Position numbers and translations under genes: made by a program
Virus record (IMG/VR): IMGVR_UViG_3300022719_000071
Location: 192,001-256,000 of that record
Strand: one strand, 5' to 3'
DNA from: a virus
Lineage: Duplodnaviria > Caudoviricetes
Length of the DNA: 64,000 nucleotides
Part shown: positions 1-64,000 of the stretch, in pieces
How positions within the stretch are numbered: position 1 is the stretch's first letter
How the letters are laid out: every line of letters begins with the position of its first letter
Notes under the pieces: generated by a model
What the model was told of the DNA's origin: nothing
Seen by the model: the letters and a program-made list of their open reading frames with translations, nothing else
Database searches by the model: none

Positions 1-1
1 G

Positions 2-367
2 CAGATTGGTGTGGTCTTCAACCCTGAGATGGACATTGCTTTGTCTAATAGTATTGCTGACTGGACTTTCCTGACGACGTTGAACTTTGATTTGGATGTA
101 CGTTTTGAAGCGGCTGTTCCTTCTGGTGTAGACATTGATCCGCTGAACGTCATCACTTTGCCATTCACTACTACGTTGTGGCTATCGGCTCCAGCCAAGG
201 TTTTGGAGACCAAGCATATCTTCAAGATTCAGGTTCCTATTTTGGATTTGAACAGTGGCGATCCCGAGGTTACAGATGTCATCGAATTTGATGATCTGGA
301 TGAAATCTTTCGGTGTGTCATCAAGGCTGATGAGGATGATGTTCTACGATTTCAGACGTTTGGGTAA
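2..367 (+). CDS. Hypothetical protein, 5'-truncated (frame open to the window edge); probably structural
   Basis: ORF 11..367; the frame is open upstream to position 2; acidic beta-rich sequence; its stop abuts the next RBS (TAAGGA). Confidence 0.6.
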   Translation, partial: QIGVVFNPEMDIALSNSIADWTFLTTLNFDLDVRFEAAVPSGVDIDPLNVITLPFTTTLWLSAPAKVLETKHIFKIQVPILDLNSGDPEVTDVIEFDDLDEIFRCVIKADEDDVLRFQTFG

Positions 368-371
368 GGAC

Positions 372-857
372 ATGATACTACTGGAATTATTCAACCGCAT
401 AGCAGATTGGAAGTGGCTATCGGCTCATGACAATCCATTCCCTGGAATGTTTCAGTATGCTGCCGAATTTCATATTGGAGACATCCGATACGTTGCAGGA
501 CTGGGCCAGGAGATTGATGTTATACCTGGGTTTGATACCCATATGGTGGGTTTCGCTGCGGACATCGATGGACAGTGGAGAGAAGACGAAGTCGGCAGTG
601 GCAACGAGTTCCTAGTATTCTCCACAATCATGGACATCATCGAAAAATACCTGACGAAAAAGAAGCCGCAGATATTGTTAGTGGCTGGAGATCCACATCG
701 AGAAGAGATCTACACTAGGCTATTAAAACGCAGGAAGAATGACTTAGACCGTGTGGGCTATGTGCTGTATGGAAGAATGGAGTATGGATCTCAATTTATA
801 CTTCTATTGGTCAGAAAAGACAAACTTGAGGATGCTCAGCAAATAGACCTGGAGTGA
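372..857 (+). CDS. Hypothetical phage protein with MxLxELF-type N-terminus (candidate head-internal protein)
   Basis: ATG at 372 preceded by TAAGGA; the 255 start in the ORF track overlaps the upstream gene. Confidence 0.7.
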   Translation: MILLELFNRIADWKWLSAHDNPFPGMFQYAAEFHIGDIRYVAGLGQEIDVIPGFDTHMVGFAADIDGQWREDEVGSGNEFLVFSTIMDIIEKYLTKKKPQILLVAGDPHREEIYTRLLKRRKNDLDRVGYVLYGRMEYGSQFILLLVRKDKLEDAQQIDLE

Positions 858-1012
858 AGCACGTTAGAATAAAGTTGTTCCACATCAACGATGAAACATT
901 CGGTTACTCCAGTCATTAGGTTTTTTGGGGTTACCTTTAGTCCCATAAGTATATGTACACCAGGATCAGAGTTCTTATATGATGTTCAAGTACTTGAAAG
1001 TCAGCGTCTTGG

Positions 1013-1018
1013 TAAATA
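1013..1018 (+). promoter_or_regulatory. TAAATA late-promoter motif (T4 gp55-type), representative of about 20 copies
   Basis: Same hexamer lies shortly upstream of structural/late genes at 1013, 3499, 5103, 9659, 10746, 13570, 32601, 37470, 37719, 39413, 40188, 41595, 44228, 52370, 53799, 56156, 59396, 61747 (+) and 10753, 27745, 31451, 61262 (-). Not seen in front of SSB, UvsX, ligase or topoisomerase. Confidence 0.8.
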
Positions 1019-1057
1019 TGAATAGCACGAAATCTCCTATTGAGAGGAATACAGAAA

Positions 1058-3427
1058 ATGACTTCACCATCAGTTACGGTTAGCGTTACAGACGCCAGTA
1101 TCTACGCCGAACCTAACCCGCAAACGATTCCGCTATTCATAATCGCCACGAGGTCGAACAAGATTTCTTCGGACGGAGCAGCTACAGCACCGGGAACGGT
1201 TGAGTCTGGCAAGCTACGTCTGGTTACATCGCAGCGTGAATTGTTGCTAAACTACGGCAACCCGGTGTTTGTTGAGAGCGCTGGTGAACCAGTTCCAGGA
1301 GACGAGACCAACGAATACGCTCTGTTGGCCGCTCACAGCTTCCTGGGTCGTGGTAGCCGTGCATTTATACTACGTGTTAATCTTCCGCTGGAGCAATTGG
1401 TTCCATCTGAGGTTGAGCCAGTTCTTCCGCCACCTGACAACACCTATTGGATTGATTCCGATGAGGTTGTTGGTGGTATCTTTGTTCGCAGCGGTGGTGT
1501 ATTCAATCCAATCACTGACACCAATGATTTCTTGGTGTTCACCACTCCACCAACCGGTGCAGATGGTTCTAACGGAGATTGGGGATTTGACTACTCCAAT
1601 TCTGATGGTAAGATCGTTTACAAGTTTGCTGGTTCTTGGAAGGAGGCTACGGACGCCAACCTAGCAACTGACTTTGGCGCAGGAACGAACCTGCACGTAT
1701 CTCCCACTACTCCTACCGGTGGTAGCGTTGCCGATGGTGACTACTGGTGGAAGACAACTTCTTCTGCTGGTGGTGTAAACCTGAAACTACGTCGCTTTCG
1801 TGCAGCGGATGGCGTGTTTGTTAGCCAGACGATCATTCGTGACACCATGATGCCTGTTCCAAATGAGAACACCATCTGGGAAGACATCTCGAATGTAAAC
1901 ACTACTGGTGCACGCCCACTGTTTGTCGGAACGGGCACCACGTTCATTCCTCTACCAGTATTCATTCAGTCTGAGGCTCCTGTTTCTGAACCAGACACTG
2001 GAACATACTGGTTCGATGACACGTTCACTGACTTCGCTTTGTATTTGGAAGGAACCGATGTTGGCTTTGGTAACCAGTGGGTACCAATCGAGACCACCAC
2101 GGTATCAAACCCAACCAATCGTCAGAAGGTCATTTCTGCATCTGCTCCAGTATTTCCTGCTGAGGGCGCAATCTGGGTTGATCTGTCAACCCCAGAGGCA
2201 CGTGACAACTACCCACAGATCATGCGTCGTACTGGTGGTGCCTGGGTTAACATTCGTGATGCAGTCCTGTTCCAGCCTGATGATCCGGTAGCTTCTGCCG
2301 TATTGAACGGTACGTACTGGTGCAACACTGGCGAGTCTCGCACTCGCAACACTGTCAAGGTCTTTAACCCAGACTTTGATGCTGTAACAGTTGTAGAGCA
2401 GGCAGGTAGCTTTGTGGTTGTTCCTCAAACTGGGAACTTCTGGGAGCCAGCCGCAGGGGATAAGTTCGGTCGTTTGGCACAGCGTGACGTTGTGGTAGAG
2501 GCACTACAAGCTCAGTTCGTTGCAAACCAGGAGATTCGTGCCGAGGTTAATTTCTTCCAGCTTATCGCATGCCCAGGATACCCTGAACTATACGATGAGA
2601 TGATTGCTTTGAACGCTGACAACAACGAAACTGCATTCGTGGTTGCTGATACGCCGAAGTTCATGATTCCGAATGGTATTCCAGAGGGTCGTGAGATTAC
2701 GGCAGCCGAGTGGATTACCAACGCCAACAATGTTGTGGCGACTGGTGAGCGTGGCTTTGCTTCTGGACCATCGGCATTTGCCGGTTTCTGGTACCCATGG
2801 GCATTGGCTACCAACCTTGACGGAGAGGATGTTGTACAGCCACCATCTCATATTGCATTACGTACAATCGCATTCTCCGACTCGGTAGCTGCACCTTGGT
2901 TCCCACCAGCCGGCTTCCGCCGTGGTCGTGTTGACAATGCTTCTTCGGTTGGTCACATTAACAACGATGGTGAATACACTCCGCTGGTTCTAACCAAATC
3001 TCAGCGTGATGTACTATATGATAACCGCATCAACCCAATCGCATTCATGCCAACTCGTGGTCTGGTTGTGTTTGGTCAGAAGACGAACCAGGGATTCGCA
3101 TCCGCACTTGACCGCATCAACGTGGCACGACTCATCGCCAAGATGAAGTACGACCTACAGCGTCTGTTGGAGCCGTTCCTGTTCGAAATCAATGATGCGG
3201 TGACTCGTCGTTCGGCTCAGATTGTAACCGAGCGTTACCTTGCTGGTCTGAAGTCCCTACGTGCTTTGTTTGACTTCGCCGTGCGAGTCGATGAAAGCAA
3301 TAATCCACCGGAAGTTATCGACCGCAATGAGTTATTTGTTGACGTAGCTATCAAGCCAGCACGTGCAATCGAATTCATCTTTGTACCTATTACGGTACTT
3401 GGAACTGGCGACGACTTTCCGTTCTAA
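1058..3427 (+). CDS. gp18: Contractile tail sheath protein (gp18-like) with large inserted domains
   Basis: N-terminal SPSVTVSVTD; C-terminal SALDRINVARL and IDRNELFVDVAIKPARAIEFIFVPI sheath motifs; RBS GAGG and late promoter. Confidence 0.93.
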   Translation: MTSPSVTVSVTDASIYAEPNPQTIPLFIIATRSNKISSDGAATAPGTVESGKLRLVTSQRELLLNYGNPVFVESAGEPVPGDETNEYALLAAHSFLGRGSRAFILRVNLPLEQLVPSEVEPVLPPPDNTYWIDSDEVVGGIFVRSGGVFNPITDTNDFLVFTTPPTGADGSNGDWGFDYSNSDGKIVYKFAGSWKEATDANLATDFGAGTNLHVSPTTPTGGSVADGDYWWKTTSSAGGVNLKLRRFRAADGVFVSQTIIRDTMMPVPNENTIWEDISNVNTTGARPLFVGTGTTFIPLPVFIQSEAPVSEPDTGTYWFDDTFTDFALYLEGTDVGFGNQWVPIETTTVSNPTNRQKVISASAPVFPAEGAIWVDLSTPEARDNYPQIMRRTGGAWVNIRDAVLFQPDDPVASAVLNGTYWCNTGESRTRNTVKVFNPDFDAVTVVEQAGSFVVVPQTGNFWEPAAGDKFGRLAQRDVVVEALQAQFVANQEIRAEVNFFQLIACPGYPELYDEMIALNADNNETAFVVADTPKFMIPNGIPEGREITAAEWITNANNVVATGERGFASGPSAFAGFWYPWALATNLDGEDVVQPPSHIALRTIAFSDSVAAPWFPPAGFRRGRVDNASSVGHINNDGEYTPLVLTKSQRDVLYDNRINPIAFMPTRGLVVFGQKTNQGFASALDRINVARLIAKMKYDLQRLLEPFLFEINDAVTRRSAQIVTERYLAGLKSLRALFDFAVRVDESNNPPEVIDRNELFVDVAIKPARAIEFIFVPITVLGTGDDFPF

Positions 3428-3437
3428 CTATAACTTA

Positions 3438-3472
3438 TAAGTGATGAGATATCCTTGATATCTCATCACTTA
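3438..3472. terminator. 16-bp perfect inverted repeat (hairpin) after the sheath gene
   Basis: TAAGTGATGAGATATC-CTT-GATATCTCATCACTTA; no clear U-tract. Confidence 0.6.
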
Positions 3473-3518
3473 GTGCCTAATTTCTGTAGATATTGCTATA
3501 AATACAGGAAACTCTATT

Positions 3519-5105
3519 ATGGATAGGGAAGATTTCATTAGGCAACATCAGACGTGGCACAGCGGTGAATGTGGCAAGTATGATTATGCTACTACGGTAT
3601 ACCATGATTCGAAGACCAAATTGTCGATACGTTGCAAGATCCATGATATTGAGTATTGGAAGAAGCCTCATGATCATTTTCGCCAGGATTGTCCAGAGTG
3701 TTCCAGGAAACGGAAGGGTGAGAGAATAAGTGCAGCCAAAACCGGTAAACCTGGACACAATAGGGGTATTCCGTGTAGTGAGGAACAGAAAGAAAAACTT
3801 CGTAGTAAGGCTAAATTGCGTTATGCCGATTCTACAAATCATCCAATGTGGGGACGCCACCACACCGAAAAGACTAAAAAGCTAATAGCTGATGCATCTT
3901 CGAAAGCCAGAGGCACCGAAATGGCCACGGAAAGGACTAAGCAAGGGTTGGAAACCCGGCGACAGCGTGGTGATGATCTTGCTTTTTTCAGAGGTAAACA
4001 GCACAGCAACAGATCTAAGGAGTTGATTAGCAGAAGAAGTAAAACGTCATGGACTCTGAAAAGAATCGAACATCAAAAAGAGTATAAGAAATATGCGACA
4101 CTGGCTAATTTAGATGTTTTACGTTTCATTGATGATTGGCGACTTGAAGTATGTTGTAAGACTTGTGGTTACCATTTCGTACGCACTAGGCAATGTTTTA
4201 CAGAATCAAAATTCCGTGCCGATATGTGTCCACAATGTCATCCCAGGATTATCAAACATAGTAAAGCAGAAATAGAAATCATAGATCATATACGTTCTAT
4301 TGGCGTTACTGCATATCTTGGAGATCGACGGGTTATTTTCCCACTCGAACTAGATATAGTAGTGCCTGATTATAAATTGGCTATTGAATATTGCGGATTG
4401 TATTGGCACGGAGAAGGACAGGGTAAGGGGCGTGACTATCACCTTACTAAGATGCGATTGTGCGAAGAGAAAGGATATCGCTTAATTACAATCTTTGAAG
4501 ATGAATGGTATGAACGAAAATATGTGGTAATGAATAGAATTGCTGTTCTATTAAATAAATGCCAGAATCGTTCATACGCTCGAAAGTTGAATATTCAAGA
4601 AATTTCAACTACTGATGCCAAATCGTTTTGTGAAACTCACCACTTGCAGGGATACACCAAATCATCGATAAAGTTGGGACTTTTTGATGAACACGTTTTG
4701 AAAAGTGTTATGACGTTTTCTCATCCATCTATAGCCAAAGGAGGACGTAATCAAACGTATTGGGAAATGGCTAGATATTGCACTGATGGTTCGTTGGTAG
4801 TTGGTGGTGCAAGCCGTTTATTGCATAAATTCATTACTGACCAAAACCCTCAAACTATAGTATCGTTTGCAGATAGGAGATGGTCCAATGGTCACTTATA
4901 CGAAACACTAGGTTTCGAATTGGTTGGTGCAACACCACCCAATTACTGGTATGTAAGTGGTGCGACAAGAATTCATCGATTTACATTTCGAAAGGGAATC
5001 GTACCGGGTGATGATCATAGACTAACCGAATGGGAGAATAGGCAGGCTCAGGGACTCGACCGTATATGGGATTGTGGTAATCTGAAGTTCGTCAGAAACT
5101 TATAA
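3519..5105 (+). mobile_element. Hef-like free-standing homing endonuclease (Zn-finger/NUMOD3-like repeats + Vsr/PD-(D/E)XK-like nuclease + GNAT-like C-terminal domain)
   Basis: CxxC motifs, NPMWGRHHTEKTK (NUMOD3-like), ELDIVVPDYKLAIEYCGLYWH, ITIFEDEW, HHLQG, FADRRWSNG..Y, IWDCGN; AT-rich relative to flanks. Confidence 0.8.
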
Positions 5106-5113
5106 ATACCAAT

Positions 5114-7063
5114 ATGTATGAAGCTGAAGTCAACGACATACTCCGATTAGCTGGACTACCTTTGCTTGAGGCAGAGGAAGTACGCTTGGACGAAGCACCG
5201 CCATCTCCTAAGCGTCTCATGCCTATGTTCCAGGGCATTCTCGAAATAGCTCCGCAACTCAAGAATCAAGTAGCCAAGGAAATTGAATGGGCCAGGGAAG
5301 CATTAGAACGTGAAGATCGTGTTATTTGGTATCTACGCTATCTTCAGATTTCATTGCTAGAGCAGCTATCTAAGTCGGACTCGACGTTTGGTCAGATGGT
5401 AGAGAAGAAGATTAAACAGGTTGCTGCTAAGTCTGGAACTACCGTTGGAAACATCAAGAGTTCACTGTCCATGTTTATGGATGGAAATGTTAAGCGATTT
5501 CTTGTTCACTTCTTGAGCATGCCCATTTCTGGTATTCAGCAGTATACATTCGCTTGGCAGACCCCATCCGAAGTCTACGACACTTTCAATCAGCTTGAAT
5601 CCGATTGGCGTGAAGACCAAGAACGAACAGTTCCGCATGATGATGCTGCTGATTTAATCATTGATTTTGGTGATGGCTATGCTTGGTATGACTTGAATAA
5701 ATCGTATTGCCCGGCAGAAGCTAAAGCCATGGGACACTGCGGAAACTCCCCACGAAAGCATTCCACTGATACAATTCTAAGTCTACGTAGAAAGCAACAA
5801 GTTGGAGATGATGTAACCCTAACTCCGGTGTTGACGTTCATCTTGGACGATAACGGAATGCTTGGTGAAATGAAGGGTCGAGGAAACGATAAGCCAGCAA
5901 AACGATATCACAAGTACATTATCCCCTTGCTTCAACACGAAGCAGTAGTGGGAATCAAGGGTGGCGGCTACATGTCCGAGAACAACTTCAATATTTCAGA
6001 CCTTGATGATGAAGTTAAGGATGAATTGATCGCTGAGAAACCAGGACTAGAGGGGCCAACCGCTGTAGTAGAAAAACTGATGAACATGGGTGACTATGAC
6101 CGTGGTATTGCCGCCATCGAAGATTTAGTGCGAGAACATGGCTTGTTATATCAAACATTCGACGTAGAGCGTGATAATAGCAACTGGAAATGGTGGAATG
6201 TTTGGGTGGACGAATGGGAAGATTTCCACGACGTTGCCAGAGAATTTGACGACAAACCGGTTGAGAGTCTGTATAGTGCTCTGGACGATATTAATGATAT
6301 GACTTTTGGCGAAGAAAGTTTCGAGAAACAAATGACCCCGGAGATAGTATTAGAGATCTTGGAGAAGTTACCGCCGGAACAGCAGGAAGCCGTCATTCGT
6401 GGAACCGACCAGGACTACAGCGGAAGCATTGATCGATATGATGCATTGCAGAATGCCGCTTCAATTATCATGCGTGAAGGCAACTCGAATCGCTTTTACC
6501 ATTACCTGTTTAACTCAATTCATGACGCCATCGAGGACACTACGGATCTTACTGAAAAGACTGTTAAGGAGCTTCGTAAAAAAGTGATAGAGAGAATTGA
6601 AGAATATGCTAATGTTGGATATCCAATGCGCCCACATAGTTTTTATACTGGTCCAAAAGAAGATAACAACTGGCAAGGTGAGTGGGGCACCGTCATTAAA
6701 CTTGACGGAATCTTAGATATAATTGCTGCTGGTATTGAAGGTGATCACGATAATTCCGATGAGTACTACTTTGAGTATCTTGAATGGAACGCTGATGGTT
6801 TTAGAATGGACTATGATTATCTGTCTGAAAATAGAAGTCACTCGGATCTTACTGAATTGGACCAGAAAGACCCTCTTGCTGAACAGATTGAAGAGGGCAT
6901 CCATGATATCGAACTAGAAAACATGATAGATACTGTTGCATACCACTTCGCACAGTGGATTACGATGCGAGAATCTAAGAAAAATGACGTTACAAAAGTT
7001 CTTGAAGAAAGTTTTGACATTGACTTTGAGGAGATTCTTCGAAGAGCCGGTATTGGGGCTTGA
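5114..7063 (+). CDS. Large acidic protein with PcfJ-like central domain; candidate head-internal protein
   Basis: EAKAMGHCGN...LGEMKGRGNDKP motif; ILRLAG at the N-terminus and ILRRAG at the C-terminus; TATAAATA at 5101. Confidence 0.65.
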   Translation: MYEAEVNDILRLAGLPLLEAEEVRLDEAPPSPKRLMPMFQGILEIAPQLKNQVAKEIEWAREALEREDRVIWYLRYLQISLLEQLSKSDSTFGQMVEKKIKQVAAKSGTTVGNIKSSLSMFMDGNVKRFLVHFLSMPISGIQQYTFAWQTPSEVYDTFNQLESDWREDQERTVPHDDAADLIIDFGDGYAWYDLNKSYCPAEAKAMGHCGNSPRKHSTDTILSLRRKQQVGDDVTLTPVLTFILDDNGMLGEMKGRGNDKPAKRYHKYIIPLLQHEAVVGIKGGGYMSENNFNISDLDDEVKDELIAEKPGLEGPTAVVEKLMNMGDYDRGIAAIEDLVREHGLLYQTFDVERDNSNWKWWNVWVDEWEDFHDVAREFDDKPVESLYSALDDINDMTFGEESFEKQMTPEIVLEILEKLPPEQQEAVIRGTDQDYSGSIDRYDALQNAASIIMREGNSNRFYHYLFNSIHDAIEDTTDLTEKTVKELRKKVIERIEEYANVGYPMRPHSFYTGPKEDNNWQGEWGTVIKLDGILDIIAAGIEGDHDNSDEYYFEYLEWNADGFRMDYDYLSENRSHSDLTELDQKDPLAEQIEEGIHDIELENMIDTVAYHFAQWITMRESKKNDVTKVLEESFDIDFEEILRRAGIGA

Positions 7064-7106
7064 AAATGCTACCGAGGGCAGTATATACTCTATGGAGGAA
7101 ACGATC

Positions 7107-7634
7107 ATGGCTAAGCCCGGAATGCATCAGATAGCAAAAGGCGATCCAAAGAATCGCAACGAACTTCCAATCAGCCTCAAGGAGCTAGTCGATACGATGG
7201 CTGGTATCAAGCCAGTCCATTCGATTCCGCATAATAGGGGCATTGGGAAGAAGTGCTTCATCCAGGCTGAATCCAAATCCAAGCATTTCGTCATCGAATT
7301 CTTTAGTGAGTTAGTGGTCAGCGACAAGCCTTCTGACCCGTCGATGGGTTATGCTGCGAATGACGTGAGTCAGTATCGTGGTGTGATGATGACCAGCTAC
7401 GAGCCACAGGCAGACCACGACGGCTATCATCACAATTACGGTGAGATCATTCCATATGATGAGTTCGTAGAACGCTACGTTCATTCTAGCGAGTTACGAG
7501 TTCGACTTGACCGAATCATGGAGATGATGGAGGACAGTGTTCAGGTGAACGATAACTTTCTAGAGTCAGCTAATAACTTCTGGGAGAATCGTGATCCAGG
7601 AACAAAATCCATATCATTCAATGTGTTGCACTGA
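7107..7634 (+). CDS. Hypothetical protein
   Basis: ATG at 7107 with GGAGG RBS; coupled to the next gene (TGATG). Confidence 0.7.
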   Translation: MAKPGMHQIAKGDPKNRNELPISLKELVDTMAGIKPVHSIPHNRGIGKKCFIQAESKSKHFVIEFFSELVVSDKPSDPSMGYAANDVSQYRGVMMTSYEPQADHDGYHHNYGEIIPYDEFVERYVHSSELRVRLDRIMEMMEDSVQVNDNFLESANNFWENRDPGTKSISFNVLH

Positions 7635-8206
7635 TGCTAGTATTACTTCGTCACGGTGAATCGGTCGCCAATACAGAGAACCGTAAATCGGGACAATTGA
7701 ATACGCCCCTTTCTAAGCTTGGGAAGGAGCAGAGTCTTGATGTCCGTGAAACGTACCGTGGATATAAGTGGGACGCTATATTTTCATCTGACCTTGAGCG
7801 CTGCCAGGATACGCTCAGAATCGTTCTAGGGGATGAGTATCCACCAGAGTCCTGGGTGCTCGTGGAAGAGCTTAGGGAGCGTTCTGGAGGCGTTTTGGAG
7901 GGCATGAAGTACTCTGAAATGCGTAAGATACTCCCACCCAAGAAATACAAGCTATGGCAACGGGATTACTTTGAAGCACCGCCCATGGGTGAATCCATGA
8001 AAGACGTTGAGGAGCGTGCGGTTCCGTATGCAAAGGAGTACATATTTCCATTGGTGAACGAAGGAAAGAATGTGATGGTTTGCACCCACTATGTGGTGAT
8101 GCAGGTTTTAATTGGTTACATCAAGGGGACAAGCGAGGAAAACATTCCTTCGTTGAAGATTGAACATGCAATGCCATATGTTACCTATGGCAAAGTTCGT
8201 ACTTAA
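7634..8206 (+). CDS. Histidine phosphatase / phosphoglycerate mutase family protein
   Basis: LLRHGES (RHG motif), SSDLERC, ELRERSGG, VCTH. Confidence 0.88.
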   Translation: MLVLLRHGESVANTENRKSGQLNTPLSKLGKEQSLDVRETYRGYKWDAIFSSDLERCQDTLRIVLGDEYPPESWVLVEELRERSGGVLEGMKYSEMRKILPPKKYKLWQRDYFEAPPMGESMKDVEERAVPYAKEYIFPLVNEGKNVMVCTHYVVMQVLIGYIKGTSEENIPSLKIEHAMPYVTYGKVRT

Positions 8207-9651
8207 TACTGCTTTTCAAATACCAGATTTCCGCAATCCCAAATCCTGTCATATCCTTGCAGTTTTCTGTTTTCCCATTCTGTCAGTTTGGGATCATCAG
8301 TCGGGATATTACCCTTTCGTAACGCAAATCTATGGATACGAAACTGTTTATCGATATACCAATAATTAGGTGCTGAAGTTCTGACTAGTGACATGCCCAT
8401 CTTGTGATACAGATTACCGGTAGACCAACGCAAATCGCAATATGAAATAACCTTGTTGGGTCGTAAGTTAGTTGCGAAATGATTAAGTAGTTTGGATGCG
8501 CCACCAACAACTATAATGGAAGACGCAAAACGGTTGATTTCATATATACCTTCACTATTTCCTCTGGAACCTTTGGAAATGTTAGGCTTAGAGAAAGTCA
8601 TGACCGATACCAATTCACCGCCGTGATATAACCCATACCGGTATTTGCATCCTGAATATCCTTGTAGATGATGGATATCAAGAAATTGCTTGGCAACTTC
8701 CTTGGTAATTTCTCTGATTTGACATTTCCTAGCATAAATCTTGTTATTGGTATTAGTCAGAATATGATTAAGTCTCCGTTTCACGATCTCGGTTTTGTTG
8801 ATCCATTCATCTTCGAAAATAGTGATCAAGCGAACTCCTGCTTCTCCACAAAGCTTCAGCTTGTTTATATGGTAATTTCTGGTCTTTTTACCAAAGGTTT
8901 CAGAATGCCATCTCAATCCACAATATTCTATGGCTGTGAATAATTCTGGAACATAGATATCCAGTTCATAAGGAGGAATTATTTCACGATGATTTTCAAA
9001 ACAGGTTAGTCCTAATGATCTTATCTGATTAGCTATGTCTATTTGTGGTTGTGATATTTTATTGGCACAAGCAGGGCATCCCGAACCTCTAAGATGATTT
9101 GTTGCCAACTGATGGAATACCCCATGCTTGTTACATTGTATGGTTGTTTTTGAAGAACCATTGAAGTCATCATGGGGGATATATTGATATGTATTACCAT
9201 GGACATCGTTAGCTTTGGATACGAAATCCGAATGAGAATTTGTCTGTATAAACTTCAATCTCACATGATGACATTTGGGACAGCCGTTTCCATTCAAATG
9301 ATGATACGGAAATTGCCTAAAATTTCCATGAATTTTACACCTAATAATAACCTTTTTATTACTATTCTCATACTTTACTTTGGAGTAATCATAGCCATCA
9401 TGCAATTTTCTAGCCCGGTTGACAAATTCCTCCGTAGTTAATTTTCTATTCCCGGTACACGATGAACATTGTTTTCCGTCTAAATGATGCCGTGCCCGTT
9501 GCTCAAAATCTCCGTGCAATGGACAGGTTATGGTAATAAGAGCATGCGCCCCACGATAAATAGATTTGTCATAAGAATATTTGTCACCATGCATGGCAAT
9601 AGCTTCTTCGATGAATTGTTCAGTAGTTTTCTTCTTCATGCTAATGTTCAA
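8203..9651 (-). mobile_element. Hef-like homing endonuclease, second copy (DUF723-like Zn repeats + nuclease + GNAT-like domain)
   Basis: Repeated H.D.Y.Y.K..Y......I.C..HG.F.Q....H..G..C..C units; ELDIYVPELFTAIEYCGLRWH; ITIFEDEW; IWDCGN; AT-rich. Confidence 0.8.
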
Positions 9652-9690
9652 TTCGTGATAAATAAGACAATAACATTCGAGGGAAGGTAT

Positions 9691-10449
9691 ATGAGCGTAA
9701 ATTCGTTAGCAAATTTTGGAGTCCCGGGCCTGAATGGAGACCGTTCCGCAGTACTTCAACCAATTCTATCCAATCGATTTCGAGTGCTGTTTTTCGATTT
9801 CGGAACTCCAGGTGAAGTTGCACCATATGATTTGACTCGTCAGATTCGACGTATTGGTCGTCCTAACTTAGCCTTTGAAACACAAACTCTATACTCCTAT
9901 GTATCCACGGTATATATTTCTACTCGTGGTGAATGGCAAGAATTGACAATCACTTTCATTGATGACATCACGAATTCCGTTGGCCGACGTGTTCAGGAAC
10001 AGGTCGCCAAGCAACAGAATTTCTTCGATCAGACGATGAGCCGTGCTGGTGAGAACTACAAGTTCGAGATGGACCTGGACGTTCTTGCTGGTGGTCAATC
10101 CGCTGGTGGTTCCGCATCCGACCCGAACATCATTCAGAAGTGGTGCTTCGCCGGTTGCCAGATTATAAACATGGATCTCGGTGAGCTTACCTATGAGGAC
10201 GCCACCGCAATGGAAATTAGCCTGACCCTACGTTACGACAACGTGATTGGGTTCGACCAGGATGGATTCCGTATGGGTGTGTTCAGCCATCAGGAGGAGA
10301 TCAATTCTCAGTCTGGTGTGGCTTCTACTGGTGTTGGTGCACAGGGTTCAATTTCAACCACTGGAGCATCCAGCACCGTTCTAACCGCAAGTGGATTCAT
10401 TTCGAACAGTAACTTCTCGGCTGGTGGATCGGTATCGGTCGGACTGTAA
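9691..10449 (+). CDS. gp19: Tail tube protein (gp19-like)
   Basis: NRFRVLF, GEWQELTITFIDD, KW...GC, ISLTLRYDN pattern of T4-type tube proteins; ATG at 9691 with GGGAAGG RBS and TAAATA at 9659. Confidence 0.82.
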   Translation: MSVNSLANFGVPGLNGDRSAVLQPILSNRFRVLFFDFGTPGEVAPYDLTRQIRRIGRPNLAFETQTLYSYVSTVYISTRGEWQELTITFIDDITNSVGRRVQEQVAKQQNFFDQTMSRAGENYKFEMDLDVLAGGQSAGGSASDPNIIQKWCFAGCQIINMDLGELTYEDATAMEISLTLRYDNVIGFDQDGFRMGVFSHQEEINSQSGVASTGVGAQGSISTTGASSTVLTASGFISNSNFSAGGSVSVGL

Positions 10450-10470
10450 CGGTTCGTACAGACCAAAACG

Positions 10471-10492
10471 AAAAGGGGCTTATGCCCCTTTT
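10471..10492. terminator. Bidirectional intrinsic terminator between convergent tube and bS21 genes
   Basis: AAAAGGGGC-TTAT-GCCCCTTTT. Confidence 0.85.
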
Positions 10493-10493
10493 C

Positions 10494-10715
10494 TTATCTG
10501 CCTCTCAAATACCCTTGTCGCCTCTGTTCACGTTCTCTCAAGAGAACTTTACGCTGCCGGTTCTTTGCCTCGTTCTTCTTATTCTTTCGAGTCTCAGACG
10601 GTTTCTCATAGAATCGTCTCTTGGTGATTTCATTAATCAAGCCATCATCGAATAGCTTCTTTTTCAGAATCTTCAGAGCCTTTTCTACGTTGTCGTTTTT
10701 TACATCTACTCTCAT
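10494..10715 (-). CDS. rpsU: Ribosomal protein bS21 (phage-encoded)
   Basis: V.V.NDNVEKALKILKKK..DDGLINEITKRRFYEKPSETR matches the bS21 signature (RR.YEKPS); GAGG RBS. Confidence 0.92.
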   Translation of the reverse strand: MRVDVKNDNVEKALKILKKKLFDDGLINEITKRRFYEKPSETRKNKKNEAKNRQRKVLLREREQRRQGYLRGR

Positions 10716-10744
10716 ATTGTCCTCAATCCTCAGTGGGGGTGAAA

Positions 10745-10759
10745 GTAAATACTATTTAC
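10745..10759. promoter_or_regulatory. Palindromic, overlapping divergent late promoters
   Basis: GTAAATA-C-TATTTAC gives TAAATA on both strands, facing bS21 (-) and the 10773 gene (+). Confidence 0.7.
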
Positions 10760-10772
10760 AAAGGGCTCAGAT

Positions 10773-12431
10773 ATGGCAGTAAACAACAGAAATTTTGGAG
10801 TTGGTGGCAACGAGCAAGGCTGGCCTATAGCTAATTACGCCCAAAGCGAGCGCAACTTCCAGAACCAAGATGGGCCGATGAGCATTCCTCGGTTCAAGTT
10901 TACCTATCTAGTGGAATTCAAGGTGAACGAACGAGTGTTTGAAAACCCTGTTAGTAACCTGAAAGAGTTTCTGTGCAACGGAAAAATCTATACCCAACTG
11001 AAGCGCATCGATCATCCCAAGCCTGAAGTCAAGTATGAGACTTTAAGATCATACAACAAGTGGATCAAGATTCCGACTATCATCGAGTTCCAAGGCGGAA
11101 GTATGACATTCGATGATGACTCTACCTCCGTAACTCAGGCATTGTGGAAGGAATACATGAACTTTTATAGTCACCTTGCCACGGTAGGTGAGAACATTGG
11201 TGCCAACACTGCGTCTAATCTTAGTTCGTCCAGCGCTTCTGGTGATTATCAATTCACCGAGAGGCTAACTGGAGAAGAGATGCGTTCTAGTATGAGTCGT
11301 CGTCCATCTCTCGGCATGAAACTCAAGCCCAATGATATGCGCCACTTCTTCGAGTCGATTGTCATTTATGATTTGGGAACTGAGCCTGATGCTATTAATG
11401 TATACTGGTTTCATAATCCGGTGATCACTGTTTGGGATCACGAGAATCTAGACGAAGAGGATCGAACCGGCAAAGTTGAGGTCACTGCCAACTTCGAGTA
11501 CGAAAGTTATTATTGGACCTTTGGTCAGAATCGTGGTCGTCTACGTGACTACATCAGTACCATACTTGGATTCTTTCCTATGGATGGTGCTGAAGTTACA
11601 CGAAAGAGTGGCATTGGGCGTCAAATCATCGCTAGAAATCAAAACCAAGCGACCACTACATTGGATTCATTGGCAAGTGTATTTGCTGCCAATCCTAGCC
11701 TGGGGGATTTGGTTAGCAACATTCCTGATGAAATCAAGCAAGCACAGACCGTGAATGATTCGGTTAGATTTCCAACAGATGAAGAAAAAGAAGAACAAGC
11801 TCTTGAGGATTCAGGTGTGCAAACATTTGGCTTGGGTGAAGCAATTCAACTAGAACCTATTTTGATATCTGCTCCTGAGCCTACTGTTCCGTCCACAATA
11901 GCTGGTAAGGAAGCAGAATTGCGTAGGGTAGAAGCAGAGCAGGAACGTTTGATTGCTGCTGGACCGATAGACCCGACCACGCCGGAAGGTAGTGTTATAC
12001 TCAGGAAACAGGCTAAGCTACAAGAGAAGAAAGAACAATTGACAGAATCTCTTGCTGGTCAGAGATCTCAACAACGTAGAAATGATACTGGCAATGCTTC
12101 TACCCAAAGTGCATTGGCAAACACACAAAGTAAGCTTGGTGGAGTTCCAACGATGCCTTCTGGGGTAATCCCAAATCCTAGAAATGCTGCATTGGCACAA
12201 CAGAACATGACTAACCTCGAACGTGCGAATGCAAATATTGCACAAGCTAACCAGATGATTGGTGCTAACTTGGATCAACAGGCGGCTATCCTGGCAGAGA
12301 ATGGACAGAACGTGAATGATCCCAGAATTCAAGAGCTACAGGGAGAACAGCAAGCACTTGAGGCTGCATTGAATTCCTTTATTCGACAGAGAAATGATGT
12401 ATTGAATGATGTTGATGAGGGTGAATCTTAA
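10773..12431 (+). CDS. Tube-fold baseplate/tail-tube initiator-like protein (gp48/gp54-like) with Q/N/A-rich C-terminal extension
   Basis: PRFKFTYLVEF, KRIDHPK...SYNKW..IPT.IEF..GSMTFDDD resembles tube-fold proteins; structural context. Confidence 0.6.
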   Translation: MAVNNRNFGVGGNEQGWPIANYAQSERNFQNQDGPMSIPRFKFTYLVEFKVNERVFENPVSNLKEFLCNGKIYTQLKRIDHPKPEVKYETLRSYNKWIKIPTIIEFQGGSMTFDDDSTSVTQALWKEYMNFYSHLATVGENIGANTASNLSSSSASGDYQFTERLTGEEMRSSMSRRPSLGMKLKPNDMRHFFESIVIYDLGTEPDAINVYWFHNPVITVWDHENLDEEDRTGKVEVTANFEYESYYWTFGQNRGRLRDYISTILGFFPMDGAEVTRKSGIGRQIIARNQNQATTTLDSLASVFAANPSLGDLVSNIPDEIKQAQTVNDSVRFPTDEEKEEQALEDSGVQTFGLGEAIQLEPILISAPEPTVPSTIAGKEAELRRVEAEQERLIAAGPIDPTTPEGSVILRKQAKLQEKKEQLTESLAGQRSQQRRNDTGNASTQSALANTQSKLGGVPTMPSGVIPNPRNAALAQQNMTNLERANANIAQANQMIGANLDQQAAILAENGQNVNDPRIQELQGEQQALEAALNSFIRQRNDVLNDVDEGES

Positions 12432-13078
12432 TGGCTAGGAGACGACCATCAAAGGGTCTGTTTACACCACAATTTCCATCAAAGTACACCGGGGAATACC
12501 CGATTGTCTACCGTAGCACGTGGGAACTAGAGTTCATGCGGTACTGTGATAATCACCCGGATGTAATGGAGTGGGCATCCGAACCTATAAAGATCCCATA
12601 CTCAAATCCGTTGAATGGTAAGCAATCTATCTACATTCCGGACTTCTTGGTTACATACAAAAAGAGGGGTGGAACCCCCAGCACTAAGCTAATCGAGATC
12701 AAGCCTCTTCACGAGGCATCGGAGGCACATGCTCGCAACACTAAAGATGCGGCAATCAGAGCGAGAAACGAAGCCAAATGGGGTGCTGCAACGCAGTGGG
12801 CCGGAAGACGTGGAGTTGATTTCCTCGTCCTTACCGAAGCAGAATTGTATGCAAACCACGCCAACCGAAAAGGACGAAAGAATCCTATCAAAGCTGTCGG
12901 AAAAGAACAAATTAAGGCTCCGAATCCGACGAAACCACAGAAGGTTCGGAAGCAGACGGCGAATAACTTAGGAACAGCATCGAGATTCACTCGTGCTAGT
13001 CAGAAATCAAGGGTAAGTAGTAGCAAGAGCCCGAGGGCCGGAAAGGTACCGAAGGCGTCAAGATCCAGAAAGATATGA
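12431..13078 (+). CDS. gp4: Head completion nuclease (gp4 / TnsA-like endonuclease)
   Basis: G.F.P..P.KY.G..PIVYRSTWELEFMRYCD.HP.V.EWASEPIKIPY..P; YIPDF; IEIKP; NEAKW.AA. Confidence 0.88.
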   Translation: MARRRPSKGLFTPQFPSKYTGEYPIVYRSTWELEFMRYCDNHPDVMEWASEPIKIPYSNPLNGKQSIYIPDFLVTYKKRGGTPSTKLIEIKPLHEASEAHARNTKDAAIRARNEAKWGAATQWAGRRGVDFLVLTEAELYANHANRKGRKNPIKAVGKEQIKAPNPTKPQKVRKQTANNLGTASRFTRASQKSRVSSSKSPRAGKVPKASRSRKI

Positions 13079-13572
13079 CACATCGCCTGAATAAGAACAT
13101 TGCAGAAGCTCTGGATATGGAAATTCCAGAGGAGGGTCTAATCGAAGATAGAGCCCCGCTTGTGACCGTGGAACCACATGAAATAATTAGTGTGGATAAT
13201 CCAGATTTGCCTGACCTGAGCGACATCGAATACCGTTTAGTTGAGGGCGAAAAGCAGCTTGATGATTTTATTGGCAAGAGCATGGGTATGTTCCAGGAAC
13301 TATACGAAGAACTACCCGAGGTCCAGCCAGACAAGCGCAATCGACACATGGAAGTCACGTCTATGATTATGGGTACCACCCTCGATGCCATAAAGCATAA
13401 GACCGACCTTCAGTTGAAAAAGAAAAAGCAACGCATGGAAGAGAAGTCGTTCAATGGTGGGTCTGGAAGACCACAAACGATCAACGCCAATTTCTTCGGT
13501 TCTAGAGAAGACATTATGAAGATGTTAAATGATGCAAAAAGGGCAGAAGCCCAAAATGGAGAACCTGAGTAA
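13075..13572 (+). CDS. Probable terminase small subunit
   Basis: Helical/coiled protein ending NANFFGSREDIMKML; lies between gp4 and the large terminase. Confidence 0.6.
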   Translation: MTHRLNKNIAEALDMEIPEEGLIEDRAPLVTVEPHEIISVDNPDLPDLSDIEYRLVEGEKQLDDFIGKSMGMFQELYEELPEVQPDKRNRHMEVTSMIMGTTLDAIKHKTDLQLKKKKQRMEEKSFNGGSGRPQTINANFFGSREDIMKMLNDAKRAEAQNGEPE

Positions 13573-13600
13573 ATATTAGAACCGACGAAGGATTTTCACT

Positions 13601-14608
13601 ATGAGCAAGAAGTTTCAAGCATATCTCGCTGAACAGGATGAAGAGTTCACTTACAACATTAAGTCGAGCCGTCATATCCACAACGACGAGACATTCTACA
13701 ACCTACAGCTAGGTCTGTTAGGTTATGATTTGCGCTCTCTTGAGAGAATTTCCTACAACCCACTTGCTGCCTATGAGCCTATGTTCCCACCAAGCCACGA
13801 TGAGCCCGGTATCGATACCGTATTTCACGTGAAGGCTGTCCTGGGAACGGAAGTCCCAAATGAAGTATTACGCCAGAAGATTGCCTACTTCACCGATATT
13901 CATTGGGAGTGGATCGCAGTTTACCGTGAGGGAGAGAAGTGGGAAGGCAATGATCCACTAAACATGGCTGATGAAGAGGGTGGAGAGTATAAGAATCTTA
14001 CACATACGGCTAAGGACTGGAATGGTACCCCAGATGATGGTGACATCGATCCAGACGCTCAGAAGTACGTAGGGACGGCCAGACTGGCTGATTTCATGAA
14101 GGAGCTAGAGACCGACCGCAAGACACGTGAAGCGGAAATCAATGATAGAAATGTGACTCCTAAACTATACGAATCTTTTGTTACTACTCACCTGTGCATG
14201 CATGACATGCTTGGTCACACCCCTCGCAAGGGATACTATCTACTGGAACGTTACACAGTAGATCCCAGCGTGGTCCACGTGTCGGGTCCGTTCAAGAACA
14301 AGCCAATGACCCATGAGTTCGTTTCTGATCTGTTGAAGCGTGGTCGTGGAACATTCAAGGTTCTTGATGAAAACAAGGTTAAGCTGGAAGGACACGACCG
14401 GGATTTTCGCTACACCAAGACGCTTCGTGAGCAAAACCTGAAGAACTACGAGGTCATGGTTAAAGACCAGGATACTGGTAGGTCTTATACTGCTTTAATC
14501 AAGGCGTTTACTGAGACTGATGCACGAGCTAAGGCTGTACGCCGAGTAGCACAAAAAGAAAAACTGGACGCTGGTAGACTGATTGCGATTGAACCCGAGG
14601 CAGCATAA
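13601..14608 (+). CDS. Conserved virion/head-associated hypothetical protein
   Basis: TAAATA at 13570; N-terminus MSKKFQAYLAE resembles T4 capsid-targeting leaders. Confidence 0.6.
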   Translation: MSKKFQAYLAEQDEEFTYNIKSSRHIHNDETFYNLQLGLLGYDLRSLERISYNPLAAYEPMFPPSHDEPGIDTVFHVKAVLGTEVPNEVLRQKIAYFTDIHWEWIAVYREGEKWEGNDPLNMADEEGGEYKNLTHTAKDWNGTPDDGDIDPDAQKYVGTARLADFMKELETDRKTREAEINDRNVTPKLYESFVTTHLCMHDMLGHTPRKGYYLLERYTVDPSVVHVSGPFKNKPMTHEFVSDLLKRGRGTFKVLDENKVKLEGHDRDFRYTKTLREQNLKNYEVMVKDQDTGRSYTALIKAFTETDARAKAVRRVAQKEKLDAGRLIAIEPEAA

Positions 14609-17600
14609 TGCCACGTTTGGCCGAAGACGAAGGCGGCAAGATCAAGCCGTCTGGCTATCAACAAGAGTATACCACTAAGCAAATCGAAGAGCTTCTTCGA
14701 TGTGCCAATGATGCTGTATATTTTATTCGTGAGTATGTATACATCCAGCATCCAACTCGTGGTGCTGTGAAGTTTAACTTGTTTGATTACCAGGAAAGTC
14801 TAGTCGATTGCTACAATAGCAATCGACTTGTAATCGCTCTGCTGTCTCGTCAGTGTGGTAAAACCGCAACCGCTGCTGCTTACCTTTTGTGGTATGCCAT
14901 TTTCAAGGACGATCAGCATATCTTAATTGCTTCCAAGGATCACGATGGTGCCAAGGACATCATGAGTCGTCTGTGGTATGCTTACGAAGAACTACCATGG
15001 TGGTTAAAACCAGGATGCAAGGTCAATCAGGTTCACACTAAAGAATTTGACAACAACTCCAAACTACTTGCTACTGCGACCACAGCAACGTCCGGTCGAG
15101 GTAAGTCCAACTCACTAATCTACCTGGACGAGTTTGCATTCGTTCGTCCTGGTATCGCAAACGAGTTTTGGACAGCCATTTACCCGACTATTGCATGCGT
15201 GTCTGGTGATACACTAGTTTTTACTCAAAGGGGATTTGAAAGAATAGGGAATCTACACTCTGGATGGAAAACCGGAGACTATAAGGAACGAAATGACCTT
15301 ATGATCTATGGAAAAGAAGGAATGGAAAAGGTTTCTCATGGATACGTAAGTCCGTTTTCTGCTACTAAAAAGATTACAACTTCCAAAGGCAGATTTTTGG
15401 AGGCTACTTTAGATCACCCCCTATATGTTCCAAGAAGCTATAGCGGGGAAATGGTTAAGGCAAAAAACTTAACCACTAATGATTACCTAAGAGTTGATGT
15501 GGGGTTAAACCTATTCGGTAATATTACATTGACACCGGATGATGCCTACATGTTAGGAGGATACACCGCCGAAGGGTGGGTATCCGGTAACAACGGAAAA
15601 AAATCTACGGTATGGATCTCAAATACCGATTCTGAATTTAGAAATGTATTCCTGAAAAGAAAAAAAGAATCATTCAGGGTATCTAATTCAGAGCCCACAA
15701 AATTATATTGTACCAGTTCTAAATTAGTATTTCAACTTTCTGAGTGGGGAGTTGATTTACATGCCAAGTGTTACGATAAAAGAGTACCAGATGCAATTCT
15801 TCAAGGTACTAGAGAAACAATTACAAATTACCTATCAGGACTATTTGATGGTGACGGGTGTGCTTGTAATAAAGGGGTGATTTTAACATCAACTAGCCTT
15901 GAGTTATTGAGAGATGTACAATTATTGTTAACAAATCTTGGTTTCCTCCCGGATATTATTCCTAATAAAGAACAGAAATCAAGGGTAATAGCTGACAACC
16001 GAGCTATAACCGAATGCTTCCGTCCTTCTTGGAATCTGTACATACCGTTGAGTCAAACTCAAATGTTTCTTGATATTATTGGATTTAGAATCAACAAAAA
16101 AACGACGGCAGCCAACAGGGTATGTTTTATACGGAATCAGGATGATTCTAAATTGTTTACGATTCCTGTTCGGCATATACGCTCAACCTTAGTGGATCTT
16201 TTAACAGAATCAGGTAAATCCAAAAACTGGTGGAGAACACACGGTCGAAGATTTGACAAATGTTTGGATAATCATCCGAACAGACATGTTACCGTCAATT
16301 GGCTTCGTGGTGTTGAATCTATTGTACGTCATAAATTGTCTCACCTACTAGAGAAATTTGAGGTATTCTTTCAGGAGTATTGTAGGAATTCTACTTGGGA
16401 ACGCATAGCTTACATTGAAGATGGTTCATGCATCACATATGATTTTACCGTCCCTGGTACTCATACCTTTGCACAGAATGGAATGATTGGTTCTAATACT
16501 GGTGGTAAATGTATTATCACATCAACCCCGAACACAGACGAAGACAAATTCGCCTCCATTTGGTTCAACTCTACTAGGCATCCAAGCTCAGATGTTTGGA
16601 GAGATGTGTTTGCTGAAAGGCAGATGTTGGACGTTCCTGATGAAAATACTGAAGAATACGATATCGAGTATGAAACTGAAGACGCTCGTATGCTGTATAG
16701 CAGCAAGGAAGAAGATCTGGACATCGGTGACGATGACACTCTGGAAGGCTTTATTGGTTTCCATGCCCACTGGTCTAGGATCCCAGACGGTCGTGGAGGA
16801 TTTCGTGATGAAAAATTCAAGCGTCAGGTTCTTTCTTCGGGTTTGACTGAGGAGGAATGGCTACGTGAGTATGAGTGTGCATTCGTTTCCGGAGACTCCA
16901 CCTTGATTTCGGCTGCCAAGATGGCCACATTTCGTCAGACTGTTCGTAAGCCTCAATTCATCGATAAATGGGGAATGCGTTGGTACGAGGAGATTCTTCC
17001 GAACCAAATCTATGGTGTGGTTCTTGATCCCTCAGAAGGTGTGGCTGCGGACGATGCGTGTATTCAGGTGTGGGAGATTCCACAGATGACACAGGTAGCA
17101 GAGTGGAACAACAACTACGTGGATCAGGTTGAGCAGACCAAAATGCTTCGTCGTACCTTGAAGCGCATCTTCATGATTCAGATGAATGATCCTGCACACG
17201 AAGGTGGATGCCAAACTTATTACTCTGTAGAGAGGAATGGACTTGGTATCGGTATCTTGAATGCCATCGAGTACGAAGACGAGATGACTTTCCCAGGTTT
17301 CCTCATTGACTCGACCATGACTTCTATTAACGTTCTTGGTGGAGGTATGGATACCAAGGTGACAAACAGGTGGCGTGGCCTTTTGACCAGTGTATCCAGT
17401 AAAAAGCGTTATGCTGTGGAGTTTAAGAACCTCGTGGAGAGAAATCTGTTTGTGGTTCGCTCCAAGCATTTAGCCTCGCAGCTAAAGACATTTGTCAAAA
17501 GCGGACAGTCGTATGCAGCAAAGGAAGGAGCCAAGGACGATATCGTGATGTCCTGTATTCTCATGTGTCACCTTGTAGATGAAATTAGGTACCATGAACC

Positions 17601-17703
17601 AGACCTGGATGACCTGATTCGCCCTGACATAGATGATTATGATCCCGACGACTTTGATCATCCGGATAATATCGCTTTACCGCCTACTGTATCGATATCT
17701 TGA
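14608..17703 (+). CDS. gp17: Terminase large subunit (gp17-like) containing one intein
   Basis: LLSRQCGKT (Walker A), IYLDEFAFV (Walker B), GGKCIITSTPN, VLDPSEGV..D, VERNGLG, DDIVM nuclease motifs. Confidence 0.95.
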   Translation: MPRLAEDEGGKIKPSGYQQEYTTKQIEELLRCANDAVYFIREYVYIQHPTRGAVKFNLFDYQESLVDCYNSNRLVIALLSRQCGKTATAAAYLLWYAIFKDDQHILIASKDHDGAKDIMSRLWYAYEELPWWLKPGCKVNQVHTKEFDNNSKLLATATTATSGRGKSNSLIYLDEFAFVRPGIANEFWTAIYPTIACVSGDTLVFTQRGFERIGNLHSGWKTGDYKERNDLMIYGKEGMEKVSHGYVSPFSATKKITTSKGRFLEATLDHPLYVPRSYSGEMVKAKNLTTNDYLRVDVGLNLFGNITLTPDDAYMLGGYTAEGWVSGNNGKKSTVWISNTDSEFRNVFLKRKKESFRVSNSEPTKLYCTSSKLVFQLSEWGVDLHAKCYDKRVPDAILQGTRETITNYLSGLFDGDGCACNKGVILTSTSLELLRDVQLLLTNLGFLPDIIPNKEQKSRVIADNRAITECFRPSWNLYIPLSQTQMFLDIIGFRINKKTTAANRVCFIRNQDDSKLFTIPVRHIRSTLVDLLTESGKSKNWWRTHGRRFDKCLDNHPNRHVTVNWLRGVESIVRHKLSHLLEKFEVFFQEYCRNSTWERIAYIEDGSCITYDFTVPGTHTFAQNGMIGSNTGGKCIITSTPNTDEDKFASIWFNSTRHPSSDVWRDVFAERQMLDVPDENTEEYDIEYETEDARMLYSSKEEDLDIGDDDTLEGFIGFHAHWSRIPDGRGGFRDEKFKRQVLSSGLTEEEWLREYECAFVSGDSTLISAAKMATFRQTVRKPQFIDKWGMRWYEEILPNQIYGVVLDPSEGVAADDACIQVWEIPQMTQVAEWNNNYVDQVEQTKMLRRTLKRIFMIQMNDPAHEGGCQTYYSVERNGLGIGILNAIEYEDEMTFPGFLIDSTMTSINVLGGGMDTKVTNRWRGLLTSVSSKKRYAVEFKNLVERNLFVVRSKHLASQLKTFVKSGQSYAAKEGAKDDIVMSCILMCHLVDEIRYHEPDLDDLIRPDIDDYDPDDFDHPDNIALPPTVSIS
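15196..16497 (+). mobile_element. Intein (434 aa) with LAGLIDADG homing endonuclease, inserted at PTIA|TGGK
   Basis: Starts CVSGDTLV; block B ATLDHPLY; YMLGGYTAEG and YLSGLFDGDG; ends TYDFTV...NGMIGSN followed by Thr; AT-rich. Confidence 0.92.
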
Positions 17704-17756
17704 CTTTAGGTTTTGATGTACTCATATTCTGGAAAACATCGAACAGAGAGGGTGTT

Positions 17757-18335
17757 ATGTCAGATAAGACGACCCGGACCCACGAAGAAATGGTTCAAGA
17801 AGTTGCTGCCCACTTCGGTGGCGGCAAAGAAGTCGTTGAACGTGCTCTTCCAACTCCAGCACGTGTAGACGCTACTAATAACTCGCCTCATGTGTCGATT
17901 CGAGTAAAGAAGCTTGGGCACTACGGTGATCTCCCCAATCTGAAGGCTGCCACGATTGGTAGTGCTGGTGTTGACCTTTATGCAGCAGTCTATGAGCCTG
18001 TTTGTCTAAATAATATGGGTGCGAGAGAGATTATCCCTACGGGTGTCTCGATTGCACTTCCAGTAGGCTACGAAGCTCAAATTCGACCTCGGTCGGGACT
18101 AGCAGCAAATCATGGTCTTACGGTTCTGAATACGCCAGGAACCATTGACTCTGATTATCGTGGTGAGATCAAGATCATCTTGATCAATCTGTCTACCAAG
18201 AAGTTCTTCGTTGAACGTGGTATGCGGATTGCTCAAATGATTGTCAAGCCGGTGCTGTTGCCAACTCTAGAATACGTTGATGAGTTGGATGATACAGAGC
18301 GGGGAGAAGGTCACTTCGGATCTACTGGCTTATAG
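17757..18335 (+). CDS. dut: Trimeric dUTPase
   Basis: SAGVDL, GYEAQIRPRSGLA, GTIDSDYRGEI, RIAQMI, RGEGHFGSTG motifs I-V. Confidence 0.95.
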   Translation: MSDKTTRTHEEMVQEVAAHFGGGKEVVERALPTPARVDATNNSPHVSIRVKKLGHYGDLPNLKAATIGSAGVDLYAAVYEPVCLNNMGAREIIPTGVSIALPVGYEAQIRPRSGLAANHGLTVLNTPGTIDSDYRGEIKIILINLSTKKFFVERGMRIAQMIVKPVLLPTLEYVDELDDTERGEGHFGSTGL

Positions 18336-18402
18336 AACTTATAGAACTTAATAAACCTTTGCAGAACCCAAAGGAACTGCACAGAACTTAGGAGAACTCT
18401 AT
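18334..18402 (+). repeat. Phased array of RGAAC(T) units with about 10-nt period in the SSB leader
   Basis: Units at 18334, 18343, 18353 (degenerate), 18363, 18373, 18383 and 18393; the last overlaps the AGGAG RBS. Confidence 0.85.
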
Positions 18403-18403
18403 C

Positions 18404-19600
18404 ATGAGTAATATGCTTGACGCAATGAAAAAGCGTGTTAAGGAACGCCAACCATCCTTTGAGAAGGACAACTCTGTCTTTCCTTTTTGGAATTTGAACT
18501 TCGGCGCAGCCGCCACTGTACGATTCCTTCCCTACAACGATCAGTTTACCGGAGCATTCTGGGCTGAGCGTATTCTTCTTCCAATGAGCTTCACCAGTCC
18601 GGAGGATAGCACGAAGGTCTGGAAGTTCATGGCTCCATGCCGTGAGATGTATGATCGTGGCGAGAAGTGCCCTGTGCTTGCGCCAGTTCGTGCTCTTTAT
18701 GGCGAGGAGAAGGAGCTACGAAACACTGGTCAAACCGCTGACGCCGACAGGCTAAAACGAATCGCCGGTTTCCATTGGAAAAAGCCAACCTTTTACTACC
18801 AGGGCTTCGTTATCAAGGCAGGTATGTCCGAGAACGAAATCCCTGAGAACCCAATCCGTGTCTTCCCGGTCAACAAGATGCTTCACAAGAAGATCTTCGA
18901 CTCGATTTTTGAGAATGAGGAAGATCCGTTCGAGAAGCTTCCTACTGGTGAGTTCACCGTGGAAGACGTGGTTGCGCTTCTGGATGGTGATAACACCATT
19001 AATCTCGACAAGTTCGAAGGACATAACTTCATCATCAAAAAGATGCAGCGTGGTGAGTACGCTGACTGGACTGCTGGTTCGCAGTGGCAGAGCAAGATGA
19101 CCTCGCTTGACGAAGAACAGATTGCGGCCATTGCAAAATACGGTCTTCACGATCTGACCAAGAGGCTGCCTGATCGTCCATCAGACGAGCAGTACGATAT
19201 TCTGGCCGAGATGATGAAGGTTTCCATTGACCGAATGCTGCATGGCGAGAATGGTGTGTGGCAGAAGGAGTGGGAGGAAGCTGGCTTTAAGCCAATCAAG
19301 CCACGTAGTTCGTCATCCTCTGATGACAGCAGCGGCGATGACGGAGATAGCAAGTCTGTTACTTCGACTGCACAAAAGGCCAAGGCAGATAATAACGCCA
19401 AGAAAGCTGGCGGCGCAAGCGACGCACTTTCTAAGCTTCGTGCACAACGTGGTAAGACCAAGGACGCTGACGATGAGACAGTGGAGGCATCTACCGATGA
19501 TATCGGTGTTGAGGGGTCCACAACGGACGACGCATCACCAGTGTCTAATGTGCAGGCTCTTGCTGATAAGATCCGCAGTCGAGTAAACAAGTCTGCTTAA
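18404..19600 (+). CDS. gp32: Single-stranded DNA-binding protein (gp32-like)
   Basis: F.FWN......TVRFLP, FWAER, CPV, G.NF.IKK...GEYADW; acidic low-complexity tail; sits before UvsX. Confidence 0.85.
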   Translation: MSNMLDAMKKRVKERQPSFEKDNSVFPFWNLNFGAAATVRFLPYNDQFTGAFWAERILLPMSFTSPEDSTKVWKFMAPCREMYDRGEKCPVLAPVRALYGEEKELRNTGQTADADRLKRIAGFHWKKPTFYYQGFVIKAGMSENEIPENPIRVFPVNKMLHKKIFDSIFENEEDPFEKLPTGEFTVEDVVALLDGDNTINLDKFEGHNFIIKKMQRGEYADWTAGSQWQSKMTSLDEEQIAAIAKYGLHDLTKRLPDRPSDEQYDILAEMMKVSIDRMLHGENGVWQKEWEEAGFKPIKPRSSSSSDDSSGDDGDSKSVTSTAQKAKADNNAKKAGGASDALSKLRAQRGKTKDADDETVEASTDDIGVEGSTTDDASPVSNVQALADKIRSRVNKSA

Positions 19601-19614
19601 TGGGGAGGAACAGA

Positions 19615-19639
19615 AAGGGGGTGACTTTGCCACCCCCTT
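19615..19639 (+). terminator. GC-rich hairpin after SSB
   Basis: AAGGGGGTG-ACTTTGC-CACCCCCTT. Confidence 0.65.
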
Positions 19640-19662
19640 ACTGTCTATCAAAGGAAATCACT

Positions 19663-20841
19663 ATGGCAAAGAAAAAGTCCTTTGGTGCTGGCCTAAGAAG
19701 CGTGCTCATGTCAAGTAAGTCCGAAACCGTATCGGTTGGATTTGACACGAGTGAGTTGTGGGCCGACACCGGAAACTACGCTTTAAACAGAATGATGAGC
19801 GGACGCTTTAATGGCGGGTTACTTTTTGGACGTAACTACGTCTATTTTGGTAGTTCTGGGTCCGGTAAGTCTCTTCAGGCTGCATACGTGTCCGCTCACG
19901 CCCAGCGTGATCATGGCGCACACGTAGTCTGGTTCGATGTCGAGCGGGCCAACACAGGACAGGAAGGTACCAAGTTCTTCCAGCGTGCTGGCATCGATAC
20001 CTCCGATGAAAATTTCAGTTATGCTAACGCTGCTACACTTGAAGATATTAACGACCTGATTTCTAAGACTGTGAAGTTTATGCGTGATGCACAGAAGGCT
20101 GGTGATGAAATTCAACCAATCGTGTTTGTTATTGATTCGTGGTCCATGGCTCTAACATTGTCGCAGTGGGATGCTGCACAGTCTGGTGTTATGAAGGGAG
20201 ATCAGGGACAAAAGGCAAAACAAACGGGTGATTTGATCACCAAGATCAATCATCTTGTTGGTGGTCTTCCTATTCTGGTAATTGGCATCGCTCACATTTA
20301 TGATAACCAGGAAAAGCATCCGGCGACTGGTCGTCCAATCGGTCACAAGTACAAGACTACAGGTGGACACAAACTGATTTTTGCTGCTTCTGGTGTTCTC
20401 ATGCTGGACAAGAAGGAACTCTACTCTGATGATGTAGAAGACGAGGCTGTCTCCGAGCATTACGAGAAGATCAAGGAAAAACAGCTTGCTGACCAGAAGA
20501 AGAAAAAGAGAATTGCGGGTATCATTTCTCAGGCCGAAAACTTGAAATCCCGTGTATCCAAGCCGTTCGAGAAGGTGGCTATTCAGATCCCATACCTCGG
20601 TGGCATGGATCGCTACTCAGGACTGTACGACCTTCTGATGTCCGAGGGTGTTGTGTACACACCATCGCAAGGATGGCGTGCGTTCACGGATAAGGATGGT
20701 ACTGAAGTGAAATTTCGTGAAAAGGAGTTTAGACAGCACGCAGAGCAAGCGATGTCTGTAGCTGATGAGGATATCTCCGGAGCCGCAGATTACGTTCATA
20801 CCATGGAGGAGCCAAACGATGGCGAAGAAGGCGAAGTTTAA
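19663..20841 (+). CDS. uvsX: RecA/UvsX-like recombinase
   Basis: DTGNYALNRMMSG, GSSGSGKS (Walker A), VFVIDSW (Walker B), TTGG.KLIFAAS, GMDRYSGL. Confidence 0.9.
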   Translation: MAKKKSFGAGLRSVLMSSKSETVSVGFDTSELWADTGNYALNRMMSGRFNGGLLFGRNYVYFGSSGSGKSLQAAYVSAHAQRDHGAHVVWFDVERANTGQEGTKFFQRAGIDTSDENFSYANAATLEDINDLISKTVKFMRDAQKAGDEIQPIVFVIDSWSMALTLSQWDAAQSGVMKGDQGQKAKQTGDLITKINHLVGGLPILVIGIAHIYDNQEKHPATGRPIGHKYKTTGGHKLIFAASGVLMLDKKELYSDDVEDEAVSEHYEKIKEKQLADQKKKKRIAGIISQAENLKSRVSKPFEKVAIQIPYLGGMDRYSGLYDLLMSEGVVYTPSQGWRAFTDKDGTEVKFREKEFRQHAEQAMSVADEDISGAADYVHTMEEPNDGEEGEV

Positions 20842-21367
20842 GTCACGAGTATTCTTCGAGCAGATCAGGGACAGTCTCAATGACATTTCTGATGATGAGA
20901 ACATGAAGGAGTTCTCTGAAGTTATTCTGGCAGCAGCCGAGTATTGGGGTGACGCCGTAGAAGATGCTGAGCAGCATTGTATTCTAGAGGACAAGGAACT
21001 AAACACTCTGATCATGGAGACCCCAGGTTTGGCGTTTTTCTACCGCACCTTATACACGGATGCTCAACAAGTTCGTATCTGGTTAGACACCGTGTACGAA
21101 GGTCACACCGCTGATCGATACAAATGGTATATCACCGATCCTGATGCCAAGGCAGAGTATGGAAAGGTGAGCACCACGGATGCCAAGCAGTTCACCACAG
21201 CAGAAGAGAATTCCAGGCTTCTAGCGGACCTCATTAGATGCGTAGCCAACAAGCAGCATCAGCTTGAGAATGTAGTTCTATCGCTGGACCAAAGAGGAAT
21301 GTCGTTGAGTCAAATCAAAGACCTTCGTGTGGCAGGCATTGAGGAAACATGGATCAAGAGAGCGTAA
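20819..21367 (+). CDS. Probable UvsY-like recombination mediator
   Basis: Helical protein directly after UvsX ending LSQIKDLRVAGIEE; assignment rests mainly on synteny. Confidence 0.5.
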   Translation: MAKKAKFKSRVFFEQIRDSLNDISDDENMKEFSEVILAAAEYWGDAVEDAEQHCILEDKELNTLIMETPGLAFFYRTLYTDAQQVRIWLDTVYEGHTADRYKWYITDPDAKAEYGKVSTTDAKQFTTAEENSRLLADLIRCVANKQHQLENVVLSLDQRGMSLSQIKDLRVAGIEETWIKRA

Positions 21368-22035
21368 CACCGGGGGATATGGTCTCTAAAGATGGAGACC
21401 AGTGGGTATACAATGGTGCATACTGGCAACCTCTCAGGGGGCGCAGTATGCACCATTCGTTGCAGACTTTTAGTGGAAGGTTTATGTGGCCTCTTCAACC
21501 ACATGAGGACGAAATCTTTGTAGAAGATATTGCTCATGGGATTGCCTGTGAGTATAGATATGGAAATCAATCCCCGTATCCATATTCAGTAGCATGGCAC
21601 AGTGTTGCATTGAGTTACGTTGTTCCAGATCATTTGAAGAAGTTTGCTCTGCTACATGATGCCCCAGAAGGTTACATTAAGGATATACCTCGAACTATTC
21701 GTAGCCAAGAACCATTCAAATCAGAATACGAAAAGATTGACCATCGGCTGCTAGAGGTCATATGTTCTAGATTTGGGATCGAAGTACAGATGCAAAAGCT
21801 AAGGGTTTACGATATTCAAATGAGTCATTCTGAGATGATAGTGTGGGCAGAAGAGAATCCTGTTTTCTTGGCGAAAATGAGAGCTTTGAATATAGATTTG
21901 ACTCCAGCGTACAACGAAGAATGGCTTGATTGGGTTCGTCGCTGTCCCAGACATGATCATTGGAAGAAGACCGAAGTGGTGTGGTTACAACGATACGAAG
22001 AACTATTTGATGCCAACAGCAAAACTAATCATTGA
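21349..22035 (+). CDS. HD-domain phosphohydrolase (YfbR/YfdR-like 5'-deoxynucleotidase family)
   Basis: EDIAHG....RY.....YSVAWHSV, ALLHDAPEGY.KDIP. Confidence 0.8.
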   Translation: MDQESVTPGDMVSKDGDQWVYNGAYWQPLRGRSMHHSLQTFSGRFMWPLQPHEDEIFVEDIAHGIACEYRYGNQSPYPYSVAWHSVALSYVVPDHLKKFALLHDAPEGYIKDIPRTIRSQEPFKSEYEKIDHRLLEVICSRFGIEVQMQKLRVYDIQMSHSEMIVWAEENPVFLAKMRALNIDLTPAYNEEWLDWVRRCPRHDHWKKTEVVWLQRYEELFDANSKTNH

Positions 22036-23458
22036 AGATGAAGTCAACGTCAGGGTAAAAGGACTTGACCCCGAGGCTATGAGTAAAGCACAGGAGGCAC
22101 TGACCTTCTGGGTTCCTGGCTACATTCACATGCCTGCTTACAAACTTGGTAGGTGGGACGGTAAGATTCGTCTGTTCAAGGCCAGTGGGGCTACCTATCT
22201 CAATTTGGTTGACCGCATCGTTGATCCTCTTAGTCAGCTTGGGTACGACATCGAGATCCAAGAGGATAAGAGGCAGACTTATGATGATCTAGTCGAGAAG
22301 ATTGAATTTATCAATGAGTTGGTTGTTTCTGAGTACGAGAAGGATGGCAAGCCTATTATCCTCTGGGAGCATCAAGTCAATGCTGTCAATAAGGGTATTG
22401 AAAATGGCGGTGGCGTCTTGGAACTAGCCACGGGTAGCGGAAAGACTATCATCTGTGGTGTGTTGTCAAAAATTTATTCCGAGGTTGGTAATGTTGTTGT
22501 CATCGTCCCAAATATTGATCTTGTTGTTCAGACCCAATACACCTTCAAGCAAATAGGTATTGATGCTGGTATGTGGTATGGTGAAATCAAGGATCGAAAG
22601 ACTGTCACCATTGCCACTTGGCAATCTCTAGATCATTTCCCGGAGTTGTTCTCCGGAGTGATGACAGTCATTGTAGACGAAGTTCACCAAGCGAAGGCAA
22701 AGGTACTGAACGAGATGTTGTCCGGTCCAGCAGCCAATGTACCGTTTAGATTTGGCTGCACTGGAACCTTACCCAAGGAAGACTTGGCACGTAGCCAAAT
22801 CTTGGCCGTCCTTGGAGAGACCATCTTCACTCTTCGCTCATGGGAATTGCAGCACAAAAACATTCTAGCTAAAGCTCAAATATATCAGATGAGATTGAAG
22901 GACTCAAAGAATAAGTCCTATTTGGTGTCATGTGATCATCACGAAACATGGTCCGATGAATTGAATTGGATATTCACCGACAAAGATCGTGTTCTTTACA
23001 TGGCCGAGACCATCCGTGAAGTAGCGAATAACATGGGTAACACGTTGGTTCTTGTTCAATACAGGAAACACGGCAAGATTCTAGCTGAGGCACTTCCGGA
23101 AGCCACATCTCTTGACGGAAGAGACAAAAATCGTACCGAGGTTTACGATAAATTTAATCAGGGCGATAACAACGTATTGATCTGCACGTTCGGTATTGCA
23201 TCTACTGGTATTGACATTCCACGTATCTTCAATCTAATTATTATAGAGCCCGGTAAGAAGTTTGAGAAGGTTATGCAAACGCTCGGTCGTGGTCTTAGAA
23301 GAACCGATGACAAAACGCATCTCACCGTGTTTGATATCTGTGGTGATTCCGGTCTCTCCAAGAAGCACGCAGCAACAAGACGTAGCTTATACAAAGAAGC
23401 GAAACAAAAATTCGAAATCATTGAAGTGGAGTACAAGAATGTTAGTTCTGACAGTTGA
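22010..23458 (+). CDS. uvsW: UvsW-like superfamily 2 DNA helicase
   Basis: LATGSGKT, VIVDEVH, FGCTGT, TGIDIPRI, QTLGRGLR; YKLGRWDGKIRLF N-terminus. Confidence 0.92.
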   Translation: MPTAKLIIEDEVNVRVKGLDPEAMSKAQEALTFWVPGYIHMPAYKLGRWDGKIRLFKASGATYLNLVDRIVDPLSQLGYDIEIQEDKRQTYDDLVEKIEFINELVVSEYEKDGKPIILWEHQVNAVNKGIENGGGVLELATGSGKTIICGVLSKIYSEVGNVVVIVPNIDLVVQTQYTFKQIGIDAGMWYGEIKDRKTVTIATWQSLDHFPELFSGVMTVIVDEVHQAKAKVLNEMLSGPAANVPFRFGCTGTLPKEDLARSQILAVLGETIFTLRSWELQHKNILAKAQIYQMRLKDSKNKSYLVSCDHHETWSDELNWIFTDKDRVLYMAETIREVANNMGNTLVLVQYRKHGKILAEALPEATSLDGRDKNRTEVYDKFNQGDNNVLICTFGIASTGIDIPRIFNLIIIEPGKKFEKVMQTLGRGLRRTDDKTHLTVFDICGDSGLSKKHAATRRSLYKEAKQKFEIIEVEYKNVSSDS

Positions 23459-23945
23459 AAACGGAATAATCAATACCGATAATATGTCGGTTGGTGATGA
23501 AGTACATCATTCGGTGCTGAGCTTCAAGAATTTGAAAGAGCCAGATTTCTTCTTTGAGATGATTCAGTTCCTCGAAGAATTTTCATCTGCTTCTGTAACA
23601 TTACGAATTGGAAACCATGAGATTGTGATGCCGTTGCATTGGTCAGTCTTGTGTACCGACATGGAATATCTGCAATCTATTCCGCTGTCGGATGTGGGGG
23701 GAAAACAGTTCCCTGTGTTCTGTCTGAACCCACTTGACGGATATGCTCCAGAATTCCTACCTTTGAGAACAGGGACCATCTTTCCTCAGTCCACTTGGAC
23801 GGCTCCACAGCTTGGCGACAAGGATTTGCTTGTGGTTCCCTTGGGGGAGGGAGATCGCCCAGGAGACAACAACAAGGGGCCTCTGTGTGCCATGTTCTCG
23901 GCTAGCAAGTTCGAAGTGTACAGGCCAATCGGTGATATCTGGTGA
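23439..23945 (+). CDS. Conserved hypothetical phage protein
   Basis: ATG at 23439 with GGAG RBS, overlapping the uvsW stop. Confidence 0.7.
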   Translation: MLVLTVENGIINTDNMSVGDEVHHSVLSFKNLKEPDFFFEMIQFLEEFSSASVTLRIGNHEIVMPLHWSVLCTDMEYLQSIPLSDVGGKQFPVFCLNPLDGYAPEFLPLRTGTIFPQSTWTAPQLGDKDLLVVPLGEGDRPGDNNKGPLCAMFSASKFEVYRPIGDIW

Positions 23946-24442
23946 GTGGGAAGTTGGATCTATTTGCGGTGTTATCCTACATGGATGACAACAACCTTGG
24001 CATCTACGAAGCTCTTCGGGAAGACCCTGATATGCTGAAGGAACTAAGAAAGAACGTAATCTGGATGCTTCCACAGTGGATGACCGGATCGGATAATCCT
24101 GCGGATCATGCTGAATTGGTCGAGAACTTTAATCAGATAGGGAACATGGGGTGGTTTGATTTGTATGACCACCCGGAGTTGCAAGTGAAGTTGCTAGCAT
24201 GTTGTGGTCTTGGTAAAAAGACTAGACATAGGTTCTTCAAACCGACAAAGGCTAGACAGGTATCCAAAATGTTGGATTTACTGAGCAATAAGTACGTGGA
24301 CATAAACGAGAGTGAAACCGTTCTGTGGTGTAAAACAAACAGTAAGGCTGCCATGGGTCGTCTAGCTGAATCTTTTGGATATCAACCAAAAGATGTCAGG
24401 GATCTAGAGAAATCCTTTGACTCACTGAGGAAACAAGCATAA
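23942..24442 (+). CDS. Possible clamp-loader small subunit (gp62-like)
   Basis: KLDLF.VL..MD...Y and W.L..HPELQ.KLL pattern; replication-operon context. Confidence 0.45.
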   Translation: MSGKLDLFAVLSYMDDNNLGIYEALREDPDMLKELRKNVIWMLPQWMTGSDNPADHAELVENFNQIGNMGWFDLYDHPELQVKLLACCGLGKKTRHRFFKPTKARQVSKMLDLLSNKYVDINESETVLWCKTNSKAAMGRLAESFGYQPKDVRDLEKSFDSLRKQA

Positions 24443-25167
24443 TGGGACTCCTAGAGCGAAAGTATCGATGCACATTCTGTAACCGTGACTTCAAGAGGAA
24501 AACATGGTTCGAGAAGCACATGTGTGATAAGAAACAGCGCTTCATCGATAGCAACAACATCACTGTAATCCGAGCCCATCGCTTATTCAACCACTGGCAG
24601 CGTAGAACTGGTCTGCTTCGCAGTGGCAAGATGAAGAACATGGAGGATTTCTGCAAGTCCCCGTTCTACAGTGCCTTCGTCAAACTTGCTGATTTTTCTT
24701 CACAGGAATATGTGGTATCCAGCTACAAATATGTGGATTGGCTGGTGGATCATAATATCCCCGAGAAGGACTGGTATCGTGAAGATCGTTTGGAACAATT
24801 CCGAGAGTACGTTCGTAAGACTGAAGATCCAGAGTCGCAAGTAGAAACTACAATCAAGAACATCGCTGTGTGGTGTGAAGATCACAGAATAGAACAGGTT
24901 GAGTTTTTCTCCAGCATTACTCCTGGACAGGCTTTGAACATGGTTCGTGAAAATCGGTTGTCTCCATGGGTTCTTCTAGGCTATGAACGATGCTTGGATG
25001 AGTTGGTTGCTCGATTCAGTGGCGAGCTTGAGTTTGCTCTGGACGATCACATCAACCTGTCATATTGGATTGACAAGGTTCGTGACGAGAAGGAAACTAG
25101 TAACCTAGTACAGAAGATATGTCAGGAGTACTTCAACGGTGATACCGACAGCGACCGAACTGCCTGA
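24442..25167 (+). CDS. C2H2 zinc-finger-containing hypothetical protein
   Basis: CTFC...F.R..WFEKH.C at the N-terminus; helical remainder. Confidence 0.65.
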   Translation: MGLLERKYRCTFCNRDFKRKTWFEKHMCDKKQRFIDSNNITVIRAHRLFNHWQRRTGLLRSGKMKNMEDFCKSPFYSAFVKLADFSSQEYVVSSYKYVDWLVDHNIPEKDWYREDRLEQFREYVRKTEDPESQVETTIKNIAVWCEDHRIEQVEFFSSITPGQALNMVRENRLSPWVLLGYERCLDELVARFSGELEFALDDHINLSYWIDKVRDEKETSNLVQKICQEYFNGDTDSDRTA

Positions 25168-25768
25168 CGTAGACCTGGATGTCAGTGATCGGAATAAAGC
25201 TATCTCGATCCTGTCAAACTTTGTCCAGGCATCTCAGGAAAACAATGGAAGGTTGCTGCCACACAACACTGGCATCTACTTCCAGCAGCTTCCTATTGAC
25301 CCAATAACGGGTCTATCGGCGTTTGAATACAAGATCGCAGAAGAGCTTGGCTACTTCAAGGTAGACCTGATCCCAAATCACGTGTACGATCTGGTCGAGT
25401 CCAACGAAGAAATTGACGAGCTTCTTGATAAGCCTGTGAATTGGTCTTGGTTTACTGACGAACGCTTTTTCTACAATGAAGACAATCGGTATCAGCTAAC
25501 TCATCTTGCCAAACACCTTGGCATCTGCCAACAGTACCCTCCGCAGTCTGTGGAAGACGTTGCAATACTTCTTGCTGTAATCAGACCACGAAAGCGATAC
25601 CTTATTGGTAAACCAAGAGAGGAAATCAGGAAAATAATTTGGACGAAAATAGACGAGGAAAATCCAGACAATGATCCAAAGCGTTACTTTTTCAAGAAGT
25701 CTCATGCAATGGCATTCGCTCTTCTAGTTATTCTGCACGCACAGTTGATTGCACGAAACTTGGATTAA
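25139..25768 (+). CDS. Minimal DnaE-like (Pol III alpha catalytic core) protein, 209 aa
   Basis: PDVDLDV (DnaE PDIDxD), H.TG.Y, GYFKVDL (third Asp), FKKSHAMAFA (FNKSHAxAYA); GTG start with AGGAG RBS. Confidence 0.75.
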   Translation: MIPTATELPDVDLDVSDRNKAISILSNFVQASQENNGRLLPHNTGIYFQQLPIDPITGLSAFEYKIAEELGYFKVDLIPNHVYDLVESNEEIDELLDKPVNWSWFTDERFFYNEDNRYQLTHLAKHLGICQQYPPQSVEDVAILLAVIRPRKRYLIGKPREEIRKIIWTKIDEENPDNDPKRYFFKKSHAMAFALLVILHAQLIARNLD

Positions 25769-27711
25769 GCGTCGTTGCCCTGGTCACGAGTATAGAAGAT
25801 TTTGACACCAATCAGTCGTGCATCAGCAGCTAGGTTCGTTCCAGTTGCAGTGTTACGAGTGATCTTAAAGTACACAAGCTCATTATTGGTTGGTGTTCCA
25901 GCAACCGGAGTTGCGTCTGAAATAGCTGATACATACAGGTCATTAGCAGTTCCTTGTGCTGCATCAATGACCTCAGCAAATGAACCATACGCTACAGCGA
26001 TTGGATCTCCATCCGCTACTGCTACTGCCTGAAGTCTCCACGCCACGTTATCAGTAGTTGCAGATACCGAAGTCCAGTATGCTTGCCAAAAGATGCTTCC
26101 TTTGTCCCATCCGTTTGGAATAGCAATGCTAAACTGAGCACTTTCATCAGATGACTGATCAAAGTCGAGGACTTCAAGTTCTGGTTGTCCAGCTATCAAC
26201 TCAACTTGAGTTAGAGTAGCGCATCCTGCGGTTGTAGTTGGAGTCATATCCTTGGCCGGAACCCAGATGTTTATGAGTCCCGTGTGAGCACGATTATCCA
26301 CATACAGCTTGTTTGGAATGTCATTGTTAGCAAGAACCAAGGATTCGTATCCAAGTGTGTTAACCGACAACGTACCATCGGACTCAATACTGACCTTCTG
26401 AGTGCCGCCGGTAGAGATAACTACCCCACCTAATGACAAGAACAATCCAGTGTCGGTTGCTGAAGAGAATGACATTGCTGGACTTACAGCGGACCCATCA
26501 CCACCACGCCAGAACACGGTTCCATCGATAGCAATGTTATCAATGGCGAACGACGAGAACGAGTTGGATGAAAAACCGATTGTTCCTGAAGACAACAGAA
26601 AGAAGCCAGTATCCGGATCGGAGTTGAATGATAGCGCTGGTAAGCCTGATGTACCATCACCACCACGCCAGAACACGGTTCCATCGATTGCAGTTCCATC
26701 CAAAGCGAAGGAGCTTGATCCGTTGGACGAATACTCGACCACTCCGGAAGAGGACCAGAAGAATCCAGTATCCGGATCGGAGTTGAATGATATTGCTGGA
26801 GTCGCTACTACACCATCGCCTCCTCTCCACAGAAGAGTTCCTGATGCAGTGGTTGCATCCAATAGAAGGGTTTGTGAACCACCGGATGAAAAACCAATTT
26901 GTCCAGCGATACCGGTTCCAAATACACCTGTTGTGAGATCACCAGTAAAGCTGTAATCAGGAACAGCAGCGGTTCCGTTTGGTCCGACAACCTGATTGCC
27001 AATTCCGAGTTCTAGACCGCTTGGAGAAAACGTGGCTACAGTTGTTCCATTAGAAGAGATGGCAATCTCACCAGTAGCAGCAGGGTAAAACAGACCAGTA
27101 TTCAAGTCACTGGTGAAGGTGATAGATGGGTTTGCTGCGGTACCATTAGAGAGAAGAGCTTGTGCTGATGATGCGAACGTCAAGTCGCCAGTCATCGTAT
27201 CTCCAGCTATGGCAAGGAAGTTGTCAACAACAAACTTCCGATTCGGAATGTCATTGTCGGACAGCACCAGAGTCTCGTATGATACAGTCGTTGCGGAAAG
27301 AGTACCATCAGCTTCTACTGCAAATCTTTGAGTTCCGGCTGTGGAAATACCAATCTCGTCAACAGCGCTTCGATAGAATCCTGTGTTGGGATCACCATTA
27401 AAAGTAAATGAAGGGTCGGTAGCGGTAGCTGTGGAGTCACCAAAAATATGTGTTCCTGGGTTCATGGTGATGTCGCCTACAAACGATCCACCACCAACAC
27501 CAACTTGCACCCATGTGCCGCTCTGTAAGAGCCAGATGGCTTCAGCGCCAGACAAGGTGCAGATGTATAGATCACCATCACGAAAACCATCAGTTACAGG
27601 CGTGGGTGGGGTAACTGTTGGGTTAGGGGTTCCAGTGTAGATTGTTGGTCCTACTAGACCGATACGAAATCTATTTTGGTTAGTGCCTAGCAGTGTTTGA
27701 AAAACTGACAT
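25765..27711 (-). CDS. Fibre/collar-like virion protein with internal G.A..P..SF.SD.DTG repeats
   Basis: Gly/Thr/Ser-rich; FWRGGDG..P..SF.SD.DTG.F repeated; TAAATA on the minus strand at 27745. Confidence 0.65.
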   Translation of the reverse strand: MSVFQTLLGTNQNRFRIGLVGPTIYTGTPNPTVTPPTPVTDGFRDGDLYICTLSGAEAIWLLQSGTWVQVGVGGGSFVGDITMNPGTHIFGDSTATATDPSFTFNGDPNTGFYRSAVDEIGISTAGTQRFAVEADGTLSATTVSYETLVLSDNDIPNRKFVVDNFLAIAGDTMTGDLTFASSAQALLSNGTAANPSITFTSDLNTGLFYPAATGEIAISSNGTTVATFSPSGLELGIGNQVVGPNGTAAVPDYSFTGDLTTGVFGTGIAGQIGFSSGGSQTLLLDATTASGTLLWRGGDGVVATPAISFNSDPDTGFFWSSSGVVEYSSNGSSSFALDGTAIDGTVFWRGGDGTSGLPALSFNSDPDTGFFLLSSGTIGFSSNSFSSFAIDNIAIDGTVFWRGGDGSAVSPAMSFSSATDTGLFLSLGGVVISTGGTQKVSIESDGTLSVNTLGYESLVLANNDIPNKLYVDNRAHTGLINIWVPAKDMTPTTTAGCATLTQVELIAGQPELEVLDFDQSSDESAQFSIAIPNGWDKGSIFWQAYWTSVSATTDNVAWRLQAVAVADGDPIAVAYGSFAEVIDAAQGTANDLYVSAISDATPVAGTPTNNELVYFKITRNTATGTNLAADARLIGVKIFYTRDQGNDA

Positions 27712-27747
27712 CCGACTGTCTCATAATGGGTTTAGATACCCAAGTAT

Positions 27748-28152
27748 TTAGGCTGTGGAGGCAACAGGACGATTGATGATTTCGATTTTCTTTTTCTTGA
27801 TGCGCTTGAGATATTGTTCTTGTATGGAGAAAGAGGGGCCAATGACTTGGCAGATGGATTTTTTGGGATAGCCTGTCAAGGCGGGATGATAGCAATCAAA
27901 ATCATCCCCGATAAACGAATCCACTGGCACGGACTGATTACTACCCCACCACCACTCATCGCCATATTCGAGGAATTGCTTGCGTTTTATTTTACCCCGA
28001 ATCTTTTCAAAGTCATATAACATGACCATCTTCATGTTTTCGTTCTGGATGATGCCTACCTTGACTTCACCGCTTTCCATAATTAGGAAAGTAAGAAACT
28101 CATGTTTCGCACGAGTTTCTTCAATATTCATTCGGGTTTCTTCATCAATCAT
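27748..28152 (-). CDS. Conserved hypothetical protein
   Basis: 134-aa ORF in the minus-strand operon, coupled to the upstream gene. Confidence 0.65.
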   Translation of the reverse strand: MIDEETRMNIEETRAKHEFLTFLIMESGEVKVGIIQNENMKMVMLYDFEKIRGKIKRKQFLEYGDEWWWGSNQSVPVDSFIGDDFDCYHPALTGYPKKSICQVIGPSFSIQEQYLKRIKKKKIEIINRPVASTA

Positions 28153-30506
28153 TGCAATTCGATTCCTAGTACGATTACCTCTACTACCAGTGACGAGAAT
28201 GAACCGCCACCCGCTGTATCTACCTGAAGTTTGACTTCGGAGCCAGCGTTTGGTGTTTCAGCACCGTTCTTAGGTGCCACATGTACCGCTTGGTCTCCAG
28301 CACCAGCGGTTCCACCCCAATCCAATACTGTGTTATCGACCACGATGTTGTTGTAGTTTGGACCGCTTGTTCCAACAGAGATTTCTGGATTGGTTGGAGT
28401 AGGACCAGGAACATAGGAAGTTGTACGAAAGATGATTTGAGTAATGATATTCATGGTCGCTACTGGAACAGTGAATAATGAGGTCGTTCCTGTCACCATA
28501 AGGTCAACACCGGGCACACGAGCCAGAACCTTAACGAATGCTGCGTTATCCAAGAAATTCTTGGTAACAAGATCGCTTGGATCAGTAGGATCGTCAGCAC
28601 CGGTTACTTTTCTACCATGAACATCAATCTCGTTAGCACCGGACGATGGAGCAATAGTCAATGCTGGGGAAGAAGCAAGCGACAACTGAATATTGATGCC
28701 ATCCCATAGCATACCAGTCGAAGGACTAGAGTCAAAAGCATATCCTGGAGCAGCAGAATTACCATCATCAGCAAGAACCTGAGTGTTGCTATCCATGGTG
28801 ATGTCACCAACCATGGTTCCACCAGCAAGCTGTAGGAACGGACCAGATCCGCCAAGGTTCAAAGATGTGATCTCGGTGTCAACGTAATTCTTGGTTGCTG
28901 CATCCTGAGCAACAGAAGGGTTTCCAAGGTTGATGATACGATTGGTTGCTAGGTTCAAGTTACCGGTAGCAGCCGTGGTGCCGTCAGCACGCAGGTAGTT
29001 TGAGTCTGCGTGAGCCAGTGTAACTGCATCTTGATTAGCAGTTGGGTTAGCAACGTTCTCCAGCTTGAATCCGCCAATGTTAGCATTAGCCAACATTGCG
29101 CTAGATCCATCCAAGCGGAAATATAGAGAATTAGCCTGACCAAGAATTACAGCCTCATCGTTTGCAGTAGCAGCGGCAAGGTTAGTGATTAGATTTCCAC
29201 CTACATCAATGTCACCAGTCATTGCGCTGGAGCCATCTAGATTCAAGAAGTTACTATCAACGTAGTCCTTGGTAGCAGCATCTTGCGGATTCGTTGGGTT
29301 TGCAAGGTTGACGATCTTGAACCCACCGGCATCAAGGTCACCACCAAGAGGACCAGCCGGTCCCGTGGTGCTGATGTAGGTAGCATCCGCAAATGCTCTT
29401 GTTACAGCATCCTGTGGGTTCACAGGATCCAGAAGATTGGTAATTGCAAATCCACCCAAATCAATAGCGCCAGTCATCGTTCCGCCAGAAAGCTGTAAGA
29501 ACGGACCAGTTCCGCCCAAGTTCAATGCGACGATTTCAGTATCAACATAGTTCTTCGTGGCAGCATCTTGTGCAGCAGCAGGATCGATTACGTTGTTGAT
29601 AAGGTTCGTGCCCATGTCCAGAACACCAGTCATCGTTCCGCCAGAAAGCTGTAAGAACGGACCAGTTCCGCCCAAGTTCAATGCGACAATTTCAGTATCG
29701 ACGTAATCCTTGGTAGCTGCGTCCTGTGGGTTGGTCGGGTTGGTGACATTCTTGATTGGCTTTGGGGTGACAAGATCGAGGCATGTATTGTCAACACGTA
29801 GGTCCACAACACCACCAAGAATGACTTCTAGAACATCATCCAAAGCAGAACCAATAGTGGAGTCTCCATCGGCATCCAAAATGATTAGATTTCCTTCCAT
29901 GTCAATGGTGCCAGCCATGACACCACCGGCTAGTGGTAGGAATGGGCCACTGGTAGCAGCAGCAATGGCATCGTCCACGTACTTCTTGTTAGGAACGTCA
30001 TCATCTGCTACAACAAGAGCTTCGTAACCACCCGTCTGCACACGAAGCAAACCACTTGGTAACATATGAAGTACATCAGAACCGGCTGTTGCGAATCCGA
30101 TAGTGTTAGCGGCAGGCCACCAGATACCAGTATCCGAGTCACCGTTGAATGCTAGACCTGGAAGCAGAGTAGTACCAAAGTCAATAAGTAGTTGAGTTGC
30201 GGAATCAAAGAGCAAGTCACCGGTCAATGTCCCGCCGGTAAGCATGAGCTTGCCATCAAGCTGAGTCTGGATATTAGCAGTAACACCAGATAGAAAATTC
30301 AGTTCGGCTCCAGTTGCAGCAACGTTGAGTGCACCAATCGTACCGAGAACATCATCTAGCTTTGCATCGAGTGCTGCCTGAAGTCCAGTAATGTCACCGA
30401 TAGCAAGGGTTCCAAATCCTCCGTTGATGTTTGGAGCGACAACGCTTGTTACGATGTCTGTTGGTCCCGCATATACTGGAATACCGGATATAATGGATAC
30501 TGTCAT
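28149..30506 (-). CDS. Fibre-like virion protein with P..xQDAATKxYVD repeats
   Basis: Multiple NP.NPQDAATK.YVD.....GPFL.L.GGTM.G units, including near-exact nucleotide repeats around 29480-29700. Confidence 0.7.
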   Translation of the reverse strand: MTVSIISGIPVYAGPTDIVTSVVAPNINGGFGTLAIGDITGLQAALDAKLDDVLGTIGALNVAATGAELNFLSGVTANIQTQLDGKLMLTGGTLTGDLLFDSATQLLIDFGTTLLPGLAFNGDSDTGIWWPAANTIGFATAGSDVLHMLPSGLLRVQTGGYEALVVADDDVPNKKYVDDAIAAATSGPFLPLAGGVMAGTIDMEGNLIILDADGDSTIGSALDDVLEVILGGVVDLRVDNTCLDLVTPKPIKNVTNPTNPQDAATKDYVDTEIVALNLGGTGPFLQLSGGTMTGVLDMGTNLINNVIDPAAAQDAATKNYVDTEIVALNLGGTGPFLQLSGGTMTGAIDLGGFAITNLLDPVNPQDAVTRAFADATYISTTGPAGPLGGDLDAGGFKIVNLANPTNPQDAATKDYVDSNFLNLDGSSAMTGDIDVGGNLITNLAAATANDEAVILGQANSLYFRLDGSSAMLANANIGGFKLENVANPTANQDAVTLAHADSNYLRADGTTAATGNLNLATNRIINLGNPSVAQDAATKNYVDTEITSLNLGGSGPFLQLAGGTMVGDITMDSNTQVLADDGNSAAPGYAFDSSPSTGMLWDGINIQLSLASSPALTIAPSSGANEIDVHGRKVTGADDPTDPSDLVTKNFLDNAAFVKVLARVPGVDLMVTGTTSLFTVPVATMNIITQIIFRTTSYVPGPTPTNPEISVGTSGPNYNNIVVDNTVLDWGGTAGAGDQAVHVAPKNGAETPNAGSEVKLQVDTAGGGSFSSLVVEVIVLGIELQ

Positions 30507-30514
30507 TGTTTTTG

Positions 30515-30862
30515 TTACCTCATGCTGCGGCAGTTCTTCAGCCTACCGCCAGTATAATTTCCGGTTTTGCAAACCAACCTGATACGTGCTACCTCAATAT
30601 CTGTTTCAACAAAGAAGGTACCACCCTCGGCATCAACATCGATGGTGAGCAAATCTACCCAAATGCTTTCAGCATTTGTACTGGAAGGAAAATCGTTGGA
30701 GCCCTGCAAATTCAGGATTGCAGTCAGCGGATCAAGAGGATCGCACTCGAAGACAAACGTCTGGATGCTGTCCTTGTCCAGTCCACGTGGAGAGTAATCA
30801 GTAGCTTGATTTATTTGCTCCCCGTTAATGCCCCCCAGATCTGGATAAGCACGTGCTACCAT
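30515..30862 (-). CDS. Hypothetical structural protein
   Basis: 115-aa beta-rich ORF in the late minus-strand operon; GAGG RBS. Confidence 0.6.
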   Translation of the reverse strand: MVARAYPDLGGINGEQINQATDYSPRGLDKDSIQTFVFECDPLDPLTAILNLQGSNDFPSSTNAESIWVDLLTIDVDAEGGTFFVETDIEVARIRLVCKTGNYTGGRLKNCRSMR

Positions 30863-30906
30863 TGTTATTTTCCTCGGTCGAAGTCTCGGTTTAGTTATTT
30901 ACCAGC

Positions 30907-31422
30907 TTATCTCAGGTTGGTGGACTTGATTAGTTCAGCTACTGGAATGCCCGAATCAAAATCTAACTGAACAGTTCCATAGCGCTTACGATTACGATTA
31001 ACTTCCGCAGGAAACACTGCACCATTTTCGTTAATCATAAATAACCCCCAACGTACTGCGCCGGTCTGTTCCTCTGCCAAGCGGAGGGTGTCTTCCGCTG
31101 TGAGCAAACAGATAATTCTACCGACGTGTGGCTGGTCTACTATCAGTTCTTTCGAGAAGATAATCTTCTGCTGCCCCGGAATCTGCTCCAAATCCTCTTG
31201 AGTCTCCATTACCCAGAATACAATCTTGACCTTCCCCTTGTCTGTGAAAGGTAAGAGGTTGATTGGAACTCCATCCTGATTGCCAAATACAAACTCGATT
31301 GGTTCATCTATCCCAGGAATTAATTTCAGGATTCCATCACCCGAACGATTCTGCCGTCCTGGCAGGCTCAGATTGACCCGAGGGATGTTGTATTCTACGT
31401 TGTAGATAACTCTGTTGCTCAT
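30907..31422 (-). CDS. Hypothetical structural protein (Ig/BppU-like beta sandwich possible)
   Basis: First gene of the minus-strand operon, behind TAAATA at 31451. Confidence 0.6.
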   Translation of the reverse strand: MSNRVIYNVEYNIPRVNLSLPGRQNRSGDGILKLIPGIDEPIEFVFGNQDGVPINLLPFTDKGKVKIVFWVMETQEDLEQIPGQQKIIFSKELIVDQPHVGRIICLLTAEDTLRLAEEQTGAVRWGLFMINENGAVFPAEVNRNRKRYGTVQLDFDSGIPVAELIKSTNLR

Positions 31423-31436
31423 TTGGTACAGTATCC

Positions 31437-31465
31437 TTGACAGTCACCAGTATTTATGTTACCAT
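31437..31465 (+). promoter_or_regulatory. Sigma70-type promoter overlapping a divergent late promoter
   Basis: TTGACA-N17-TACCAT; the spacer contains TATTTA (TAAATA on the minus strand). Confidence 0.6.
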
Positions 31466-31490
31466 TGCACATAGCCTATAGGACCAAATC

Positions 31491-32030
31491 ATGGATATAG
31501 ACGAGACATTACTATTTGATGAAGACGAGCTTGCGATGCTCAGTCGGGACTTTGTGAACGATCCAGATTACAGCCGTGCTGCACGTCACGTTTTATTCGT
31601 CTATGGAACCATGAAACAGGGTCATATCAACCACAACCGTCTTCATCAAGATGGTCGAACCAAGTTCCTTGGTCACGCAAAAACTGAAACTCCAGAATAT
31701 GACCTGGGAATTTGGCACAAGAAGGATGACACCCGAGTTCCTGTTGCCCAAGACGGAGATCACTATCTCTGCGGAGAACTGTACGAAATCACCGGTCCAA
31801 TGCTACAGATGGTAGATCTCTGCGAGGGGCACCCAACAACATACAAAAGGATACGCATTCTAGTCGGTGGGGACAAGGCGTGGATGTATTTCTTCACCGG
31901 ATGGACAATTACACCAAGAGCCCCTGAGATCACGGAATACGCTGTGAAACAGGCTCGTGGTAAATGGATCAACAAAATGGAGTATCGAGCATGGAAGAAT
32001 CCAATCAAATGCAAAATATGCACCAACTAG
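31491..32030 (+). CDS. Gamma-glutamylcyclotransferase (AIG2-like) family protein 1
   Basis: LFVYGTMKQG..NH, GELYEI, DLCEGHP..YKR. Confidence 0.85.
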   Translation: MDIDETLLFDEDELAMLSRDFVNDPDYSRAARHVLFVYGTMKQGHINHNRLHQDGRTKFLGHAKTETPEYDLGIWHKKDDTRVPVAQDGDHYLCGELYEITGPMLQMVDLCEGHPTTYKRIRILVGGDKAWMYFFTGWTITPRAPEITEYAVKQARGKWINKMEYRAWKNPIKCKICTN

Positions 32031-32479
32031 CTTGGCTGCGAAAGCTAAAGGAAAGCCCCGAATACGCCCAGAATGGACATCTGGTTTTCGTGTATGGCAC
32101 CCTGAAGCGTGGGTTCTACAACTCTCCTATTCTGGAAGAATCAGAACTCCTGACGGTAACCAGAACCAAAGACAGCAAGTACGAAATGGTGTCAATAATG
32201 AACCTCTTTCCTGCTGTCATTCCTGGTGAGTTTCGTATCTCTGGTGAAGTCTACAGGATCTCGGGCATGGCTCTGTGGCAGTTGGACATGATCGAGGACC
32301 ATGGCGATTTATATGAACGCAGAAAAGTCAATGTCGAAGGGTTGAAAGAGCCGGTATGGATGTATTTCCTCCTCGATATGAACATCTGCCCCCCGTCCCA
32401 CATGTCCCCGCTAGTATTCACCAATTCGGAAGAATGGACCCAGACATGGATCTCGCTCGATGAGGAATATCTTTCTTGA
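31964..32479 (+). CDS. Gamma-glutamylcyclotransferase family protein 2 (start uncertain)
   Basis: VFVYGTLKRG.YN, GEVYRI, LDMIEDHG.LYERR. Confidence 0.85.
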   Translation: MDQQNGVSSMEESNQMQNMHQLAWLRKLKESPEYAQNGHLVFVYGTLKRGFYNSPILEESELLTVTRTKDSKYEMVSIMNLFPAVIPGEFRISGEVYRISGMALWQLDMIEDHGDLYERRKVNVEGLKEPVWMYFLLDMNICPPSHMSPLVFTNSEEWTQTWISLDEEYLS

Positions 32480-32642
32480 TGAATTTGACATGTAAATGAA
32501 TGTCAAGCCGTATTGGGCACGAGGAAAAGCCTTCTGCGGTGTTTGAGGCACACCTTTCTAAGTAGGAGTCCGATAAGCCACTATTCCTCACTTGTTGGTG
32601 TAAATATAATTGCCAACCAACCTTGAAACGAGGAAACTTACA

Positions 32643-33386
32643 ATGGCTTACGATTACGATACAGATATTCTTACTGGTCTATGGACTGGTGCTGAAGATG
32701 GTGCAGAACCATACGCATCTTTCCTAGCAGCAAACCCAACATTAACAGACGACGTGGCAGAGAATAGAATTCTTTCGACCATTGAAGCAGTTCGCTCCCA
32801 CATGGAGTTGCTGGCAGACCGTGACGAGGCTCGCCTTTTCCACTTCTGCCTGAGCACCATGCTTGAGGGTTTTGGCTCCGGTGGTTTTGTCTATGGAAGC
32901 ACTTCCCGCAACGAGCAGGTAATTGTAGAAGGAAACAAGCCTAACGCAGTCTTTACAGCAACCGATGATATCGAGTTTGCTGAGCTTGACGGTGTAAGCG
33001 GTGGTGCTTCTATCTCTATAGTTGCTGCTGGTGGTACCACAGTCGATGACGTAGTTACTGCTATCAACGGTGACGGTGCTCTAACTGCTGCTGGAATCTT
33101 CGCAGAGGTCACTCCAGACCGTCGTCTGCGCATCTACCAGGAGCCTGTTGCTCCTGCGACCGCTGCTGCTGGCTTTGTTATCACGCAGGCCGCCGGCGGT
33201 GCTAACGACCTTATCATTGCCAACGCTGGTATTTCCATTCAGGCTCCGGGCAATCCAAACGGATTGACTAAAGGTGGTCTGAACGGTGGTGTCTTCTTGG
33301 CTAAGGTAACCCAGGTTGCCAACAGGGCACGTGACCGTGCTCTACAGGTATTCGCAGGACAGATCAGAGAAAGCGATCTAACATAA
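32643..33386 (+). CDS. Probable virion structural protein
   Basis: TAAATA at 32601, GAGG RBS, Ala/Gly/Thr-rich, codon usage like the sheath gene. Confidence 0.65.
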   Translation: MAYDYDTDILTGLWTGAEDGAEPYASFLAANPTLTDDVAENRILSTIEAVRSHMELLADRDEARLFHFCLSTMLEGFGSGGFVYGSTSRNEQVIVEGNKPNAVFTATDDIEFAELDGVSGGASISIVAAGGTTVDDVVTAINGDGALTAAGIFAEVTPDRRLRIYQEPVAPATAAAGFVITQAAGGANDLIIANAGISIQAPGNPNGLTKGGLNGGVFLAKVTQVANRARDRALQVFAGQIRESDLT

Positions 33387-33408
33387 TTCATTGGCGAATG
33401 AAACGACA

Positions 33409-33629
33409 ATGGGGTATGACAACGACGTTGACGTTCTGATCGCTTTGTGGACTTGGTTGTAACAGCCATGACCAGCGTTGAACTTACTGATGCTGTAATT
33501 ATTCTTGGGTAAAGATCCAGCATACCAAAGAAAGTTGCCAACCAAGGACGTGACCTAGCAATTAACCACGTCACCAAACCCCGAACTGGTTCTCTAAACT
33601 CGCTTGAAAATGAGGTTCCATCCTGGTAA
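33409..33629 (+). pseudogene. Decayed, internally deleted paralog of the 32643 gene
   Basis: MGYDNDVDVLIALWT matches MAYDYDTDILTGLWT; in a shifted frame VANQGRDLAINHV matches VANRARDRALQVF; stops at 33460 and 33510. Confidence 0.7.
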
Positions 33630-33638
33630 AATATCAGG

Positions 33639-34106
33639 ATGGATACCTCTGTCTACAACTTTCGTTCTACCGGTCGAATCGTTTACGACCCAAAGCGTGG
33701 TGGCATGAAACGCCGCACAAAGTGGTGGTGCGTTTTGAACGTGGATCGTGAAATCACCCGCTACTATCGTTGGTGGGTTTCCCGTCGTTTTTGGGGCATG
33801 ACTGCCATGAAGGACGACTGGCTGTGTCAGCCTTCTTGGGATGCCCATGTATCCATCATTCGTGGTGAAACTCCACGTCGTGAGTTCCGCTCTTTGTGGG
33901 GTAAGTATCAGGGAGAAGAGGTTGAGTTCTGGTATTCTCACAATGCTTGTCTTGCCGGTGACCGTGGCACTCGGTACGCTGAAGATGGAGACTTCTGGTT
34001 CGTGGATGTCTACTGTCCAAGGATTGATGAAATTCGTGACGAACTTGGCCTCAAGACTTTCTACAAGTACCACCTGACCGTGGGACGGACATACGATGGG
34101 AGATGA
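33639..34106 (+). CDS. 2H phosphoesterase family protein
   Basis: Two HxS/T motifs, AHVSII and YHLTVG, with typical spacing. Confidence 0.75.
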   Translation: MDTSVYNFRSTGRIVYDPKRGGMKRRTKWWCVLNVDREITRYYRWWVSRRFWGMTAMKDDWLCQPSWDAHVSIIRGETPRREFRSLWGKYQGEEVEFWYSHNACLAGDRGTRYAEDGDFWFVDVYCPRIDEIRDELGLKTFYKYHLTVGRTYDGR

Positions 34107-34393
34107 CCATGGACGACGAGATGAAGAAATTCTTCGAGAGATGTAAAAGCGAGGCACCGATAGATCACAACTTCGAGTATGATACCGAGTCCAATGCGGA
34201 CGGGGAATATGCTCTGGTTCGTGAGATCAGTGAGGATGATGATAATATGTACGTCCAAATCCTGGTTAGTGGAGACCTCGACGGAGTGTCCTGGATGTAT
34301 GATCGAGCTTGCGAGTTCTTCCCAGAATTCAAAGGCGGAATCATGAAGACGGACGACTACTACCGTTTTGGGGAGAAAGTTGATTTCCATTGA
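34103..34393 (+). CDS. Small acidic hypothetical protein
   Basis: 96-aa ORF coupled to the upstream gene (ATGA), GGGAG RBS. Confidence 0.6.
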   Translation: MTMDDEMKKFFERCKSEAPIDHNFEYDTESNADGEYALVREISEDDDNMYVQILVSGDLDGVSWMYDRACEFFPEFKGGIMKTDDYYRFGEKVDFH

Positions 34394-34414
34394 TACTCGT
34401 CATACATTTTATAA

Positions 34415-35443
34415 ATGACGGATATCCTCGCTGAAATCAAGCTGGTAATCCCCGGCAACCGACGAGTATCGCCCTCGGGTTGGATTAACCTTTGTTGTCC
34501 AGCCTGTGGCGACCGTCGCTATCGTGGGGGTTTCAAATTCACTCCTACGGGTGGCTTCCGTTATTACTGCTTTAACGGTGGTTGCGACTTCAACCTACGT
34601 CCAACCGGTTGGGAGCCAGAGGAAGGTTTTGGTGGTCGCCCTCGTAAGCTCTTTGAAATGTTGGGTGGCGACGTTCGTAAGATCCCGCTGAAGGAAATAA
34701 TGAAGTGGAACAACAAGAGGTACACTTCAAGCGGAGAGGTTGAATTCGTAGAAAAGGAAGCTGAGGTATCTTGGCAATTTCCATCAGCCAGATTGCCAAA
34801 AGGCAGTGTGCCACTTCTTGATGTGGCTCATATAGACCCTGCTGCAAACAAGGTTATGCAGTATGCAGCCAAGGAAAGAAGGTTGGGCTATTTGGTAAAG
34901 GAGCTGCCATTGATGTGGTCTCCTGAGCAACCATATTACATGCTGATCCCGTACATCCACTACAATGACAAGATCGTTGGTTACCTTGGCCGACACATCT
35001 TCAGGAAAAGCGGACCCAAACGTTTCATTCAGAAAGCCCCCAAAGATTACGTATTCAATCAGCATCTCATATCCAGTTATGACGCTCGATATCTGTTTGT
35101 GGTAGAGTCCCCACTGGATGCGTTGATACTGGGCTGTGTAGCAGTTCGTAATGACCGCATGACTGAGAAACAGGTAAACCTCTTGAAAGTCAGCGGAAAA
35201 GAGATAGTTTTAATACCAGACCGCAAAGAAGGAGAATGGGACGGTTTCTTTCAAATTGCTAAGGAAAACAACTGGTTCGTTTCTGTTCCTCGGTGGCCCG
35301 GACACGAAAGATGGGAGCGTGCCTCGGATATAGCTGAGTGTGCACGAAAGAATGGTCGTCTTTACACTATAGAGACGATCATGGATGCTGCCACACGCAA
35401 CCTTAACAAAGCCCGTGAAATGATAACCCTGCAACAAACATGA
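34415..35443 (+). CDS. gp61: DNA primase (gp61/DnaG-like, Zn ribbon + Toprim) with atypical acidic motifs
   Basis: CPAC...RGG...YYCFNGGC zinc-binding domain; VVESPLDA; IPDRKE; directly upstream of the helicase. Confidence 0.82.
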   Translation: MTDILAEIKLVIPGNRRVSPSGWINLCCPACGDRRYRGGFKFTPTGGFRYYCFNGGCDFNLRPTGWEPEEGFGGRPRKLFEMLGGDVRKIPLKEIMKWNNKRYTSSGEVEFVEKEAEVSWQFPSARLPKGSVPLLDVAHIDPAANKVMQYAAKERRLGYLVKELPLMWSPEQPYYMLIPYIHYNDKIVGYLGRHIFRKSGPKRFIQKAPKDYVFNQHLISSYDARYLFVVESPLDALILGCVAVRNDRMTEKQVNLLKVSGKEIVLIPDRKEGEWDGFFQIAKENNWFVSVPRWPGHERWERASDIAECARKNGRLYTIETIMDAATRNLNKAREMITLQQT

Positions 35444-36978
35444 GTGATGAAGACGAGTACATGTACGGGGAAGTCGATGGTCCTGACGAGGACGAACTTC
35501 AATCCGTAGATGATATGATCGATGAGGCCGAGTCGGACATTGAGCCGTCTGACTACACGCAGCATATGCTGTTGTCTTATCTCGTTTCCAACCCGTCGCT
35601 ATGGATTAAGTGCAGGCCCATCATCAAGGAAAGCTATTTCGACCGAGAGTACAGGCCAGTTATTGATTTGCTTCGCAAACATGTCGATCAGTACAATGAC
35701 CTACCCAATCCGATAATAATTCATGCCAAGACTGGTGTGAAGCTGAATTATATGGATGATGCGCAGAAGGACTCACGGGTGTCCTGGTTTTGCGATGCCA
35801 TGGAAGAATTCTGTCGCATCCAAGCGTTCCACTCGTTTCTCATTAATGCAGCAGAAAAAACCGAGAGTGATCGTAGCGGAGACACCTTAGCCTCTCTACT
35901 CAAGGATGCAGAGCAGGTAGTACAAATCTCCCTACACCGTGATCTTGGCCTGGAGATTCACGACTCCACCAGGGATGTTCTTACATCGGCGCAGAAGGAT
36001 GACAACATTACTACCGGGTACACAATGCTTGACCGAGCATTCAGCGGTGGTATCACACGACCTAGTTTCAACTTGGTGTCTGCTGCTTCTGGTGACGGAA
36101 AGTCAATCTTCATGCAAAATCTTGCAGTCAACGCTGCTGAAAATGGAGAGAATGTCATTTTTTACAGCCTGGAATTAGAGCCTGCCATTATTCTTAAACG
36201 CTTTGTTGCCATGATGACAGACACCAACATTAACTTGGTGTATGAGCATCTAGACTCAGTAGCATACACAATGTATAGCCGCAAAAAGAAGGATGGCGAA
36301 ATCTGGGTGAAGAAGTTCCCAATGACAAACACAACCGTTGCGGACATCGCATCACATTACCTTGAGCTAACCATGCAAACCGGCATGTATTTTGGCTTCG
36401 TTTGCGTTGACTACATAGACGTGATGTACCCCATTACTAGTAAGGTTGATATTGGTAATATCCATCAGAAGGACAAGGCTGTTGCGGAGGAGTTGAATGA
36501 CTGGACGCACAAACAGAAGATCATCTGTTGGAGTGCATCACAGCAAACCAAAGGGGCACAGGATGAAAAGGATGCACGACAGTCAGGTGTTGCGGGTGGT
36601 ACTCCCAAAATCAATACTTGCGACAATCTCATTATCGGAAAGCGATCTGAAAAAGACAAGGAAGACGAACGTTGGTGGGGACATATTGCAAAGGCTCGTA
36701 GTTCCGGTGGAACAAAGGCTAAAGTTCCCTTCCGTTGGAACAAAGATACTCAGCGTATGTTTGACGGTGATCCCGAACTCTTTGAAGAAGCAAACCCCTT
36801 CCTGTTCGGAAAGAAACGTTCCCATCTATCCGAAGACGATGAGAGTGAGCGCATAAGCAATGATCCTTTGCTCAAGGGATCAAAGTTGCTAAAGAAAGAA
36901 GCCAAACCAGTAGGTAAAGAAGGAACAGGTAAAGCCACATTAGATAGGTTGGCAAAACAGTTCGGGAGCACCACATGA
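35440..36978 (+). CDS. gp41: Replicative DNA helicase (gp41/DnaB-like)
   Basis: ITTGY..LD..FSGG, AASGDGKS (Walker A), YSLEL, VCVDYID, WSASQ, KARSS. Confidence 0.92.
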   Translation: MSDEDEYMYGEVDGPDEDELQSVDDMIDEAESDIEPSDYTQHMLLSYLVSNPSLWIKCRPIIKESYFDREYRPVIDLLRKHVDQYNDLPNPIIIHAKTGVKLNYMDDAQKDSRVSWFCDAMEEFCRIQAFHSFLINAAEKTESDRSGDTLASLLKDAEQVVQISLHRDLGLEIHDSTRDVLTSAQKDDNITTGYTMLDRAFSGGITRPSFNLVSAASGDGKSIFMQNLAVNAAENGENVIFYSLELEPAIILKRFVAMMTDTNINLVYEHLDSVAYTMYSRKKKDGEIWVKKFPMTNTTVADIASHYLELTMQTGMYFGFVCVDYIDVMYPITSKVDIGNIHQKDKAVAEELNDWTHKQKIICWSASQQTKGAQDEKDARQSGVAGGTPKINTCDNLIIGKRSEKDKEDERWWGHIAKARSSGGTKAKVPFRWNKDTQRMFDGDPELFEEANPFLFGKKRSHLSEDDESERISNDPLLKGSKLLKKEAKPVGKEGTGKATLDRLAKQFGSTT

Positions 36979-37472
36979 CAAAACAAAAATCCATCCCTGG
37001 ATTACACGAGTCAGGTATGTTCTTTGAGTATTACGTATTCGAGCCACGTTCCAATTTCAAGGAAGAAGACCTACATCACGTCCTTCGGTATTTTGATATC
37101 AAGTTTGAGGATGAATCTCTCATTCCCGTAAACGTTCGTCAACACTTCGAGGGACTAGTATTCAAACCAACTGACAAGTTGACTGCCAATGAATTCGCAG
37201 ACATTCTCAAGGCGATGAAAATCAAGCTTGGTTCCGAGAAGTTGCTGACTCGTTTACCGAAGACTGTGCAGGAACATTTTAACGAGGAACTGGTATTCGA
37301 TCCTTATGATGACTTTTCGTTGTCTGATTTGAATGAGTTCCTTCTGAAATTCATTCACTTTAGAATTACGACCAAACAATTCAATGCTTTACCCCGTAAT
37401 GTCAAGAGGGAATTCATCGTGTTTACTCGTGATGGAAAGACTTGGCGCTATGGTGACAGACGCCCGACTTAA
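36975..37472 (+). CDS. Hypothetical protein made of three ~45-aa repeats
   Basis: F.P...(F/L)...(D/E)(L/F)...L....I......P..V..(H/E)F occurs three times. Confidence 0.65.
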   Translation: MTKQKSIPGLHESGMFFEYYVFEPRSNFKEEDLHHVLRYFDIKFEDESLIPVNVRQHFEGLVFKPTDKLTANEFADILKAMKIKLGSEKLLTRLPKTVQEHFNEELVFDPYDDFSLSDLNEFLLKFIHFRITTKQFNALPRNVKREFIVFTRDGKTWRYGDRRPT

Positions 37473-37481
37473 ATACCTGTT

Positions 37482-37721
37482 ATGTCAAAGAGCGTATTCG
37501 AAGAACTCAACTCCATGTTCTCGACCCAGAACGTTTCTGTCCGGGGAGAGAATGCGTGGGCCGTTGCTGTCAAATTCCTAAGCCTTCTGCAAGAGCAAGT
37601 TCCAGACGAAGATGAGCAAAAGAAGCTCATGTTCACCTGGATGCGTGCTGTAAAAGACAATGATTTTAAGAAATTCGAGCGAGCCTTGCGTCGATACCAA
37701 CGTAAACTGGATAAGGGGTAA
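37482..37721 (+). CDS. Small hypothetical protein
   Basis: 79 aa, TAAATA at 37470. Confidence 0.6.
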   Translation: MSKSVFEELNSMFSTQNVSVRGENAWAVAVKFLSLLQEQVPDEDEQKKLMFTWMRAVKDNDFKKFERALRRYQRKLDKG

Positions 37722-37802
37722 ATAGGTAGGTGAGGTAATCTCACACCAGCACTATCTGTATCCCGCATCGCATTATACTACTGGAACGACTAATCCATAA
37801 TC

Positions 37803-38222
37803 ATGAAATTATCTGATCTGAGAAGACCAATAAAAGAGATGTCTAGCGGTGGAGCCGTTGGTGGTGGTGCTATTGCATCTACCAACGGTGGTCTTGGAAA
37901 TTGGGCATCCACGGTAAAGAAGAGTAAGAAGAAGCGAACGACAAAGTATGGGCATACCATCCTACAACGTGAAGACCGTCAGTCTGCGGATGGTCTATTC
38001 AAGCAAGGATATGAATCTGGTCGGTATGATGGATTGAAGGCAGGGAAGAAAGATCGAGATCACGGCTTGCATAAACCTGAATATTTCGATAAAGCGAAGC
38101 ATACTGGACCACACGATCCGTCTAAGCGTGGCCGTGTTACTATAGCTAACGCCTATGATAAGGGATATCAAGCTGGATATCAGGATGCTTACTATAATGC
38201 CTTAACCGGTGGAGTTGAGTAA
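37803..38222 (+). CDS. Candidate head-internal protein (MKLSDL...IKE leader)
   Basis: N-terminal leader, Gly-rich then Lys-rich segments; TAAATA at 37719. Confidence 0.55.
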   Translation: MKLSDLRRPIKEMSSGGAVGGGAIASTNGGLGNWASTVKKSKKKRTTKYGHTILQREDRQSADGLFKQGYESGRYDGLKAGKKDRDHGLHKPEYFDKAKHTGPHDPSKRGRVTIANAYDKGYQAGYQDAYYNALTGGVE

Positions 38223-39410
38223 GTCCTGAGTGATATGTTTCCAGGATTGACCTCTTTTGATCTTGGTAACAAGCGTAGTGCTAATACCATACTCTTTGGC
38301 AATCACCGCTCTATTCCTACTATCCCAAAAGATAGCTACCACATCGGTCTCAGTTAATTTGCTTCTCCCGTTCTTCGATCCACGAACACTATCCCGTTGT
38401 TTCATATTCCACAAATGACCATGACTGCCGATACCACCAATGGTCATGTTATATCCACTTGGATATAATGAGTTTTGTCGCATGATTAGAGTTTGCATCA
38501 ATCTATATGCTTCTTCTTGAGTTTCAAACTCTGATATGATTTGACGAATGAATATATGTCTGCCATGGTTCTTTATCTCTTCCCTGATAAGTCGAGAACC
38601 ATGACCGGAAAGAATTTGAGACATTCGTTTCTTAGGTTCTTTGGAGATTCCAATAAGAACTTTATTGTTGACCGTGTTCAGTAACCGATAAACAAAAAAT
38701 CCATTGCTGCTTTTGGATTCAATGAGTCCTTTACTCGGTTTGATCAAACCTTTTGTTGCCTTCTTCCAACTTTTTCTCCTTTTGATGTTGGACACTGCTG
38801 ATTGATCAATGTCATAATCTTTTGCTATGATACTTTGATTTCTTGAATCTAAAAAAATAGCCTTAGCATCCTCTTCAGTGATTTTTCTTTTATCGCTCTC
38901 ATACACGGGGGCTTCACTTCGATTCAGGTGGGGCCATGTTATACCCTGTCTAACCTGATAAACAGTAGAGCGATGAACGTTGTATTTCTTGGTAGCTTTA
39001 ATCTCTGAACATGGATCATGGATGATAGCTAATGCTGTTTCTTCGCTAAGAACAGAGTTGTGGTGTTTTTCACCGAACTTGGGTCCAGTGATATAATAAC
39101 CTCCGGGAGTTTGATTGTATCCAGATACAAACGAACCATTTTCAGCAATGTGTTCACGTTCCTTTGCCAATGCTTCATCAATCGACAACCCAGATTCTAA
39201 CTCTTTATACTCAAAGGCATCTATACCATGCTTCTTTATAGCTTGATAAATCCACGACCTTGGATTGTATCCTTGCATATGATGTCGTTTTCTAGCCAAT
39301 GCATCTGATGTTAGACCAATATAGCACTTCCCATTAAGCTTATTCTTCCATTTGTAAATCACATAAGTCTTCACAGTTTTACCTATTAGTGCAGGAAAAT
39401 CACCGATCAT
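38202..39410 (-). mobile_element. Free-standing GIY-YIG endonuclease with two GIY-YIG modules and NUMOD1/HTH repeats
   Basis: YVIYKWKNKLNGKCYIGLT...R..HH...E; second module FVYRLLNTVNNKVLIGIS; repeated KLTE....I..D.R....IAK.Y.I; AT-rich. Confidence 0.85.
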
Positions 39411-39494
39411 AGTAAATACTTATGTCAAACAATAACCCGACTTAGAAGATTGAAATATGACTCTACTAAGTCATTGATTTTTGAGGAAAATACT

Positions 39495-40121
39495 GTGAGC
39501 ATTGCAAGATATGACGTTAACAACGCCAACGTGAATCGTGAAGTACGGTTTCACGTCGAGGCAGATGGCGGTCCTATCGCCAACACGTTCCTGGCTCTAA
39601 AGGGTCCAGCTAACGTATACCCATTCTATAATCAGGTCACTGGTACCCCAACTGTGGAGCAGGAGCTAGGTCAGCTACGTCTGAATTTAGTTCAGCGTGC
39701 TATGGCTTTGTACACCATCACCGTGGCTCTACAGGTTGCTGAAGATGGTTCTTCCATGGATCTCATCTTCGAGGTTGATGAATTTGGTGCGTACTTCAAC
39801 CAGCGTGCATTCACCGTTGCCGGTGACTCCTGGCCTCTAGACCCAACTGATGACAAGCATCACGTTGAGGACATTACCGACTTCCTCGGAACCGGTGGTA
39901 TGACTATGGTTAAGACCAAGCCCGGACTACAGAGCCTAGTGGACTCTCTGGCCACTGTCTCTTTTGACAGCGGAACCACTGGTCCATTCGGTACTCTATC
40001 TACTGGTGGTACCGTTACCCTACCAGATGGTCGTGTTGTAACGGTCGGTCCCGCAGCCCCTGCCCTACCAGCAACGACCAACCCCGCTGGTCTGACGGTG
40101 ACCTGGGTAGACGTAGGCTAA
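39495..40121 (+). CDS. Probable virion structural protein
   Basis: GTG at 39495 with GAGG RBS (ORF track start is TTG 39450); TAAATA at 39413; followed by a terminator. Confidence 0.65.
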   Translation: MSIARYDVNNANVNREVRFHVEADGGPIANTFLALKGPANVYPFYNQVTGTPTVEQELGQLRLNLVQRAMALYTITVALQVAEDGSSMDLIFEVDEFGAYFNQRAFTVAGDSWPLDPTDDKHHVEDITDFLGTGGMTMVKTKPGLQSLVDSLATVSFDSGTTGPFGTLSTGGTVTLPDGRVVTVGPAAPALPATTNPAGLTVTWVDVG

Positions 40122-40147
40122 GCTCTGACGTTTATCGTCCCATTGAG

Positions 40148-40178
40148 AAGGGGAGGCTTTGGCCTCCCCTTTTCTTTT
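40148..40178 (+). terminator. Intrinsic terminator
   Basis: AAGGGGAGGC-TTTG-GCCTCCCCTT followed by TTCTTTT. Confidence 0.85.
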
Positions 40179-40218
40179 CATGACATGTAAATATATTGGT
40201 ATTACAGGATATTCATAC

Positions 40219-40806
40219 ATGGCACTTGACTTTGAAACCCTAAGAGACGCTTGGAATAAGCTTCGCAAAGACCGTGAGCAAGACTTGAAGAAAGTTGTGC
40301 CCGACCTTAGCGATCCCCAAGAAATCTTCTTAAAGAGAATATCGGAGGATGATTCACGCATTGTCGTGCAGTTTGCAGGACTAAGGCGTTCTGTTCAAAA
40401 TCAGTATTCCATCCCACAGATCAAACGTTTGATCATGACATGGCTACGAAACTTCAGTCTCGATGCACAGCAGGCTCGAAGTGATACCGATAGCCTCATC
40501 GCAAGTATATCTAAAGAACTGAAGTTTGGGGAGGCTGCAATCAGTGTCTTCAAGCGAAATCCCAAGACCAACAAGAAGCAAACAGCTTACCGTTGCATCG
40601 GTGGCAAGAAAGATGGTCGTCGTGTCTCCAATCCGAATGCTTGTATCGGTGTCCCAGACCCTGGTAAAAAAATTAAGCTTGCTATAACCAAGCGTAGTAA
40701 ATATGGACAAGCAGCTAAATCGAAGAAGAAGACACAGTTAACCAACATCACGGCTAAGCGGATCCGCAAGGCCAACAGTCGCTTAAAGAAAGCAAGAGGA
40801 TTCTAA
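40219..40806 (+). CDS. Basic prohead-core-like protein (gp68-like C-terminus)
   Basis: YRCIGGKKDGRRVSNP.AC followed by a K/R-rich tail; TAAATA at 40188. Confidence 0.5.
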   Translation: MALDFETLRDAWNKLRKDREQDLKKVVPDLSDPQEIFLKRISEDDSRIVVQFAGLRRSVQNQYSIPQIKRLIMTWLRNFSLDAQQARSDTDSLIASISKELKFGEAAISVFKRNPKTNKKQTAYRCIGGKKDGRRVSNPNACIGVPDPGKKIKLAITKRSKYGQAAKSKKKTQLTNITAKRIRKANSRLKKARGF

Positions 40807-40808
40807 AG

Positions 40809-41594
40809 ATGGCAGGGTATGAAAACACAGGAAAGAGCGCTGACGAGGCATATCAGGTAGAACAGAAGGCTGGTGGAGATTTCGCTATTGATCCAGCACA
40901 GCTAAGGGCTAGGGCTATGTCCCGTACAGCATCATTGGATGGTGCTGCTGCTGATAGCTATGCAATGGAGCAAGCTGATAACGAGGATGCTCGTAAGGCG
41001 TATCGTGCTATCGCAGAGACTGGTGGACTGTCTATGGCTGATTTGATGGAAGGCTTGAGCCCTAATGACTTTCGTGATGGCGAACAGCCTATGAGTCGTC
41101 AGGAAATGGCTAGGTTGGCTAGAATTCTAGACCAGGGTTTGAATGATGGTGCACAGCGTGTTGCTCGCAACATGGTACAAGATGCATTTACTGAGGACTT
41201 TCCTGATGAAGCATCTATGATGGCTGAGTCATATAGCGGTCATACTCAGGAGGGAAATGGAGACTGGATTACTGAGCAGCGTGCAGCAAAGCTACGTAGT
41301 GGCAAGGTTGTACCAGTATGGATCGTGGTAAATGAGACCACCGGAATGAAGATTGAAAAGCCATTCCGTGTGCAGGCTCCAGCAGAAAGAATTGCGACTG
41401 TTTTGAACATCACTGGTAATGTAAATGATCCCCGTATTCGCCAAATTCAAGAAGATTACGATGAACATGTTAATCTGATGAAGAACATCAGAAAGTGCCG
41501 ACAGTTCATTTCTGAGGGACAGACAGAATACAAGCGCCAACTCTCCACACTTCAGATGAAGTTGGAGGGGGTGAACGCTAAGCTGGGTATCTGA
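40809..41594 (+). CDS. Hypothetical head-associated protein
   Basis: 261-aa ORF in the late operon with a C-terminal coiled coil. Confidence 0.6.
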   Translation: MAGYENTGKSADEAYQVEQKAGGDFAIDPAQLRARAMSRTASLDGAAADSYAMEQADNEDARKAYRAIAETGGLSMADLMEGLSPNDFRDGEQPMSRQEMARLARILDQGLNDGAQRVARNMVQDAFTEDFPDEASMMAESYSGHTQEGNGDWITEQRAAKLRSGKVVPVWIVVNETTGMKIEKPFRVQAPAERIATVLNITGNVNDPRIRQIQEDYDEHVNLMKNIRKCRQFISEGQTEYKRQLSTLQMKLEGVNAKLGI

Positions 41595-41635
41595 TAAATA
41601 ACAAATACAACACGTGATTAGGAGTTGACTGTCCC

Positions 41636-42772
41636 ATGGCGCTCGAATACCTGAATGATACACCACAAAGAGCCTACCGTAAACTAGAGCGTGATTTGCT
41701 ATTGCAAGATCCACAGCTTAACATGCGTCGGTTCAAGAACATGACCCCACGCAGTTTGAGCACAGTCATCGAGTCTCTGGACTCTGAGATGAAGGGTATT
41801 ATCAGCGAGGCGAAGTATGGTTCTTGGTTGACTGATGATGAGTACGTTCAGAAGAAGTTACTACGTGATGCATTGGATTGCTTGCGTGAGTACAAAGAAG
41901 CCCGCCGTAATTCAGAGAAGGTAGTTCCTGGTTTCACTTACTACCGCCGTGTAAAGCAGTTCGGTCCTATGATTGAGGGTGAGCGCTGCTATGTGCGTGA
42001 AAGTTCTCCTCCCTTATGGGCACAATTCAGGATGCCGTTGGCTATCGCCAAGGCTTTTGAAGTGATGCGTCATGGTGATGGAAACGATTTCAAAAAGATT
42101 TACGTTGAGATGGCCAACGGTCGTTTGAACGCTTTGAATGATGTTGCTATTGAGCACTTGACCGAATCAAGTGATGATGCTCTAGCAGACATCGAACAGT
42201 ATTGTAACGAGCGTTGGGAAGGTCCATGGCCTTGGGAGACTCCAACCCCTTACGCATTGCGTGAAAGCATAGAGGATAGATTAGAAATGACTAACAAGAG
42301 CATTCAGCAGATGCAAGCAGACTTCGGAAGTCTAATCGTCAAGTTGAACGAAGACGAAATGGATAAGTATGAGGTTATCGCATCCGCCGAGGAGATGTCC
42401 AAAAAGATCGAAAACATGGTGCAAGATATCGCTCGTTTGGCTGGTGAGGGAATCATTAAGCTGAAGGATCAGATTCGTGTGACCATGGGTGACGAGCAAG
42501 CTGAACAAATCGAAGATACTTTCGTTGAGCCAGTTCGTGGTGCAGCCGATGCTCTTTCGAAGCTACGTGCAACCATCGACCAATTCGCTGAGGGTCTGAA
42601 GTCCGGAGACGTATCTAGTGGTGCCGAGATGGGCGGCATGGGCGATGAGCTTGGGGGTGACGATCTTGGTGGTGATTTGGGTGGAGACCTTGGTGGTAAT
42701 GAGCTTGCAGGTGACCTAGCTGACGCCAGCGTTGATGGTGAACCAGAAGAGCGTGCCATGAAGGACATGTAA
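41636..42772 (+). CDS. Probable prohead scaffold/core protein
   Basis: Coiled-coil protein with acidic GGDLGG-repeat tail; TAAATA at 41595, AGGAG RBS. Confidence 0.5.
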   Translation: MALEYLNDTPQRAYRKLERDLLLQDPQLNMRRFKNMTPRSLSTVIESLDSEMKGIISEAKYGSWLTDDEYVQKKLLRDALDCLREYKEARRNSEKVVPGFTYYRRVKQFGPMIEGERCYVRESSPPLWAQFRMPLAIAKAFEVMRHGDGNDFKKIYVEMANGRLNALNDVAIEHLTESSDDALADIEQYCNERWEGPWPWETPTPYALRESIEDRLEMTNKSIQQMQADFGSLIVKLNEDEMDKYEVIASAEEMSKKIENMVQDIARLAGEGIIKLKDQIRVTMGDEQAEQIEDTFVEPVRGAADALSKLRATIDQFAEGLKSGDVSSGAEMGGMGDELGGDDLGGDLGGDLGGNELAGDLADASVDGEPEERAMKDM

Positions 42773-42773
42773 A

Positions 42774-43175
42774 ATGCCACTACGTACTTTTGACGACGGT
42801 TTTTACCCAGCAAATAGAGCACGTGATATTGCAGTGGGCAATGGCTCCGCTGATAACGACGTGCTTTCCGAGATCAACTCTCTTCAGACGCTAGTTGATG
42901 CTGCTGCTCGTTCTGGAAACCTTGAGTTGGAAGTTGGCATCTCGGAAGGTAATGAGACCAAGTTTACCGACGCAACAACGGGTCCAATCTACCGTGAGGC
43001 TTTTGCAGGCACAGATGAGTCATTTGATGCTCTTTTCCCGACAGAGGATCCACGTCTCTACAGAATTCGTATGGAGCGTGTAATCGGTTATTTCACCCGT
43101 TTGGGGTACTCAGTGCGTCGTGAAGATCAAGTGGCTGCTAGCCCTACTACATTCAACTGGATTATTAGGTGGTAA
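42774..43175 (+). CDS. Hypothetical late protein
   Basis: 133-aa ORF directly after the scaffold-like gene. Confidence 0.65.
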   Translation: MPLRTFDDGFYPANRARDIAVGNGSADNDVLSEINSLQTLVDAAARSGNLELEVGISEGNETKFTDATTGPIYREAFAGTDESFDALFPTEDPRLYRIRMERVIGYFTRLGYSVRREDQVAASPTTFNWIIRW

Positions 43176-43197
43176 TGATGTTTGATTCAACTGATGT

Positions 43198-43533
43198 CTA
43201 AAGAGACTCATAAAATTCTACTATCTTTCTCATTTCATCTAAAGTAGCATTGTTTTTGAGACGATTGATTTTCCAACTAACAAACACTACATTATCTCTG
43301 GTATACCCCTTCGTGGAGTCAATCCTATCGATTGATAAACTGCTGTCAGATCGTTTCCCACGTTCTTGACGCAGGATAGTACCCGTGACAGGACACGTGA
43401 GAGGGACCGTCATACCCGAGATGTCTAAACGTGTGAGTTCGAACGGTATGCCAGCACGTTTCGCACGTGCCTTGGTGCGGGACCAAATGATTTCTACGTA
43501 GTCTTTGCTTAACATGTAGGTATGTATGAACAA
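43198..43533 (-). mobile_element. Small HNH-type endonuclease (alternative ATG start at 43515)
   Basis: CPVTG..L, SLSIDRIDSTKGYTRDNVVFVS..INRLKN beta-beta-alpha-Me motif. Confidence 0.75.
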
Positions 43534-44230
43534 GAGATTCCGGTACCGTGACCTTTCATATCCGACTTTGGAGAGCTATACTACGTCGAATGGGGAACGT
43601 GTTTACTATACTCCAATGGGTGCCGCTCCCTCTGTCACTACCATTATTAGTACCCTTCCCCACCCTGGTCTCGATGAGTGGCGGGAGAGAGTGGGAGAGG
43701 AGGAAGCAGATAGGGTATCGAAGGAAGCCGCAAGTATCGGCACGTGCATGCACGACATGCTGGAATCGTATGTTAGAGATGTTCAATACCCGGAAACGAA
43801 CACACCGGAAGAAGCCATAGCGAAGAAGATGTTCGCTGCGGTTCGTATGATGGGCCTCAGAGACCTTCAGGAGATTTGGGGCATCGAAGTGGCTCTGTAC
43901 TACGAAAACCTCTATGCTGGGCGTACAGACATCGTGGGGGTGTATTCTGGTAAGCCTTCCATCATTGATTACAAGACTTCCAAGTATTTCAAGAAGGACG
44001 AATGGATCGAGGACTACAAGCTTCAAACAGCCGCCTATGCAATTTGTCACGATGAGCTATTTCCGGACATTGAGCCAATAGAACAGTGTGTCCTCTTGCT
44101 TGGAACGAGACCAAATCCAGAGTATAGAGTGCCACCAAAGTGTCAACGGGTCATCATCGAGAAGGACGAGATGGAAGAGTACAAGGACAGGTGGCTTGGG
44201 GTATTGGAGGAATATCACGCTACACGGTAA
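43526..44230 (+). CDS. PD-(D/E)XK exonuclease (lambda-exo/Cas4-like fold)
   Basis: PSVTTII, GTCMH..LE, E..LY....YAGRTD, IIDYKTS, Q.AAYA. Confidence 0.85.
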   Translation: MNKRFRYRDLSYPTLESYTTSNGERVYYTPMGAAPSVTTIISTLPHPGLDEWRERVGEEEADRVSKEAASIGTCMHDMLESYVRDVQYPETNTPEEAIAKKMFAAVRMMGLRDLQEIWGIEVALYYENLYAGRTDIVGVYSGKPSIIDYKTSKYFKKDEWIEDYKLQTAAYAICHDELFPDIEPIEQCVLLLGTRPNPEYRVPPKCQRVIIEKDEMEEYKDRWLGVLEEYHATR

Positions 44231-44260
44231 ATACTTGTCGTCGAATAGCGAGATACCCGC

Positions 44261-44932
44261 ATGAAATTGTACGAAATCAAAGCTGCTAGTTTTGCCAAGC
44301 TCTTAGAGCAGGGCACAACTGATATCGAGAAGGATTTGGCGCAGACTGCTGGACAAATCAAGCGGGCGTCTGCTTTTGGTAAAGGCGATGAGACTGCCGC
44401 TGGTTCAGGGGCTGGTGATAACCTTGGTGCTGGAGATTTCGGACAGTTTCCAGATCCCGAGAAAGGTAAATCTCCGCTTCAACAGGATGAAGATGATCCT
44501 CTATCACCCGATGTTCCTCCTGGTGCGGAGCAGACGGATGATGAACAGGAAGAGCTATTGATGCAGAAGGTCGATAGCATCCTCATGTCCAAGACCAACA
44601 ATCATCCATATACCAAGGGTTACCAACACCAGGAAAACTCAAAGATTCACCCGTACAAGATCCTTGGTATGTCTATTGATGAACTTAATCAGCTACGTAC
44701 TATGTCTCGTAATAAAGCCAATCTGGAGACCTTCAATGGTGAGCTTGGAGTCTATGATAATCCTGATATGAAGTTCTTCCAAGATCTTGTATCGTTCGTT
44801 GATAAGGTAATCGAGATCAAGAAGGATTCGACCAAGGAATACAAGGACAACAGGGACGGCAAGACCGCAAAGTCCGACAAGAGAAGTGATTCCAAGATCA
44901 AGCCGGGTAAGGTCAAGAAGAAGGTCAAGTAA
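44261..44932 (+). CDS. Candidate head-internal protein (MKLYEIK leader)
   Basis: TAAATA at 44228 overlapping the upstream stop; acidic middle and Lys-rich tail. Confidence 0.55.
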   Translation: MKLYEIKAASFAKLLEQGTTDIEKDLAQTAGQIKRASAFGKGDETAAGSGAGDNLGAGDFGQFPDPEKGKSPLQQDEDDPLSPDVPPGAEQTDDEQEELLMQKVDSILMSKTNNHPYTKGYQHQENSKIHPYKILGMSIDELNQLRTMSRNKANLETFNGELGVYDNPDMKFFQDLVSFVDKVIEIKKDSTKEYKDNRDGKTAKSDKRSDSKIKPGKVKKKVK

Positions 44933-44933
44933 C

Positions 44934-45416
44934 ATGAGATGGCAACATCTACGTGAAGCCAAGCTACCTCGGCGTTGGCGTGGGAACGTAGGTAAGTCCA
45001 TCGGTGGTAGCATCTATGCCCATATTATGTATGCTGATGAAATCATTCCTGAAGAACTTCTGAACGAAGCCAAGAAACAGCTTGGTGACTTTCGCTACAA
45101 CATTGTAAAGTACACTCCAAAAACCGGGGTTATCACTTTCATTCAATCACCAGACTTCGATACCGCTGATGAACCAATGGTTGGACCCGCAATGCTGGTA
45201 AAGCCGGATGGAACCACTAGGTTGATGAACCCCTCTGGCGATCCATGGATCTATCATCATAAGTGGCTGTGGGTCAAAGATGATTACCCAGGATTTGATG
45301 TAGAAGAAGCCAAGCGCCGTTCTATGAAATGGATGTCATTGCCTAACATTGACTACTCCAGAATAGGTAAGAAGTCGTATTGGGAAAAGTTCGTAATACC
45401 AAGGATAGAGAAATGA
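44934..45416 (+). CDS. Stand-alone protein resembling a domain of DNA-phosphorothioation-associated putative methyltransferases
   Basis: PDFD..EP, DP.IYHHK..V.DDYPGF and RIG...W match the remembered pattern PDFD..P / P.ILHRKE.F..DYP / IG...W; not verified by search. Confidence 0.45.
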   Translation: MRWQHLREAKLPRRWRGNVGKSIGGSIYAHIMYADEIIPEELLNEAKKQLGDFRYNIVKYTPKTGVITFIQSPDFDTADEPMVGPAMLVKPDGTTRLMNPSGDPWIYHHKWLWVKDDYPGFDVEEAKRRSMKWMSLPNIDYSRIGKKSYWEKFVIPRIEK

Positions 45417-45772
45417 ACCTATTTCAATGTGGCGGATTCACTCTGAATTCAGGAATGCACAGCGTTCTGAAGATAGAATGTGATGCTCTTACCCGTGAGG
45501 ACTGGAAAACATTAGCTCATTTGGTGTCCGATAAAATCAAATTCAATTCCGTGGTTGGTGTTCCACGTGGTGGTTTGATTTTTGCTGAAGAACTTATGCC
45601 ATACTGTTCTGATAAAAAAGAGTTACCATGCCTAATCGTGGATGACGTTCTGACGACCGGGGGTTCTATGACAAGATTTCGTGATGAAATTAAAGAGCCT
45701 ACTATTGGCGTTGTGGCATTCGCCTGTGGGGCATGTCCAGCGTGGATCAAACCTATATTCCAGATGTGGTGA
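45413..45772 (+). CDS. Type I phosphoribosyltransferase (orotate PRT-like), compact
   Basis: F.LNSG....KIECDAL, GVPRGG, LIVDDVLTTGGSM PRPP-binding loop. Confidence 0.85.
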   Translation: MNLFQCGGFTLNSGMHSVLKIECDALTREDWKTLAHLVSDKIKFNSVVGVPRGGLIFAEELMPYCSDKKELPCLIVDDVLTTGGSMTRFRDEIKEPTIGVVAFACGACPAWIKPIFQMW

Positions 45773-45809
45773 CTTGAAAAAGTTGCTTTGAGTGCCCTAT
45801 CTTACGAAC

Positions 45810-46808
45810 ATGAAGTTTTGTATCATAGACGCTAGCAATCTTGTTCATAGAGCCAAACACGTTATATCAAAGTATGATTCCTTTGATGAGTGTGTAGGCT
45901 TGACGCTGACTATTGTCTTCAACTCGATGAAGAAATCCTACGAGAAGTTTGGTGCAGAGCATTGCGTAGCTTGTTTCGACTCTTCCTCCTGGCGTAAAGA
46001 AATCTACCCCGAGTACAAGGGAGACCGTGTAGCAAAAGAGAAGTCTCCTATCAAAAAGGAGGAAGATGAAATCATCTGGCAGGTGCTTAGTGATCTACGA
46101 AAGTTCCTGGATGAATTCACCAATGTCACCGTTCTACATGAGCGAGACATTGAGGCAGACGATTTCATTGCTCGATGGACTCAATTGCATGACGACGAAT
46201 CATTCGAGCACATTATCATTTCCGGTGATGGAGACTTCAAGCAACTAGTGCGACCCGGTGTAGAGTTGTATGATCCCATTCGTAACTTTCTGTATACTGC
46301 TGATGGTATATTCTATCAAGATGGAAAAAAGCCACGCAAAGAACAGCCAGTAGCACAGAAACACGGTGAAACTTGGAAAGTCAAGCTTACCAAAGATGGT
46401 GACCCGGAGACATTCGAACCAGAGTGGGAACTGTTTCAGCTTTGCATTCGTGGTAAGAAAAACAACTTACGAACCGCATATCCTCGTGTACGCACGAACA
46501 AGATGCGAGAAGCTTACGATGATCGTGGTGGCCCGAAGTGGAATGATTTCATTAATACTATTTGGGGTCCGGAAGATAATCGTCAACGAGTTCGTGATAG
46601 ATATGAAGAAAACCGGTTGTTGATCGATTTGCGACGACAGCCTGACGAAATCAAGTTCGTGATGGATGAAACCATCAATGCCTCTTTGGAGAAAGATGCC
46701 AAGACTATGGTGGGCGCATACTTCGCTCGTTTCTGTGGCAAATACAAGCTTCGGAAACTGGTCGATCAAGCGTCTGCCATTACCCAATTGCTATCTGCGC
46801 CCTATTGA
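45810..46808 (+). CDS. rnh: RNase H / 5'-3' flap exonuclease (T4 rnh-like)
   Basis: IIDASNL.HR, ACFD..SWRKEIYPEYKG.R, EADDFIA, ISGDGDFKQL; alternative GTG start at 45792. Confidence 0.88.
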   Translation: MKFCIIDASNLVHRAKHVISKYDSFDECVGLTLTIVFNSMKKSYEKFGAEHCVACFDSSSWRKEIYPEYKGDRVAKEKSPIKKEEDEIIWQVLSDLRKFLDEFTNVTVLHERDIEADDFIARWTQLHDDESFEHIIISGDGDFKQLVRPGVELYDPIRNFLYTADGIFYQDGKKPRKEQPVAQKHGETWKVKLTKDGDPETFEPEWELFQLCIRGKKNNLRTAYPRVRTNKMREAYDDRGGPKWNDFINTIWGPEDNRQRVRDRYEENRLLIDLRRQPDEIKFVMDETINASLEKDAKTMVGAYFARFCGKYKLRKLVDQASAITQLLSAPY

Positions 46809-46850
46809 TTCCCACGTCTCGATGTATATAATAGCGGTTCGTCAGGAGAG
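46805..46850 (+). promoter_or_regulatory. Sigma70-like promoter and strong RBS of the original topoisomerase 5' end
   Basis: TTGATT-N16-TATAAT (46805-46832) and AGGAGAG (46844-46850) before the ATG at 46859. Confidence 0.55.
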
Positions 46851-46858
46851 AACCGTTC

Positions 46859-47009
46859 ATGGCAAAGGTACAAGAAACATACAAGAAGCTGGATGATTAC
46901 CAGCATGCACGCCTTCGTACAGAAATGTACCTTGGATCTCGTGAACCTCACACAGTCCTTACCTCACTTTGACGGTGAGGTATTAGGTATGCGTGAGTTT
47001 ACCTGGGTA
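46859..47009 (+). pseudogene. Frameshifted relic of the topoisomerase large-subunit N-terminus
   Basis: MAKVQETYKKLDDYQHARLRTEMYLGSREPHT, then a 2-nt deletion, then HFDGEVLGMREFTWV; aligns to KKLNDYEHTRLRTELYFGSRELHTQNILHFDGKQLSLREFTWV at 48691. In-frame TGA at 46970. Confidence 0.88.
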
Positions 47010-47019
47010 TCGGCGGCTA

Positions 47020-48690
47020 TCACACAGCTACTTGCATCTCCGTATTGAAATTTAGAACCCACACGGAATTTCCGCAATCCCATATTCTATGGTATCCCCG
47101 TTGTTGCATGATTTCTCTTTCGGTTAAAGAAGAATCATAACCATCTTTGCACAGTTTATGTTTTTGATATTTGATACGAGATTCTCTATTCAGTGGGTAC
47201 GTTGATACGTACCAATAAGCAGGTTTGCTGTGATGACTTAATGTAAATCCCAAACTTTGATAAAGATCTCCATCAGACCATCTTCTATCTGCATAAGATA
47301 CAATAGAAGATCCTGGAAATTTTTTTGTAACTTGCGATAGTAGTTTCCCTGCGCTTCCGACAACGGATGTATTAATCTTATTACAAAATCGAATCATTTC
47401 CAGATCATACTTCTTTGAAAATCTTGGTTTACAAAATGTCATAACGGAAACCAATTCATCATTCTTCCATAGTCCATAATTGATTGACGACGGATGTTCT
47501 CCCTGTAGATGATTGTCGTTCATGAATTTAGCAGCTAGTGGGTATGATATGGATTCAACACGGCAGTTTCTAGCGAATACCTTATCTGTAGTTTGTTTTA
47601 GTAAATGACTAATTTTTGACTTTACTATAGAACTCTTGTATCTCCATTCGTCTTCAAATATTGTTAACAACCTGACGTTTTGTTTTTTACATTGAAGTAA
47701 CTTATCAATATGATAATTGCTATCACAGAATCCTTCGGAATGCCAATACAACCCACACACTTCCAAAGCTAAATTATGCTTAGGAACGAAAATATCTAAT
47801 TCCTTGGGAGCAATTATTCCTCGATTACTTCGCTGGATACTAACACCCAACTGTGTGATGAAATCACCTATTTCTAATTCTGGTTTGGAAATTAATGTTC
47901 GGCACCTGGGACAACCGACTCCACGAAGATTAGCATTTGGTATCTGCCAAAATGCACCGTGCACGGGACATACAATCACGCCCTTTTGCTTACTTCCAGT
48001 ATACACAAAACGGGAATAATCATACGTCGGGTGGATTTCACCCGCTTCCTCCACGAAGTCTTCAGTGCTTTTTAGTCTACCCTTTCTATCTACACATTTA
48101 GCGCATCCACTTCCGTTTTTGTGGTCATTGGCTATTTGCCAAAATACACCATGCTCGGGGCATACTATTTGTATTTTTTCGGATACACCCCTGTAGTTCA
48201 CTAACGAATAATCATATTTTCCATCATGAATATCCGCACATCTGGACAAGAATTCCTTTTCATGCAACAACAAAGATTTAGATGATTTTTGCAAACCACA
48301 TTTATTGCATCCTTTCCCGCTCAGATGAACATATGCACGTTGTTTGAATAACCCATGCGTTGGACACTTGATAATGACCATATCTCTCGATTTGGTATAA
48401 TCAACCAAGGAATAATCGTAAAACAGTCCATGTTTAGAACGTGCTCGCCTAATGAATTCGTCAGTGCTGAGCATTAGTGATTTTGTGGTGTTTTCTCTCC
48501 CACAGTCAGGACACCCCTGATTTCTATACAAATGATTCTTCGGAGTCTGCTTGAAACTTCCGTGCTTTTGGCATATAATAGATATCGGAATATTTTTCCC
48601 CATGTAATCAGAATTGGAATAATCATACTTCATGCCGTGCGTCTTTACCGCACGAACAATAAATTCTTCAGTAGTGAGATTTTTAGGCAT
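47020..48690 (-). mobile_element. Hef-like homing endonuclease, third copy, inserted in the topoisomerase 5' region
   Basis: Four DUF723-like Zn repeats, ELDIFVPKHNLALEVCGLYWH, LTIFEDEW, YADRRWSDG.LY, IWDCGN; strongly AT-rich. Confidence 0.82.
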
Positions 48691-50586
48691 ATGGCAGACA
48701 CACTCAAAAAACTAAATGATTACGAACACACAAGACTTAGAACAGAATTATACTTTGGTTCTAGAGAACTTCATACTCAAAATATACTCCATTTTGATGG
48801 AAAGCAACTTTCATTGCGTGAGTTCACATGGGTTCCTGCATTATTTACAGGGATTAGAGAAATAATCGATAATGCTCTCGATGAAATGGTTGGGCATCGC
48901 AAGGGTGACACACTGCGTGTTACCTATGACGAGTCCACCATGGAGATTTCCGTTGAAGACAATGGCCGTGGTCTACCAATCGATGAGCGCAAGGATTTAG
49001 GCAAAGGTCCAGCCGCATCCATTCTCCTGGGAGAAGCCCGAGCAGGACGTAACTTCGATGAGCGTGGTCAAGTAGCCGGTACCAATGGTCTTGGTGCTGC
49101 CTGCACCAACTTTACCGCTGAATGGTTTGAGCTTGATGTGTATCACGGCTCAAAGCGTTTAAAGCAACGTTGGGAGGAAGGCACGTACGGTGGTAAGGAC
49201 AAGCACCGAACCAAAGGACCAAATGTCATTCGGGGCTCTAAGGCTAAGAGCGGAACTAAGATTACCTACAAGCCTTCTGCAAAGGTATTCAAGCATTTGT
49301 TGCTCCCAACCGATTTTATCAAAGGTCGTCTGTGGGACATCGCAGTGTCCAATCCCAAGATCAAGGTCTACTTCAATGATGAGCGTCTGACTCCATTACC
49401 CGGACGTGATGCAGTTGCCGCCACGTATTTTAAAGATCAAGCCATCAGCAAGATTTCCTTTGAGGACGGCAACTTCAACAGCCACTTCTATCTGCTGCCA
49501 GACTTCAATGGCGACGAAGAAGTTGTACATTCGGTGGTAAACAACCTACCTGCACTACAAGGCGGCTCGCACATCGATGCGTTCCGCAACCTGTTCTATC
49601 CGTCTGCAATGAGTCATTTAACCAGCACACGTGGCAATGCCTTCACCAAGGAAAAACTGACGTTAACCCGTCCTGATATTGCTACTGGCTTGCTCATCTT
49701 CAACGTCACTACTATGGATGGGCCTAACTTTGACTCACAGACAAAAAGTCGTTTGATTACCGAAGTCCGTGGAACCATGAAGGCATGCTTCGATGAGTTC
49801 CAGGTCGGATCTGCGTTTCGTAGGAACTCTGCATGGGTGGAGTTGATCCTGGAGCGTTGCCGTCGAAGGACTGTGAGCAAAGAGACCCGTGAGATCAGCC
49901 GTGAGCAGAGGAAGATGCAACGAAGCAAGGTTGCCAAGCTCCGTGATGCAACGGGGAACCGTCGCTCGAAATGTACGCTATTCATCGGTGAGGGCGATTC
50001 TGCTCTGAACAACATGTTCACTGTGCGTGATCCAAATTTACATGGTGCACTGCCGTTGCGTGGCAAGATTTTGAATGTGCATGGCATTTCACCGAAGAAG
50101 GTCATTGAGAGTCAAGCACTTGCTGACATTATGACAAGCATAGGTTTGCAAATCGGCACAAAAGCAAACCGACCCAACCTTCGATACGGGAAAGTGTACA
50201 TTGCTACTGACGAAGATGAGGATGGTAAGAACATCACCGCATTGCTGGTGAACTTCTTCTTCCGCTTCTGGCCGGAACTATTTGAGGGAGAACCATTTGT
50301 CTACAAATTCTCTACCCCGTTCATCATTGTGGAGAAGGGCAAGCAGCGAAAGTACATCTATGCAGACGCATACGATGAGTTCCAGACTAACCTGGAGAAG
50401 TATAAGGGGTGGGCTATCACCAGGGCTAAGGGTCTAGGCACTCTTACTCTGGAGGATTGGGCACATGCACTGGAGAAACCACAGGTCATACCGGTGATCA
50501 ACGATGGTCACCTGAAAGAGACGTTGGATCTGATCTTCAACCAGGATAGAGCCGATGATCGCAAGGAGTGGTTGAGTCATGACTAA
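48691..50586 (+). CDS. gyrB: Type II topoisomerase large subunit (GyrB/ParE-like, gp39+gp60 fused)
   Basis: EIIDNALDE, EDNGRG.P, AGRNF, GTNGLG (GHKL); FIGEGDSA, PLRGKILN, IATDEDEDG (Toprim), RAKGLG. Confidence 0.95.
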   Translation: MADTLKKLNDYEHTRLRTELYFGSRELHTQNILHFDGKQLSLREFTWVPALFTGIREIIDNALDEMVGHRKGDTLRVTYDESTMEISVEDNGRGLPIDERKDLGKGPAASILLGEARAGRNFDERGQVAGTNGLGAACTNFTAEWFELDVYHGSKRLKQRWEEGTYGGKDKHRTKGPNVIRGSKAKSGTKITYKPSAKVFKHLLLPTDFIKGRLWDIAVSNPKIKVYFNDERLTPLPGRDAVAATYFKDQAISKISFEDGNFNSHFYLLPDFNGDEEVVHSVVNNLPALQGGSHIDAFRNLFYPSAMSHLTSTRGNAFTKEKLTLTRPDIATGLLIFNVTTMDGPNFDSQTKSRLITEVRGTMKACFDEFQVGSAFRRNSAWVELILERCRRRTVSKETREISREQRKMQRSKVAKLRDATGNRRSKCTLFIGEGDSALNNMFTVRDPNLHGALPLRGKILNVHGISPKKVIESQALADIMTSIGLQIGTKANRPNLRYGKVYIATDEDEDGKNITALLVNFFFRFWPELFEGEPFVYKFSTPFIIVEKGKQRKYIYADAYDEFQTNLEKYKGWAITRAKGLGTLTLEDWAHALEKPQVIPVINDGHLKETLDLIFNQDRADDRKEWLSHD

Positions 50587-50953
50587 TAAGAAGCAAGTAC
50601 CAGCAGCGGTACATTTCCAAACGACGGGCCAGCTACAGCCAATCGATTACAACTGGCTGCACATTCTGCACGTATGTCGTGAGGCATTGCAACAGGAGAA
50701 GCAATATGTTATTCTGCCTGTCGAAGAGAAGCAGAATGACAAGCGCAACAAGATGCGGCTGGTGAAGGGAGATAAGAACAGCCCTCGTGGGTTGGTGATG
50801 AAGACCGACCGTGAGGCATTGCAACGATACTATCCGTATGCTGCCGTTCGTTTGGATGCCGAGGAATTGTCTACCTACGCTGCCAAGAGATTCAATGAGC
50901 TTGATCCAGCAGAACTGGAAAGGATGGCAAGTGAGCTTACCCAGCAGAGCTAG
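50579..50953 (+). CDS. Hypothetical protein between the topoisomerase subunits
   Basis: 124-aa ORF overlapping both neighbours; GGAG RBS. Confidence 0.6.
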   Translation: MTNKKQVPAAVHFQTTGQLQPIDYNWLHILHVCREALQQEKQYVILPVEEKQNDKRNKMRLVKGDKNSPRGLVMKTDREALQRYYPYAAVRLDAEELSTYAAKRFNELDPAELERMASELTQQS

Positions 50954-52286
50954 TTCCGACTACATTAGTCGCATCTCACGGGAGTACGGTCTGTATGTTT
51001 TGGACAGTCGTGCTATCCCAGCGATGACTGATGGTCTTAAGACGAGCCAACGCATCGCTTTGTGGCTAGTGAGAAACCGAGCCGACAAGATCAAGACTAT
51101 CTCGCTCGTGGGTGAGATGATTGCCTCCAACCTGTATGTCCATGGTGACGCTGCGGCTGGTGATACTATCAGTCTCCTGGCGGCTCCGTACTGCAACAAC
51201 GTCCCCTTGCTCGGTAGTGTGGGTGCCTTTGGTACGTTGGCTGACCCAACGAGCTTTGGTGCCCCTCGCTATACCTACGTGAAGCGCTCCAAGTTTGCTC
51301 AGGACGCCTTGTATACCGATATAGACATCGTGCCAATGGTGGAAAACTACGACGGCTCTGCGAGGATGCCGGGTACGTTCCTGCCTCTGATACCCCTGGT
51401 ACTATTGAATGGCATCAAAGGTATCGCCCCTGGTTGGTCTACCAATATCCTCCCACGTCGATTGGAAGATCTGATACGTGCCGTGCAGGAGGTTCTTAGT
51501 GATGGCAAGGTCAAGACCAAGATTATGCCCCACTACGAGGGTCGCAATGTTCGAGTGGTCGAGCGTGGAGACAATCAATATACACTATTCGGACACCTGA
51601 CCAAGAAAAACACCACGACCGTGATTGTGGACAGTCTTCCGCCCGACTTGACGCTGGAGAAGTTTAAGGAATATCTCATCAAGCTGGAAGAGGATGGTAA
51701 GATCACGGATTGGATTGACCATAGCTCGAAGACTATCTACATCGAAATTAAGATGCGTCGTGCTGACCTCGTTCCCATGGAAGAGGCAGATATCATTGAG
51801 TTCCTTCGTTTGCGCACTCTGGTAACAGAGAATATTACCGTACAAGGCATCGGTGGTAACAAGGTTGTGACCTATGAGTCTGCTGATAAGTTGGTTGAGG
51901 ATTGGGTGAAGTGGAGGCTTGAACTGTACCTTGAAAGGTACAACAAACTTCTTGAGGACGAGTGTTATACAAACTTGTATTGGAAGTTGGTGATTGCGTG
52001 CTTCGACCACGAACTTGTTAATGATCTTCTCAAACTGAAGGGTAAGACCGAGCTAAAGAATCGGGTTTTGGAGATCGCAAATGCGGACAAGCTCGATGGT
52101 GTCACTGACGATATTCTGGAACGAATTGCTAATCTACCGTCATACCGATGGACGGTAGAGGGGTATGACGAAGCGAAGAAGCAACTCGAAGCCAGTTCTC
52201 AACGTGTTGTGGAATATGACAGCATGGTCAGTAGCAATGTCAAGCGCAAGAATGTTTTCAAGAAAGAAGTCGGTGCTCTAGCTTAA
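50931..52286 (+). CDS. gyrA: Type II topoisomerase small subunit (GyrA/ParC, gp52-like)
   Basis: RAIP..DGLK.SQR, YVHGD, APRYT (catalytic Tyr), LNGIKGIAPGWST; GTG start with AAAGGA RBS. Confidence 0.93.
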   Translation: MSLPSRASSDYISRISREYGLYVLDSRAIPAMTDGLKTSQRIALWLVRNRADKIKTISLVGEMIASNLYVHGDAAAGDTISLLAAPYCNNVPLLGSVGAFGTLADPTSFGAPRYTYVKRSKFAQDALYTDIDIVPMVENYDGSARMPGTFLPLIPLVLLNGIKGIAPGWSTNILPRRLEDLIRAVQEVLSDGKVKTKIMPHYEGRNVRVVERGDNQYTLFGHLTKKNTTTVIVDSLPPDLTLEKFKEYLIKLEEDGKITDWIDHSSKTIYIEIKMRRADLVPMEEADIIEFLRLRTLVTENITVQGIGGNKVVTYESADKLVEDWVKWRLELYLERYNKLLEDECYTNLYWKLVIACFDHELVNDLLKLKGKTELKNRVLEIANADKLDGVTDDILERIANLPSYRWTVEGYDEAKKQLEASSQRVVEYDSMVSSNVKRKNVFKKEVGALA

Positions 52287-52344
52287 TCGTAAGCAGTCAA
52301 TAGGGTACGGAAACGATAGGAAATTGGTTCATGTTGACCAAACC

Positions 52345-52375
52345 TTGACTTTATCCCTGGCAGGGTATATAAATA
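52345..52375 (+). promoter_or_regulatory. Hybrid sigma70/late promoter of tRNA cluster 1
   Basis: TTGACT-N17-TATAAATA. Confidence 0.75.
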
Positions 52376-52386
52376 CTCTTACCGAT

Positions 52387-52461
52387 TGGTCCGTAGCTCA
52401 GAGGAAGAGCGCTGCCCTTACAAGGCAGAGGTCGAGATTTCGAAATTCTCCGGACCAACCA
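52387..52461 (+). tRNA. tRNA-Val(TAC)
   Basis: Acceptor TGGTCCG/CGGACCA; anticodon arm CTGCC-CTTACAA-GGCAG; TTCG loop; encoded CCA. Confidence 0.9.
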
Positions 52462-52463
52462 AT

Positions 52464-52539
52464 TGGCTCGTAGCTCAACTGGTAGAGCGCCAGTCTCTGA
52501 AACTGGAGGTTCTTGGATCATACCCAAGCGGGCCAGCCA
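52464..52539 (+). tRNA. tRNA-Gln(CTG)
   Basis: TGGCTCG/CGGGCCA with G73; anticodon arm CCAGT-CTCTGAA-ACTGG; atypical T-loop ATCATAC; CCA. Confidence 0.85.
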
Positions 52540-52549
52540 ATCAATCAGA

Positions 52550-52629
52550 AGGGGTGGAGCTAAAGTGTCTGGTGACGCTAGCGGTCTTTGAAACCGCCGC
52601 AACTGGTTCGATTCCAGCCACCCCCGCCA
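52550..52629 (+). tRNA. Atypical tRNA-Gln(TTG)
   Basis: GGGGTGG/CCACCCC; anticodon arm GCGGT-CTTTGAA-ACCGC; CTGG-TTCGATT-CCAG; G-CCA; enlarged D region. Confidence 0.7.
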
Positions 52630-52768
52630 ACATCATGCCCAAATTAAGTACCTCTCTTCCAAAAGACAAACCTTACTGTACGACCATGATCAAATTCTGA
52701 TCTACGATAGTAACGGTTCAGCTTCTCTTAAACTATTAGCTCCCAAATGGACGAAGAAGTGCTACATC

Positions 52769-52963
52769 ATGCATGATTCTGATGGCAACGCAGTTGGAAT
52801 CTTTAAGGGAGCAATAGACGAGAGTAAACAGATAGAGTTTACCTTAGCTGATGAAGATGATGAAATTCATGTTCTGAAAGCCGAAGAGATCTCGAAAGCT
52901 GAATACGGAACAGTTATCGCATTCATACATTCCCTATACTCGAAGTGGATGCTCGAACGATGA
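52769..52963 (+). CDS. Small hypothetical protein (frame extends upstream to about 52637; possible frameshift after ATG 52635)
   Basis: ORF track plus an open upstream frame reading ...LLYDHDQILIYDSNG...KKCYIMHDSDG. Confidence 0.5.
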   Translation: MHDSDGNAVGIFKGAIDESKQIEFTLADEDDEIHVLKAEEISKAEYGTVIAFIHSLYSKWMLER

Positions 52964-53001
52964 GTGGCATACTATTGAAATTTCCTGACTAAACTGATAT
53001 C

Positions 53002-53256
53002 ATGCAAACGGTGTACGCTTCAATTCGTGACTCTCGTGATCATTTGGTGTGCATAGTTTGTGTGCCAAGGGATTCATCGCTGTATCAGCTTGAGCAGGCG
53101 CTGATGCAAATCTACTCGAAGCTGAATTTGCCTAGCCACCCGAGTTTATTAACGGAAACTGAAGCCAAGTCATACGTAGAAATGGGAGTCTGCGACTTTG
53201 TGGACCTAACGAAGATTGCGGACTCGTTGAAGCCCATTCAAGGCTGGAGTGATTAA
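53002..53256 (+). CDS. Small hypothetical protein
   Basis: 84-aa ORF; shares IRDS.D..V and (L/I)T..E..S motifs with its neighbours. Confidence 0.55.
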   Translation: MQTVYASIRDSRDHLVCIVCVPRDSSLYQLEQALMQIYSKLNLPSHPSLLTETEAKSYVEMGVCDFVDLTKIADSLKPIQGWSD

Positions 53257-53608
53257 AGCGGTAACCCGAAAGCTGAGGAATAAAAGGATGCTTCACTTCG
53301 TAATTCGACGTAGTTCAGACAAGGAGCCTTTGGCTCTATTCAGGATCAATACCAAGGTCGAGAATGACATGAACATAAGCACGTTAGTTTATCGTGGACG
53401 CTTCGGTCCTTTCGTGCGGATTTATCGCAACGCTTACCACGCCTACAATCTGATGCTGGGAAGCCACGATGATGTCATTCAATCGTTGTCTTATAACCCC
53501 TACACCGAAAAGGCTGATTTTTGTTTGGAACTGGTAACAAAATCCGAGTGGGAATCATGGGATGAAATGGAACTGTTCCCGAGGTTGAAGACATCGATAG
53601 TGGGATGA
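53249..53608 (+). CDS. Hypothetical protein
   Basis: 119-aa ORF with GTG start and GGAG RBS. Confidence 0.55.
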   Translation: MIKAVTRKLRNKRMLHFVIRRSSDKEPLALFRINTKVENDMNISTLVYRGRFGPFVRIYRNAYHAYNLMLGSHDDVIQSLSYNPYTEKADFCLELVTKSEWESWDEMELFPRLKTSIVG

Positions 53609-53832
53609 TACTGGATTACTACACAGTCCGAAACAATAATGATGAGATCGTGGCCATCGTTAGCATGTCACGTCGAAATAGATTGCCCTGGTCAGAATTT
53701 GTTAAAAATCCGTGTTCAGCAAGATGGAGCCATTCCAACTCTCTAATGGTTTTTGAGGATTGAATGGAGCATTCAATCCTCAAATTCATCTCATAAGGTA
53801 AATACCGGAACATCTTTTAGAGAGATATCCTT

Positions 53833-54579
53833 ATGGAAGTTGTGATCAAAAGCGGGATCGTTAGAATAGGAGAGGGTGGAATTCTTGTTATAGGTGATGG
53901 CATCCCTCCTCACACTCCTCCATCCTCAGCACCCGTATTTTCAGGAGAAGGTACAGACAGTGGTGTTGGTGATATCAACATCAATGTAGCTTCCACCTTT
54001 ACTACTGGAGATTTAGTGTTTGCACTGATAAGCTCGAATGATGCATCCACTGGATTTACATTGGACACTCCTACTGCTGGTACGTCAGGTGCATGGACTA
54101 CGCTATTCAATGGCACCCCGAATGACGGAACAGTGAAAGTGGCACTGTTTTCTAAGGTGGCTACAGCTAATGATAGCTCAATAGTGACATTCACTGGTAC
54201 TGATGAGGTATCCCACATTACTACTGCGGAAATTTACAAAGTTCCAACAGCATCACACAATGTTATAGATCCATCTACTGATGTTACAGTAGAGAACGCA
54301 TCCGGATCTTTAACTGCCACTGGTACATTCCCAGCTATCACTGTTCCAAATAGCAATCGACTTTTCTATTTGGCGGGATATATAGGAAATAACGGTAACG
54401 CTTTTACACCAGAACCACCACCAGGACTATCCTTGATCAATGTGAACGGAATTAGTAATGCAGTCGGTAGGGCATATGACGTTACTGATCAAAACACACC
54501 AGGATTAAAGCCTTCGTTTGACGTATCATTCGCCACGGCTAATGCAACGTTTGTATTCTTTGCAGTGGCATATCCATAA
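53833..54579 (+). CDS. Late, beta-rich Thr/Gly/Ser protein; candidate virion decoration/adhesin
   Basis: TAAATA at 53799; N-terminal VVIKSG.VRIGEGGILVIG and Pro linker. Confidence 0.6.
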   Translation: MEVVIKSGIVRIGEGGILVIGDGIPPHTPPSSAPVFSGEGTDSGVGDININVASTFTTGDLVFALISSNDASTGFTLDTPTAGTSGAWTTLFNGTPNDGTVKVALFSKVATANDSSIVTFTGTDEVSHITTAEIYKVPTASHNVIDPSTDVTVENASGSLTATGTFPAITVPNSNRLFYLAGYIGNNGNAFTPEPPPGLSLINVNGISNAVGRAYDVTDQNTPGLKPSFDVSFATANATFVFFAVAYP

Positions 54580-54590
54580 CGGAAAACCTG

Positions 54591-54734
54591 ATGACTAATA
54601 AACAAATGGAACATGGGTATACTGACCAGCAACGTCAAGAAGCGTTGAAAGCAGACCATATGAAAACCCCTTCACCATGGATGAAAGTGATGAGCAATCC
54701 CTGGCCAAACAAAAAGAAAAACCAAGCCGATTGA
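54591..54734 (+). CDS. Small ORF (47 aa), absent from the ORF track
   Basis: ATG 54591 to TGA 54734 fills the intergenic gap. Confidence 0.35.
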   Translation: MTNKQMEHGYTDQQRQEALKADHMKTPSPWMKVMSNPWPNKKKNQAD

Positions 54735-54743
54735 TGTTGCAGT

Positions 54744-55286
54744 ATGAAACTAAAAGATCTAATGGAAGGACACCAACGACAGATAGAAGGACTACGCCCA
54801 AACGCTATCATCGACCTTTACTATCCATCATCGGTTCGTACAGCTATTGAATTAATCAGGGGTTCGTATAGCGATGACGAACCTCTGTTGGTTATGAATA
54901 GCCTCAAAAATGCAGCTAGAGTCTCGGATGTCGTTATTCATTTTTGGACTCAAGGAAAATATCTGGAAGCCCCTCGTGAAATGCGTAGGAACGCCCAGGA
55001 TAAGGAACTAGCAGCCAAGATCTATCCAGAGTCCTTCAAACCGTTGGTGAGCATGTCGTTGCTCTCACAGCGTCCTATAGCTTTTGTGAAGAGATACCCC
55101 ACGCCAAACAATATCGAAGCAGTATATGTGAATGTAGACGGTAATCTGGAGAAAATGCACGGCGACCAGTTTGTTGGCTGGTTTGTCAAGTTGGTCCGTC
55201 GTAGCAGGGACCAAGGAAAAGTAATCGAATCCCGTCTGAACGAGCGCTACAATCGATCTGTTGCCAATCGCTTAATTGGTGCTTGA
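54744..55286 (+). CDS. Candidate head-internal protein (MKLKDLMEG leader)
   Basis: 180-aa ORF with an MKL.DL.E N-terminus. Confidence 0.55.
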   Translation: MKLKDLMEGHQRQIEGLRPNAIIDLYYPSSVRTAIELIRGSYSDDEPLLVMNSLKNAARVSDVVIHFWTQGKYLEAPREMRRNAQDKELAAKIYPESFKPLVSMSLLSQRPIAFVKRYPTPNNIEAVYVNVDGNLEKMHGDQFVGWFVKLVRRSRDQGKVIESRLNERYNRSVANRLIGA

Positions 55287-55331
55287 TTCTAATAATTTGA
55301 ATACATACATTGGTAACACCGGAGGTATAAC

Positions 55332-55784
55332 ATGGGTTTCTGGGACAATTTCGCATCAGCGCAGAAGAAGTCAGATTTCACGGTCGCAATTAGCGATTCC
55401 GATTGGGATTCTGACTGGCCAAGTTTGGTATCTCGCCAAACCGCCAGAGTAGAAGTCAACTTTGTTAACAGAACTTTGGTGTTTCACCTACGTCAAGCTG
55501 CCAAAGGCGTCATCCAGGATGTCATCTTCCATATTCTTAACAAAGATTACAAGAAGATTGATCATATCTGCATCACCCCCGGAAAAGACAAGAACAAGTA
55601 CGAGTACCACTTCAAGGATGGTGAAGTTGTGAGCCACTATTGCGATTTTGCGTATGAGGATGATTCTCCAGCCGTCCACGTGCTTACCGTTAAGTTTCGT
55701 GAGGTAGAACTGAAAACCCCGGCTGCGGATCGTCGCACTTCGGTCATCCTGAAAGACGAAACCCCTCAACAACTAAACGGATAA
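55332..55784 (+). CDS. Hypothetical protein
   Basis: GGAGG RBS, 150 aa. Confidence 0.65.
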   Translation: MGFWDNFASAQKKSDFTVAISDSDWDSDWPSLVSRQTARVEVNFVNRTLVFHLRQAAKGVIQDVIFHILNKDYKKIDHICITPGKDKNKYEYHFKDGEVVSHYCDFAYEDDSPAVHVLTVKFREVELKTPAADRRTSVILKDETPQQLNG

Positions 55785-56104
55785 TGACTCCCCTAGAAAA
55801 GAACATCATAAAAAACTATGATATGGCATTCGTCAACTATAACGGATACCATCCGTTTCTAGATATTGTAGAAGACGATGGAGTGGTTGTTGGCATCATG
55901 CTTAAAGATGAAGGTGGCTCGTGGGACACCAAATCATGGTCTTATCACCGTATCGATAGACTTCCAGTATTGACTAATAATCTCGGTGAATCTTATCGAG
56001 AGATGATGAAGCAACGCACACGTATCCAGCTACATGGATTGCTTTTCAAGTTGGCATCTGTTGATGTCTCTACGATTATCCAAAAACCAGATGAAGAGCA
56101 TTGA
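55784..56104 (+). CDS. Hypothetical protein
   Basis: Coupled to the upstream gene (TAATG), 106 aa. Confidence 0.6.
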   Translation: MTPLEKNIIKNYDMAFVNYNGYHPFLDIVEDDGVVVGIMLKDEGGSWDTKSWSYHRIDRLPVLTNNLGESYREMMKQRTRIQLHGLLFKLASVDVSTIIQKPDEEH

Positions 56105-56179
56105 TGACATCAAAACGTGCTAAGTTGTTAGAATTCGCTCAACGCTTTGCCTCGGTAAATACTTCTGAGGTAATGAACA

Positions 56180-56707
56180 ATGGTTCTATTAAATGAAGCC
56201 AGGAGGATTCTAGGTGAGAGCATTGACGGTTATGGTTCTGGATGGTGGAATATTAATACCGGACAGAGATTTCAACAGCCCAATGTTGCACACGCCGAAG
56301 TTATCCTGGATAATGCAGTTGCATTTGGCGTACAACACCTAATCTCTGCAACAGTATGGGATAACCCTGATGAAATGGAGCGCATTGCTTCCAAACTCGA
56401 TGGGCACTATGAAACGTTCTACGATAAGGGCTGGCTACGTTACCTCTGGGCTCAAGAGCATGGAGAACGCCTTCTAGCTGGCTCCAGCAATTCCGAAGTC
56501 TTAGTAGAAGCCTGGGACAAAGAAGTTATCCACGACTTGTACGACGAATTTAATCCTACATTCAGCTATTGGTATTCTTCAGAACATGGGGGAAGTCCTA
56601 AATCGCAAGCCATCAGGGGAATACCACCATCAATCGAAGACTGGTTTCTATCATTATCAGGAGAAGACGAGATAAATGATATCAGGAGGAGAGCGGGGAT
56701 AAGCTAA
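56180..56707 (+). CDS. Acidic candidate head-internal protein
   Basis: TAAATA at 56156, GAGG RBS, MVLLNEA leader, C-terminal INDIRRRAGI. Confidence 0.6.
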   Translation: MVLLNEARRILGESIDGYGSGWWNINTGQRFQQPNVAHAEVILDNAVAFGVQHLISATVWDNPDEMERIASKLDGHYETFYDKGWLRYLWAQEHGERLLAGSSNSEVLVEAWDKEVIHDLYDEFNPTFSYWYSSEHGGSPKSQAIRGIPPSIEDWFLSLSGEDEINDIRRRAGIS

Positions 56708-56913
56708 TGGCATGGTACAATAATCACCTTCGTGAAACCAATATGAGCTACTGGCAACACTTCCTGTTCGCTAGTAAAATGACTCTCTGGGTCGGCTGGG
56801 TTTTCTTCACTTCCGCTGTGCACACCATTCTCCCATTTGCATTTCCGTTCTGGGCCGAAAGAAACGTCATCAAGATGGTCAAGAAGATCGAGGAGCGGCA
56901 GGGGGAACGCTAA
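56707..56913 (+). CDS. Small membrane-associated protein (DUF6356-like), paralog 1
   Basis: HLRE..MSYWQHF.FA...VH..LPF.F pattern. Confidence 0.6.
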   Translation: MAWYNNHLRETNMSYWQHFLFASKMTLWVGWVFFTSAVHTILPFAFPFWAERNVIKMVKKIEERQGER

Positions 56914-57110
56914 TGAATTTCAAACACTTGAAGGAAGTGAAAGAAACGTGGTGGCAACACTTCTGCTTCGCCTTCCCGATGGCCTGTCGAATGCTCTGGG
57001 GTGGTTTTTGTATACTAGTACATTCATTCCTACCTTTCCTCTTCGTGACCAATGGGTCCGACATCATCCGTAAATGCAATCGCATTGTGGAGTCTAAATT
57101 TCCTAAATGA
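56913..57110 (+). CDS. Small membrane-associated protein (DUF6356-like), paralog 2
   Basis: HLKEVKETWWQHFCFA...VHSFLPFLF...SDII. Confidence 0.6.
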   Translation: MNFKHLKEVKETWWQHFCFAFPMACRMLWGGFCILVHSFLPFLFVTNGSDIIRKCNRIVESKFPK

Positions 57111-57173
57111 AAAGTCCTTGACTTGGGGAGTCCCGTGTGGTAAGTTACTACCTCTAACTTGGAGAACTGTGCC

Positions 57174-57299
57174 ATGAGCAAGTCCCGTACATCGCAACCG
57201 AGTGCCAAGGCAGCAGTCATGCGCCCTGCGTATCGTTCTCGGGTAGCTCGTGACAAGAGCAAATATCATCGCCCCTCAACAAAGCGTGAGGGCTACTGA
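57174..57299 (+). CDS. Small basic ArfA-like protein (41 aa), absent from the ORF track
   Basis: MSKSRTSQPSAKAAVMRPAYRSRVARDKSKYHRPSTKREGY; P.(F/Y)R.RV.(K/R)(N/D)K...Y.R as in ArfA; GGAGA RBS. Confidence 0.55.
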   Translation: MSKSRTSQPSAKAAVMRPAYRSRVARDKSKYHRPSTKREGY

Positions 57300-57391
57300 T
57301 GAACAACATCACTTAAGGAATTAGACACAAGATTCAAGCGAATGTTGGAGGGAGCCGAAGAACTTCAAAAGAGCAAGGACACGGATGACCA

Positions 57392-57718
57392 ATGAAAATT
57401 AAAGTTTTATTCAATGATCACACTAAAAAGTACCGGATTTCTTACCAAACCGGACGGCTGTTCACTCGTTGGAAATTCGCACAGCGAGTTCTTGTCTCGT
57501 CTCAAGTCAGTCAAATCGGTATGGCCAAGTACGTGGAGTCTTCCATCGAGATCGCTGAGTTCGATTCCATAGGCGAGGCTGAGGAATTCATCGCCAAGCA
57601 CGTCGCCCCACAGAGCGAGTGGTACGATCCACGAAGTGATGCTTGGACCGTGGAGGCTGAGGTTGACATTCCTGGCAAGAAAGGGTATCATGTACCAACC
57701 TTAGAAATCGGAAAGTAA
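57392..57718 (+). CDS. Hypothetical protein
   Basis: 108-aa ORF in a higher-GC, early-type gene block. Confidence 0.6.
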   Translation: MKIKVLFNDHTKKYRISYQTGRLFTRWKFAQRVLVSSQVSQIGMAKYVESSIEIAEFDSIGEAEEFIAKHVAPQSEWYDPRSDAWTVEAEVDIPGKKGYHVPTLEIGK

Positions 57719-57724
57719 AATCTG

Positions 57725-58834
57725 ATGCAAACATACCCGACCCTGTACTCTCGTGACACCATTGGCAACATCCGTGTCTGGTGGATGGAACGTGATGGTT
57801 TTCACTATCGCACCGCATCTGGTATCAAGGATGGAGAGATCGTGCATTCGGAGTGGCGTCGTGCGTACGTGACGAACCAAGGCAAGGCCAACGAACGTTC
57901 CGCCGAGATCCAAGCCGACGCCGAAATCAAATCGTCATACGACAAGAAGCTACGCATGAAGTACCACGAGGCTGAGGCTGACGTGGACAAGGACAAGTAT
58001 TTCAAGCCGATGCTCGCCAAGGAGTTCGGCAAGGAAACTTCCAAGAAGGGCGTTTCCTTCCCCGTGCACAGCCAACCGAAGCTGGATGGCATTCGTTGCC
58101 TTGTCACCGCCGAGGGTGCATGGTCCCGCACAGGCAAGCCTATTCTGGCGATTCCGCACATCCTGGAGGCCCTGGCTCCACTGTTTGCGAAAGACCCCGA
58201 TCTAGTACTCGACGGCGAGCTGTACAATCACGACCTGAAGGATGACTTTAATACCATCACGTCCGTGGTTCGCAAACTGGAGCCTAATCCCGAGCAGCTT
58301 GCTGATTCAGCACGCCTGATTCAGTATCACGTGTACGACTGTCCGTCCGTGGATGGATCATTTGAAATTCGCATTAATACTCTGGTTGCTCTGCTGATGA
58401 ACATGCCCGAGTGTGTCGTTCTGGTGGACACGCAGTTTGTGTTGGATCAGGAGACTCTGGATTTCTTGTACGCTGAGTACATGAAGAACGGCTACGAGGG
58501 ACAGATGGTGCGCCTGGGTGGAACCTACGAGCAGAAGCGCTCGAAGTTCCTATTGAAGCGCAAAGAGTTCAAGGATGCCGAGTTCGAGATCGTGGAGGTA
58601 AAGTCGGGGCAAGGGAATTGGGAAGGTTACGCCAAGACCCTGACCGTGCGTCTTCCTGACGGCAGAACGTGCGATTCGGGTATGCGTGGTAATCAGCAGT
58701 ACCTGAAGGAAGTACTGGAGAACGCTGACTCCTATGTCGGCAAGCAGGCGACCATTCGCTACCAGGATCTGACTCCGGACGGCAAGCTTAGGTTTCCTGT
58801 TGCCGTGGCGCTGCACCTGGAGGAGCGCTGGTGA
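57725..58834 (+). CDS. lig: ATP-dependent DNA ligase
   Basis: QPKLDGIRC (KxDG), LDGELY, YHVYD, GYEGQMVR, LLKRKEFKDAE, LRFPV. Confidence 0.95.
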   Translation: MQTYPTLYSRDTIGNIRVWWMERDGFHYRTASGIKDGEIVHSEWRRAYVTNQGKANERSAEIQADAEIKSSYDKKLRMKYHEAEADVDKDKYFKPMLAKEFGKETSKKGVSFPVHSQPKLDGIRCLVTAEGAWSRTGKPILAIPHILEALAPLFAKDPDLVLDGELYNHDLKDDFNTITSVVRKLEPNPEQLADSARLIQYHVYDCPSVDGSFEIRINTLVALLMNMPECVVLVDTQFVLDQETLDFLYAEYMKNGYEGQMVRLGGTYEQKRSKFLLKRKEFKDAEFEIVEVKSGQGNWEGYAKTLTVRLPDGRTCDSGMRGNQQYLKEVLENADSYVGKQATIRYQDLTPDGKLRFPVAVALHLEERW

Positions 58835-59022
58835 GCGAAATGAAGAAGCCTACTGACATCATTGTTGATATTCATCGTGAACTTGAGGCTCTTGCGGAGG
58901 CTGCTGTACAGGAACAGCATGCTGATGCCAGCCGTGTTGATAGCACACTCGACTACTACGAGGATGAATTTGCGAAATGGATCGTAGCCAAATTTAAGAA
59001 GGAAGTTCTAGATGAAAATTAA
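58831..59022 (+). CDS. Small acidic hypothetical protein
   Basis: 63 aa, GGAGG RBS, coupled to both neighbours. Confidence 0.55.
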   Translation: MSEMKKPTDIIVDIHRELEALAEAAVQEQHADASRVDSTLDYYEDEFAKWIVAKFKKEVLDEN

Positions 59023-59368
59023 GGTCTTTCTGGACGACGTGCGTAAGGAGCCTGTTGGATGGGTACGGGCGCACACGGCCCAGGACGCTATCGAGTGGCT
59101 TCAGGAGAGAGAGGTAAGCCACATCAGCCTGGACCATGACCTGGGTTCAGAAGAGGCTGGTACTGGCTACGACGTGTTGAAGTGGATTGAGAGGGAGGTC
59201 GCCATGGCTGGTTATGAGCCTCCGCACATGACCATTCATTCTGCCAATCCAGTGGGTCGTAAGCGCATGGAGATGGCGATCCAGAGCATCCTGCGTCTGT
59301 ATGAGGTAGCTAACATGGAGTACCAGGAGGATGGATATAGCGGCCCTGGTGAAGATAATTGGGACTAA
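59012..59368 (+). CDS. Cyclic-phosphate-processing receiver-like domain protein
   Basis: VFLDDVR..P.GW, ISLDHDLG, TGYDVLKWIE, IHSANPVGR.RM. Confidence 0.7.
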   Translation: MKIKVFLDDVRKEPVGWVRAHTAQDAIEWLQEREVSHISLDHDLGSEEAGTGYDVLKWIEREVAMAGYEPPHMTIHSANPVGRKRMEMAIQSILRLYEVANMEYQEDGYSGPGEDNWD

Positions 59369-59372
59369 CCTC

Positions 59373-59401
59373 TTGACTTCTTGTTGGGACAATGATAAAT
59401 A
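59373..59401 (+). promoter_or_regulatory. Hybrid promoter of tRNA/ncRNA cluster 2
   Basis: TTGACT-N17-TAAATA. Confidence 0.7.
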
Positions 59402-59404
59402 TAG

Positions 59405-59630
59405 ACTGTGCATTGCTTAGTAGCGGTCTACCACGGGATACACCGGGAGGAGTGAACGCAGTGTGACCGAGTGTGAAGATTCAGACGGCGACCTGTGATG
59501 TGTCAATTCTAAGCAGGAAAGCCCTCTGACATAAGACGTTTGTATCGGATCACTTGAAGAATTGACTGTAACTCACGGCAGCCAGATAAAGGCAGGTTCG
59601 TGAGCGGTGGGATGGAAGTTCCCGCCTATT
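59405..59630 (+). ncRNA. Candidate structured ncRNA (unknown class) upstream of tRNA-Asp
   Basis: No ORF; long-range helices GTCAATTCT/AGAATTGAC and CTCACG/CGTGAG; terminal GGTGGGA-TGGAAGT-TCCCGCC hairpin. Confidence 0.5.
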
Positions 59631-59632
59631 AC

Positions 59633-59710
59633 GGTTGTGTAGCTCAATCTGGTTAGAGCACTCCCCTGTCACGGGAAAGGTTGAGGGTTCGAATCCCTTC
59701 ACGACCGCCA
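59633..59710 (+). tRNA. tRNA-Asp(GTC)
   Basis: GGTTGTG/CACGACC; anticodon arm CTCCC-CTGTCAC-GGGAA; GAGGG-TTCGAAT-CCCTT; G-CCA. Confidence 0.9.
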
Positions 59711-59831
59711 ATTTAGAGAAACACATCGCCTGTCTGAGCTTTGTGTGGGGACCATACCACTAGGTTGATAGTGGACAGACCGAGACCACGGGCTTATGTC
59801 ACGTGGGATGCAATGGAAGTTTGCAATTAAT

Positions 59832-59910
59832 GGCCCGTTAGCATAGTCTGTCCTAATGCGCCAGCTTGTCACGCTGGAGATCAAGGGTTAGAATCCCTTA
59901 CGGGTCGCCA
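59832..59910 (+). tRNA. tRNA-Asp(GTC), variant copy
   Basis: GGCCCGT/ACGGGTC; anticodon arm CCAGC-TTGTCAC-GCTGG; T-loop TTAGAAT; D-loop lacks GG; G-CCA. Confidence 0.72.
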
Positions 59911-59939
59911 AGTTTTTGGCCAACATGGAAGTTCCTTGT

Positions 59940-60078
59940 CAACGTGGTATCAGCGTAAATGACGGGTCGGCCAAGGGGAGTTGTGTGACTTCACTCTCGC
60001 CAAACTCTCTGGAAGGAGAGCTAATATTAAAAGGCCGAAAAGTGATACTGGAGTTCTGTGATTGAATACTCCATTTAA
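59940..60078 (+). ncRNA. Candidate multibranch structured RNA (unknown class)
   Basis: Nested helices GGTATCA/TGATACT, TCGGCC/GGCCGA, GGGAGT/ACTCTC, CTCTC-TGGAAG-GAGAG, then TGGAGT/ACTCCA. Confidence 0.45.
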
Positions 60079-60080
60079 CC

Positions 60081-60188
60081 ATGGTTTTGTTTGTGAAGTT
60101 CGATCACCCGGTGCCTGGGGTTACAAGGCTGATTATGGTTTTGTTTGTGAAATTCGATCACCCGGTGCCTGGGGTTACAAGGCTGATT
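60081..60188 (+). repeat. Tandem duplication of a 54-bp unit
   Basis: 60081-60134 and 60135-60188 are identical except one base (GAAGTT vs GAAATT). Confidence 0.95.
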
Positions 60189-60287
60189 TTTGCTTTAAAA
60201 TAGATATTATTTTATTATAAAAGTCACCGTGACTGCGACTGGATGAGGAAGCCATTTCGCAGATTCCTATGGAAGTTGGGTAAGTTT

Positions 60288-60364
60288 CAGGGTATAGCTC
60301 AGACTGGTAGAGCGCTCGTTTCGGATACGAGAGGCCGCAGGTTCAAATCCTGCTACCCTGACCA
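60288..60364 (+). tRNA. tRNA-Pro(CGG)
   Basis: CAGGGTA/TACCCTG with A73; anticodon arm CTCGT-TTCGGAT-ACGAG; GCAGG-TTCAAAT-CCTGC; CCA. Confidence 0.9.
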
Positions 60365-60366
60365 CG

Positions 60367-60389
60367 ACATGGCGTAGCTCAGTCTGGTT
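60367..60389 (+). pseudogene. Truncated 5' fragment of a tRNA
   Basis: ...ATGGCG-TAGCTCAGTCTGGTT (acceptor strand plus D-arm start) breaks off 14 nt before the stop of the convergent LamG gene. Confidence 0.5.
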
Positions 60390-60402
60390 TCTAGGTGGAT
60401 TA

Positions 60403-61236
60403 TTACGGGAAGATTCCGAATGCACCAGCGTTATAGTGATTTAAAACCTCTGTTGGTGTGAGCACACGATCATAGATAGCAAGTTCATCCACAATACCTT
60501 CTAGTGCTGTAGCAGGCTGTGGTCCCTGCAACGATCCATTGTTATATTCGTTTCCAATCAAACCTCCTGGTGCTTGACCGGAGACTGGTGTGTATTTAAT
60601 ATCACCAGTCTTGGTATCACTGGCGTCGAGTACTCCGTTGACGTAGAGAATACGACTTCCAGAGGTATATGTTCCAACCACGTGATATATTGAGCCTGCC
60701 GGAAAGACATTTCCTTGAAGGTAAGCATTACCTGCGGTGTTTTGGTTAGGACCATCAACGGTACCGAGATAGAAACGGAATGTACCAACGTTAAATCCGT
60801 AAATTAATTTGTATCCAGAGAAATCCAAAGTGCTCCCTGAAGCGTATTGAATGAGCGCTTCGTTCACATTGGGTGGTTTACACCAACATTCGATGGAAAC
60901 CGTCTTGGTTGGTTCCAAGATGGAACTCTGACCAAAGTTCCAATGGTCTGCTAGGGCGTTGTTACCCCCGACTGCTCCATCATTATCTGAAGCACCAGAA
61001 ATTAATCCAGGCTCACCGTAACGCATAGGAGCACCATTCTCAGTAGCTGTGAAACCATTACCCGAAGAATCAGCCAAAGTAGGACCAGAAGATTCACCAG
61101 CACGCCAGTAAGCAATTGGACCATCTTGTAGAATCAGAGATTCATAGGTCATTGGGCCGGATGGACCCAAACTGAGTATACCGCCGTTACTGACAATAAT
61201 TGAAGAACCGTTTTCGATTATAATTATTCCAGACAT
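60403..61236 (-). CDS. LamG/concanavalin A-like lectin domain protein, late; candidate virion decoration
   Basis: PIAYWR..E.SG....DSSGNG, SIECW, YHVVGTY, LYVNGV, F/LEG.VDELAIYDRVLT..EV..HY; TAAATA at 61262 (-); ATG 61236. Confidence 0.82.
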   Translation of the reverse strand: MSGIIIIENGSSIIVSNGGILSLGPSGPMTYESLILQDGPIAYWRAGESSGPTLADSSGNGFTATENGAPMRYGEPGLISGASDNDGAVGGNNALADHWNFGQSSILEPTKTVSIECWCKPPNVNEALIQYASGSTLDFSGYKLIYGFNVGTFRFYLGTVDGPNQNTAGNAYLQGNVFPAGSIYHVVGTYTSGSRILYVNGVLDASDTKTGDIKYTPVSGQAPGGLIGNEYNNGSLQGPQPATALEGIVDELAIYDRVLTPTEVLNHYNAGAFGIFP

Positions 61237-61298
61237 TTGAAATTTCCAAGTTCTTTTGTTATATTTACTGTTCCATCTTAACAACTCGGTCATTAGTC

Positions 61299-61733
61299 AT
61301 GCAAAACCCAGATCCTCATAATCGAGGCATGGAAGCTGTCAAGCTTGCTCATCAATACACCTGGAGACAACAGAAGAGGCTGTTCCCGGTTACTGTTGGC
61401 ATCCTGACATGGATGATGGGATACAGCTTGCTGACGTTCAGCTTTTTCCCTCTGTTTCAACTCAACATCCTTTCGTGGGTAATACTTATGGCCATTATGT
61501 TTTTGACCAGGAAAAAACTGAACGAAGAATTTCTTGAATACTTGAAATGCCAGAGAATTGGAAAAGAGATGGACTGGAAGACGGTCGTCTATAACGGATG
61601 GTTGAACTATGCTGCCACGCTAATCTGCCTGTATTGGGTTTTGATGATCGCTTGGATTTCGTTCTTTATGCCGGAAGGTGGAATCTATGAACTTTACGAG
61701 ATGGATCCCACCAACAAACCCTTGACTTCCTAA
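61299..61733 (+). CDS. Multi-pass membrane protein
   Basis: Three to four hydrophobic segments; 144 aa. Confidence 0.65.
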   Translation: MQNPDPHNRGMEAVKLAHQYTWRQQKRLFPVTVGILTWMMGYSLLTFSFFPLFQLNILSWVILMAIMFLTRKKLNEEFLEYLKCQRIGKEMDWKTVVYNGWLNYAATLICLYWVLMIAWISFFMPEGGIYELYEMDPTNKPLTS

Positions 61734-61752
61734 CCCTAACTACCTATAAATA
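61722..61752 (+). promoter_or_regulatory. Hybrid promoter of tRNA cluster 3
   Basis: TTGACT-N17-TATAAATA. Confidence 0.75.
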
Positions 61753-61949
61753 CAACATGCAACGACGGTATCCTGTCGCATTGTGTTTACCATCATAAAG
61801 TGTGCACACTTTATTGATGAGAATGAGGCTTTTTATGTGAGATTTTGCGCCTCGTGTTATGGACATAATAAGTTTGTCATAGCACACCAGACATTGAATC
61901 TGGGTAAGCAGCAACCTATTCATTCATTAATGGGAATGAAGTTGTACCA

Positions 61950-62022
61950 GCTTAATGGTGGAATGGTTAGACACATCTGGTTTAAAACTAGACACATTGC
62001 AGGTTCGAATCCTGCTTAAGCA
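61950..62022 (+). pseudogene. Degenerate tRNA-Leu(TAA)
   Basis: Leu-type D-arm TGGTGGAATGGTTAGACAC; anticodon arm TCTGG-TTTAAAA-CTAGA; GCAGG-TTCGAAT-CCTGC; only a 6-bp acceptor, no long variable arm, no CCA. Confidence 0.65.
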
Positions 62023-62102
62023 ATTGGATAAATCATCACCGTGACTGCGATGGAGGATACATACGCAGATATCGATGGAAGTTCGATAAAATTGCAGACA
62101 CT

Positions 62103-62181
62103 CAGGGTATAGCTCAGTCTGGTCAGAGCGCTGGTCTTGGGAACCAGAGGTCCGCAGGTTCGAATCCTGCTACCCTGACCA
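62103..62181 (+). tRNA. tRNA-Pro(TGG)
   Basis: CAGGGTA/TACCCTG with A73; anticodon arm CTGGT-CTTGGGA-ACCAG; GCAGG-TTCGAAT-CCTGC; CCA. Confidence 0.92.
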
Positions 62182-62314
62182 AATCTTGTACTAAATGCTT
62201 ACAAGAAAAGTCGTTAACCGAATTTCCGGATTAGGAGTCGATCCAAAGGGACTTATCAATCATGGTGTAATCGGCACATATTCAGAACTCATGGATATTC
62301 AACGGGAGATCCGA

Positions 62315-62659
62315 ATGAACATTTCAATGCTACTCAGGGCACTCCTGGGCGCACTGCTTCTAACGACAATGTCCGTTCAAGCGGACGAGCCCAAGACACT
62401 TCATCAATACCTTCTGGTGTCCGAGGTTGACTTCGTTCTAAATCATAGCACTCGTGTGCTCATCGTATTAAGTCCTGGAACCACAGGATGGACAACTCCA
62501 ACAGAAGCTTGTGCTGGCGTATCAAAGTTTGATACGATTGTTCGTAAGGTCGTCTTCACCGACGCCAGCACTACAACAGTTTCTACAGATCTTGTTTGGA
62601 ATTCTGACACACGAACCCTAACCAATCTTGGTGGCCGTAATGAAGCTACCTGCAACTAA
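62315..62659 (+). CDS. Secreted/periplasmic hypothetical protein
   Basis: ATG 62315 with GGGAG RBS; signal peptide ending SVQA. Confidence 0.65.
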   Translation: MNISMLLRALLGALLLTTMSVQADEPKTLHQYLLVSEVDFVLNHSTRVLIVLSPGTTGWTTPTEACAGVSKFDTIVRKVVFTDASTTTVSTDLVWNSDTRTLTNLGGRNEATCN

Positions 62660-62669
62660 GGACCAACAC

Positions 62670-63053
62670 ATGAAACTTCAAGTATTGGCAGCCGCAGCAC
62701 TAGCGGCAACAGCATTCGTCGCATCGGCTGGTGAATACCGCAACGACTATTCACGTGGCGACATGGGAATGGGTTCCGGAAACACCCAGACTATTACCAT
62801 CACCGGGAACGGTGATGGTGGCGTTACAGTCCGTCCGATTTCCTCGTTCATTCTTCCGATTTCCCCGTTCATCCTCTCCAACCCTCGTCAGGCATGCCGT
62901 TACCCAAGCAATCTGTATCGAGCTGGCGATCATTGCCTCGTTCCAGGTGAACCAGAGGCACCGAAGACTGCGCCTGTAAAGGTAGAAGAGCCTCATCCTC
63001 CTGTAGTGGAACCGCTCATCCCTGTCGCCCCTGTAAAGCCTGAGAACGGCTAA
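62670..63053 (+). CDS. Secreted Pro-rich hypothetical protein
   Basis: ATG 62670 with AAGGA RBS; signal peptide MKLQVLAAAALAATAFVASA; CRYP...C motif. Confidence 0.65.
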   Translation: MKLQVLAAAALAATAFVASAGEYRNDYSRGDMGMGSGNTQTITITGNGDGGVTVRPISSFILPISPFILSNPRQACRYPSNLYRAGDHCLVPGEPEAPKTAPVKVEEPHPPVVEPLIPVAPVKPENG

Positions 63054-63062
63054 GGATGTGTT

Positions 63063-63827
63063 ATGCGGGCGCTGTTGGCTTTAGTGCTTCTCCTTAAGTG
63101 CGTCGAAGTAGCTGGCAGCGTACAGTTCCACGAGCGACCGGAGGTTAGGGAACACCTGACCTCCGGTCCTGTAATCATTGTAAACATACCAGAATTCAAG
63201 CTTAGACTCTATCGTGATGGAGAGCTTCAGCTTGAGTCTCGTGTTATCCTCGGCAAAGAAACTAGACAGACACCCGAGATGGTGGCCGAGATCCAGCACG
63301 TCATACTGAACCCGTACTGGAACATTTCGAACAAATTGGCTCGTGCCGATATCCTACCTCGATACGTGAAAGACCCCAAGCGTCTTGAGAGAGATGGATA
63401 CCAACTAGTCAGTGGGTGGAACCCTGACTCCAGAGTAGTCGATCCACTGAAGGTTGACATCGGGGCTTGCGTAAGGACCGGAGACTGTTCTTTCAGAATC
63501 CGACAAACACCAGGGGATCATAATTTCCTTGGTGCTGTGAAATTCTCCATGCCAAACCCCTACAACGTGTACATCCATGATACACCAGCCAAGCATCTTT
63601 TCTCAAGAAAGAAAAGAACCTTCAGTTCCGGTTGCATTCGTACTGACTCTCCGATTGAGTTAGCTATTCATTTATTGGGGAAATCGAGAGCCGATGTAGA
63701 ATCGAGAATTGCATCTGGGACTCGACAGGAAATCTACCTAGAAACTCCAGTTAAGGTGGTGGTCGTAAACATCATGACGCCCGATGGAATACCCGTGTAC
63801 CCGACCAAAATGGTGTACGATCAATGA
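63063..63827 (+). CDS. L,D-transpeptidase (YcbB/LdtD-type catalytic domain) with signal peptide
   Basis: VNIPEFKL, RVI.GK..RQTP, NPYW, RQTPG..N.LGAVKF, VYIHDTP...LF....RTFSSGCIR (His and Cys catalytic). Confidence 0.9.
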   Translation: MRALLALVLLLKCVEVAGSVQFHERPEVREHLTSGPVIIVNIPEFKLRLYRDGELQLESRVILGKETRQTPEMVAEIQHVILNPYWNISNKLARADILPRYVKDPKRLERDGYQLVSGWNPDSRVVDPLKVDIGACVRTGDCSFRIRQTPGDHNFLGAVKFSMPNPYNVYIHDTPAKHLFSRKKRTFSSGCIRTDSPIELAIHLLGKSRADVESRIASGTRQEIYLETPVKVVVVNIMTPDGIPVYPTKMVYDQ

Positions 63828-64000
63828 TACACATTCGACCAGCGAAGAAGTTTGAGCGCAAGAATATTGTAGAACTTGCGAGTGAGCAATTCGGTGATGG
63901 CTACCTCGTCCGAAAGGAACTAGACATCGACCGGTACATCGTACTGTACGTTGATGACGATTTCTCTGGTTTTGTGAATACTGACTTCTACTCAAAAGAG
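63824..64000 (+). CDS. 3'-truncated ORF, possibly a GNAT acetyltransferase
   Basis: ATG 63824: MIHIRPAKKFERKNIVELASEQFGDGYL..., open to the window end; the IRPA start is typical of GNATs. Confidence 0.4.
   Translation, partial: MIHIRPAKKFERKNIVELASEQFGDGYLVRKELDIDRYIVLYVDDDFSGFVNTDFYSKE

Follow-up and report, generated by a model that had tools for sequence, protein, structure and literature searches.

A Hef-like homing endonuclease gene between two copies of a topoisomerase gene start in a giant phage: a probable product of one-sided homing

How can an essential phage gene carry its start twice, with an endonuclease gene between the two, and still read through? The question is raised by a topoisomerase II large-subunit gene in a 64,000-nt stretch of viral DNA (the window; positions are counted from its first nucleotide), the first ~50 codons of which are present twice, flanking an antisense Hef-like homing endonuclease gene (HEG) of 556 aa. 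The locus runs from a resident exonuclease gene through a spacer, an upstream copy of the topoisomerase start, a donor exonuclease tail and the HEG to a downstream copy (48691–48840) that continues in register into the gene body (Table 1). Translated alignment pairs the two copies in one frame at 65.5% over 29 aa (E 1.6e-9) and in a second at 55.6% over 27 aa (E 1.4e-6), and REFTWV and LRTE.Y.GSRE occur nowhere but in these copies in a six-frame translation of the 360-kb genome. The alignment and the six-frame searches agree, confirming the duplication around the HEG; the initial annotation was right about the duplicated gyrB-like gene start and the position of each of its features. These include the end of the upstream copy at EFTWV, which at 47009 leaves a gap of 10 nt to the stop codon of the HEG (47020–47022). 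The copies are identical at 20 of 43 third positions. No flanking duplication is found at any of the eight other HEG paralogs in the genome, so that this locus stands alone among nine.

Table 1. Features of the duplicated topoisomerase locus in the window
Feature	Coordinates	Strand	Evidence or detail
Resident 5'-3' exonuclease (RNase H/FEN-like) gene	45792..46808	+	Pfam 5_3_exonuc_N, E 1.4e-22; ends in QASAITQLLSAPY, then stop
Resident intergenic signals	46805..46849	+	Promoter-like TTGATT-16-TATAAT, 46805-46832; RBS AGGAGA, 46844-46849
Stranded resident topoisomerase 5' end, codons 1-50 (upstream copy)	46859..47009	+	L031 identity, tree, invariant residues
Relic of donor phage exonuclease gene 3' end	47010..47048	+	Encodes SAAITQLLASPY, then stop; in-frame fusion to stranded topoisomerase start
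Free-standing Hef-like homing endonuclease gene, 556 aa	47020..48690	-	Pfam, phrog, homologs, model
Promoter-like TTGAAA-17-TATAAT (11/12)	48551..48579	+	Inside HEG, antisense; consensus match alone
Foreign 5' segment of working topoisomerase gene, codons 1 to ~63	48691..48880	+	Composition, L031 divergence
Right homologous junction zone, IDNALDEMV codons (ATPase N-box)	48865..48892	+	Composition change points, shared 26-nt run
Resident body, topoisomerase II large-subunit (GyrB-like) gene	48881..50586	+	HATPase_c, DNA_gyraseB, Toprim, TOPRIM_C

Which copy is the resident one can be judged from L031, the nearest relative to have the gene uninterrupted; its protein (P0192) is 84% identical in the topoisomerase body. 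The upstream copy matches L031 at 130 of 150 nt (86.7%) and 44 of 50 aa (88%), the downstream copy at 82 of 126 nt (65%); at third positions the agreement is 32/42 and 15/42, respectively (Fisher p = 3.7e-4). A tree places the upstream copy as sister of P0192 (support 97/92); an AU test over ~65 columns does not reject a grouping of the downstream copy with P0192 (p = 0.30). Residues invariant in the eight nearest relatives are all retained in the upstream copy (0/28 departures) and changed at 4/28 in the downstream copy, and departures from near-clade invariant residues amount to 6/43 in the foreign 5' segment versus 15/298 in the topoisomerase body (p = 0.036). The nearest N-termini resembling the downstream copy are at most 79% identical to it. 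The sequence comparisons thus support the view, put forward in the initial annotation, that the upstream copy represents the original, resident sequence and that the downstream N-terminus is foreign and probably arrived with the HEG: both the match to an uninterrupted relative and the phylogeny point to the upstream copy as resident, and the divergence from L031 and the composition mark the downstream copy as foreign. The exonuclease gene is followed directly by the topoisomerase gene in L031, L029, L032/L033, L034 and L009, and a small ORF alone lies between them in L027 and L030; a HEG is absent from the exonuclease–topoisomerase locus in all of these relatives.

The stranded copy also keeps the promoter and strong ribosome-binding site credited to it earlier, with AGGAGA 9 nt ahead of its ATG; similar TATAAT boxes and GGAG-type sites are found in the corresponding spacers of L031, L029 and L027. 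Its description as a frameshifted relic holds for this strain and not in general. One CA has been lost here from the run at 46949–46954, so that the HT and HF codons are 10 nt apart, as against 12 nt in the downstream copy, and a stop codon comes into frame at 46970–46972. Contigs from three other samples carry an additional CA after 46948, which puts the copy in frame, and the 2-nt deletion is therefore (CA) slippage private to this strain. In the in-frame version, intact in three of four samples, the upstream copy and the donor exonuclease tail form a single ORF of 63 codons that stops at 47046–47048.

Base composition separates the foreign segment from the resident body. GC content is 36% in the downstream copy and 38% in the HEG, and 46% in the upstream copy and 49.5% in the remainder of the topoisomerase gene. 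Within the working gene, GC changes at 48874 and GC3 at codon 65 (48886; 0.23 before versus 0.55 after, LLR 12.4), with AGA providing four of five arginine codons before the latter point and 1 of 41 after it; an AT-rich downstream copy sharing its AGA usage with the HEG and reverting at ~48880 had indeed been noticed before. The AT-rich tract extends 35–50 nt further than the duplication. In the junction zone the window has a 26-nt run identical to L029, to which it is ~60% identical elsewhere. The right join is in register and hence homologous. At the other end of the downstream copy, its ATG adjoins that of the HEG (CAT/ATG), so that the leader of each gene lies within the other. The promoter-like site inside the HEG, 112 nt ahead of the working ATG, is a candidate topoisomerase promoter borne by the incoming DNA; the total count of promoter-like sites in the region is not above that in shuffled sequences.

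On the left, the upstream copy is followed by 39 nt (13 codons) that repeat, in diverged form, the end of the resident exonuclease gene, ASAITQLLSAPY and stop. The initial annotation had overlooked this relic. In a six-frame translation of the genome, AITQLL occurs at two sites, the relic and the true exonuclease end; the exonuclease C-termini of relatives read ASAIVQILAAPY, ASAISQLLSAPY and AAPITALLASKY, each followed by a stop. The relic is identical to the resident tail at 24 of 39 nt, nearly all synonymous sites differing, and the last 39 nt of the resident gene match L031 at 31 of 39. With a GC of 0.51 over 39 nt the donor tail is not AT-rich, and the AT-richness of the downstream copy may therefore be local rather than donor-wide. 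The HEG overlaps the tail by 29 nt, its last ~10 codons extending into it, and antisense HEG paralogs elsewhere in the genome overlap the 3' end of their upstream gene by 4–14 nt, which fits an intergenic home of the HEG beside the donor exonuclease gene. The presence of 13 donor exonuclease codons in turn implies that the donor HEG sat in the exonuclease–topoisomerase spacer, outside any ORF; among the relatives and homologs searched, no donor with such an arrangement was found. Since the left join connects unrelated sequences, it is illegitimate. It lies at 47009/47010, or as far along as ~47015 if a possible CGGC microhomology is real; L031 took the place of the missing resident codons in identifying this microhomology.

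The HEG itself is free-standing, an antisense ORF between the exonuclease-tail relic and the topoisomerase ATG. Its product combines four DUF723 zinc-finger repeats (Pfam, E 8.8e-16) with a Vsr/EDxHD-type nuclease domain, for which the Vsr match and the phmmer similarity over the same motif are both weak, and a Mom-like GNAT-fold domain; it matches phrog_559 and phrog_3339. Tblastn homologs are 35–40% identical (E down to 1e-103), several being annotated 'putative Hef-like homing endonuclease' (annotators' names rather than assays), and the nearest homologs beyond this genome reach 46% identity at most. The structure model (pLDDT 85.6; residues 550–556 below 50) has a nuclease domain with a predicted Vsr/I-Bth0305I-like fold, aligned by Foldseek with the I-Bth0305I catalytic domain (3r3p; TMt 0.78, r.m.s.d. 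3.3 Å, E 7.5e-4, 22% identity); the model also matches Mu Mom (8bv8, E 3.7e-6). E297, D299, E310, H317, K330 and E346/E348, invariant or nearly so in 21 homologs, are all retained, among them the family-invariant D299, E310, H317 and K330.

We consider it probable (~0.78) that the locus arose by one-sided homing, the HEG having been copied from a diverged relative during repair of a double-strand break in which one side alone was homologous. The donor would have been a diverged jumbo-phage relative with the HEG antisense in a short spacer between the exonuclease and topoisomerase large-subunit genes. We infer that the endonuclease made a break in the resident topoisomerase gene at or near codon 50 (…EFTWV). 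The right end would have been resected by ~45–60 nt and have invaded the donor at the conserved N-box codons (IDNALDE, ~48865–48892). Repair synthesis would then have run leftward over donor topoisomerase codons 1 to ~63, the HEG and 39 nt of the donor exonuclease gene, and an illegitimate join at 47009/47010 would have linked the new strand to the left end, itself unresected; the 4-nt CGGC microhomology may have served there. The outcome would be a working chimeric gene, foreign at its start and resident in its body, with the resident promoter, ribosome-binding site and first 50 codons left upstream, fused in frame to the donor exonuclease tail; decay of the resulting 63-codon ORF would have begun in this strain with the loss of CA, the sister strains remaining intact. 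One-sided homing with illegitimate, microhomology-mediated junctions has been demonstrated experimentally in T4, where one homologous side suffices for intron homing and microhomologies can serve to join the other (Parker, Belisle and Belfort 1999, as related in PMC2988022).

The initial annotation had instead seen a purpose-built cassette, habitually traveling as a HEG with a recoded, presumably cleavage-resistant 5' fragment and entering essential ORFs without splicing. The net outcome fits: a former ORF now houses the HEG, and the topoisomerase reading frame is nonetheless open. Both the HEG and the foreign fragment are AT-rich, unlike the donor exonuclease tail; their ATGs abut, and endonuclease ORFs of fungal mitochondria behave similarly (PMC3630166). 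The exonuclease tail, however, points to an intergenic donor home and to a 5' fragment that is co-converted flanking DNA left by an aberrant left join. The duplicated gene end is also missing from the eight other paralogs, the structure being present at one of nine, and a non-homologous left junction that leaves useless DNA behind suggests a repair accident rather than a regular mode of insertion. A dedicated cassette is accordingly unlikely.

Somewhat less likely still is recombination without initiation by the HEG, in which two crossovers between co-infecting relatives, one illegitimate and one homologous, carried the gene along as a passenger. Jumbo and T4-like phages recombine heavily, the product would be identical, and the sequence is silent on what made the break. 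Yet the exchanged tract is short (~1.9 kb) and centered exactly on the HEG, comprising, beside it, foreign topoisomerase codons 1 to ~63 and 13 donor exonuclease codons, a signature of endonuclease-driven co-conversion as in seg, mob and hef genes (PMC2988022).

The stranded 63-codon ORF might, on another reading, be kept and expressed as a small protein, for instance as a mimic of the topoisomerase N-terminal arm, and its intactness in three of four samples, the retained promoter-like site and AGGAGA, and the lack of any departure from near-clade invariant residues would agree with this. A recent event would, however, equally predict intactness; the frameshifted version is that of the deepest-covered sample, whose strain was assembled to 360 kb, and two of the five inter-strain differences in 3.1 kb fall within the 151 nt of the upstream copy. 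Retention as a small protein is therefore improbable.

A local tandem duplication of exonuclease tail, spacer and topoisomerase start, with later divergence and entry of the HEG into the second spacer, is disfavored and very improbable. Tandem duplications are common and the two duplicated pieces lie side by side in the resident genome, but the copies share only 20/43 third positions while the upstream copy keeps 32/42 with L031, the AT-rich tract extends beyond the duplicated part, and a long-diverged, useless upstream copy should be broken, yet is intact in three samples. Practically negligible is the reading as an assembly chimera of two strains, or as an intron or intein joining the upstream copy to the body: although the genome is a metagenome assembly and introns are a frequent home of HEGs, the structure is carried independently by contigs from other samples, which bridge the junctions and so refute a chimera (X2 contigs over 46300–48254 and 48251–49400; X4 over 46941–47089, crossing the left junction; and P0001, a gene call from a 43-kb contig with the same chimeric start and the R76S of its strain), and a group I intron or intein is contradicted by the absence of any Rfam match at the locus at E up to 1, the antisense HEG and the stop codon that closes the upstream copy.

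The closest parallels to the one-sided product proposed here are the mORF gene hybrids of fungal mitochondria, described for atp6 of Allomyces macrogynus and atp6, atp9, cox2 and nad3 of Glomus sp. (PMC3630166, citing Paquin et al. 1994), as well as Rhizopus atp9 and Mortierella cox2 (PMC3630166). There too a gene end is present in two diverged versions with an endonuclease gene between them. The version continuous with the gene body is foreign (~64–81% identical to the native copy at the nucleotide level; the downstream copy here is 65% identical to L031), the stranded one agrees with that of the closest relative, and the gene is functional without splicing there and reads through here. The locus works like these hybrids, yet is not a member of the family. 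In mORF hybrids the 3' end (C-terminus) is replaced, usually in sense orientation and often by in-frame fusion, with LAGLIDADG or GIY-YIG enzymes and in mitochondria, whereas the present locus involves an essential phage gene that has had its 5' end and expression signals displaced, and a Vsr/EDxHD Hef-type enzyme encoded on the opposite strand. In addition, a second relic, the tail of the donor's upstream gene, records the donor context.

Among phages, free-standing endonucleases such as T4 SegF, SegG and MobE and phage U5 Hef are known for intronless homing with co-conversion of flanking genes (PMC2988022). Their genes are intergenic, and the enzymes cut at a distance inside a conserved neighboring gene and co-convert donor flanks (PMC2988022). 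The published natural cases are clean replacements without a tandem relic, whereas here a one-sided product appears fixed in a wild phage population; a full-text literature search found no phage report of such a fixed product in an essential gene, which is not proof of absence. The locus would be a natural trace of break repair that was only half legitimate, a kind of event known in principle but seldom seen in phage genomes, by which a selfish endonuclease gene entered a giant phage together with the foreign first ~63 codons of an essential topoisomerase gene.

The same enzyme is split in T4, where insertion of mobA divides the topoisomerase large subunit into genes 39 and 60, as mobE of Aeh1 splits nrdA (PMC2988022). 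In T4 the enzyme survives as two translated pieces; the contrast drawn in the initial annotation stands, the gene here being one 631-aa ORF with all four domains, because the replacement start came with the HEG. A split gene of the T4 39/60 or Aeh1 nrdA type does not describe this locus, since the 50-codon relic duplicates the working gene and does not complement it. As for the enzyme, phage Hef-type endonucleases are included in the I-Bth0305I/EDxHD (Vsr-like) family (PMC3239194); I-Bth0305I is intron-encoded with NUMOD/HTH DNA-binding parts, whereas the gene described here is free-standing and combines DUF723 repeats with a Mom-like GNAT-fold domain.

The topoisomerase II large-subunit (GyrB-like; topo) gene of this jumbo phage (an IMG/VR record of 360,469 bp, of which the window covers bases 192001-256000) is 40-50% identical to topoisomerases of Atu_ph07- and RaK2-like phages. 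Between it and the 5'-3' exonuclease gene (exo) lie a stranded topo start (copy 1) and an antisense Hef-like homing endonuclease gene (HEG), whose start codon abuts that of the working topo gene (CAT-ATG); the start joined to the working topo body is termed copy 2, and the genes of the putative donor exo' and topo'. Megablast found no match for the 3-kb region in 50,697 phage records. Downstream, a 124-aa ORF without family match (50579-50953) lies between topo and the gp52-like subunit gene (DNA_topoisoIV, 50811-52286), and relatives carry ORFs of 120-128 aa at its position.

Features of the exo-topo locus and the other HEG paralogs of the genome (G000). Positions are those of the window unless marked G000:C1.
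Feature	Position	Strand	Remarks
exo	45792-46808	+	Pfam 5_3_exonuc_N; C-terminus QASAITQLLSAPY, then stop
Spacer 3' of exo, 50 nt			promoter-like TTGATT-16-TATAAT, 46805-46832; AGGAGA, 46844-46849
Copy 1, topo start, 50 codons	46859-47009	+	
exo' tail relic, 39 nt	47010-47048	+	encodes SAAITQLLASPY, then stop
HEG, 556-aa ORF	47020-48690	antisense	
Working topo, 631 aa	48691-50586	+	HATPase_c, DNA_gyraseB, Toprim, TOPRIM_C
HEG paralogs	G000:C1 ~67469-69364; 115194-116645; 161039-162499; 168963-170843		
HEG paralogs, continued	G000:C1 ~171087-172616; 187232-188677		
HEG paralog	G000:C1 195519-197105		window 3519-5105
HEG paralog	G000:C1 200203-201639		window 8203-9639

The initial annotation had described the topo 5' end as present twice, and this is borne out by alignment of the two copies, which runs in two frames (E = 1.6e-9 and 1.4e-6) because of a frameshift, at which copy 1 has 10 nt and copy 2 has 12; copy 1 stops at 46970. 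In a six-frame translation of the genome, REFTWV and LRTE.Y.GSRE are confined to the two topo starts. The promoter and strong ribosome-binding site (RBS) have indeed stayed with the upstream copy. The AT-rich, AGA-using character ascribed to copy 2 and the HEG is likewise evident: GC content is 36% in copy 2, 38% in the HEG, 46% in copy 1 and 49.5% in the rest of topo, and the maximum-likelihood change point in GC is 48874 and that in GC3 is codon 65 (48886; 0.23 versus 0.55, LLR 12.4), with arginine encoded by AGA in four of five codons before the change point and in one of 41 after it.

An early protein tree of the N-terminus, which drew on relatives gathered with the copy-2 N-terminus as query and did not include the closest relative, gave no resolution (AU p = 0.11, 0.07 and 0.065). 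A search with the topo body alone then yielded P0192, the topo product of contig L031, which is 84% identical to the topo body and, at 634 aa, three residues longer than the working gene product, as expected for a copy-1-type start. In L031, exo is followed by a 53-nt spacer and an uninterrupted topo, with no HEG. Once the CA present in sister strains was restored, copy 1 matched L031 at 130 of 150 nt and 44 of 50 aa, as against 82 of 126 nt and 31 of 42 aa for copy 2; third positions agreed in 32/42 versus 15/42 cases (Fisher p = 3.7e-4). In the tree, P0192 is the sister of copy 1 (support 97/92). With P0192 added, the AU test rejects neither copy 2 + P0192 (p = 0.30) nor copy 1 + copy 2 (p = 0.42), and the distinction between resident and foreign therefore rests on DNA identity, third-position identity and composition. 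On these grounds copy 1 is original to the lineage, and copy 2 was acquired from elsewhere. Of 28 residues that do not vary among the eight nearest relatives, copy 1 departs from none and copy 2 from four; across the whole foreign segment such departures number 6/43, versus 15/298 for the body (p = 0.036).

The 13 codons 3' of copy 1 constitute a second duplication, overlooked in the initial annotation. The genome contains AITQLL at two places only, the true exo end and this relic, and in both it precedes a pair of small residues, PY and a stop codon; the two tails are identical at 24 of 39 nt, differing at nearly every synonymous site, and the exo C-termini of relatives read ASAIVQILAAPY, ASAISQLLSAPY and AAPITALLASKY, each before a stop. 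We conclude that the relic derives from the 3' end of an exo orthologue that has diverged from the resident gene. The resident tail matches that of L031 at 31/39 nt and the relic at 26/39. The relic places the donor's HEG in the interval between exo' and topo', with its 3' end facing that of exo', and the expected donor arrangement would be exo' ending in SAAITQLLASPY and a stop, an antisense HEG, and topo' starting with MADTLKKLNDYEH. Several other paralogs in the genome occupy the same kind of place, antisense between plus-strand genes, with the end of the upstream gene overlapped by 4-14 nt (4 nt in two of them and 14 nt in a third). The donor itself was not found, the best HEG homolog among >6,000 family members being at most 46% identical and no copy-2-like N-terminus exceeding 79%.

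An assembly artefact is ruled out, as three further samples from the same study have contigs with this structure: in sample X2, one contig covers 46300-48254 and another 48251-49400, and in X4 a contig of 46941-47089 crosses the left junction. The 2-nt deletion reported in copy 1 holds for the window strain, where a CA run has been shortened by one unit; contigs from all three other samples, the form in which these sequences were compared, have an extra CA behind 46948, and in those strains an unbroken ORF of 63 codons extends from copy 1 through the exo' tail. The chimeric start also occurs in P0001, a database gene call on a 43-kb contig, which in addition has R76S, a marker of the X2/X4 strain. 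Strains differ at five positions in 3.1 kb, two of them inside the 151 nt of copy 1, a pattern that, small as the numbers are, fits relaxed constraint on a recent relic. The event is recent enough for the first mutation that disables the stranded ORF to be present in some strains and absent from others.

Four zinc-finger repeats of the DUF723 type (Pfam E = 8.8e-16) are present in the HEG product; such repeats have been described as CapR-like modules with which phage HEGs bind DNA (PMC10448857). Phage Hef-type enzymes have been placed in the Vsr-like EDxHD family (PMC3239194). The modelled nuclease domain (pLDDT 85.6) superposes on the I-Bth0305I catalytic domain (3r3p, TMt 0.78), homologs in isolated phages carry Hef-like annotation, and all residues invariant among 21 homologs are kept. 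There was no NCBIfam hit, a PDB sequence search gave at best E = 0.3-0.6, and identity to anything outside the genome is at most 46%. The C-terminal domain (47020-47800, residues ~365-556) is predicted to adopt a Mom-like GNAT fold (8bv8, E = 3.7e-6); the C-terminal third also matches phrog_1384 'Mom-like'. In fold, this third of Hef-like endonucleases resembles phage Mu Mom, a GNAT-fold DNA-modification enzyme. The family-conserved part ends at about residue 546-549, and the model shows disorder for the last residues, whose codons fall within the exo' tail.

On the right, donor and resident sequence meet in register, within the codons for IDNALDEMV. A 26-nt run over the GHKL N-box codons, ATCGATAATGCTCTCGATGAAATGGT (48865-48890), is shared with the distant relative L029 (~4177-4202), which is otherwise only ~60% identical in DNA; the right join is therefore a natural site for homologous crossover. 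Such blocks may be preferred crossover points or endonuclease targets. Identity to L031 does not map this junction, the body being just 74% identical, with a variable stretch after the N-box. The left join must be illegitimate, since it connects topo codon 50 to the tail of another gene. If L031 is taken to stand in for the resident codons that were lost, a 4-nt CGGC overlap is possible there (TGG GTT CCG GCC in L031, TGG GTA TCG GCG in the relic). These junctions suggest a one-sided event in which the resident topo would have been cut near codon 50 and its right end resected to prime synthesis on the donor; synthesis would have copied topo' from codon 63 back to codon 1, then the HEG and 39 nt of exo', and the nascent strand would have been end-joined to the barely resected left end. 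The HEG enzyme presumably made the cut, at or near this position. Experiments in T4 have demonstrated one-sided homing that leaves microhomology junctions, and the cleavage sites of free-standing endonucleases are known to lie some way from the genes that encode them (PMC2988022).

Working topo is now separated from the resident promoter and strong RBS; transcripts from that promoter would have to cross copy 1 and the antisense HEG, 1.7 kb long, to reach it. Only weak purine runs precede its ATG, and the best match to a promoter (TTGAAA-17-TATAAT, 48551-48579) is within the HEG and antisense to it. Leader, RBS and perhaps promoter of topo may lie within the HEG, and the HEG leader within topo coding sequence. 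That HEG and recoded topo start form an interlocked unit carrying an immune version of the cut site, with the relic end EFTWV (47009) marking that site, we consider rather unlikely; if true, HEG loss would cripple topoisomerase expression, an addiction-like lock. A TAAATA late-type motif on the HEG strand was rejected as the HEG promoter, being 158 nt before the ATG and too far. TAAATA occurs 147 times in the genome, and in 62 cases it precedes the ATG of an ORF of ≥100 aa by no more than 60 nt, a distribution consistent with a T4-like late-promoter motif.

The contrast drawn earlier with the T4 39/60 split holds, as the working topo stays whole, a single ORF with all four domains. The closest described analogue is a fungal mitochondrial mobile endonuclease ORF that brings a foreign C-terminus and strands the native one (PMC3630166), which the present locus mirrors at the 5' end; it differs in being in a phage, in enzyme family, in lying on the opposite strand and in having an extra relic that reveals donor context. 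No report of such a relic in a phage emerged from full-text literature searches. The locus is unusually readable, with both relics surviving and an uninterrupted relative that tells resident from foreign. To our knowledge, natural products of one-sided homing are hardly documented in phages, and Hef-type enzymes are a family with almost no mapped targets, for one of which the locus yields a concrete cut-site prediction. It exemplifies an essential replication gene made chimeric and apparently dependent on signals within a selfish gene, offers a search image for surveys of HEG remodelling of core phage genes (diverged gene end, endonuclease, gene), and cautions annotators and phylogeneticists that the first ~63 topo codons differ in history from the rest.

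The genome has about nine Hef-like HEG paralogs, 36-45% identical to the HEG at topo and to one another; flank-versus-flank searches around the other eight found no flanking duplication or duplicated gene ends. In the paralog at 161 kb, probably a pseudogene, a TAA interrupts the frame; those at 169 and 171 kb are in tandem. Among other relatives' contigs, the exo-topo spacer is variable: empty (18-53 nt) in L029, L031, L032-L034 and L009, and filled in L027 (an unrelated 104-aa ORF, 4337-4651) and L030 (a 71-aa ORF, 3789-4004). Two genes upstream of exo, L032 (661-1638) and L033 (714-1691) carry an antisense 325-aa DUF723 gene between PD-(D/E)XK and 223-aa genes; it is absent at that position in the window and represents another HEG-like presence/absence polymorphism in the same neighbourhood.

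Follow-up and report, generated by a model that had tools for sequence, protein, structure and literature searches.

The locus described here raises the question of whether the spacers between the tRNA genes of a giant phage are structured RNAs in their own right. In annotations of phage tRNA clusters, whatever lies between the tRNAs usually counts as junk. The DNA analyzed is a stretch of 64 kb (hereafter the window), corresponding to bases 192001–256000 of a 360,469-bp IMG/VR virus record. The source phage is a T4-like jumbo myophage with a tail sheath, a UvsW-like helicase, topoisomerase II subunits, and a large terminase of the T4 type that contains an intein, and 42 tRNA genes are present in the whole 360-kb record. 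According to the original prediction, three spacers of one tRNA cluster each fold into their own multibranch, non-coding RNA of no recognized class, which would be freed by tRNA maturation.

The three spacers are untranslated parts of a single Asp-Asp-Pro tRNA operon on the plus strand, as are the tRNA genes, leader copies, and other operon features given below. The operon consists of a promoter-like box, a 228-nt leader (spacer 1), tRNA-Asp(GUC) 1 (59633–59710), a 121-nt spacer (spacer 2), tRNA-Asp(GUC) 2 (59832–59910), a 377-nt spacer (spacer 3), and tRNA-Pro(CGG) (60288–60364). A second unit lies downstream, with a promoter-like box at approximately 61722–61752, a tRNA-Leu at 61949, and tRNA-Pro(UGG) at 62103–62181. 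The Asp and Pro genes were identified by ARAGORN and matched the Rfam tRNA model (65.7 bits for Asp1). The box at the head of the Asp-Asp-Pro operon (59373–59401), read from the sequence, consists of TTGACT and TAAATA separated by 17 nt, and a simple sigma-70 scan left it unflagged. The same cctcttgactt...gcttaaatag box also heads the orthologous operons of four relatives described below (L182, L214, L257, and L260), and other tRNA operons in the phage genome are preceded by TTGAC...TATAAATA boxes. The box at 59373–59401 resembles a promoter and probably acts as one. All three spacers lie on the tRNA strand behind this single promoter-like site, and because strong terminators are lacking as well, the spacers and tRNAs are presumably co-transcribed, in agreement with the original prediction. 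The description of the spacers as free of open reading frames (ORFs) needs qualification: spacer 3 contains plus-strand ORFs of 49, 52, and 40 codons, but none of them is conserved in relatives. The variable middle of spacer 3 contains a tandem duplication of 2 × 54 nt (60081–60188; 98% identity in a repeat search) that is absent from the operons of the relatives.

When the window was searched with the Rfam 15 covariance models at the gathering score, only tRNAs were found. A search of the region 59300–60450 at E ≤ 10 gave non-tRNA matches of 14–20 bits, compared with cut-offs of 35–70, and the five relatives at E ≤ 1 gave tRNAs only, plus two chance matches. In a distant blastn search of the same region against 50,697 phage records, tRNA segments alone were matched. 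The spacers are thus without a match to any Rfam family by covariance-model search, as expected from a prediction that they belong to no recognized class. The possibility that they contain decayed tRNAs was rejected, since the window spacers have no sub-threshold tRNA matches. As judged by these searches, the two conserved RNA units embedded in the spacers, a leader module and an element X, lie outside every catalogued family. We regard them as structured RNAs embedded in phage tRNA operons, and we claim no membership in a known family for either. A literature search found no account of such a two-hairpin tRNA leader element.

Most of the inverted repeats on which the predicted folds were based are present in the sequence. 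In spacer 1, GTCAATTCT (59502–59510) and AGAATTGAC (59558–59566) form a perfect 9-bp inverted repeat, a helix that could be real as an RNA structure, and CTCACG (59572–59577) and CGTGAG (59599–59604) correspond to the first hairpin of the leader module. CCACT/AGTGG in spacer 2, and GGTATCA (59947)/TGATACT (60043) and TCGGCC (59967)/GGCCGA (60033) in spacer 3, are also present. The GACATA arm that was to close the structure in spacer 2 is absent; the sequence reads GACCATA and the helix would need a bulge, and its supposed partner TATGTC is located in the loop of a conserved hairpin (HP1, see below). The minimum free energy (MFE) folds use several of these repeats, but the z-scores of the whole spacers are −1.07 (spacer 1), −0.81 (spacer 2), and −2.08 (spacer 3). 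Because the values for spacers 1 and 2 are near those of shuffled sequences, their multibranch folds are without thermodynamic support. Only a recurrent hairpin module and a domain at 59911–60045 (z-score of −2.25) stand out, on the strength of comparative data. The UGGAAG hairpins attributed to the three spacers do exist, at 59606–59626 (7-bp stem), 59809–59825 (5-bp stem), and 60005–60020 (CUCUC-UGGAAG-GAGAG), and two further ones were found outside the predicted structures, at 60266–60280 and 62070–62088.

The exact sequence ATGGAAGTT occurs eight times in the 360-kb genome, and five of the occurrences are in this region of 2.5 kb. Four times it is placed in a hairpin loop directly upstream of a tRNA, with a different stem sequence each time. 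This hairpin (HP2) and another one preceding it (HP1) constitute a leader module of approximately 60 nt. The window contains four copies. Copy A precedes tRNA-Asp1 (59558–59632), and consists of HP1 (59572–59577/59599–59604), HP2 (59606–59612/59620–59626) with the loop UGGAAGU (59613–59619), and a linker (59627–59632); both hairpins are predicted by MFE (z-score of −2.46). Copy B precedes tRNA-Asp2 (59772–59831; z-score of −1.86), with HP1 at 59786–59790/59802–59806, HP2 at 59809–59813/59821–59825, and the loop at 59814–59820. Copy D precedes tRNA-Pro(CGG) (60219–60287), and has the flank UCACCGUGA (60224–60232), HP1 (60233–60238/60257–60262), and HP2 (60266–60269/60277–60280) with its loop at 60270–60276. 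MFE alone does not predict this copy (z-score of +0.18). Copy E precedes tRNA-Pro(UGG) of the downstream unit (62031–62102), with HP1 at 62045–62049/62064–62068, HP2 at 62070–62075/62083–62088, and the loop at 62076–62082.

The architecture of the module was derived from an alignment of the four window leaders with the approximately 70 nt that precede the Pro genes in the relatives. Its 5′ flank is conserved as (G/A)UCACCGUGAC. HP1 has a stem of 5–6 bp (CCACG/CGUGG, UCACGA/UCGUGA, CUGCG/CGCAG, or CUCACG/CGUGAG) and a variable loop of at least 11 nt, usually 11–21 nt, and is separated from HP2 by 1–3 nt. HP2 has a stem of 4–7 bp whose sequence is free except for an invariant A–U closing pair, and a 7-nt loop of U-G-G-R-A-R-U, which was observed as UGGAAGU, UGGGAAU, and UGGAAAU. 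In the 12 confident copies, the loop is invariant at U1, G2, G3, A5, and U7, with purines at positions 4 and 6. The module ends 5–14 nt before the tRNA, and this linker is single-stranded and never shorter than 5 nt.

Relatives of the operon were searched for by several routes. IMG/VR pattern scans with TCACCGTGACTGCGA, CCGTGACTGCG...TGGAAGT, TGGAAGT...GGGTATAGCTCAG, and the 3′ end of tRNA-Pro gave chance matches or unrelated phages only, and synteny via the cREC protein and a topoisomerase subunit led to distant, non-syntenic loci without the motif. A generalized pattern yielded one further lineage (L167), in which the hairpin is located before tRNA-Asp. A metagenome scan gave 96 loci, which were filtered for tRNAs and stems. 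Five contigs remaining after the filter (L182, L214, L250, L257, and L260) share the operon layout of the window: promoter box, Asp, Asp, a spacer of approximately 250–330 nt, Pro, a membrane-protein ORF, promoter box, spacer, and Pro. Among the other metagenome matches, a tRNA-Lys(UUU) group was a false positive at the C-terminus of a protein gene ending in ...IMEV*, which we take to be ribosome recycling factor, and several more were false positives inside tRNA T-arms. The hairpin at tRNA-Asn in two loci (L189 and L228) is an ambiguous match.

Asp1 and Asp2 of the window are orthologous to the Asp genes of the five relatives, with identities of 82–84% and 72–74%, respectively. The relatives carry the module before tRNA-Pro only. 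Since their neighboring proteins are only 24–52% identical to those of the window phage, the conservation of the leader module is deep. The leader before Asp1 is only about 25–80 nt long in all five relatives, and the gap between their Asp genes is 2–10 nt. These short leaders and gaps, together with the orthology of the Asp genes, indicate that the lineage of the window gained the modules and extra sequence before both Asp genes. The 5′ parts of spacer 1 (59405–59557, approximately 150 nt; z-score of −0.82) and spacer 2 (59711–59771, approximately 60 nt; z-score of +0.48) are lineage-specific; they are absent from the five related operons, and no homologue was detected in the relatives or elsewhere in the phage genome.

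A covariance model (R1) was trained on seven Pro-leader copies of the metagenomic relatives and window copy B. R1 recovered the held-out copies, namely the second copy of L182 (L182b; 39.8 bits) and window copies E (39.4 bits, E = 1.9e-7), D (28.2 bits, E = 1.9e-4), and A (27.5 bits, E = 2.9e-4). The score of copy B (51.5 bits) is that of a member of the training set. Window copies A, B, D, and E are the only R1 copies in the 360-kb genome: three are listed by the whole-genome search, and the search of the window adds copy D. The 38 other tRNAs of the phage are without the module, and whether a tRNA gene encodes its CCA does not set the tagged tRNAs apart.

Covariation was evaluated in an alignment of 14 rows, consisting of the 12 confident copies and two marginal matches at E values of 0.2–0.3. 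In this alignment, which is fitted to R1 and composed of copies related to each other so that pair counts lean towards the structure, 87.6% of the cells are paired, compared with 70.8% in shuffles and 20–45% in slid controls, and double compensatory changes occur in 8 of the 11 pairs. The observed value was reached by 0 of 500 shuffles on four of five measures and by 19 of 500 on pair types. The HP2 stems are visibly different in nearly every copy. The stems contain G–U pairs and the module always has the orientation of the tRNA, which together argue that the element acts at the RNA level.

The number of copies varies between lineages (four in the window phage and one or two in the relatives), and some Pro genes have none; the module is missing at the second Pro of L257 and the first Pro of L260. 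An identical 17-mer hairpin, GGGATGGAAGTTCCCGC, is found before tRNA-Asp in an otherwise unrelated lineage (L167, L176, L204, and L266). Such a distribution could be that of a small repeat that is neutral or selfish and has no function for the phage, either a sequence that duplicates itself or a relic of old tRNA-gene rearrangements. We regard this explanation as decidedly improbable, because diverged copies keep both helices via compensatory changes along with the invariant loop, and phages as far apart as the protein identities given above still share the orthologous a and b copies. The retention of diverged, compensated copies points to purifying selection and not to recent mobility. The Pro genes without a module indicate that it is accessory and dispensable for tRNA-Pro maturation as such.

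Two other roles for the leader were considered and rejected. A leader-peptide attenuator (MEV...) does not fit, as the AUG of AUGGAAGUU opens frames of variable length, from 4–14 codons or more. No consistent Shine-Dalgarno sequence was found at this AUG, and the HP2 loop variants are non-synonymous in the MEV... frame (E to G and V to I). Pairing of the leader with the 5′ half of the tRNA is significant in only one of 12 copies, copy B (z-score of −3.25).

Element X is a multi-hairpin domain located directly 3′ of tRNA-Asp2 (59911–60042). In four relatives (L182, L214, L250, and L257), the sequence behind tRNA-Asp2 is homologous to that of the window over its first ~130 nt, and in the window this domain has the z-score of −2.25 given above. 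A closing helix (59913–59921/60033–60041) encloses X-HP1 (59922–59933) with a GGA loop, X-HP2 (59934–59966), and X-HP4 (59975–60001) with a UGUGAC loop. The conserved blocks are the short GGA-loop hairpin, a longer stem-loop of CC(C/U)...GGG, the UGUGAC hairpin, and GGUCGAAAGC. On the RNAalifold structure, which was taken from the same alignment of five sequences as the counts, 91% of the cells are paired (28–46% in slid controls) and compensatory changes occur in 8 of 18 pairs. The stem of X-HP4 is different in all five sequences and still paired. The third of the predicted structures therefore survives as a conserved multi-hairpin domain, but with different boundaries and without conservation of the proposed outer helix, GGTATCA/TGATACT. 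The UGGAAG hairpin within it (60005–60020) is real, but it is an insertion restricted to the window, with a gap in all four relatives. In L182, element X is followed by a GC-rich hairpin with a U-rich tail (read by eye), which suggests that X would be a 3′ trailer RNA.

With both units defined, the proposal that every spacer as a whole forms its own multibranch RNA, of a class not seen before, appears quite unlikely. The quoted inverted repeats are mostly present, several are used by the MFE folds, and element X is a genuine multi-hairpin domain. However, spacers 1 and 2 have z-scores short of significance, homologues of their 5′ parts are lacking, and the three units share no homology beyond the leader module. 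Instead of three comparable multibranch RNAs, spacers 1 and 2 have only the 3′-terminal leader module of approximately 60 nt as a conserved part.

As for the function of the leader module, our preferred reading, held tentatively and at somewhat less than even chance, is that of a cis-acting tag for pre-tRNA processing and stability. A role on the precursor RNA is argued by the short and fixed distance to the 5′ end of the tRNA, and the module would act on this precursor in cis. HP2 would border, on its upstream side, the part of the leader that RNase P contacts. Since HP2 is never closer than 5 nt, the leader nucleotides beside the RNase P site stay single-stranded. HP2 may serve as a docking or recognition tag, either for an RNase P holoenzyme, whose RNA the phage itself can supply, or for a different RNA-binding protein; this putative partner would set the efficiency or the order of 5′ maturation. 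After cleavage, the excised spacer would retain HP2 close to its 3′ end, where the hairpin may act as a cap against 3′ exonucleases. The capped spacer, and element X, could then persist as discrete RNAs. That the spacers are freed as discrete RNAs, as originally predicted, can reasonably be expected from the arrangement of the operon. We know of no conserved 5′-leader recognition element for bacterial pre-tRNA processing.

A full-length RNase P RNA of type A is encoded in the phage genome (34400–34757; 168 bits, with a cut-off of 100), and no RnpA gene was found there. The phage RNase P RNA, read by eye, has no loop complementary to UGGAAGU. Mimicry of RNase P CR-I via the shared 8-mer GGAAGUUC was also rejected; the 8-mer has 23 occurrences in the genome and the match is not significant.

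The HP2 loop has the sequence signature of a T-loop (U1, A5, a purine at position 4, and a length of 7 nt) in the 12 confident copies, a likeness at the sequence level only. The T-loop motif is closed by a reverse-Hoogsteen pair between U1 and A5 (PMC4810234). HP2 also resembles the tRNA T-arm (PMC4810234) in its short stem, but it has GG at positions 2 and 3 in place of ΨC and an A–U closing pair in place of G–C, and it lies outside a cloverleaf. In a more specific version of the tag reading, RNase P would recognize HP2 as a T-arm-like tag. The phage RNase P RNA would use the protein of the host and, together with the leader tags on selected pre-tRNAs, form a private, phage-controlled channel of tRNA maturation, and the tagged spacers and element X would persist as small RNAs. 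We consider this full scenario unlikely. If true, the RNase P-read tag would be a new kind of substrate-selection signal, placed in the 5′ leader.

The module could instead work at the level of transcription, with its two hairpins acting on RNA polymerase, like the HK022 put RNA or nut/boxB, and resisting Rho or terminators in a long untranslated operon. Two adjacent hairpins with a linker of 1–3 nt and a total length of approximately 60–65 nt would suit such an element, as would the conserved single-stranded 5′ flank UCACCGUGA ahead of them, the long untranslated transcripts, and the terminator-like hairpins in the Asp2-Pro spacer of the relatives. However, the module is located downstream of these terminator-like hairpins and not upstream, and it keeps a short, fixed distance from the tRNA 5′ end. 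To our knowledge, it has no sequence resemblance to put or boxA/boxB, which also counts against a transcription element, and we find this explanation highly doubtful.

The GGA-containing loops of HP2, X-HP1, and the hairpin at 60005–60020 raise the alternative of a trans-acting decoy, in which the excised spacers would bind and titrate a host regulator of the CsrA/RsmA type, like CsrB/RsmZ. HP2 and several HP1 loops carry GGA, and the operon in the window has six GGA-loop sites. In the relatives, X-HP1 has the sequence GCACGGAUGC, ACAUGGAUGU, or GUACAGGAUGUAC, so that a short hairpin contains the pattern xCA-N-GGA-UG. This pattern is close to the CANGGAUG consensus and resembles the consensus sequences from CsrA SELEX and for RsmE. 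On the other hand, several HP1 loops are without GGA, and the density of the motif is low. By eye, spacer 1 (228 nt) contains approximately 7 GGA where approximately 4.5 would be roughly expected, and the six GGA-loop hairpins are spread over approximately 900 nt of spacer, far below the density of about one per 15–20 nt of sponge small RNAs. No Rfam match to CsrB, RsmY, or RsmZ was obtained, and the strict placement at the 5′ end of a tRNA and the invariant nine-base AUGGAAGUU are unexpected for a sponge. The phage genome has no CsrA gene (no PF02599 match); RegA and RegB, other candidate partners of the module, were not found in it either. A decoy is rather unlikely.

The closest known counterparts differ for the two units. 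The species 1 and 2 RNAs of T4 (rnaC and rnaD) are stable, structured non-tRNA RNAs of approximately 120–140 nt in the T4 tRNA cluster; they are co-transcribed with the tRNAs, presumably freed by the enzymes that process tRNAs, and have no known function. Of the two units, element X comes closest to this precedent, being part of a spacer in a phage tRNA cluster, on the strand of the tRNAs and, by its presumed co-transcription, in their transcription unit. It differs in that there is no sequence similarity to rnaC or rnaD, the distant blastn matches being confined to tRNA parts, and the leader module is far shorter, repeated, and placed as a 5′ leader. The 3′ETS-leuZ RNA of E. coli is a processing by-product of a tRNA operon that persists and acts in trans, in a way that involves base-pairing with small RNAs and Hfq. 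The phage spacers likewise are external or internal transcribed spacers of a tRNA operon and would be released from it, but no target complementarity or Hfq-type features were found in them.

The two elements, which annotation would treat as ‘junk’, are maintained by compensatory evolution across giant phages diverged to 24–52% protein identity, and one of them places an invariant T-arm-like hairpin at a short fixed distance before particular tRNAs in a phage with its own RNase P RNA. If the module modulates RNase P or another processing factor, it would add a new layer of control over phage-encoded tRNAs and offer a handle on the reasons for which giant phages have RNAs related to translation. 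Should the excised pieces act in trans, phages would have their own equivalent of the regulatory RNAs that derive from spacers. The practical gain at present is a usable covariance model and exact coordinates.

Two further observations concern ORFs. An occurrence of ATGGAAGCT at 61329 is probably no more than the start-codon region of the membrane-protein ORF. The ORF that follows tRNA-Pro has one homologue, 96% identical, on a 43-kb JGI contig.

The 5′ part of leader module copy B (window 59773–59793), the two-hairpin unit that precedes tRNA-Asp2, is complementary at 71% of 21 nt to the 5′-terminal 21 nt of this tRNA (59833–59853), a segment that comprises the acceptor 5′ strand and the D-arm. 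The duplex has a z value of −3.25, and one of 300 shuffles was as low. Similar leader–tRNA complementarity was found in none of the 11 other module copies. Among the leaders across the whole phage genome, those of several other tRNAs that are preceded by long spacers, including Gly-UCC, Arg-ACG, the CUA tRNA, His, and Leu-CAA, likewise contain a GC-rich hairpin, located 5–15 nt before the tRNA start. The loops of these hairpins are unrelated, and a hairpin close to the tRNA start may be a general design of the leaders of this phage. The CUA-anticodon tRNA (amber suppressor, labelled ‘Pyl’) was assigned by ARAGORN to genome positions 22700–22777 on the minus strand, and a tRNA with the four-base anticodon CUUA to 277334–277409 on the plus strand.

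A 17-mer hairpin identical to that of the window, GGGATGGAAGTTCCCGC, is located 16–17 nt upstream of tRNA-Asp(GUC) in four loci (L167, L176, L204, and L266) of a distinct, tRNA-rich phage lineage; in L167, it lies at 3300–3345 in the reverse-complement orientation. The remaining leader and the tRNA of this lineage have no special relation to those of the window, and the covariance model of the leader module (R1) gave no match on the lineage's leader.

A gene for a bacterial type-A RNase P RNA lies on the minus strand at G000:C1:34400–34757 of the whole phage record (equal to L268:1501–1858), ~157 kb upstream of the window. The RNA is full-length, matching model positions 1–367 with a score of 168.3 bits (cut-off 100). 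CR-I of this RNA is a variant, GAGGAAGUUCGGG, and an insertion is present in P12. No gene for the RnpA protein (PF00825) was found in the phage genome.

The tRNA operon is immediately preceded by a gene (59012–59368) for a protein with a stand-alone cREC_REC (cyclic-phosphate processing receiver) domain (PF20274, E = 1e-29), which itself follows an ATP-dependent DNA ligase gene (57725–58834). The relatives found do not share this linkage of the ligase, cREC_REC, and the tRNA operon. Elsewhere in the window, the T4-type large terminase subunit (14608–17703) is interrupted by an intein that includes a LAGLIDADG homing-endonuclease domain.

The spacer between tRNA-Asp2 and tRNA-Pro contains a 54-nt (18-codon) tandem duplication in perfect register (60081–60188), within a 40-codon ATG ORF (60081–60203). 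The two copies differ once (AAG/AAA), synonymously in the frame of this ORF, which has no Shine-Dalgarno sequence and is not conserved in the relatives. After tRNA-Pro(CGG), a tRNA gene is represented by a truncated 5′ fragment (CATGGCGTAGCTCAGTCTGGT, 60368–60392), which shows 81% identity to the 5′-terminal 21 nt of tRNA-Pro and extends as far as the 3′ end of an oppositely oriented LamG-domain gene (60403–61293). Because both the fragment and the LamG gene are absent from the corresponding place in the relatives, a tRNA gene appears to have been the insertion site of the LamG gene.

The relatives L250 and L260 have a further conserved block in common, GAACUGAGGACAGUUC(G/U)AAGGUGU.UCAUGUGACUUUU.CCC (L250:1010–1070; L260:1385–1440), which adjoins a decayed tRNA T-arm in the spacer ahead of the second tRNA-Pro. 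The position of this block is occupied by tRNA-Leu(UAA) in the window and by a tRNA-Gln in another relative, L182. The ORF directly after the second tRNA-Pro in L214, L250, L257, and L260, of which the window ORF 62195–62659 is a homologue (31–43%), starts, as judged by eye, with MKH(N/T)GFTL(T/V)EL..., which looks like the N-terminal methylation motif of a type IV pilin or pseudopilin.

Follow-up and report, generated by a model that had tools for sequence, protein, structure and literature searches.

A conserved two-hairpin module in the predicted leaders of tRNA-Pro and tRNA-Asp genes of a giant phage clade

The window analyzed here is a stretch of 64,000 nucleotides (positions 192,001 to 256,000) of IMG/VR record IMGVR_UViG_3300022719_000071, a 360-kb giant phage genome with 42 tRNA genes. 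Two tRNA operons in this window contain the features below, among which four copies of a two-hairpin module (hairpin A followed by hairpin B) were scored with a covariance model, R1.

59373..59401 (+): promoter of tRNA operon 1, by direct reading (TTGACT 59373-59378, 17-nt spacer, TAAATA 59396-59401)
59408..59571 (+): non-coding leader RNA before module copy 1, with conserved blocks in relative L200
59572..59626 (+): module copy 1, R1 56.2 bits, 6 nt before tRNA-Asp; hairpin A CTCACG 59572-59577 / CGTGAG 59599-59604, hairpin B 59606-59626 with 7 bp and loop TGGAAGT
59633..59710 (+): tRNA-Asp(GTC) 1, ARAGORN; Rfam tRNA 65.7 bits
59786..59825 (+): module copy 2, R1 50.2 bits, 6 nt before the second tRNA-Asp; hairpin A CCACG...CGTGG 59786-59806, hairpin B 59809-59825 with 5 bp
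59832..59910 (+): tRNA-Asp(GTC) 2, ARAGORN; Rfam tRNA 61.3 bits
60005..60020 (+): related apex hairpin in an inter-tRNA non-coding RNA; U.G closure and GGAA tetraloop in the fold
60225..60280 (+): module copy 3, R1 61.3 bits, 7 nt before tRNA-Pro(CGG); single-stranded CACCGTGAC, hairpin A CTGCG 60233-60237 / CGCAG 60258-60262, hairpin B 60266-60280 with 4 bp, one being G.U
60288..60364 (+): tRNA-Pro(CGG), ARAGORN; Rfam tRNA 68.9 bits
61722..61752 (+): promoter of tRNA operon 2, by direct reading (TTGACT, spacer, TATAAATA)
61949..62023 (+): tRNA-like gene lacking an encoded CCA, with anticodon TAA, ARAGORN; Rfam 52.1 bits
62037..62088 (+): module copy 4, R1 69.7 bits (the top copy), 14 nt before tRNA-Pro(TGG); single-stranded CACCGTGAC, hairpin A CTGCG 62045-62049 / CGCAG 62064-62068, hairpin B 62070-62088 with 6 bp
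62103..62181 (+): tRNA-Pro(TGG), ARAGORN; Rfam tRNA 69.2 bits

Both operon promoters are predicted to be sigma-70-like with a T4-late-like -10 element. The TTGACTT...TAAATA / TATAAATA layout stands at the head of syntenic operons in relatives L200, L203, L204, and L214, and that of operon 2 is kept in L200, L203, and L214. A simple promoter scan missed the operon 1 promoter because its -10 rule demands T at position 6. The leader RNA at 59408..59571 contains no credible open reading frame, has no Rfam match, and folds no more stably than its shuffles (z = -1.07). The tRNA-like gene at 61949..62023 lies directly 5' of module copy 4, and its orthologs in the relatives carry other anticodons. The tRNA region also bears signs of insertion and decay: the tRNA at 60371 is truncated, and a LamG gene is present or absent.

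An earlier, sequence-only reading of this DNA had listed six hairpins with a constant loop, interleaved with tRNAs, as a single class. All six strings are present where that reading placed them, and four of them form the class. At 59606-59626, 59809-59825, 60266-60280, and 62070-62088, the loop TGGAAGT is flanked by 7, 5, 4, and 6 complementary pairs, respectively, and closed in each case by an A-U pair. These hairpins precede tRNA-Asp(GTC), tRNA-Asp(GTC), tRNA-Pro(CGG), and tRNA-Pro(TGG) by 6, 6, 7, and 14 nt, which agrees with the proposed distance of 6 to 14 nt from a tRNA 5' end. The description as interleaved with tRNAs needs a limit, as just 4 of the genome's 42 tRNA genes carry the hairpin. 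Folded alone, hairpin B is weak (-2.3 to -5.5 kcal/mol) except in copy 1 (-14.5 kcal/mol, z = -3.4). Such low predicted stability would be typical of sites that are stabilized by a bound partner.

The other two listed hairpins, at 59922 and 60005, are those that lie away from any tRNA. The 60005 hairpin, CTCTC-TGGAAG-GAGAG, sits within an inter-tRNA non-coding RNA and adjoins no tRNA. It can be drawn with a hexaloop or with a U.G-closed GGAA tetraloop and has a related apex; its sequence is unchanged in L200, and its L238 ortholog, ACTTGA-TGGAATT-TCAAGT, has another stem and the loop TGGAATT. We rejected 59922 as a member of the class: it has only one pair in the common register, L200 reads AAGGAAGTG at this place, and the 3-bp AAC/GTT alternative differs from the predicted fold.

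A chance origin of the four-hairpin class is excluded. The window contains TGGAAGT 22 times, versus 10.3 +/- 3.3 times in shuffles, and the true common word is the 9-mer ATGGAAGTT, shared by four copies whose stems are unrelated. This 9-mer occurs seven times on the plus strand and once on the minus strand in 360 kb, and five of these occurrences fall within 2.5 kb. Among the 106 TGGRAGT sites genome-wide, at least four flanking pairs are found in five (2.3 expected), four of which are the tRNA-proximal hairpins. The matches of R1 in the 360-kb genome, with its 42 tRNAs, are exactly the four copies.

The module consists of two adjacent hairpins, with the tRNA-proximal hairpin always second. 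Hairpin A has a stem of 5 to 8 bp whose CG/CG top is conserved, and its G-rich loop, 10 to 35 nt long, varies. Hairpin B follows after 1 to 3 nt. Its stem of 3 to 7 bp (mostly 4 to 5) is variable, the closing A-U pair is invariant, and the loop is UGGAAGU; another 3 to 20 nt separate it from the 5' end of the mature tRNA, the RNase P site. The sequence-only reading had called for the motif to be counted in related phages, and R1 recovered 17 further copies in 10 metagenomic relatives (L200, L203, L204, L214, and L237-L242; the matches in L201 and L243 were left out as duplicates of L200 and L242). Over the resulting 21 modules, the loop is UGGAAGU in 19, UGGGAGU in one, and UGGAAUU in one, and the closing A-U pair never changes, while the flanking membrane open reading frame retains only 56, 34, and 27% identity between relatives. 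Length and sequence vary freely in both the loop of hairpin A and the spacer that leads to the tRNA. A constant loop on differing stems, as originally described, extends to an invariant apex on covarying stems across 21 copies.

Pairing across 16 aligned copies indicates that both helices covary. Paired cells make up 88% of the total, versus 68% in shuffles and 23 to 41% with slid partners, double-change cells number 51 versus 18 in shuffles, and 10 of 13 pairs include a compensatory change, all in an alignment that was fitted to the model and thus favors the structure and whose copies inside one genome are paralogs and orthologs rather than independent samples. G.U wobbles occur in four stems and every copy is co-oriented with the tRNA genes, which places the structure on the tRNA-sense RNA strand. 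Comparative sequence evidence shows the module to be a real RNA element whose apex is under strong purifying selection.

The distribution of the copies also suggests their history. Every relative that has the region carries the module before tRNA-Pro, and some carry it before tRNA-Asp. Copy 3 has orthologs with differing stems in L200, L203, L204, L214, L238, and L241, and copy 4 has orthologs in L200/L201, L203, L214, L237, L238, L239, L240, and L241. The module precedes the first tRNA-Asp in the window and in L200, where hairpin B of copy 1 has the same sequence, and it precedes the second tRNA-Asp in the window and in L241. Copy 2 is missing from the matching spacer of L200, L203, and L214, and L203, L214, and L242 have no module at the tRNA-Asp places. 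The pre-tRNA-Pro position is ancestral, with secondary spread to tRNA-Asp. R1 found no copy in 80 more distant IMG/VR relatives, and a search of 59300-62300 against Rfam 15 at E-values up to 5 returned tRNA matches alone. The module is a new, clade-specific RNA motif outside Rfam.

Spread to the two tRNA-Asp sites, in a tRNA region with insertion and decay, would also be expected of a DNA-level hairpin, such as a recombination, homing, or mobile site that moves tRNA cassettes or an N4-type hairpin promoter. We regard a DNA element as very unlikely. The G.U wobbles make the fold strand specific, the copies are always in tRNA sense at a fixed distance to the tRNA 5' end, and no endonuclease or transposase gene is adjacent. 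Moreover, the paralogous copies differ except at the apex, which indicates old copies kept by selection, not recent transposition. The apex might instead start translated mini-ORFs: ATG GAA GTT would encode Met-Glu-Val, as in a leader-peptide device within a tRNA operon, and the ATG keeps one register in all copies. Such a mini-ORF is scarcely credible: its frames stop after 4 to >40 codons, many entering the tRNA, conservation ends at the third codon, the AUG is partly paired, no Shine-Dalgarno sequence lies at a usable distance, and one copy reads ATGGGAGTT.

The interpretation offered by the sequence-only reading had two arms, a sponge for the host regulator CsrA/RsmA and a recognition tag for a tRNA-processing or antitermination factor, and it is partly supported, with the tag fitting best and the sponge drawing weak support. 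According to the sponge proposal, the GGA apex and a second GGA in the hairpin-A loop would bind host CsrA/RsmA, with the leaders that RNase P releases serving as a phage-made sponge or with CsrA controlling precursor stability. What stands in its favor is the GGA in weak loops and the extra GGA upstream. All 21 copies of hairpin B present GGA in the loop on short weak stems, all three loop variants retain it, and hairpin B has an A two bases before GGA and a GU after GGA-N, as do the SELEX consensus RUACARGGAUGU and the CsrB repeats CAGGA(U/A/C)G (PMC7652899). The hairpin-A loops of the first 12 aligned copies hold 11 GGA, versus 5.5 in composition-preserving shuffles (p about 0.005), and 10 of 16 aligned loops hold at least one, located 20 to 35 nt upstream and thus inside the 10-to-63-nt range for bridging; the other 6 lack it, which counts against the proposal. 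A host-like gene with its nearest relatives in Pseudomonadota is weakly in line with such a host.

The form of the loop nevertheless argues against CsrA/RsmA as the partner. Known criteria are an ANGGAN hexaloop, an ACA that is 100% conserved in SELEX, and sites 10 to 63 nt apart (PMC7652899), whereas hairpin B is a heptaloop with the A paired and ACA is missing in every tRNA-proximal copy, where the preceding bases are GGA, CAA, CTA, CGA, or TGA. Added loop nucleotides also reduce RsmE affinity (PMC7652899). Constraint falls on each of the seven loop bases and on the closing pair, and the loop bases are conserved together with two closing pairs across deep divergence, where A-N-GGA needs far less: 19 of 21 loops are identical at seven positions while the flanking protein is 27 to 56% identical, whereas CsrA repeats would be expected to vary outside the core. 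Each genome has only 4 modules, versus 7 to 22 packed sites in known sponges, CsrA (PF02599) is absent from the 360-kb phage genome, and the Rfam CsrB/RsmX/Y/Z models have no match, whether the gathering threshold is applied or E-values of up to 5 are allowed. The match to the consensus that had been put forward, ACAUGGAAGU, was on the 59922 hairpin, which is no conserved member. The module resembles CsrB, CsrC, RsmX, RsmY, and RsmZ in repeating units with GGA in short weak loops on different stems and departs from these sponge RNAs in that each unit is tied to one tRNA gene. On balance, we consider binding of CsrA/RsmA unlikely.

A partner may also be dispensable if the module is a structural cis element, either an insulating or boundary hairpin that prevents mispairing between leader and tRNA or the 3' protective end of the upstream non-coding RNAs after RNase P cleavage. 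Each copy does terminate an upstream non-coding segment right before the RNase P site, and the U.G-closed GGAA tetraloop of the 60005 hairpin would be a stable cap. A cap or insulator has no need of an invariant heptaloop and closing pair in 21 copies, however; hairpin B is thermodynamically weak in most of them, and the remaining 38 tRNAs do without the module. A purely structural role therefore seems improbable to us.

An invariant loop is also what kissing with an invariant RNA partner predicts. UGGAAG can pair with CUUCCA, positions 32-37 of tRNA-Gly(UCC), such that the leader would bind or sense that tRNA. The anticodon loop of the phage tRNA-Gly(UCC), CUUCCAA, contains this 6-nt complement, the apex would display the glycine codon GGA with its flanks, and the UGGGAGU variant still pairs through a G.U at the wobble position. 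The UGGAAUU variants, in contrast, lose one pair, no functional link between Gly and Pro/Asp is apparent, and the operons of eight genomes contain no conserved complement to the loop in cis. A 7-nt loop can also be fitted post hoc to many partners. We find a loop-loop contact with tRNA-Gly(UCC) quite unlikely.

The loop pattern U1, G2, G3, R4, A5, K6, U7 would fit a T-loop-type or a U.G-closed GNRA fold, judging by its bases. Scored over the 21 copies, the 60005 hairpin, and its ortholog, U-G-G-R-A-K-U agrees with the T-loop core rule (U1, G2, purine 4, A5, later bases free). The T-loop core comprises five nucleotides with U (or A) at position 1 and A at position 5, G being common at position 2, and a T-loop has a reverse-Hoogsteen U1-A5 pair and a foreign base intercalated between positions 4 and 5. 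The UG..A rule is that of PMC3664808, in which a UG..A T-loop belongs to the elbow-docking modules found in RNase P, in the L1 stalk, and in Stem I of the T-box. Hairpin B is T-loop-like in opening with U-G, in its purine at position 4, and in an invariant A5 followed by variable bases, and it shares with the tRNA T arm a 7-nt loop, a short stem, and a tRNA-related setting. Unlike in tRNA T loops, positions 2 and 3 are GG rather than U-C, and, unlike in the T arm, the closing pair is A-U rather than G-C, with the fold of hairpin B being read from sequence. The second T-loop, AG..A, that an elbow-docking module needs to interdigitate with the UG..A loop has no fixed counterpart, as AGNNA appears in some hairpin-A loops only and in no fixed place. 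A T-box riboswitch would carry a specifier loop in Stem I and a UGGN bulge in its antiterminator; Rfam gave no T-box match, and a tRNA gene rather than a terminator or antiterminator lies downstream. There is a slim prospect that the apex serves as a T-loop or codon-display knob by which the phage pre-tRNA leader docks another tRNA, either by the elbow or by the anticodon of tRNA-Gly(UCC). If true, it would represent T-box-like RNA-tRNA recognition in a giant phage of a Gram-negative host and would couple tRNA-Pro and tRNA-Asp maturation to the state of the tRNA pool.

The reading that fits the evidence best is the recognition tag, given the invariant apex, its fixed place 3 to 20 nt before the tRNA, and its conservation in relatives. 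We give about even odds to the view that a putative trans factor docks in a sequence-specific manner on the apex, which would serve as a knob on the pre-tRNA 5' leader. The module would be transcribed together with the tRNAs as a cis element of this leader, and the trans-acting partner that would read its apex is most likely a phage or host protein. This partner may act on the precursor beside the RNase P site, where it would gate, assist, or protect the 5' maturation of just these tRNAs, and it possibly stays on the 60-to-80-nt leader RNA released by RNase P. No adjacent RNA-binding gene is consistent across the short relative contigs. Against a docking knob stands the lack of the module at 38 of 42 tRNAs.

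To our knowledge, the maturation and regulation of tRNA precursors in giant phages with dozens of tRNA genes are almost undescribed beyond their reliance on host RNase P. Because the loop bases are fixed while the stems and neighboring proteins diverge, the latter to 27% identity, the tightly selected leader module implies that a selected group of the phage tRNAs has a step or factor of its own. Identification of the partner would reveal either a new RNA-binding protein of the phage, whose RNA handle is compact and portable, or a new means by which a phage titrates a host factor with by-products of tRNA processing. The module is also a clean marker of this uncultured phage clade, which comprises the 360-kb giant phage and at least 10 relatives.

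Several known systems share parts of this design. The tRNA cluster of T4 yields stable RNAs and dimeric precursors, and here, too, a T4-related phage has tRNA operons with structured non-tRNA RNAs and processing by host RNase P; we know of no comparable conserved leader hairpin described in T4. The boxB hairpins of lambda and P22, bound by the N protein, and the coat-protein operators of MS2 and PP7 are phage hairpins read at the loop. Like these, which are read by protein, hairpin B sets a constant loop on a short stem whose sequence is free, and with GGAA placed on a U.G pair it is reminiscent of boxB and its GNRA-like fold. Compared with a lambda nut site, in which boxA shortly precedes a 5-bp hairpin, the conserved upstream single strand, CACCGYGAC, is not boxA-like, and the loop is of 7 nt rather than a GNRA-like pentaloop; an N-like or coat-like gene and a boxA-like partner sequence were not found. 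Unlike boxB and the MS2/PP7 operators, the module sits in a tRNA leader rather than in an mRNA or nut site. In Escherichia coli, the 3' external transcribed spacer of leuZ is reported to be a sponge of two small RNAs, RyhB and RybB. That spacer lies 3' of its tRNA and pairs with small RNAs, whereas the phage module belongs to a 5' leader and presents a conserved apex, but in both cases a by-product of pre-tRNA processing would become a small, stable, functional RNA.

The sequence-only reading had described six hairpins with a UGGAAG(U) loop, at 59606, 59809, 59922, 60005, 60266 and 62070, as one class interleaved with tRNA genes. All six strings lie at these coordinates, and four of the hairpins (59606, 59809, 60266 and 62070) do form a class: in all four an A-T pair closes the common loop TGGAAGT, and the flanking pairs number 7, 5, 4 and 6, respectively. 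These four also precede tRNA 5' ends, by 6, 6, 7 and 14 nt, as had been noted. Hairpin 60005 also exists, although its loop has six bases, and its predicted fold is a GGAA tetraloop closed by a U.G pair. The one at 59922 falls outside the class: it has a single pair in the common register, it is not the predicted fold, and the nearest relative carries AAGGAAGTG. Interleaving with tRNAs holds to the extent that the element stands before four of them, but these are only 4 of the 42 tRNA genes that ARAGORN identifies in the phage genome.

The true common word is the 9-mer ATGGAAGTT, found seven times on the plus strand and once on the minus strand of the whole genome, with five copies within these 2.5 kb. 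Relaxing the loop to TGGRAGT yields 106 sites genome-wide, of which 5 have at least four flanking pairs (2.3 expected), and four of these five are the tRNA-proximal hairpins. A sixth copy of the 9-mer, at 53833, forms the Met-Glu-Val start of a 248-codon ORF. That the hairpin copies are themselves Met-Glu-Val starts of mini-ORFs is hardly credible, as the frames vary arbitrarily in length and show no conservation past these codons, none has a ribosome-binding site at a suitable position, and in one copy the sequence is ATGGGAGTT.

The phage genome is represented in IMG/VR by a single contig of 360,469 bp with 46.7% G+C, ~91% complete, and the window covers bases 192001-256000 of it. The large terminase shares ~38% identity with its counterparts in PA5oct, Atu_ph07 and comparable giant phages related to T4, and megablast and blastn searches with 59350-62250 against 50,697 phage records returned tRNA matches only; together, these results point to an uncultured jumbo phage to which no described phage is closely related. 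The large terminase ORF (14608-17703) spans 1031 codons, of which ~52% aligns to other terminases in two pieces, suggesting a possible intein or other insertion. Four DNA metagenome runs, all from one study, contain the stretch, and no RNA run is among the runs listed. The tRNA genes concerned form two operons, with the following features at or near their 5' ends:

57725-58834: ATP-dependent ligase gene, 5' of tRNA operon 1, beside the cRec gene
59012-59368: gene for cRec (cyclic-phosphate processing receiver, PF20274), directly 5' of tRNA operon 1
59373-59401: operon 1 promoter (TTGACT, 17 nt, TAAATA)
61722-61752: operon 2 promoter (TTGACT...TATAAATA)

Operon 1 consists of a ~165-nt non-coding leader, two tRNA-Asp genes, ~315 nt of non-coding sequence and tRNA-Pro(CGG). 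In operon 2, a non-coding leader of ~190 nt is followed by a tRNA-like gene that lacks CCA and then by tRNA-Pro(TGG). A minus-strand LamG-domain gene and a 144-codon membrane ORF lie between the operons. In jumbo phages, cRec has been proposed to remove 2',3'-cyclic RNA ends for ligases (PMC7824862), and the pair of cRec and ATP-dependent ligase genes also adjoins the operon in L203, one of the relatives' contigs described below.

Upstream of each tRNA-proximal hairpin (hairpin B), at a distance of 1-3 nt, lies another hairpin (hairpin A), which in the window has stems of CUCACG/CGUGAG, CCACG/CGUGG or CUGCG/CGCAG and a loop of 10-20 nt. The two tRNA-Pro copies also share a single strand, CACCGUGAC, 5' of hairpin A. 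We obtained syntenic relatives, all short metagenomic contigs, via flanking ORFs, one metagenome pattern scan, and a membrane-ORF profile search with context look-ups. Among the 25 stretches that the pattern scan returned, L214 alone was real; L228 was rejected as a chance match within a bacterial coding region. We built a covariance model of the module from ten copies. In the genome of this phage it calls four copies and no others, and it calls another 17 in relatives L200, L203, L204, L214 and L237-L242 (L201 and L243 duplicate L200 and L242), the kind of recurrence that the sequence-only reading had proposed to look for. At genome positions 276,940-276,992, outside the window, TTGGAAGTA lies ~30 nt upstream of tRNA-Arg(TCG), flanked by no more than two pairs, and the model makes no call there.

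The module precedes tRNA-Pro(CGG) and/or tRNA-Pro(TGG) in every relative that covers the region. Copies ahead of tRNA-Asp are confined to the window (two), L200 and L241 (one each), and no such copy is present in L203, L214 or L242. The tRNA-Pro leader is thus the ancestral site, from which the module later spread to tRNA-Asp. Eighty more distant IMG/VR relatives, identified via DNA ligase at 40-52% identity, contain tRNAs and no module by the covariance model, and the module is likewise absent from the leaders of tRNA-Pro in Sinorhizobium phage Phosso and Xanthomonas phage XacN1. Exact 21- and 23-mers of hairpins 59606 and 60005 and a degenerate module pattern had no match in viral_contigs, and a collection scan with the 14-mer CACCGTGACTGCGA produced chance matches only. 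Rfam 15 returned tRNA matches only in both gathering and E-value modes, the text of a catalogue paper on 10,006 viral candidate RNAs mentions no tRNA-leader motif, and a literature search for the heptamer yielded microRNA and siRNA papers only. Our search of the literature, which was not exhaustive, found no leader module described as conserved ahead of phage tRNA genes.

A larger cassette around the modules, 60288-62181, is conserved in L200, L203, L214, L238 and L241. It begins with a module and tRNA-Pro, an optional LamG gene and a membrane ORF of ~135-145 codons (invariant N-terminal D-P-H; no Pfam or PHROG family), and continues with a promoter, a non-coding RNA and a tRNA of variable anticodon, followed by another module and its tRNA-Pro. 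The anticodon-variable tRNA-like gene lies just 5' of the module and tRNA-Pro(TGG):

61949-62023 (window): anticodon TAA
L200:3705-3780: anticodon TTC
L203:9283-9356, minus strand: anticodon TTG
L214:4282-4353: anticodon TTG
L237:742-814: anticodon GTG
L238:1703-1777: anticodon TTG
L239:1151-1221: anticodon TTG
L240:1403-1476: anticodon TGG
L241:2782-2851: anticodon TGG

It has no encoded CCA in the copies read (window and L203), unlike most of the phage tRNAs, and it is a class-I tRNA body with an apparently switching anticodon. tRNA-Asp2 (59832-59910) has a D loop without GG and the T loop TTAGAAT, in which A replaces C56, and its elbow may be defective; its L200 ortholog is canonical. Between tRNA-Pro(CGG) and the minus-strand LamG gene, adjoining the 3' end of the latter, lies a truncated tRNA 5' half (acceptor strand and D arm, 60371-60395), and L200 carries an intact second tRNA-Pro(TGG) at this site (1874-1950). 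In L204 (1062-1114, minus strand), the tRNA-Pro(CGG) that follows the module has no T arm at all: its 3' acceptor strand and CCA come straight after the anticodon arm, and it is not called by ARAGORN. The non-coding stretches 59408-59571, 59911-60224 and 61753-61948 are conserved in blocks among relatives (e.g., GTGACTTCAC before the 60005 hairpin), have no Rfam match, and look like further uncatalogued phage RNAs that tRNA processing would free. Between tRNA-Asp2 and tRNA-Pro(CGG), a ~55-nt unit occurs in two tandem copies (60079-60190), each with a T-arm-like GTGA-AGTTCGA-TCAC hairpin.

Across 16 aligned copies of the module, 88% of cells hold a pair, versus 68% in shuffles and 23-41% with partners slid by 1-3 columns, both sides have changed in 51 cells versus 18 in shuffles, and 10 of 13 pairs show compensatory change; these figures lean towards structure, as the alignment was fitted to the model and the copies are related. 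The divergence of hairpin B stems is evident by eye (CCTA/TGGG, TATCGA/TCGATA, GTCGA/TCGGC, GCGA/TCGC, GTGA/TCAC, CTGA/TCAG and TGGA/TCCA), and adjacent membrane ORFs of module-bearing genomes share just 56, 34 and 27% identity. The hairpin-A loop and the spacer between hairpin B and the tRNA change freely. Four stems contain G.U pairs, which would be A.C on the opposite strand, and all copies are oriented as their tRNAs, which together assign the fold to the tRNA-sense transcript. A DNA-level element is accordingly a very improbable reading. A pseudoknot between loop B and a CCG in the 5' tail was rejected, its pairing being absent in L200:1724 and L238:1781.

The hairpin B loop is UGGAAGU in 19 of 21 modules, the exceptions being UGGGAGU in L200 and UGGAAUU in L240, beside an assembly gap; the L238 ortholog of the 60005 hairpin also presents UGGAAUU, with a different stem beneath it. 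No copy departs from the closing A-U, which in most copies is followed by a G-C pair. Five to seven frozen apex bases on a stem of any sequence argue that something reads this knob, and a purely structural role is improbable. We judge it an even call that the apex serves as a sequence-specific docking knob on the pre-tRNA leader, where a docked reader would act next to the site of RNase P cleavage or on the leader once it is released. The reader may be a dedicated phage or host protein. Within the loop, U1, G2, G3 and A5 are fixed, position 4 is a purine and position 6 is free, a pattern that fits a T-loop of the UG..A type, from which RNase P, the L1 stalk and T-box Stem I form their dock for the tRNA elbow (PMC3664808). 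It also fits a GNRA tetraloop (GGAA or GGGA) closed by U.G, with one U bulged out. The three loop variants do not discriminate between any of the readings considered here. Membership among double T-loop docks was rejected, as hairpin A does not consistently offer the AG..A T-loop that would match.

Two specific partners were weighed against the docking knob. By published rules (PMC7652899), binding sites of CsrA/RsmA, which the sequence-only reading had proposed, display GGA in the loop of a weak hairpin, the loop being an ANGGAN hexaloop with ACA before it and GU after it, and two sites are spaced by 10-63 nt. Most isolated B hairpins are indeed weak (-2.3 to -5.5 kcal/mol) and present GGA with A at -2 and GU. 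Of the 16 hairpin-A loops, 10 contain a second GGA and six have none; the first 12 loops together hold 11 GGA, versus 5.5 in shuffles. However, the hexaloop and ACA are missing, the phage has no CsrA gene, and, as the chief objection, the non-core loop positions lack the expected freedom. Binding of the apex by CsrA/RsmA is improbable, to about the same degree as a purely structural role. As for the host, a YkuD protein weakly hints at Pseudomonadota. Kissing with the anticodon loop of tRNA-Gly(UCC) is somewhat less probable still: UGGAAG is the exact complement of CUUCCA in that loop, including the phage's own, and the GGG variant would retain a wobble pair, but the UGGAAUU variants lose one pair, no rationale connects Gly with Pro or Asp, and no cis complement of the ACUUCCA type is conserved in eight operons.

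Among known systems, the docking knob would work like boxB and the coat-protein operators, phage hairpins that are read through their loops. Its likeness to CsrA sites is at the level of sequence, and its likeness to functional tRNA spacers is one of position. By the tests run, it is not a member of any of these groups, and it is best described as a candidate loop-specific recognition hairpin with a new sequence, in a new context and with a putative reader.

Follow-up and report, generated by a model that had tools for sequence, protein, structure and literature searches.

A structured RNA leader of about 60 nt stands directly 5′ of tRNA genes in an uncultured giant phage, before both of its tRNA-Pro genes and both of its tRNA-Asp genes, and it recurs next to tRNA-Pro genes in distant members of the same phage clade. 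On the comparative sequence evidence, it is almost certainly a real structured RNA that is kept by selection. The element consists of a single-stranded block, an irregular hairpin (P1), a purine-rich joint of 1–3 nt and a short second hairpin (P2). It is a structured RNA without an Rfam family match, and literature searches on the loop sequence, on tRNA-leader hairpins and on tRNA processing in jumbo phages found no description of it. We tentatively regard the leader as a cis-acting part of the tRNA precursor, quite possibly with a role in the maturation of the adjoining tRNA.

Four leader copies in one tRNA cluster

The window is a 64,000-nt stretch of viral DNA, bases 192001–256000 of a 360-kb virus record with an estimated completeness of 91%, and the whole 360-kb phage genome carries 42 tRNA genes. 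A tRNA cluster at 59.4–62.2 kb of the window comprises, in order, two tRNA-Asp(GUC) genes (59633–59710 and 59832–59910), tRNA-Pro(CGG) (60288–60364), a short tRNA-Leu(UAA)-like gene that does not encode CCA (61949–62023) and tRNA-Pro(UGG) (62103–62181). All five lie on the + strand and are recognized by both ARAGORN and the Rfam tRNA model, the latter scoring tRNA-Pro(CGG) at 68.9 bits. The two tRNA-Pro genes encode their CCA and have a U at position −1, and tRNA-Pro(CGG) has C1 and A73. Another conserved RNA is present in the same cluster.

The leader of tRNA-Pro(CGG) spans 60222–60287 and that of tRNA-Pro(UGG) spans 62034–62102, both on the + strand, as delimited by sequence, alignments and tRNA ends, and they score 58.2 and 57.4 bits, respectively, with the covariance model R1 described below. 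Each consists of the 5′ block TCACCGTGA (60224–60232 and 62036–62044), hairpin P1, a joint of 1–3 nt and hairpin P2 with the loop UGGAAGU. In the first leader, P1 pairs 60233–60238 with 60257–60262 and is followed by the joint AT, while P2 pairs 60266–60269 with 60277–60280 around the loop TGGAAGT at 60270–60276, leaving a linker of 7 nt to the tRNA. In the second, P1 pairs 62045–62050 with 62062–62068, with A62063 bulged, and P2 pairs 62071–62075 with 62083–62087 around the same loop at 62076–62082, leaving a linker of 15 nt. This second leader occupies the spacer downstream of the UAA gene, whose 3′ end lies 12 nt upstream of the conserved block.

A sequence-only reading of this DNA had singled out these two leaders, and its description of them holds. 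They share the identical 15-mer TCACCGTGACTGCGA at 60224–60238 and 62036–62050, of which neither the window nor the rest of the 360-kb genome has another exact copy, and they precede tRNA-Pro genes which ARAGORN assigns to different anticodons, CGG and UGG. As that reading had it, a CTGCG/CGCAG stem is followed by AT and then by a TGGAAGT-loop hairpin on different stems; the P1 stem is CTGCG(A)/(T)CGCAG in both leaders, and the P2 stems are CCTA/TGGG and ATCGA/TCGAT. We estimate that chance would give roughly two pairs of identical 15-mers in 64 kb; the shared 15-mer is therefore no proof by itself. The whole arrangement is nevertheless far beyond chance, because the two leaders score 58 and 57 bits against 12 bits at the best unrelated site in the genome.

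The placement before tRNA-Pro was borne out for both Pro genes, but the leader is not confined to them, since both tRNA-Asp genes carry copies too. Over the 360-kb genome, R1 finds exactly four copies, all in this one cluster, and the two Asp copies are divergent and stand outside its training set. The copy before the second tRNA-Asp (59777–59831, + strand; 25.4 bits, E 0.0023 over the whole genome) has the block GACCGAGA, a P1 with arms CCACGG/C-A-CGTGG that pairs 59786–59791 with 59800–59806 and bulges A59801, and a P2 (TGCAA/TTGCA) that pairs 59809–59813 with 59821–59825 around a loop at 59814–59820. The copy before the first tRNA-Asp (59561–59632, + strand; 22 bits, E 0.016 over the genome) has P1 arms CTCACG/CGTGAG, pairing 59572–59577 with 59599–59604, and P2 arms GGTGGGA/TCCCGCC, pairing 59606–59612 with 59620–59626 around a loop at 59613–59619; its minimum-energy fold is exactly the P1 and P2 hairpins, with a z-score of −2.97. 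When the Asp leaders are aligned to R1, even the 5′ block proves common to Asp and Pro leaders.

The loop itself points to the same four places. The genome contains 87 TGGAAGT sites, five of which are flanked by stems of at least 4 bp, while stems of at least 4 bp surround about 2% of arbitrary 7-nt windows. Four of the five stem-flanked sites lie within 2.5 kb, on the + strand and 6, 6, 7 and 15 nt before tRNA 5′ ends; the two Asp and the two Pro genes each have one of these hairpins in front, closed in every case by an A-T pair.

Covariation across a diverged phage clade

Homologues were sought in metagenomes with a pattern consisting of ATGGAAGTT and, 12–32 nt further on, a tRNA D-arm signature. 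The scan returned 59 loci, 10 of them with the same leader layout. These 10 contigs have a common gene order of Asp, Asp, Pro, a small membrane-protein gene, a CCA-less tRNA with a Leu or Gln anticodon and Pro; the CCA-less tRNAs, at positions orthologous to that of the window's UAA gene, carry the anticodons UAG or UUG. A promoter-like TTGAC element often stands immediately 3′ of the second tRNA-Pro. Neighbouring proteins of the contigs are 24–67% identical to those of the window's genome over locally aligned segments, and this divergence, together with the same gene order, makes the contigs distant members of the same phage clade. They hold 18 further copies of the leader, including three that were found by searching the relatives with R1. 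Sixteen of the 18 abut a tRNA-Pro gene and two precede an apparent decayed tRNA, both of the latter being among the three R1 finds. With the two Asp leaders of this genome and the 18 copies of the distant syntenic relatives, 20 copies were added to the two that the sequence-only reading had described.

Other searches delimit this distribution. In IMG/VR, exact scans with CGCAGAT..TGGAAGT, with the 15-mer and with more specific patterns gave chance matches only, and the sole copy found is the window's own record. Loci reached through the neighbouring cREC and ligase genes (at most 52% identical) lack the motif at all of their 103 tRNAs, and R1 finds none there; the closest cREC relative, at 67% identity, is a 1.2-kb contig that ends before the tRNAs. 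Exact-protein matches are identical copies of this phage in other samples, among which the tRNA cluster is invariant. A downstream 154-aa protein has a 96%-identical variant on a 43-kb JGI contig. A reading as a bacterial element was rejected, as one pattern scan of 185,579 GTDB species genomes gave three chance matches and no member.

The structure rests on 17 Pro leaders aligned with MAFFT, in which three conserved blocks align cleanly. Run on this alignment without a hint, RNAalifold returns exactly two helices, a P1 of seven pairs with one bulged base and a P2 of four pairs with a 7-nt loop. In the MAFFT alignment, 97.3% of cells are paired, and 8 of the 11 pairs change on both sides, with 35 double-change cells. 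R1 was built from this alignment, and in the alignment of all 22 copies fitted to it, pairing reaches 97.9% of cells, with both sides changed in 47; because the latter alignment is fitted to the model, the independent MAFFT figure of 97.3% is the safer one. None of 500 shuffles reaches the observed pairing percentage or covariation score in either the MAFFT or the model-fitted alignment, and controls with a shifted register pair in 21–42% of cells (MAFFT, 17 leaders) or in 14–52% over both alignments. The 22 copies come from about ten genomes, the relatives being short contigs, and some contigs are near-duplicates (L360/L376, L349/L382 and L356/L359). There are therefore fewer independent events than the cell counts suggest, a bias that bears less on the numbers of pairs and of pair types. 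For the two Pro leaders taken alone, the minimum-energy fold is not the proposed structure and does not outperform shuffled sequence (z-scores of +0.10 and −1.51); the proposed structure rests on comparative evidence. The earlier suggestion of a functional motif of about 55 nt in which structure is kept over sequence is well supported by these figures, with 97–98% of cells pairing. Helices kept by compensatory change and a position directly 5′ of tRNA on the tRNA strand together define a new leader family.

The alignments also indicate which strand folds. Wobble cells comprise six G-U and no A-C, and G-U-only wobbles mean that it is the tRNA-sense strand; such strand-specific wobbles favour an RNA over a symmetric DNA feature. 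This bears on the reading that there is no RNA-level function at all, the similarity reflecting a neutral duplication of leader and tRNA together or else a DNA hairpin such as a promoter or origin element. The window's two Pro leaders are indeed closer to each other than to the leaders at the corresponding positions in relatives, a likely sign of recent copying, or of gene conversion, within the genome. Neutral duplication without covariation in further homologues, which the sequence-only reading had named as its own refutation, nevertheless fails, since covariation is found across the 22 copies and in distant relatives. The wobbles on the sense strand stand against a DNA hairpin, as does the fact that the loops are conserved and the arms vary, since a protein operator would show the reverse. 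We consider an absence of RNA-level function extremely improbable, and this reading is largely refuted.

Conserved bases, likenesses and competing functions

The copies also share conserved features. The block directly 5′ of P1 follows the consensus UCRCYNNRA (N-C-R-C-Y-N-N-R-A across copies). No consistent pairing partner for this block was seen by eye in the tRNA 5′ end, the P1 loop or the trailer, and RNAalifold found no extra helix on whole units. P1 has an invariant C-G/G-C step beside the bulged base, which is mostly A, and a distal part of 10–35 nt that is variable in sequence. The GGA in the first (P1) loop, which had been taken as part of the motif, turns out to be a feature particular to this phage, unconserved among its relatives. 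P2 has an invariant closing A-U pair and a 7-nt loop U-G-G-R-A-R-U, found as UGGAAGU, UGGAAAU and UGGGAAU. The near-invariance of this loop, despite the 24–67% protein identity of the phages that carry it, indicates selection on the element.

All 22 copies lie immediately 5′ of a tRNA gene or remnant on the tRNA strand, with 2–17 nt between P2 and the first base of the tRNA (2 nt in five copies). A U stands at −1 in all 20 copies before tRNA-Pro or its remnant, and the window's two Asp copies have C and T. The intact Pro genes all have C1, A73 and an encoded CCA, and RNAalifold adds a U(−1)-A73 pair to the acceptor stem. Where the element precedes the first tRNA-Pro, it stands downstream of an AT-rich stretch, about 200–310 nt past the second Asp gene; ahead of the second tRNA-Pro, it starts 1–12 nt after the CCA-less tRNA and so fills the entire spacer.

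Comparison with known RNAs gives partial likenesses. The leaders are not tRNAs or tRNA pseudogenes, as both ARAGORN and the Rfam tRNA model find nothing in them, and Rfam 15 at gathering score returns tRNA matches only. T-loops occur in the T-arm of tRNA, in RNase P, in T-box stem I and in the L1 stalk. The P2 loop resembles a T-loop in sequence, having a 7-nt loop on a stem of 4–7 bp, as in a T-arm. In the T-loop pattern, loop positions 1 and 5 are U and A, respectively (PMC4810234). All variants of the leader loop have U1 and A5, predicted to be able to form the reverse Hoogsteen pair, and UGGRARU has a purine at position 4. The leader differs from a T-arm in its closing pair, which is A-U rather than G-C, and in positions 2–3, which are GG rather than psi-C, and no partner loop was identified.

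Small structured RNAs are also made within tRNA transcripts elsewhere. The tRNA cluster of phage T4 yields stable co-transcribed non-tRNA RNAs (species 1 and 2, RNA C/D), and bacterial tRNA operons yield spacer-derived small RNAs such as 3′ETS-leuZ. Like the leader, these lie between tRNA genes on the same precursor, from which tRNA-processing enzymes free them. What sets the leader apart is its clade-wide link to the 5′ side of a single tRNA species, as well as its invariant hairpin loop, and we know of no sequence or structural similarity between it and these RNAs.

In a trans-acting role, the leader would be a small RNA freed by tRNA punctuation, the flanking tRNAs serving as processing signals only, and would act as a protein decoy or sponge through its ANGGA-like P2 loop or by loop-loop pairing. 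Protein decoys typically present one loop on differing stems, the copies that precede the second tRNA-Pro fill the whole inter-tRNA spacer, this phage has four copies in 2.5 kb, and the further conserved RNA of the cluster is reminiscent of T4's stable non-tRNA species. A-N-GGA is the core of the CsrA site, and the loop region AUGGAAG includes it. As in sponge RNAs of the CsrB/RsmZ type, a GGA lies in a hairpin loop with an A two bases upstream (AUGGA). The likeness ends there, for strong CsrA binding uses two sites, whereas each element has a single conserved GGA, that of P2; most relatives' P1 loops lack one, and the phage genome has no CsrA gene. A CsrA/RsmA sponge was accordingly rejected as a weak candidate. 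No complementary target was identified for loop-loop pairing, and that the element adjoins tRNA-Pro so strictly, even in distant relatives, speaks for a link in cis. A trans-acting RNA is, on balance, unlikely.

A transcriptional role also has a counterpart among phages. The put site of HK022 consists of two adjacent hairpins, and lambdoid boxB is a hairpin with a conserved loop. Both act in cis on the nascent transcript, as adjacent stem-loops or as a hairpin recognized by its loop, and the leader, with two stem-loops 1–3 nt apart, resembles put RNA in this respect. A put- or nut-like leader would modify or pause RNA polymerase and carry transcription through the untranslated tRNA cluster, and long untranslated transcripts would be open to Rho. 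The leader, however, stands directly before tRNA genes, 2–17 nt from their first base and not close to the start of an operon, is present in up to four copies in one 2.5-kb cluster, and has neither sequence likeness to put or boxB nor an antitermination context. The TTGAC element that often directly follows the second tRNA-Pro implies that nothing downstream needs read-through, and no downstream terminator is evident. We regard a role of this kind as very unlikely.

Small ribozymes are common near phage tRNAs, and a compact conserved structure with invariant unpaired bases would be in keeping with a self-cleaving RNA that trims the precursor beside the tRNA. The helices supported here are two plain hairpins without a junction or pseudoknot, and Rfam searched at E up to 10 over 59300–62300, ribozyme families included, places nothing on the leaders. 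The distance to the tRNA end varies between 2 and 17 nt, and a fixed cleavage site therefore cannot be the tRNA 5′ end. Hammerhead, twister, pistol, hatchet and HDV-like ribozymes were rejected for want of a family match and because only two plain hairpins are predicted; a small self-cleaving ribozyme seems highly improbable.

The conserved ATGGAAGTT could also be read as the start of a mini-ORF (Met-Glu-Val...) in a leader-peptide attenuator. Its AUG never varies and opens short frames such as MEVG*, MEVR* and MEVRIGV*, and several relatives have a purine-rich stretch 2–4 nt upstream. What is conserved, however, is all nine bases, wobble positions included, and not the length or sequence of the peptide, and stem covariation falls inside the supposed codons. 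Codons for Pro or Asp are neither enriched nor arranged in runs, no upstream start or Shine-Dalgarno sequence is conserved, no terminator is present, and the window's copies lack a Shine-Dalgarno sequence altogether. An attenuator was rejected on these grounds, and we give the mini-ORF next to no credence.

A putative role in tRNA maturation

Among the functions offered by the sequence-only reading, the anatomy of the leader fits processing or recognition best, and nothing positive was found for a ribozyme or a switch. The evidence for a cis role is that every copy is coupled, at 2–17 nt, to the 5′ end of a tRNA or of a decayed tRNA. We infer that the element would be transcribed as the 5′ leader of a tRNA or as the spacer between two, and would thus form part of the tRNA precursor, the carriers being tRNA-Pro genes across the phage clade and, in this genome, tRNA-Asp genes as well. 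Cleavage by RNase P at C+1 of the tRNA would create the 3′ end of the element, 2–17 nt past P2, and its 5′ end would come from 3′ processing of the upstream CCA-less tRNA or from the start of the transcript. The invariant T-loop-like P2 loop and the P1 bulge could together form a recognition surface for a trans factor, which might be RNase P, another processing enzyme or a phage protein, and which would control or mark the maturation of the adjoining tRNA. Some tRNA-Pro genes of relatives lack the element (L378:1200 and L381:1274), which shows that it is not required for tRNA-Pro expression.

The protein subunit of bacterial RNase P binds the leader of its substrates. In the five copies where P2 lies 2 nt from the cleavage site, the hairpin could hinder rather than help cleavage. 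Pfam searches of the downstream neighbour genes gave two sub-threshold methyltransferase matches and no RNA-binding or nuclease candidate, so that no candidate partner protein emerged among the neighbouring genes.

A more specific form of the proposal is that the leader is a dedicated maturation signal, in which the T-loop-like hairpin, docked by the acceptor stem, would recruit or exclude RNase P or a phage factor. We consider this distinctly unlikely as it stands. If it were true, the phage would control when, or whether, its own tRNA-Pro, and here also its tRNA-Asp, is released, and this would be a tRNA-specific control in cis of a kind for which no description was found.

Giant phages carry large sets of tRNAs, and the expression and processing of these tRNAs are almost unstudied. 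The leader has unusually clean comparative support and accompanies specific tRNA genes across a phage clade in which protein identity over aligned segments has fallen to 24–67%. It may represent a new protein-binding RNA. A leader of about 60 nt is within reach of direct biochemistry, and with its invariant 7-nt loop and its bulged A it would offer a handle on how phages control the maturation of their tRNAs.

Duplication and apparent decay within the tRNA cluster

The structured leader, an RNA element of about 60 nt with two hairpins, occurs in an additional copy in two of the syntenic metagenome contigs that are distant relatives of the window (L359, 2025-2158; L356, 1429-1570). No tRNA lies 3′ of this extra leader, its place being taken by some 60-70 nt that resemble a decayed tRNA; these are followed by another leader, this one with an intact tRNA-Pro(UGG) after it. 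The arrangement shows that leader and tRNA duplicate as one unit.

A short tRNA is found just 5′ of the second Pro leader, both in the window (61949-62023) and in relatives (L334, 4282-4353; L349, 247-318; L356, 1355-1427; L386, 667-740). It measures 72-75 nt, has no long variable arm, does not encode CCA and varies in anticodon among relatives (UAA, UAG or UUG). These features are odd for a tRNA-Leu; they may mean that the tRNA is of a non-standard kind or serves purely as a processing signal.

Downstream of tRNA-Pro(CGG), a 5′ tRNA fragment (GGCGTAGCTCAGTCTGGTT, 60372-60392) is abutted by the end of a minus-strand gene (60403-61293) for a 296-aa Laminin_G_3/ConA-like protein, which the relatives lack at the corresponding place. 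This looks like a tRNA gene truncated by insertion.

Non-coding segments of the cluster

The head of the cluster is a leader of about 220 nt (59410-59632) that contains no ORF, folds strongly (-70.7 kcal/mol) and is preceded at its start by a promoter-like site, TTGACTT...TAAATATA. Its final 70 nt or so constitute the leader module of the first tRNA-Asp, the upstream part spanning 59410-59560.

Another conserved non-coding segment (59911-60080) lies between the second tRNA-Asp copy and the first Pro leader, with counterparts in L334 (3204-3469), L360 (6399-6651), L376 (133-383) and L378 (1501-1756). It contains an inner hairpin of the GGGAAG type and a long-range helix, for which the window has GGCCAAC.../...GTCGGCC and L334 has GGCTGAC/GTCAGCC. 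The window's fifth ATGGAAGTT (59925) is part of this segment and lies outside the leader family. A 54-bp unit follows, present as two tandem copies (60081-60188; 98% identical), each copy carrying a CCCGG-TGC-CTGGG hairpin; the pair, absent in the relatives, sits immediately upstream of the AT-rich stretch preceding the first Pro leader.

Adjoining genes and the wider genome

Upstream, the cluster is adjoined (57725-59368) by two genes, one for a 369-aa ATP-dependent ligase and one for a 118-aa cREC_REC protein ('cyclic-phosphate processing receiver'), which may together form an RNA-repair module. On L328, a contig from another metagenome, a cREC gene (67% identical) has behind it a promoter and a leader start resembling those here.

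The ends of the complete phage record (approximately 14-60 and 360322-360370) are nearly identical in sequence, suggesting either that the record carries a terminal repeat or that its assembly is circularly closed. Elsewhere in this genome, at 22700-22777 and 277334-277409, ARAGORN calls a tRNA with anticodon CUA, an amber-reading suppressor type, and one with a four-base anticodon (CUUA), a pair that may point to decoding of stop codons or of frameshifts by the phage.
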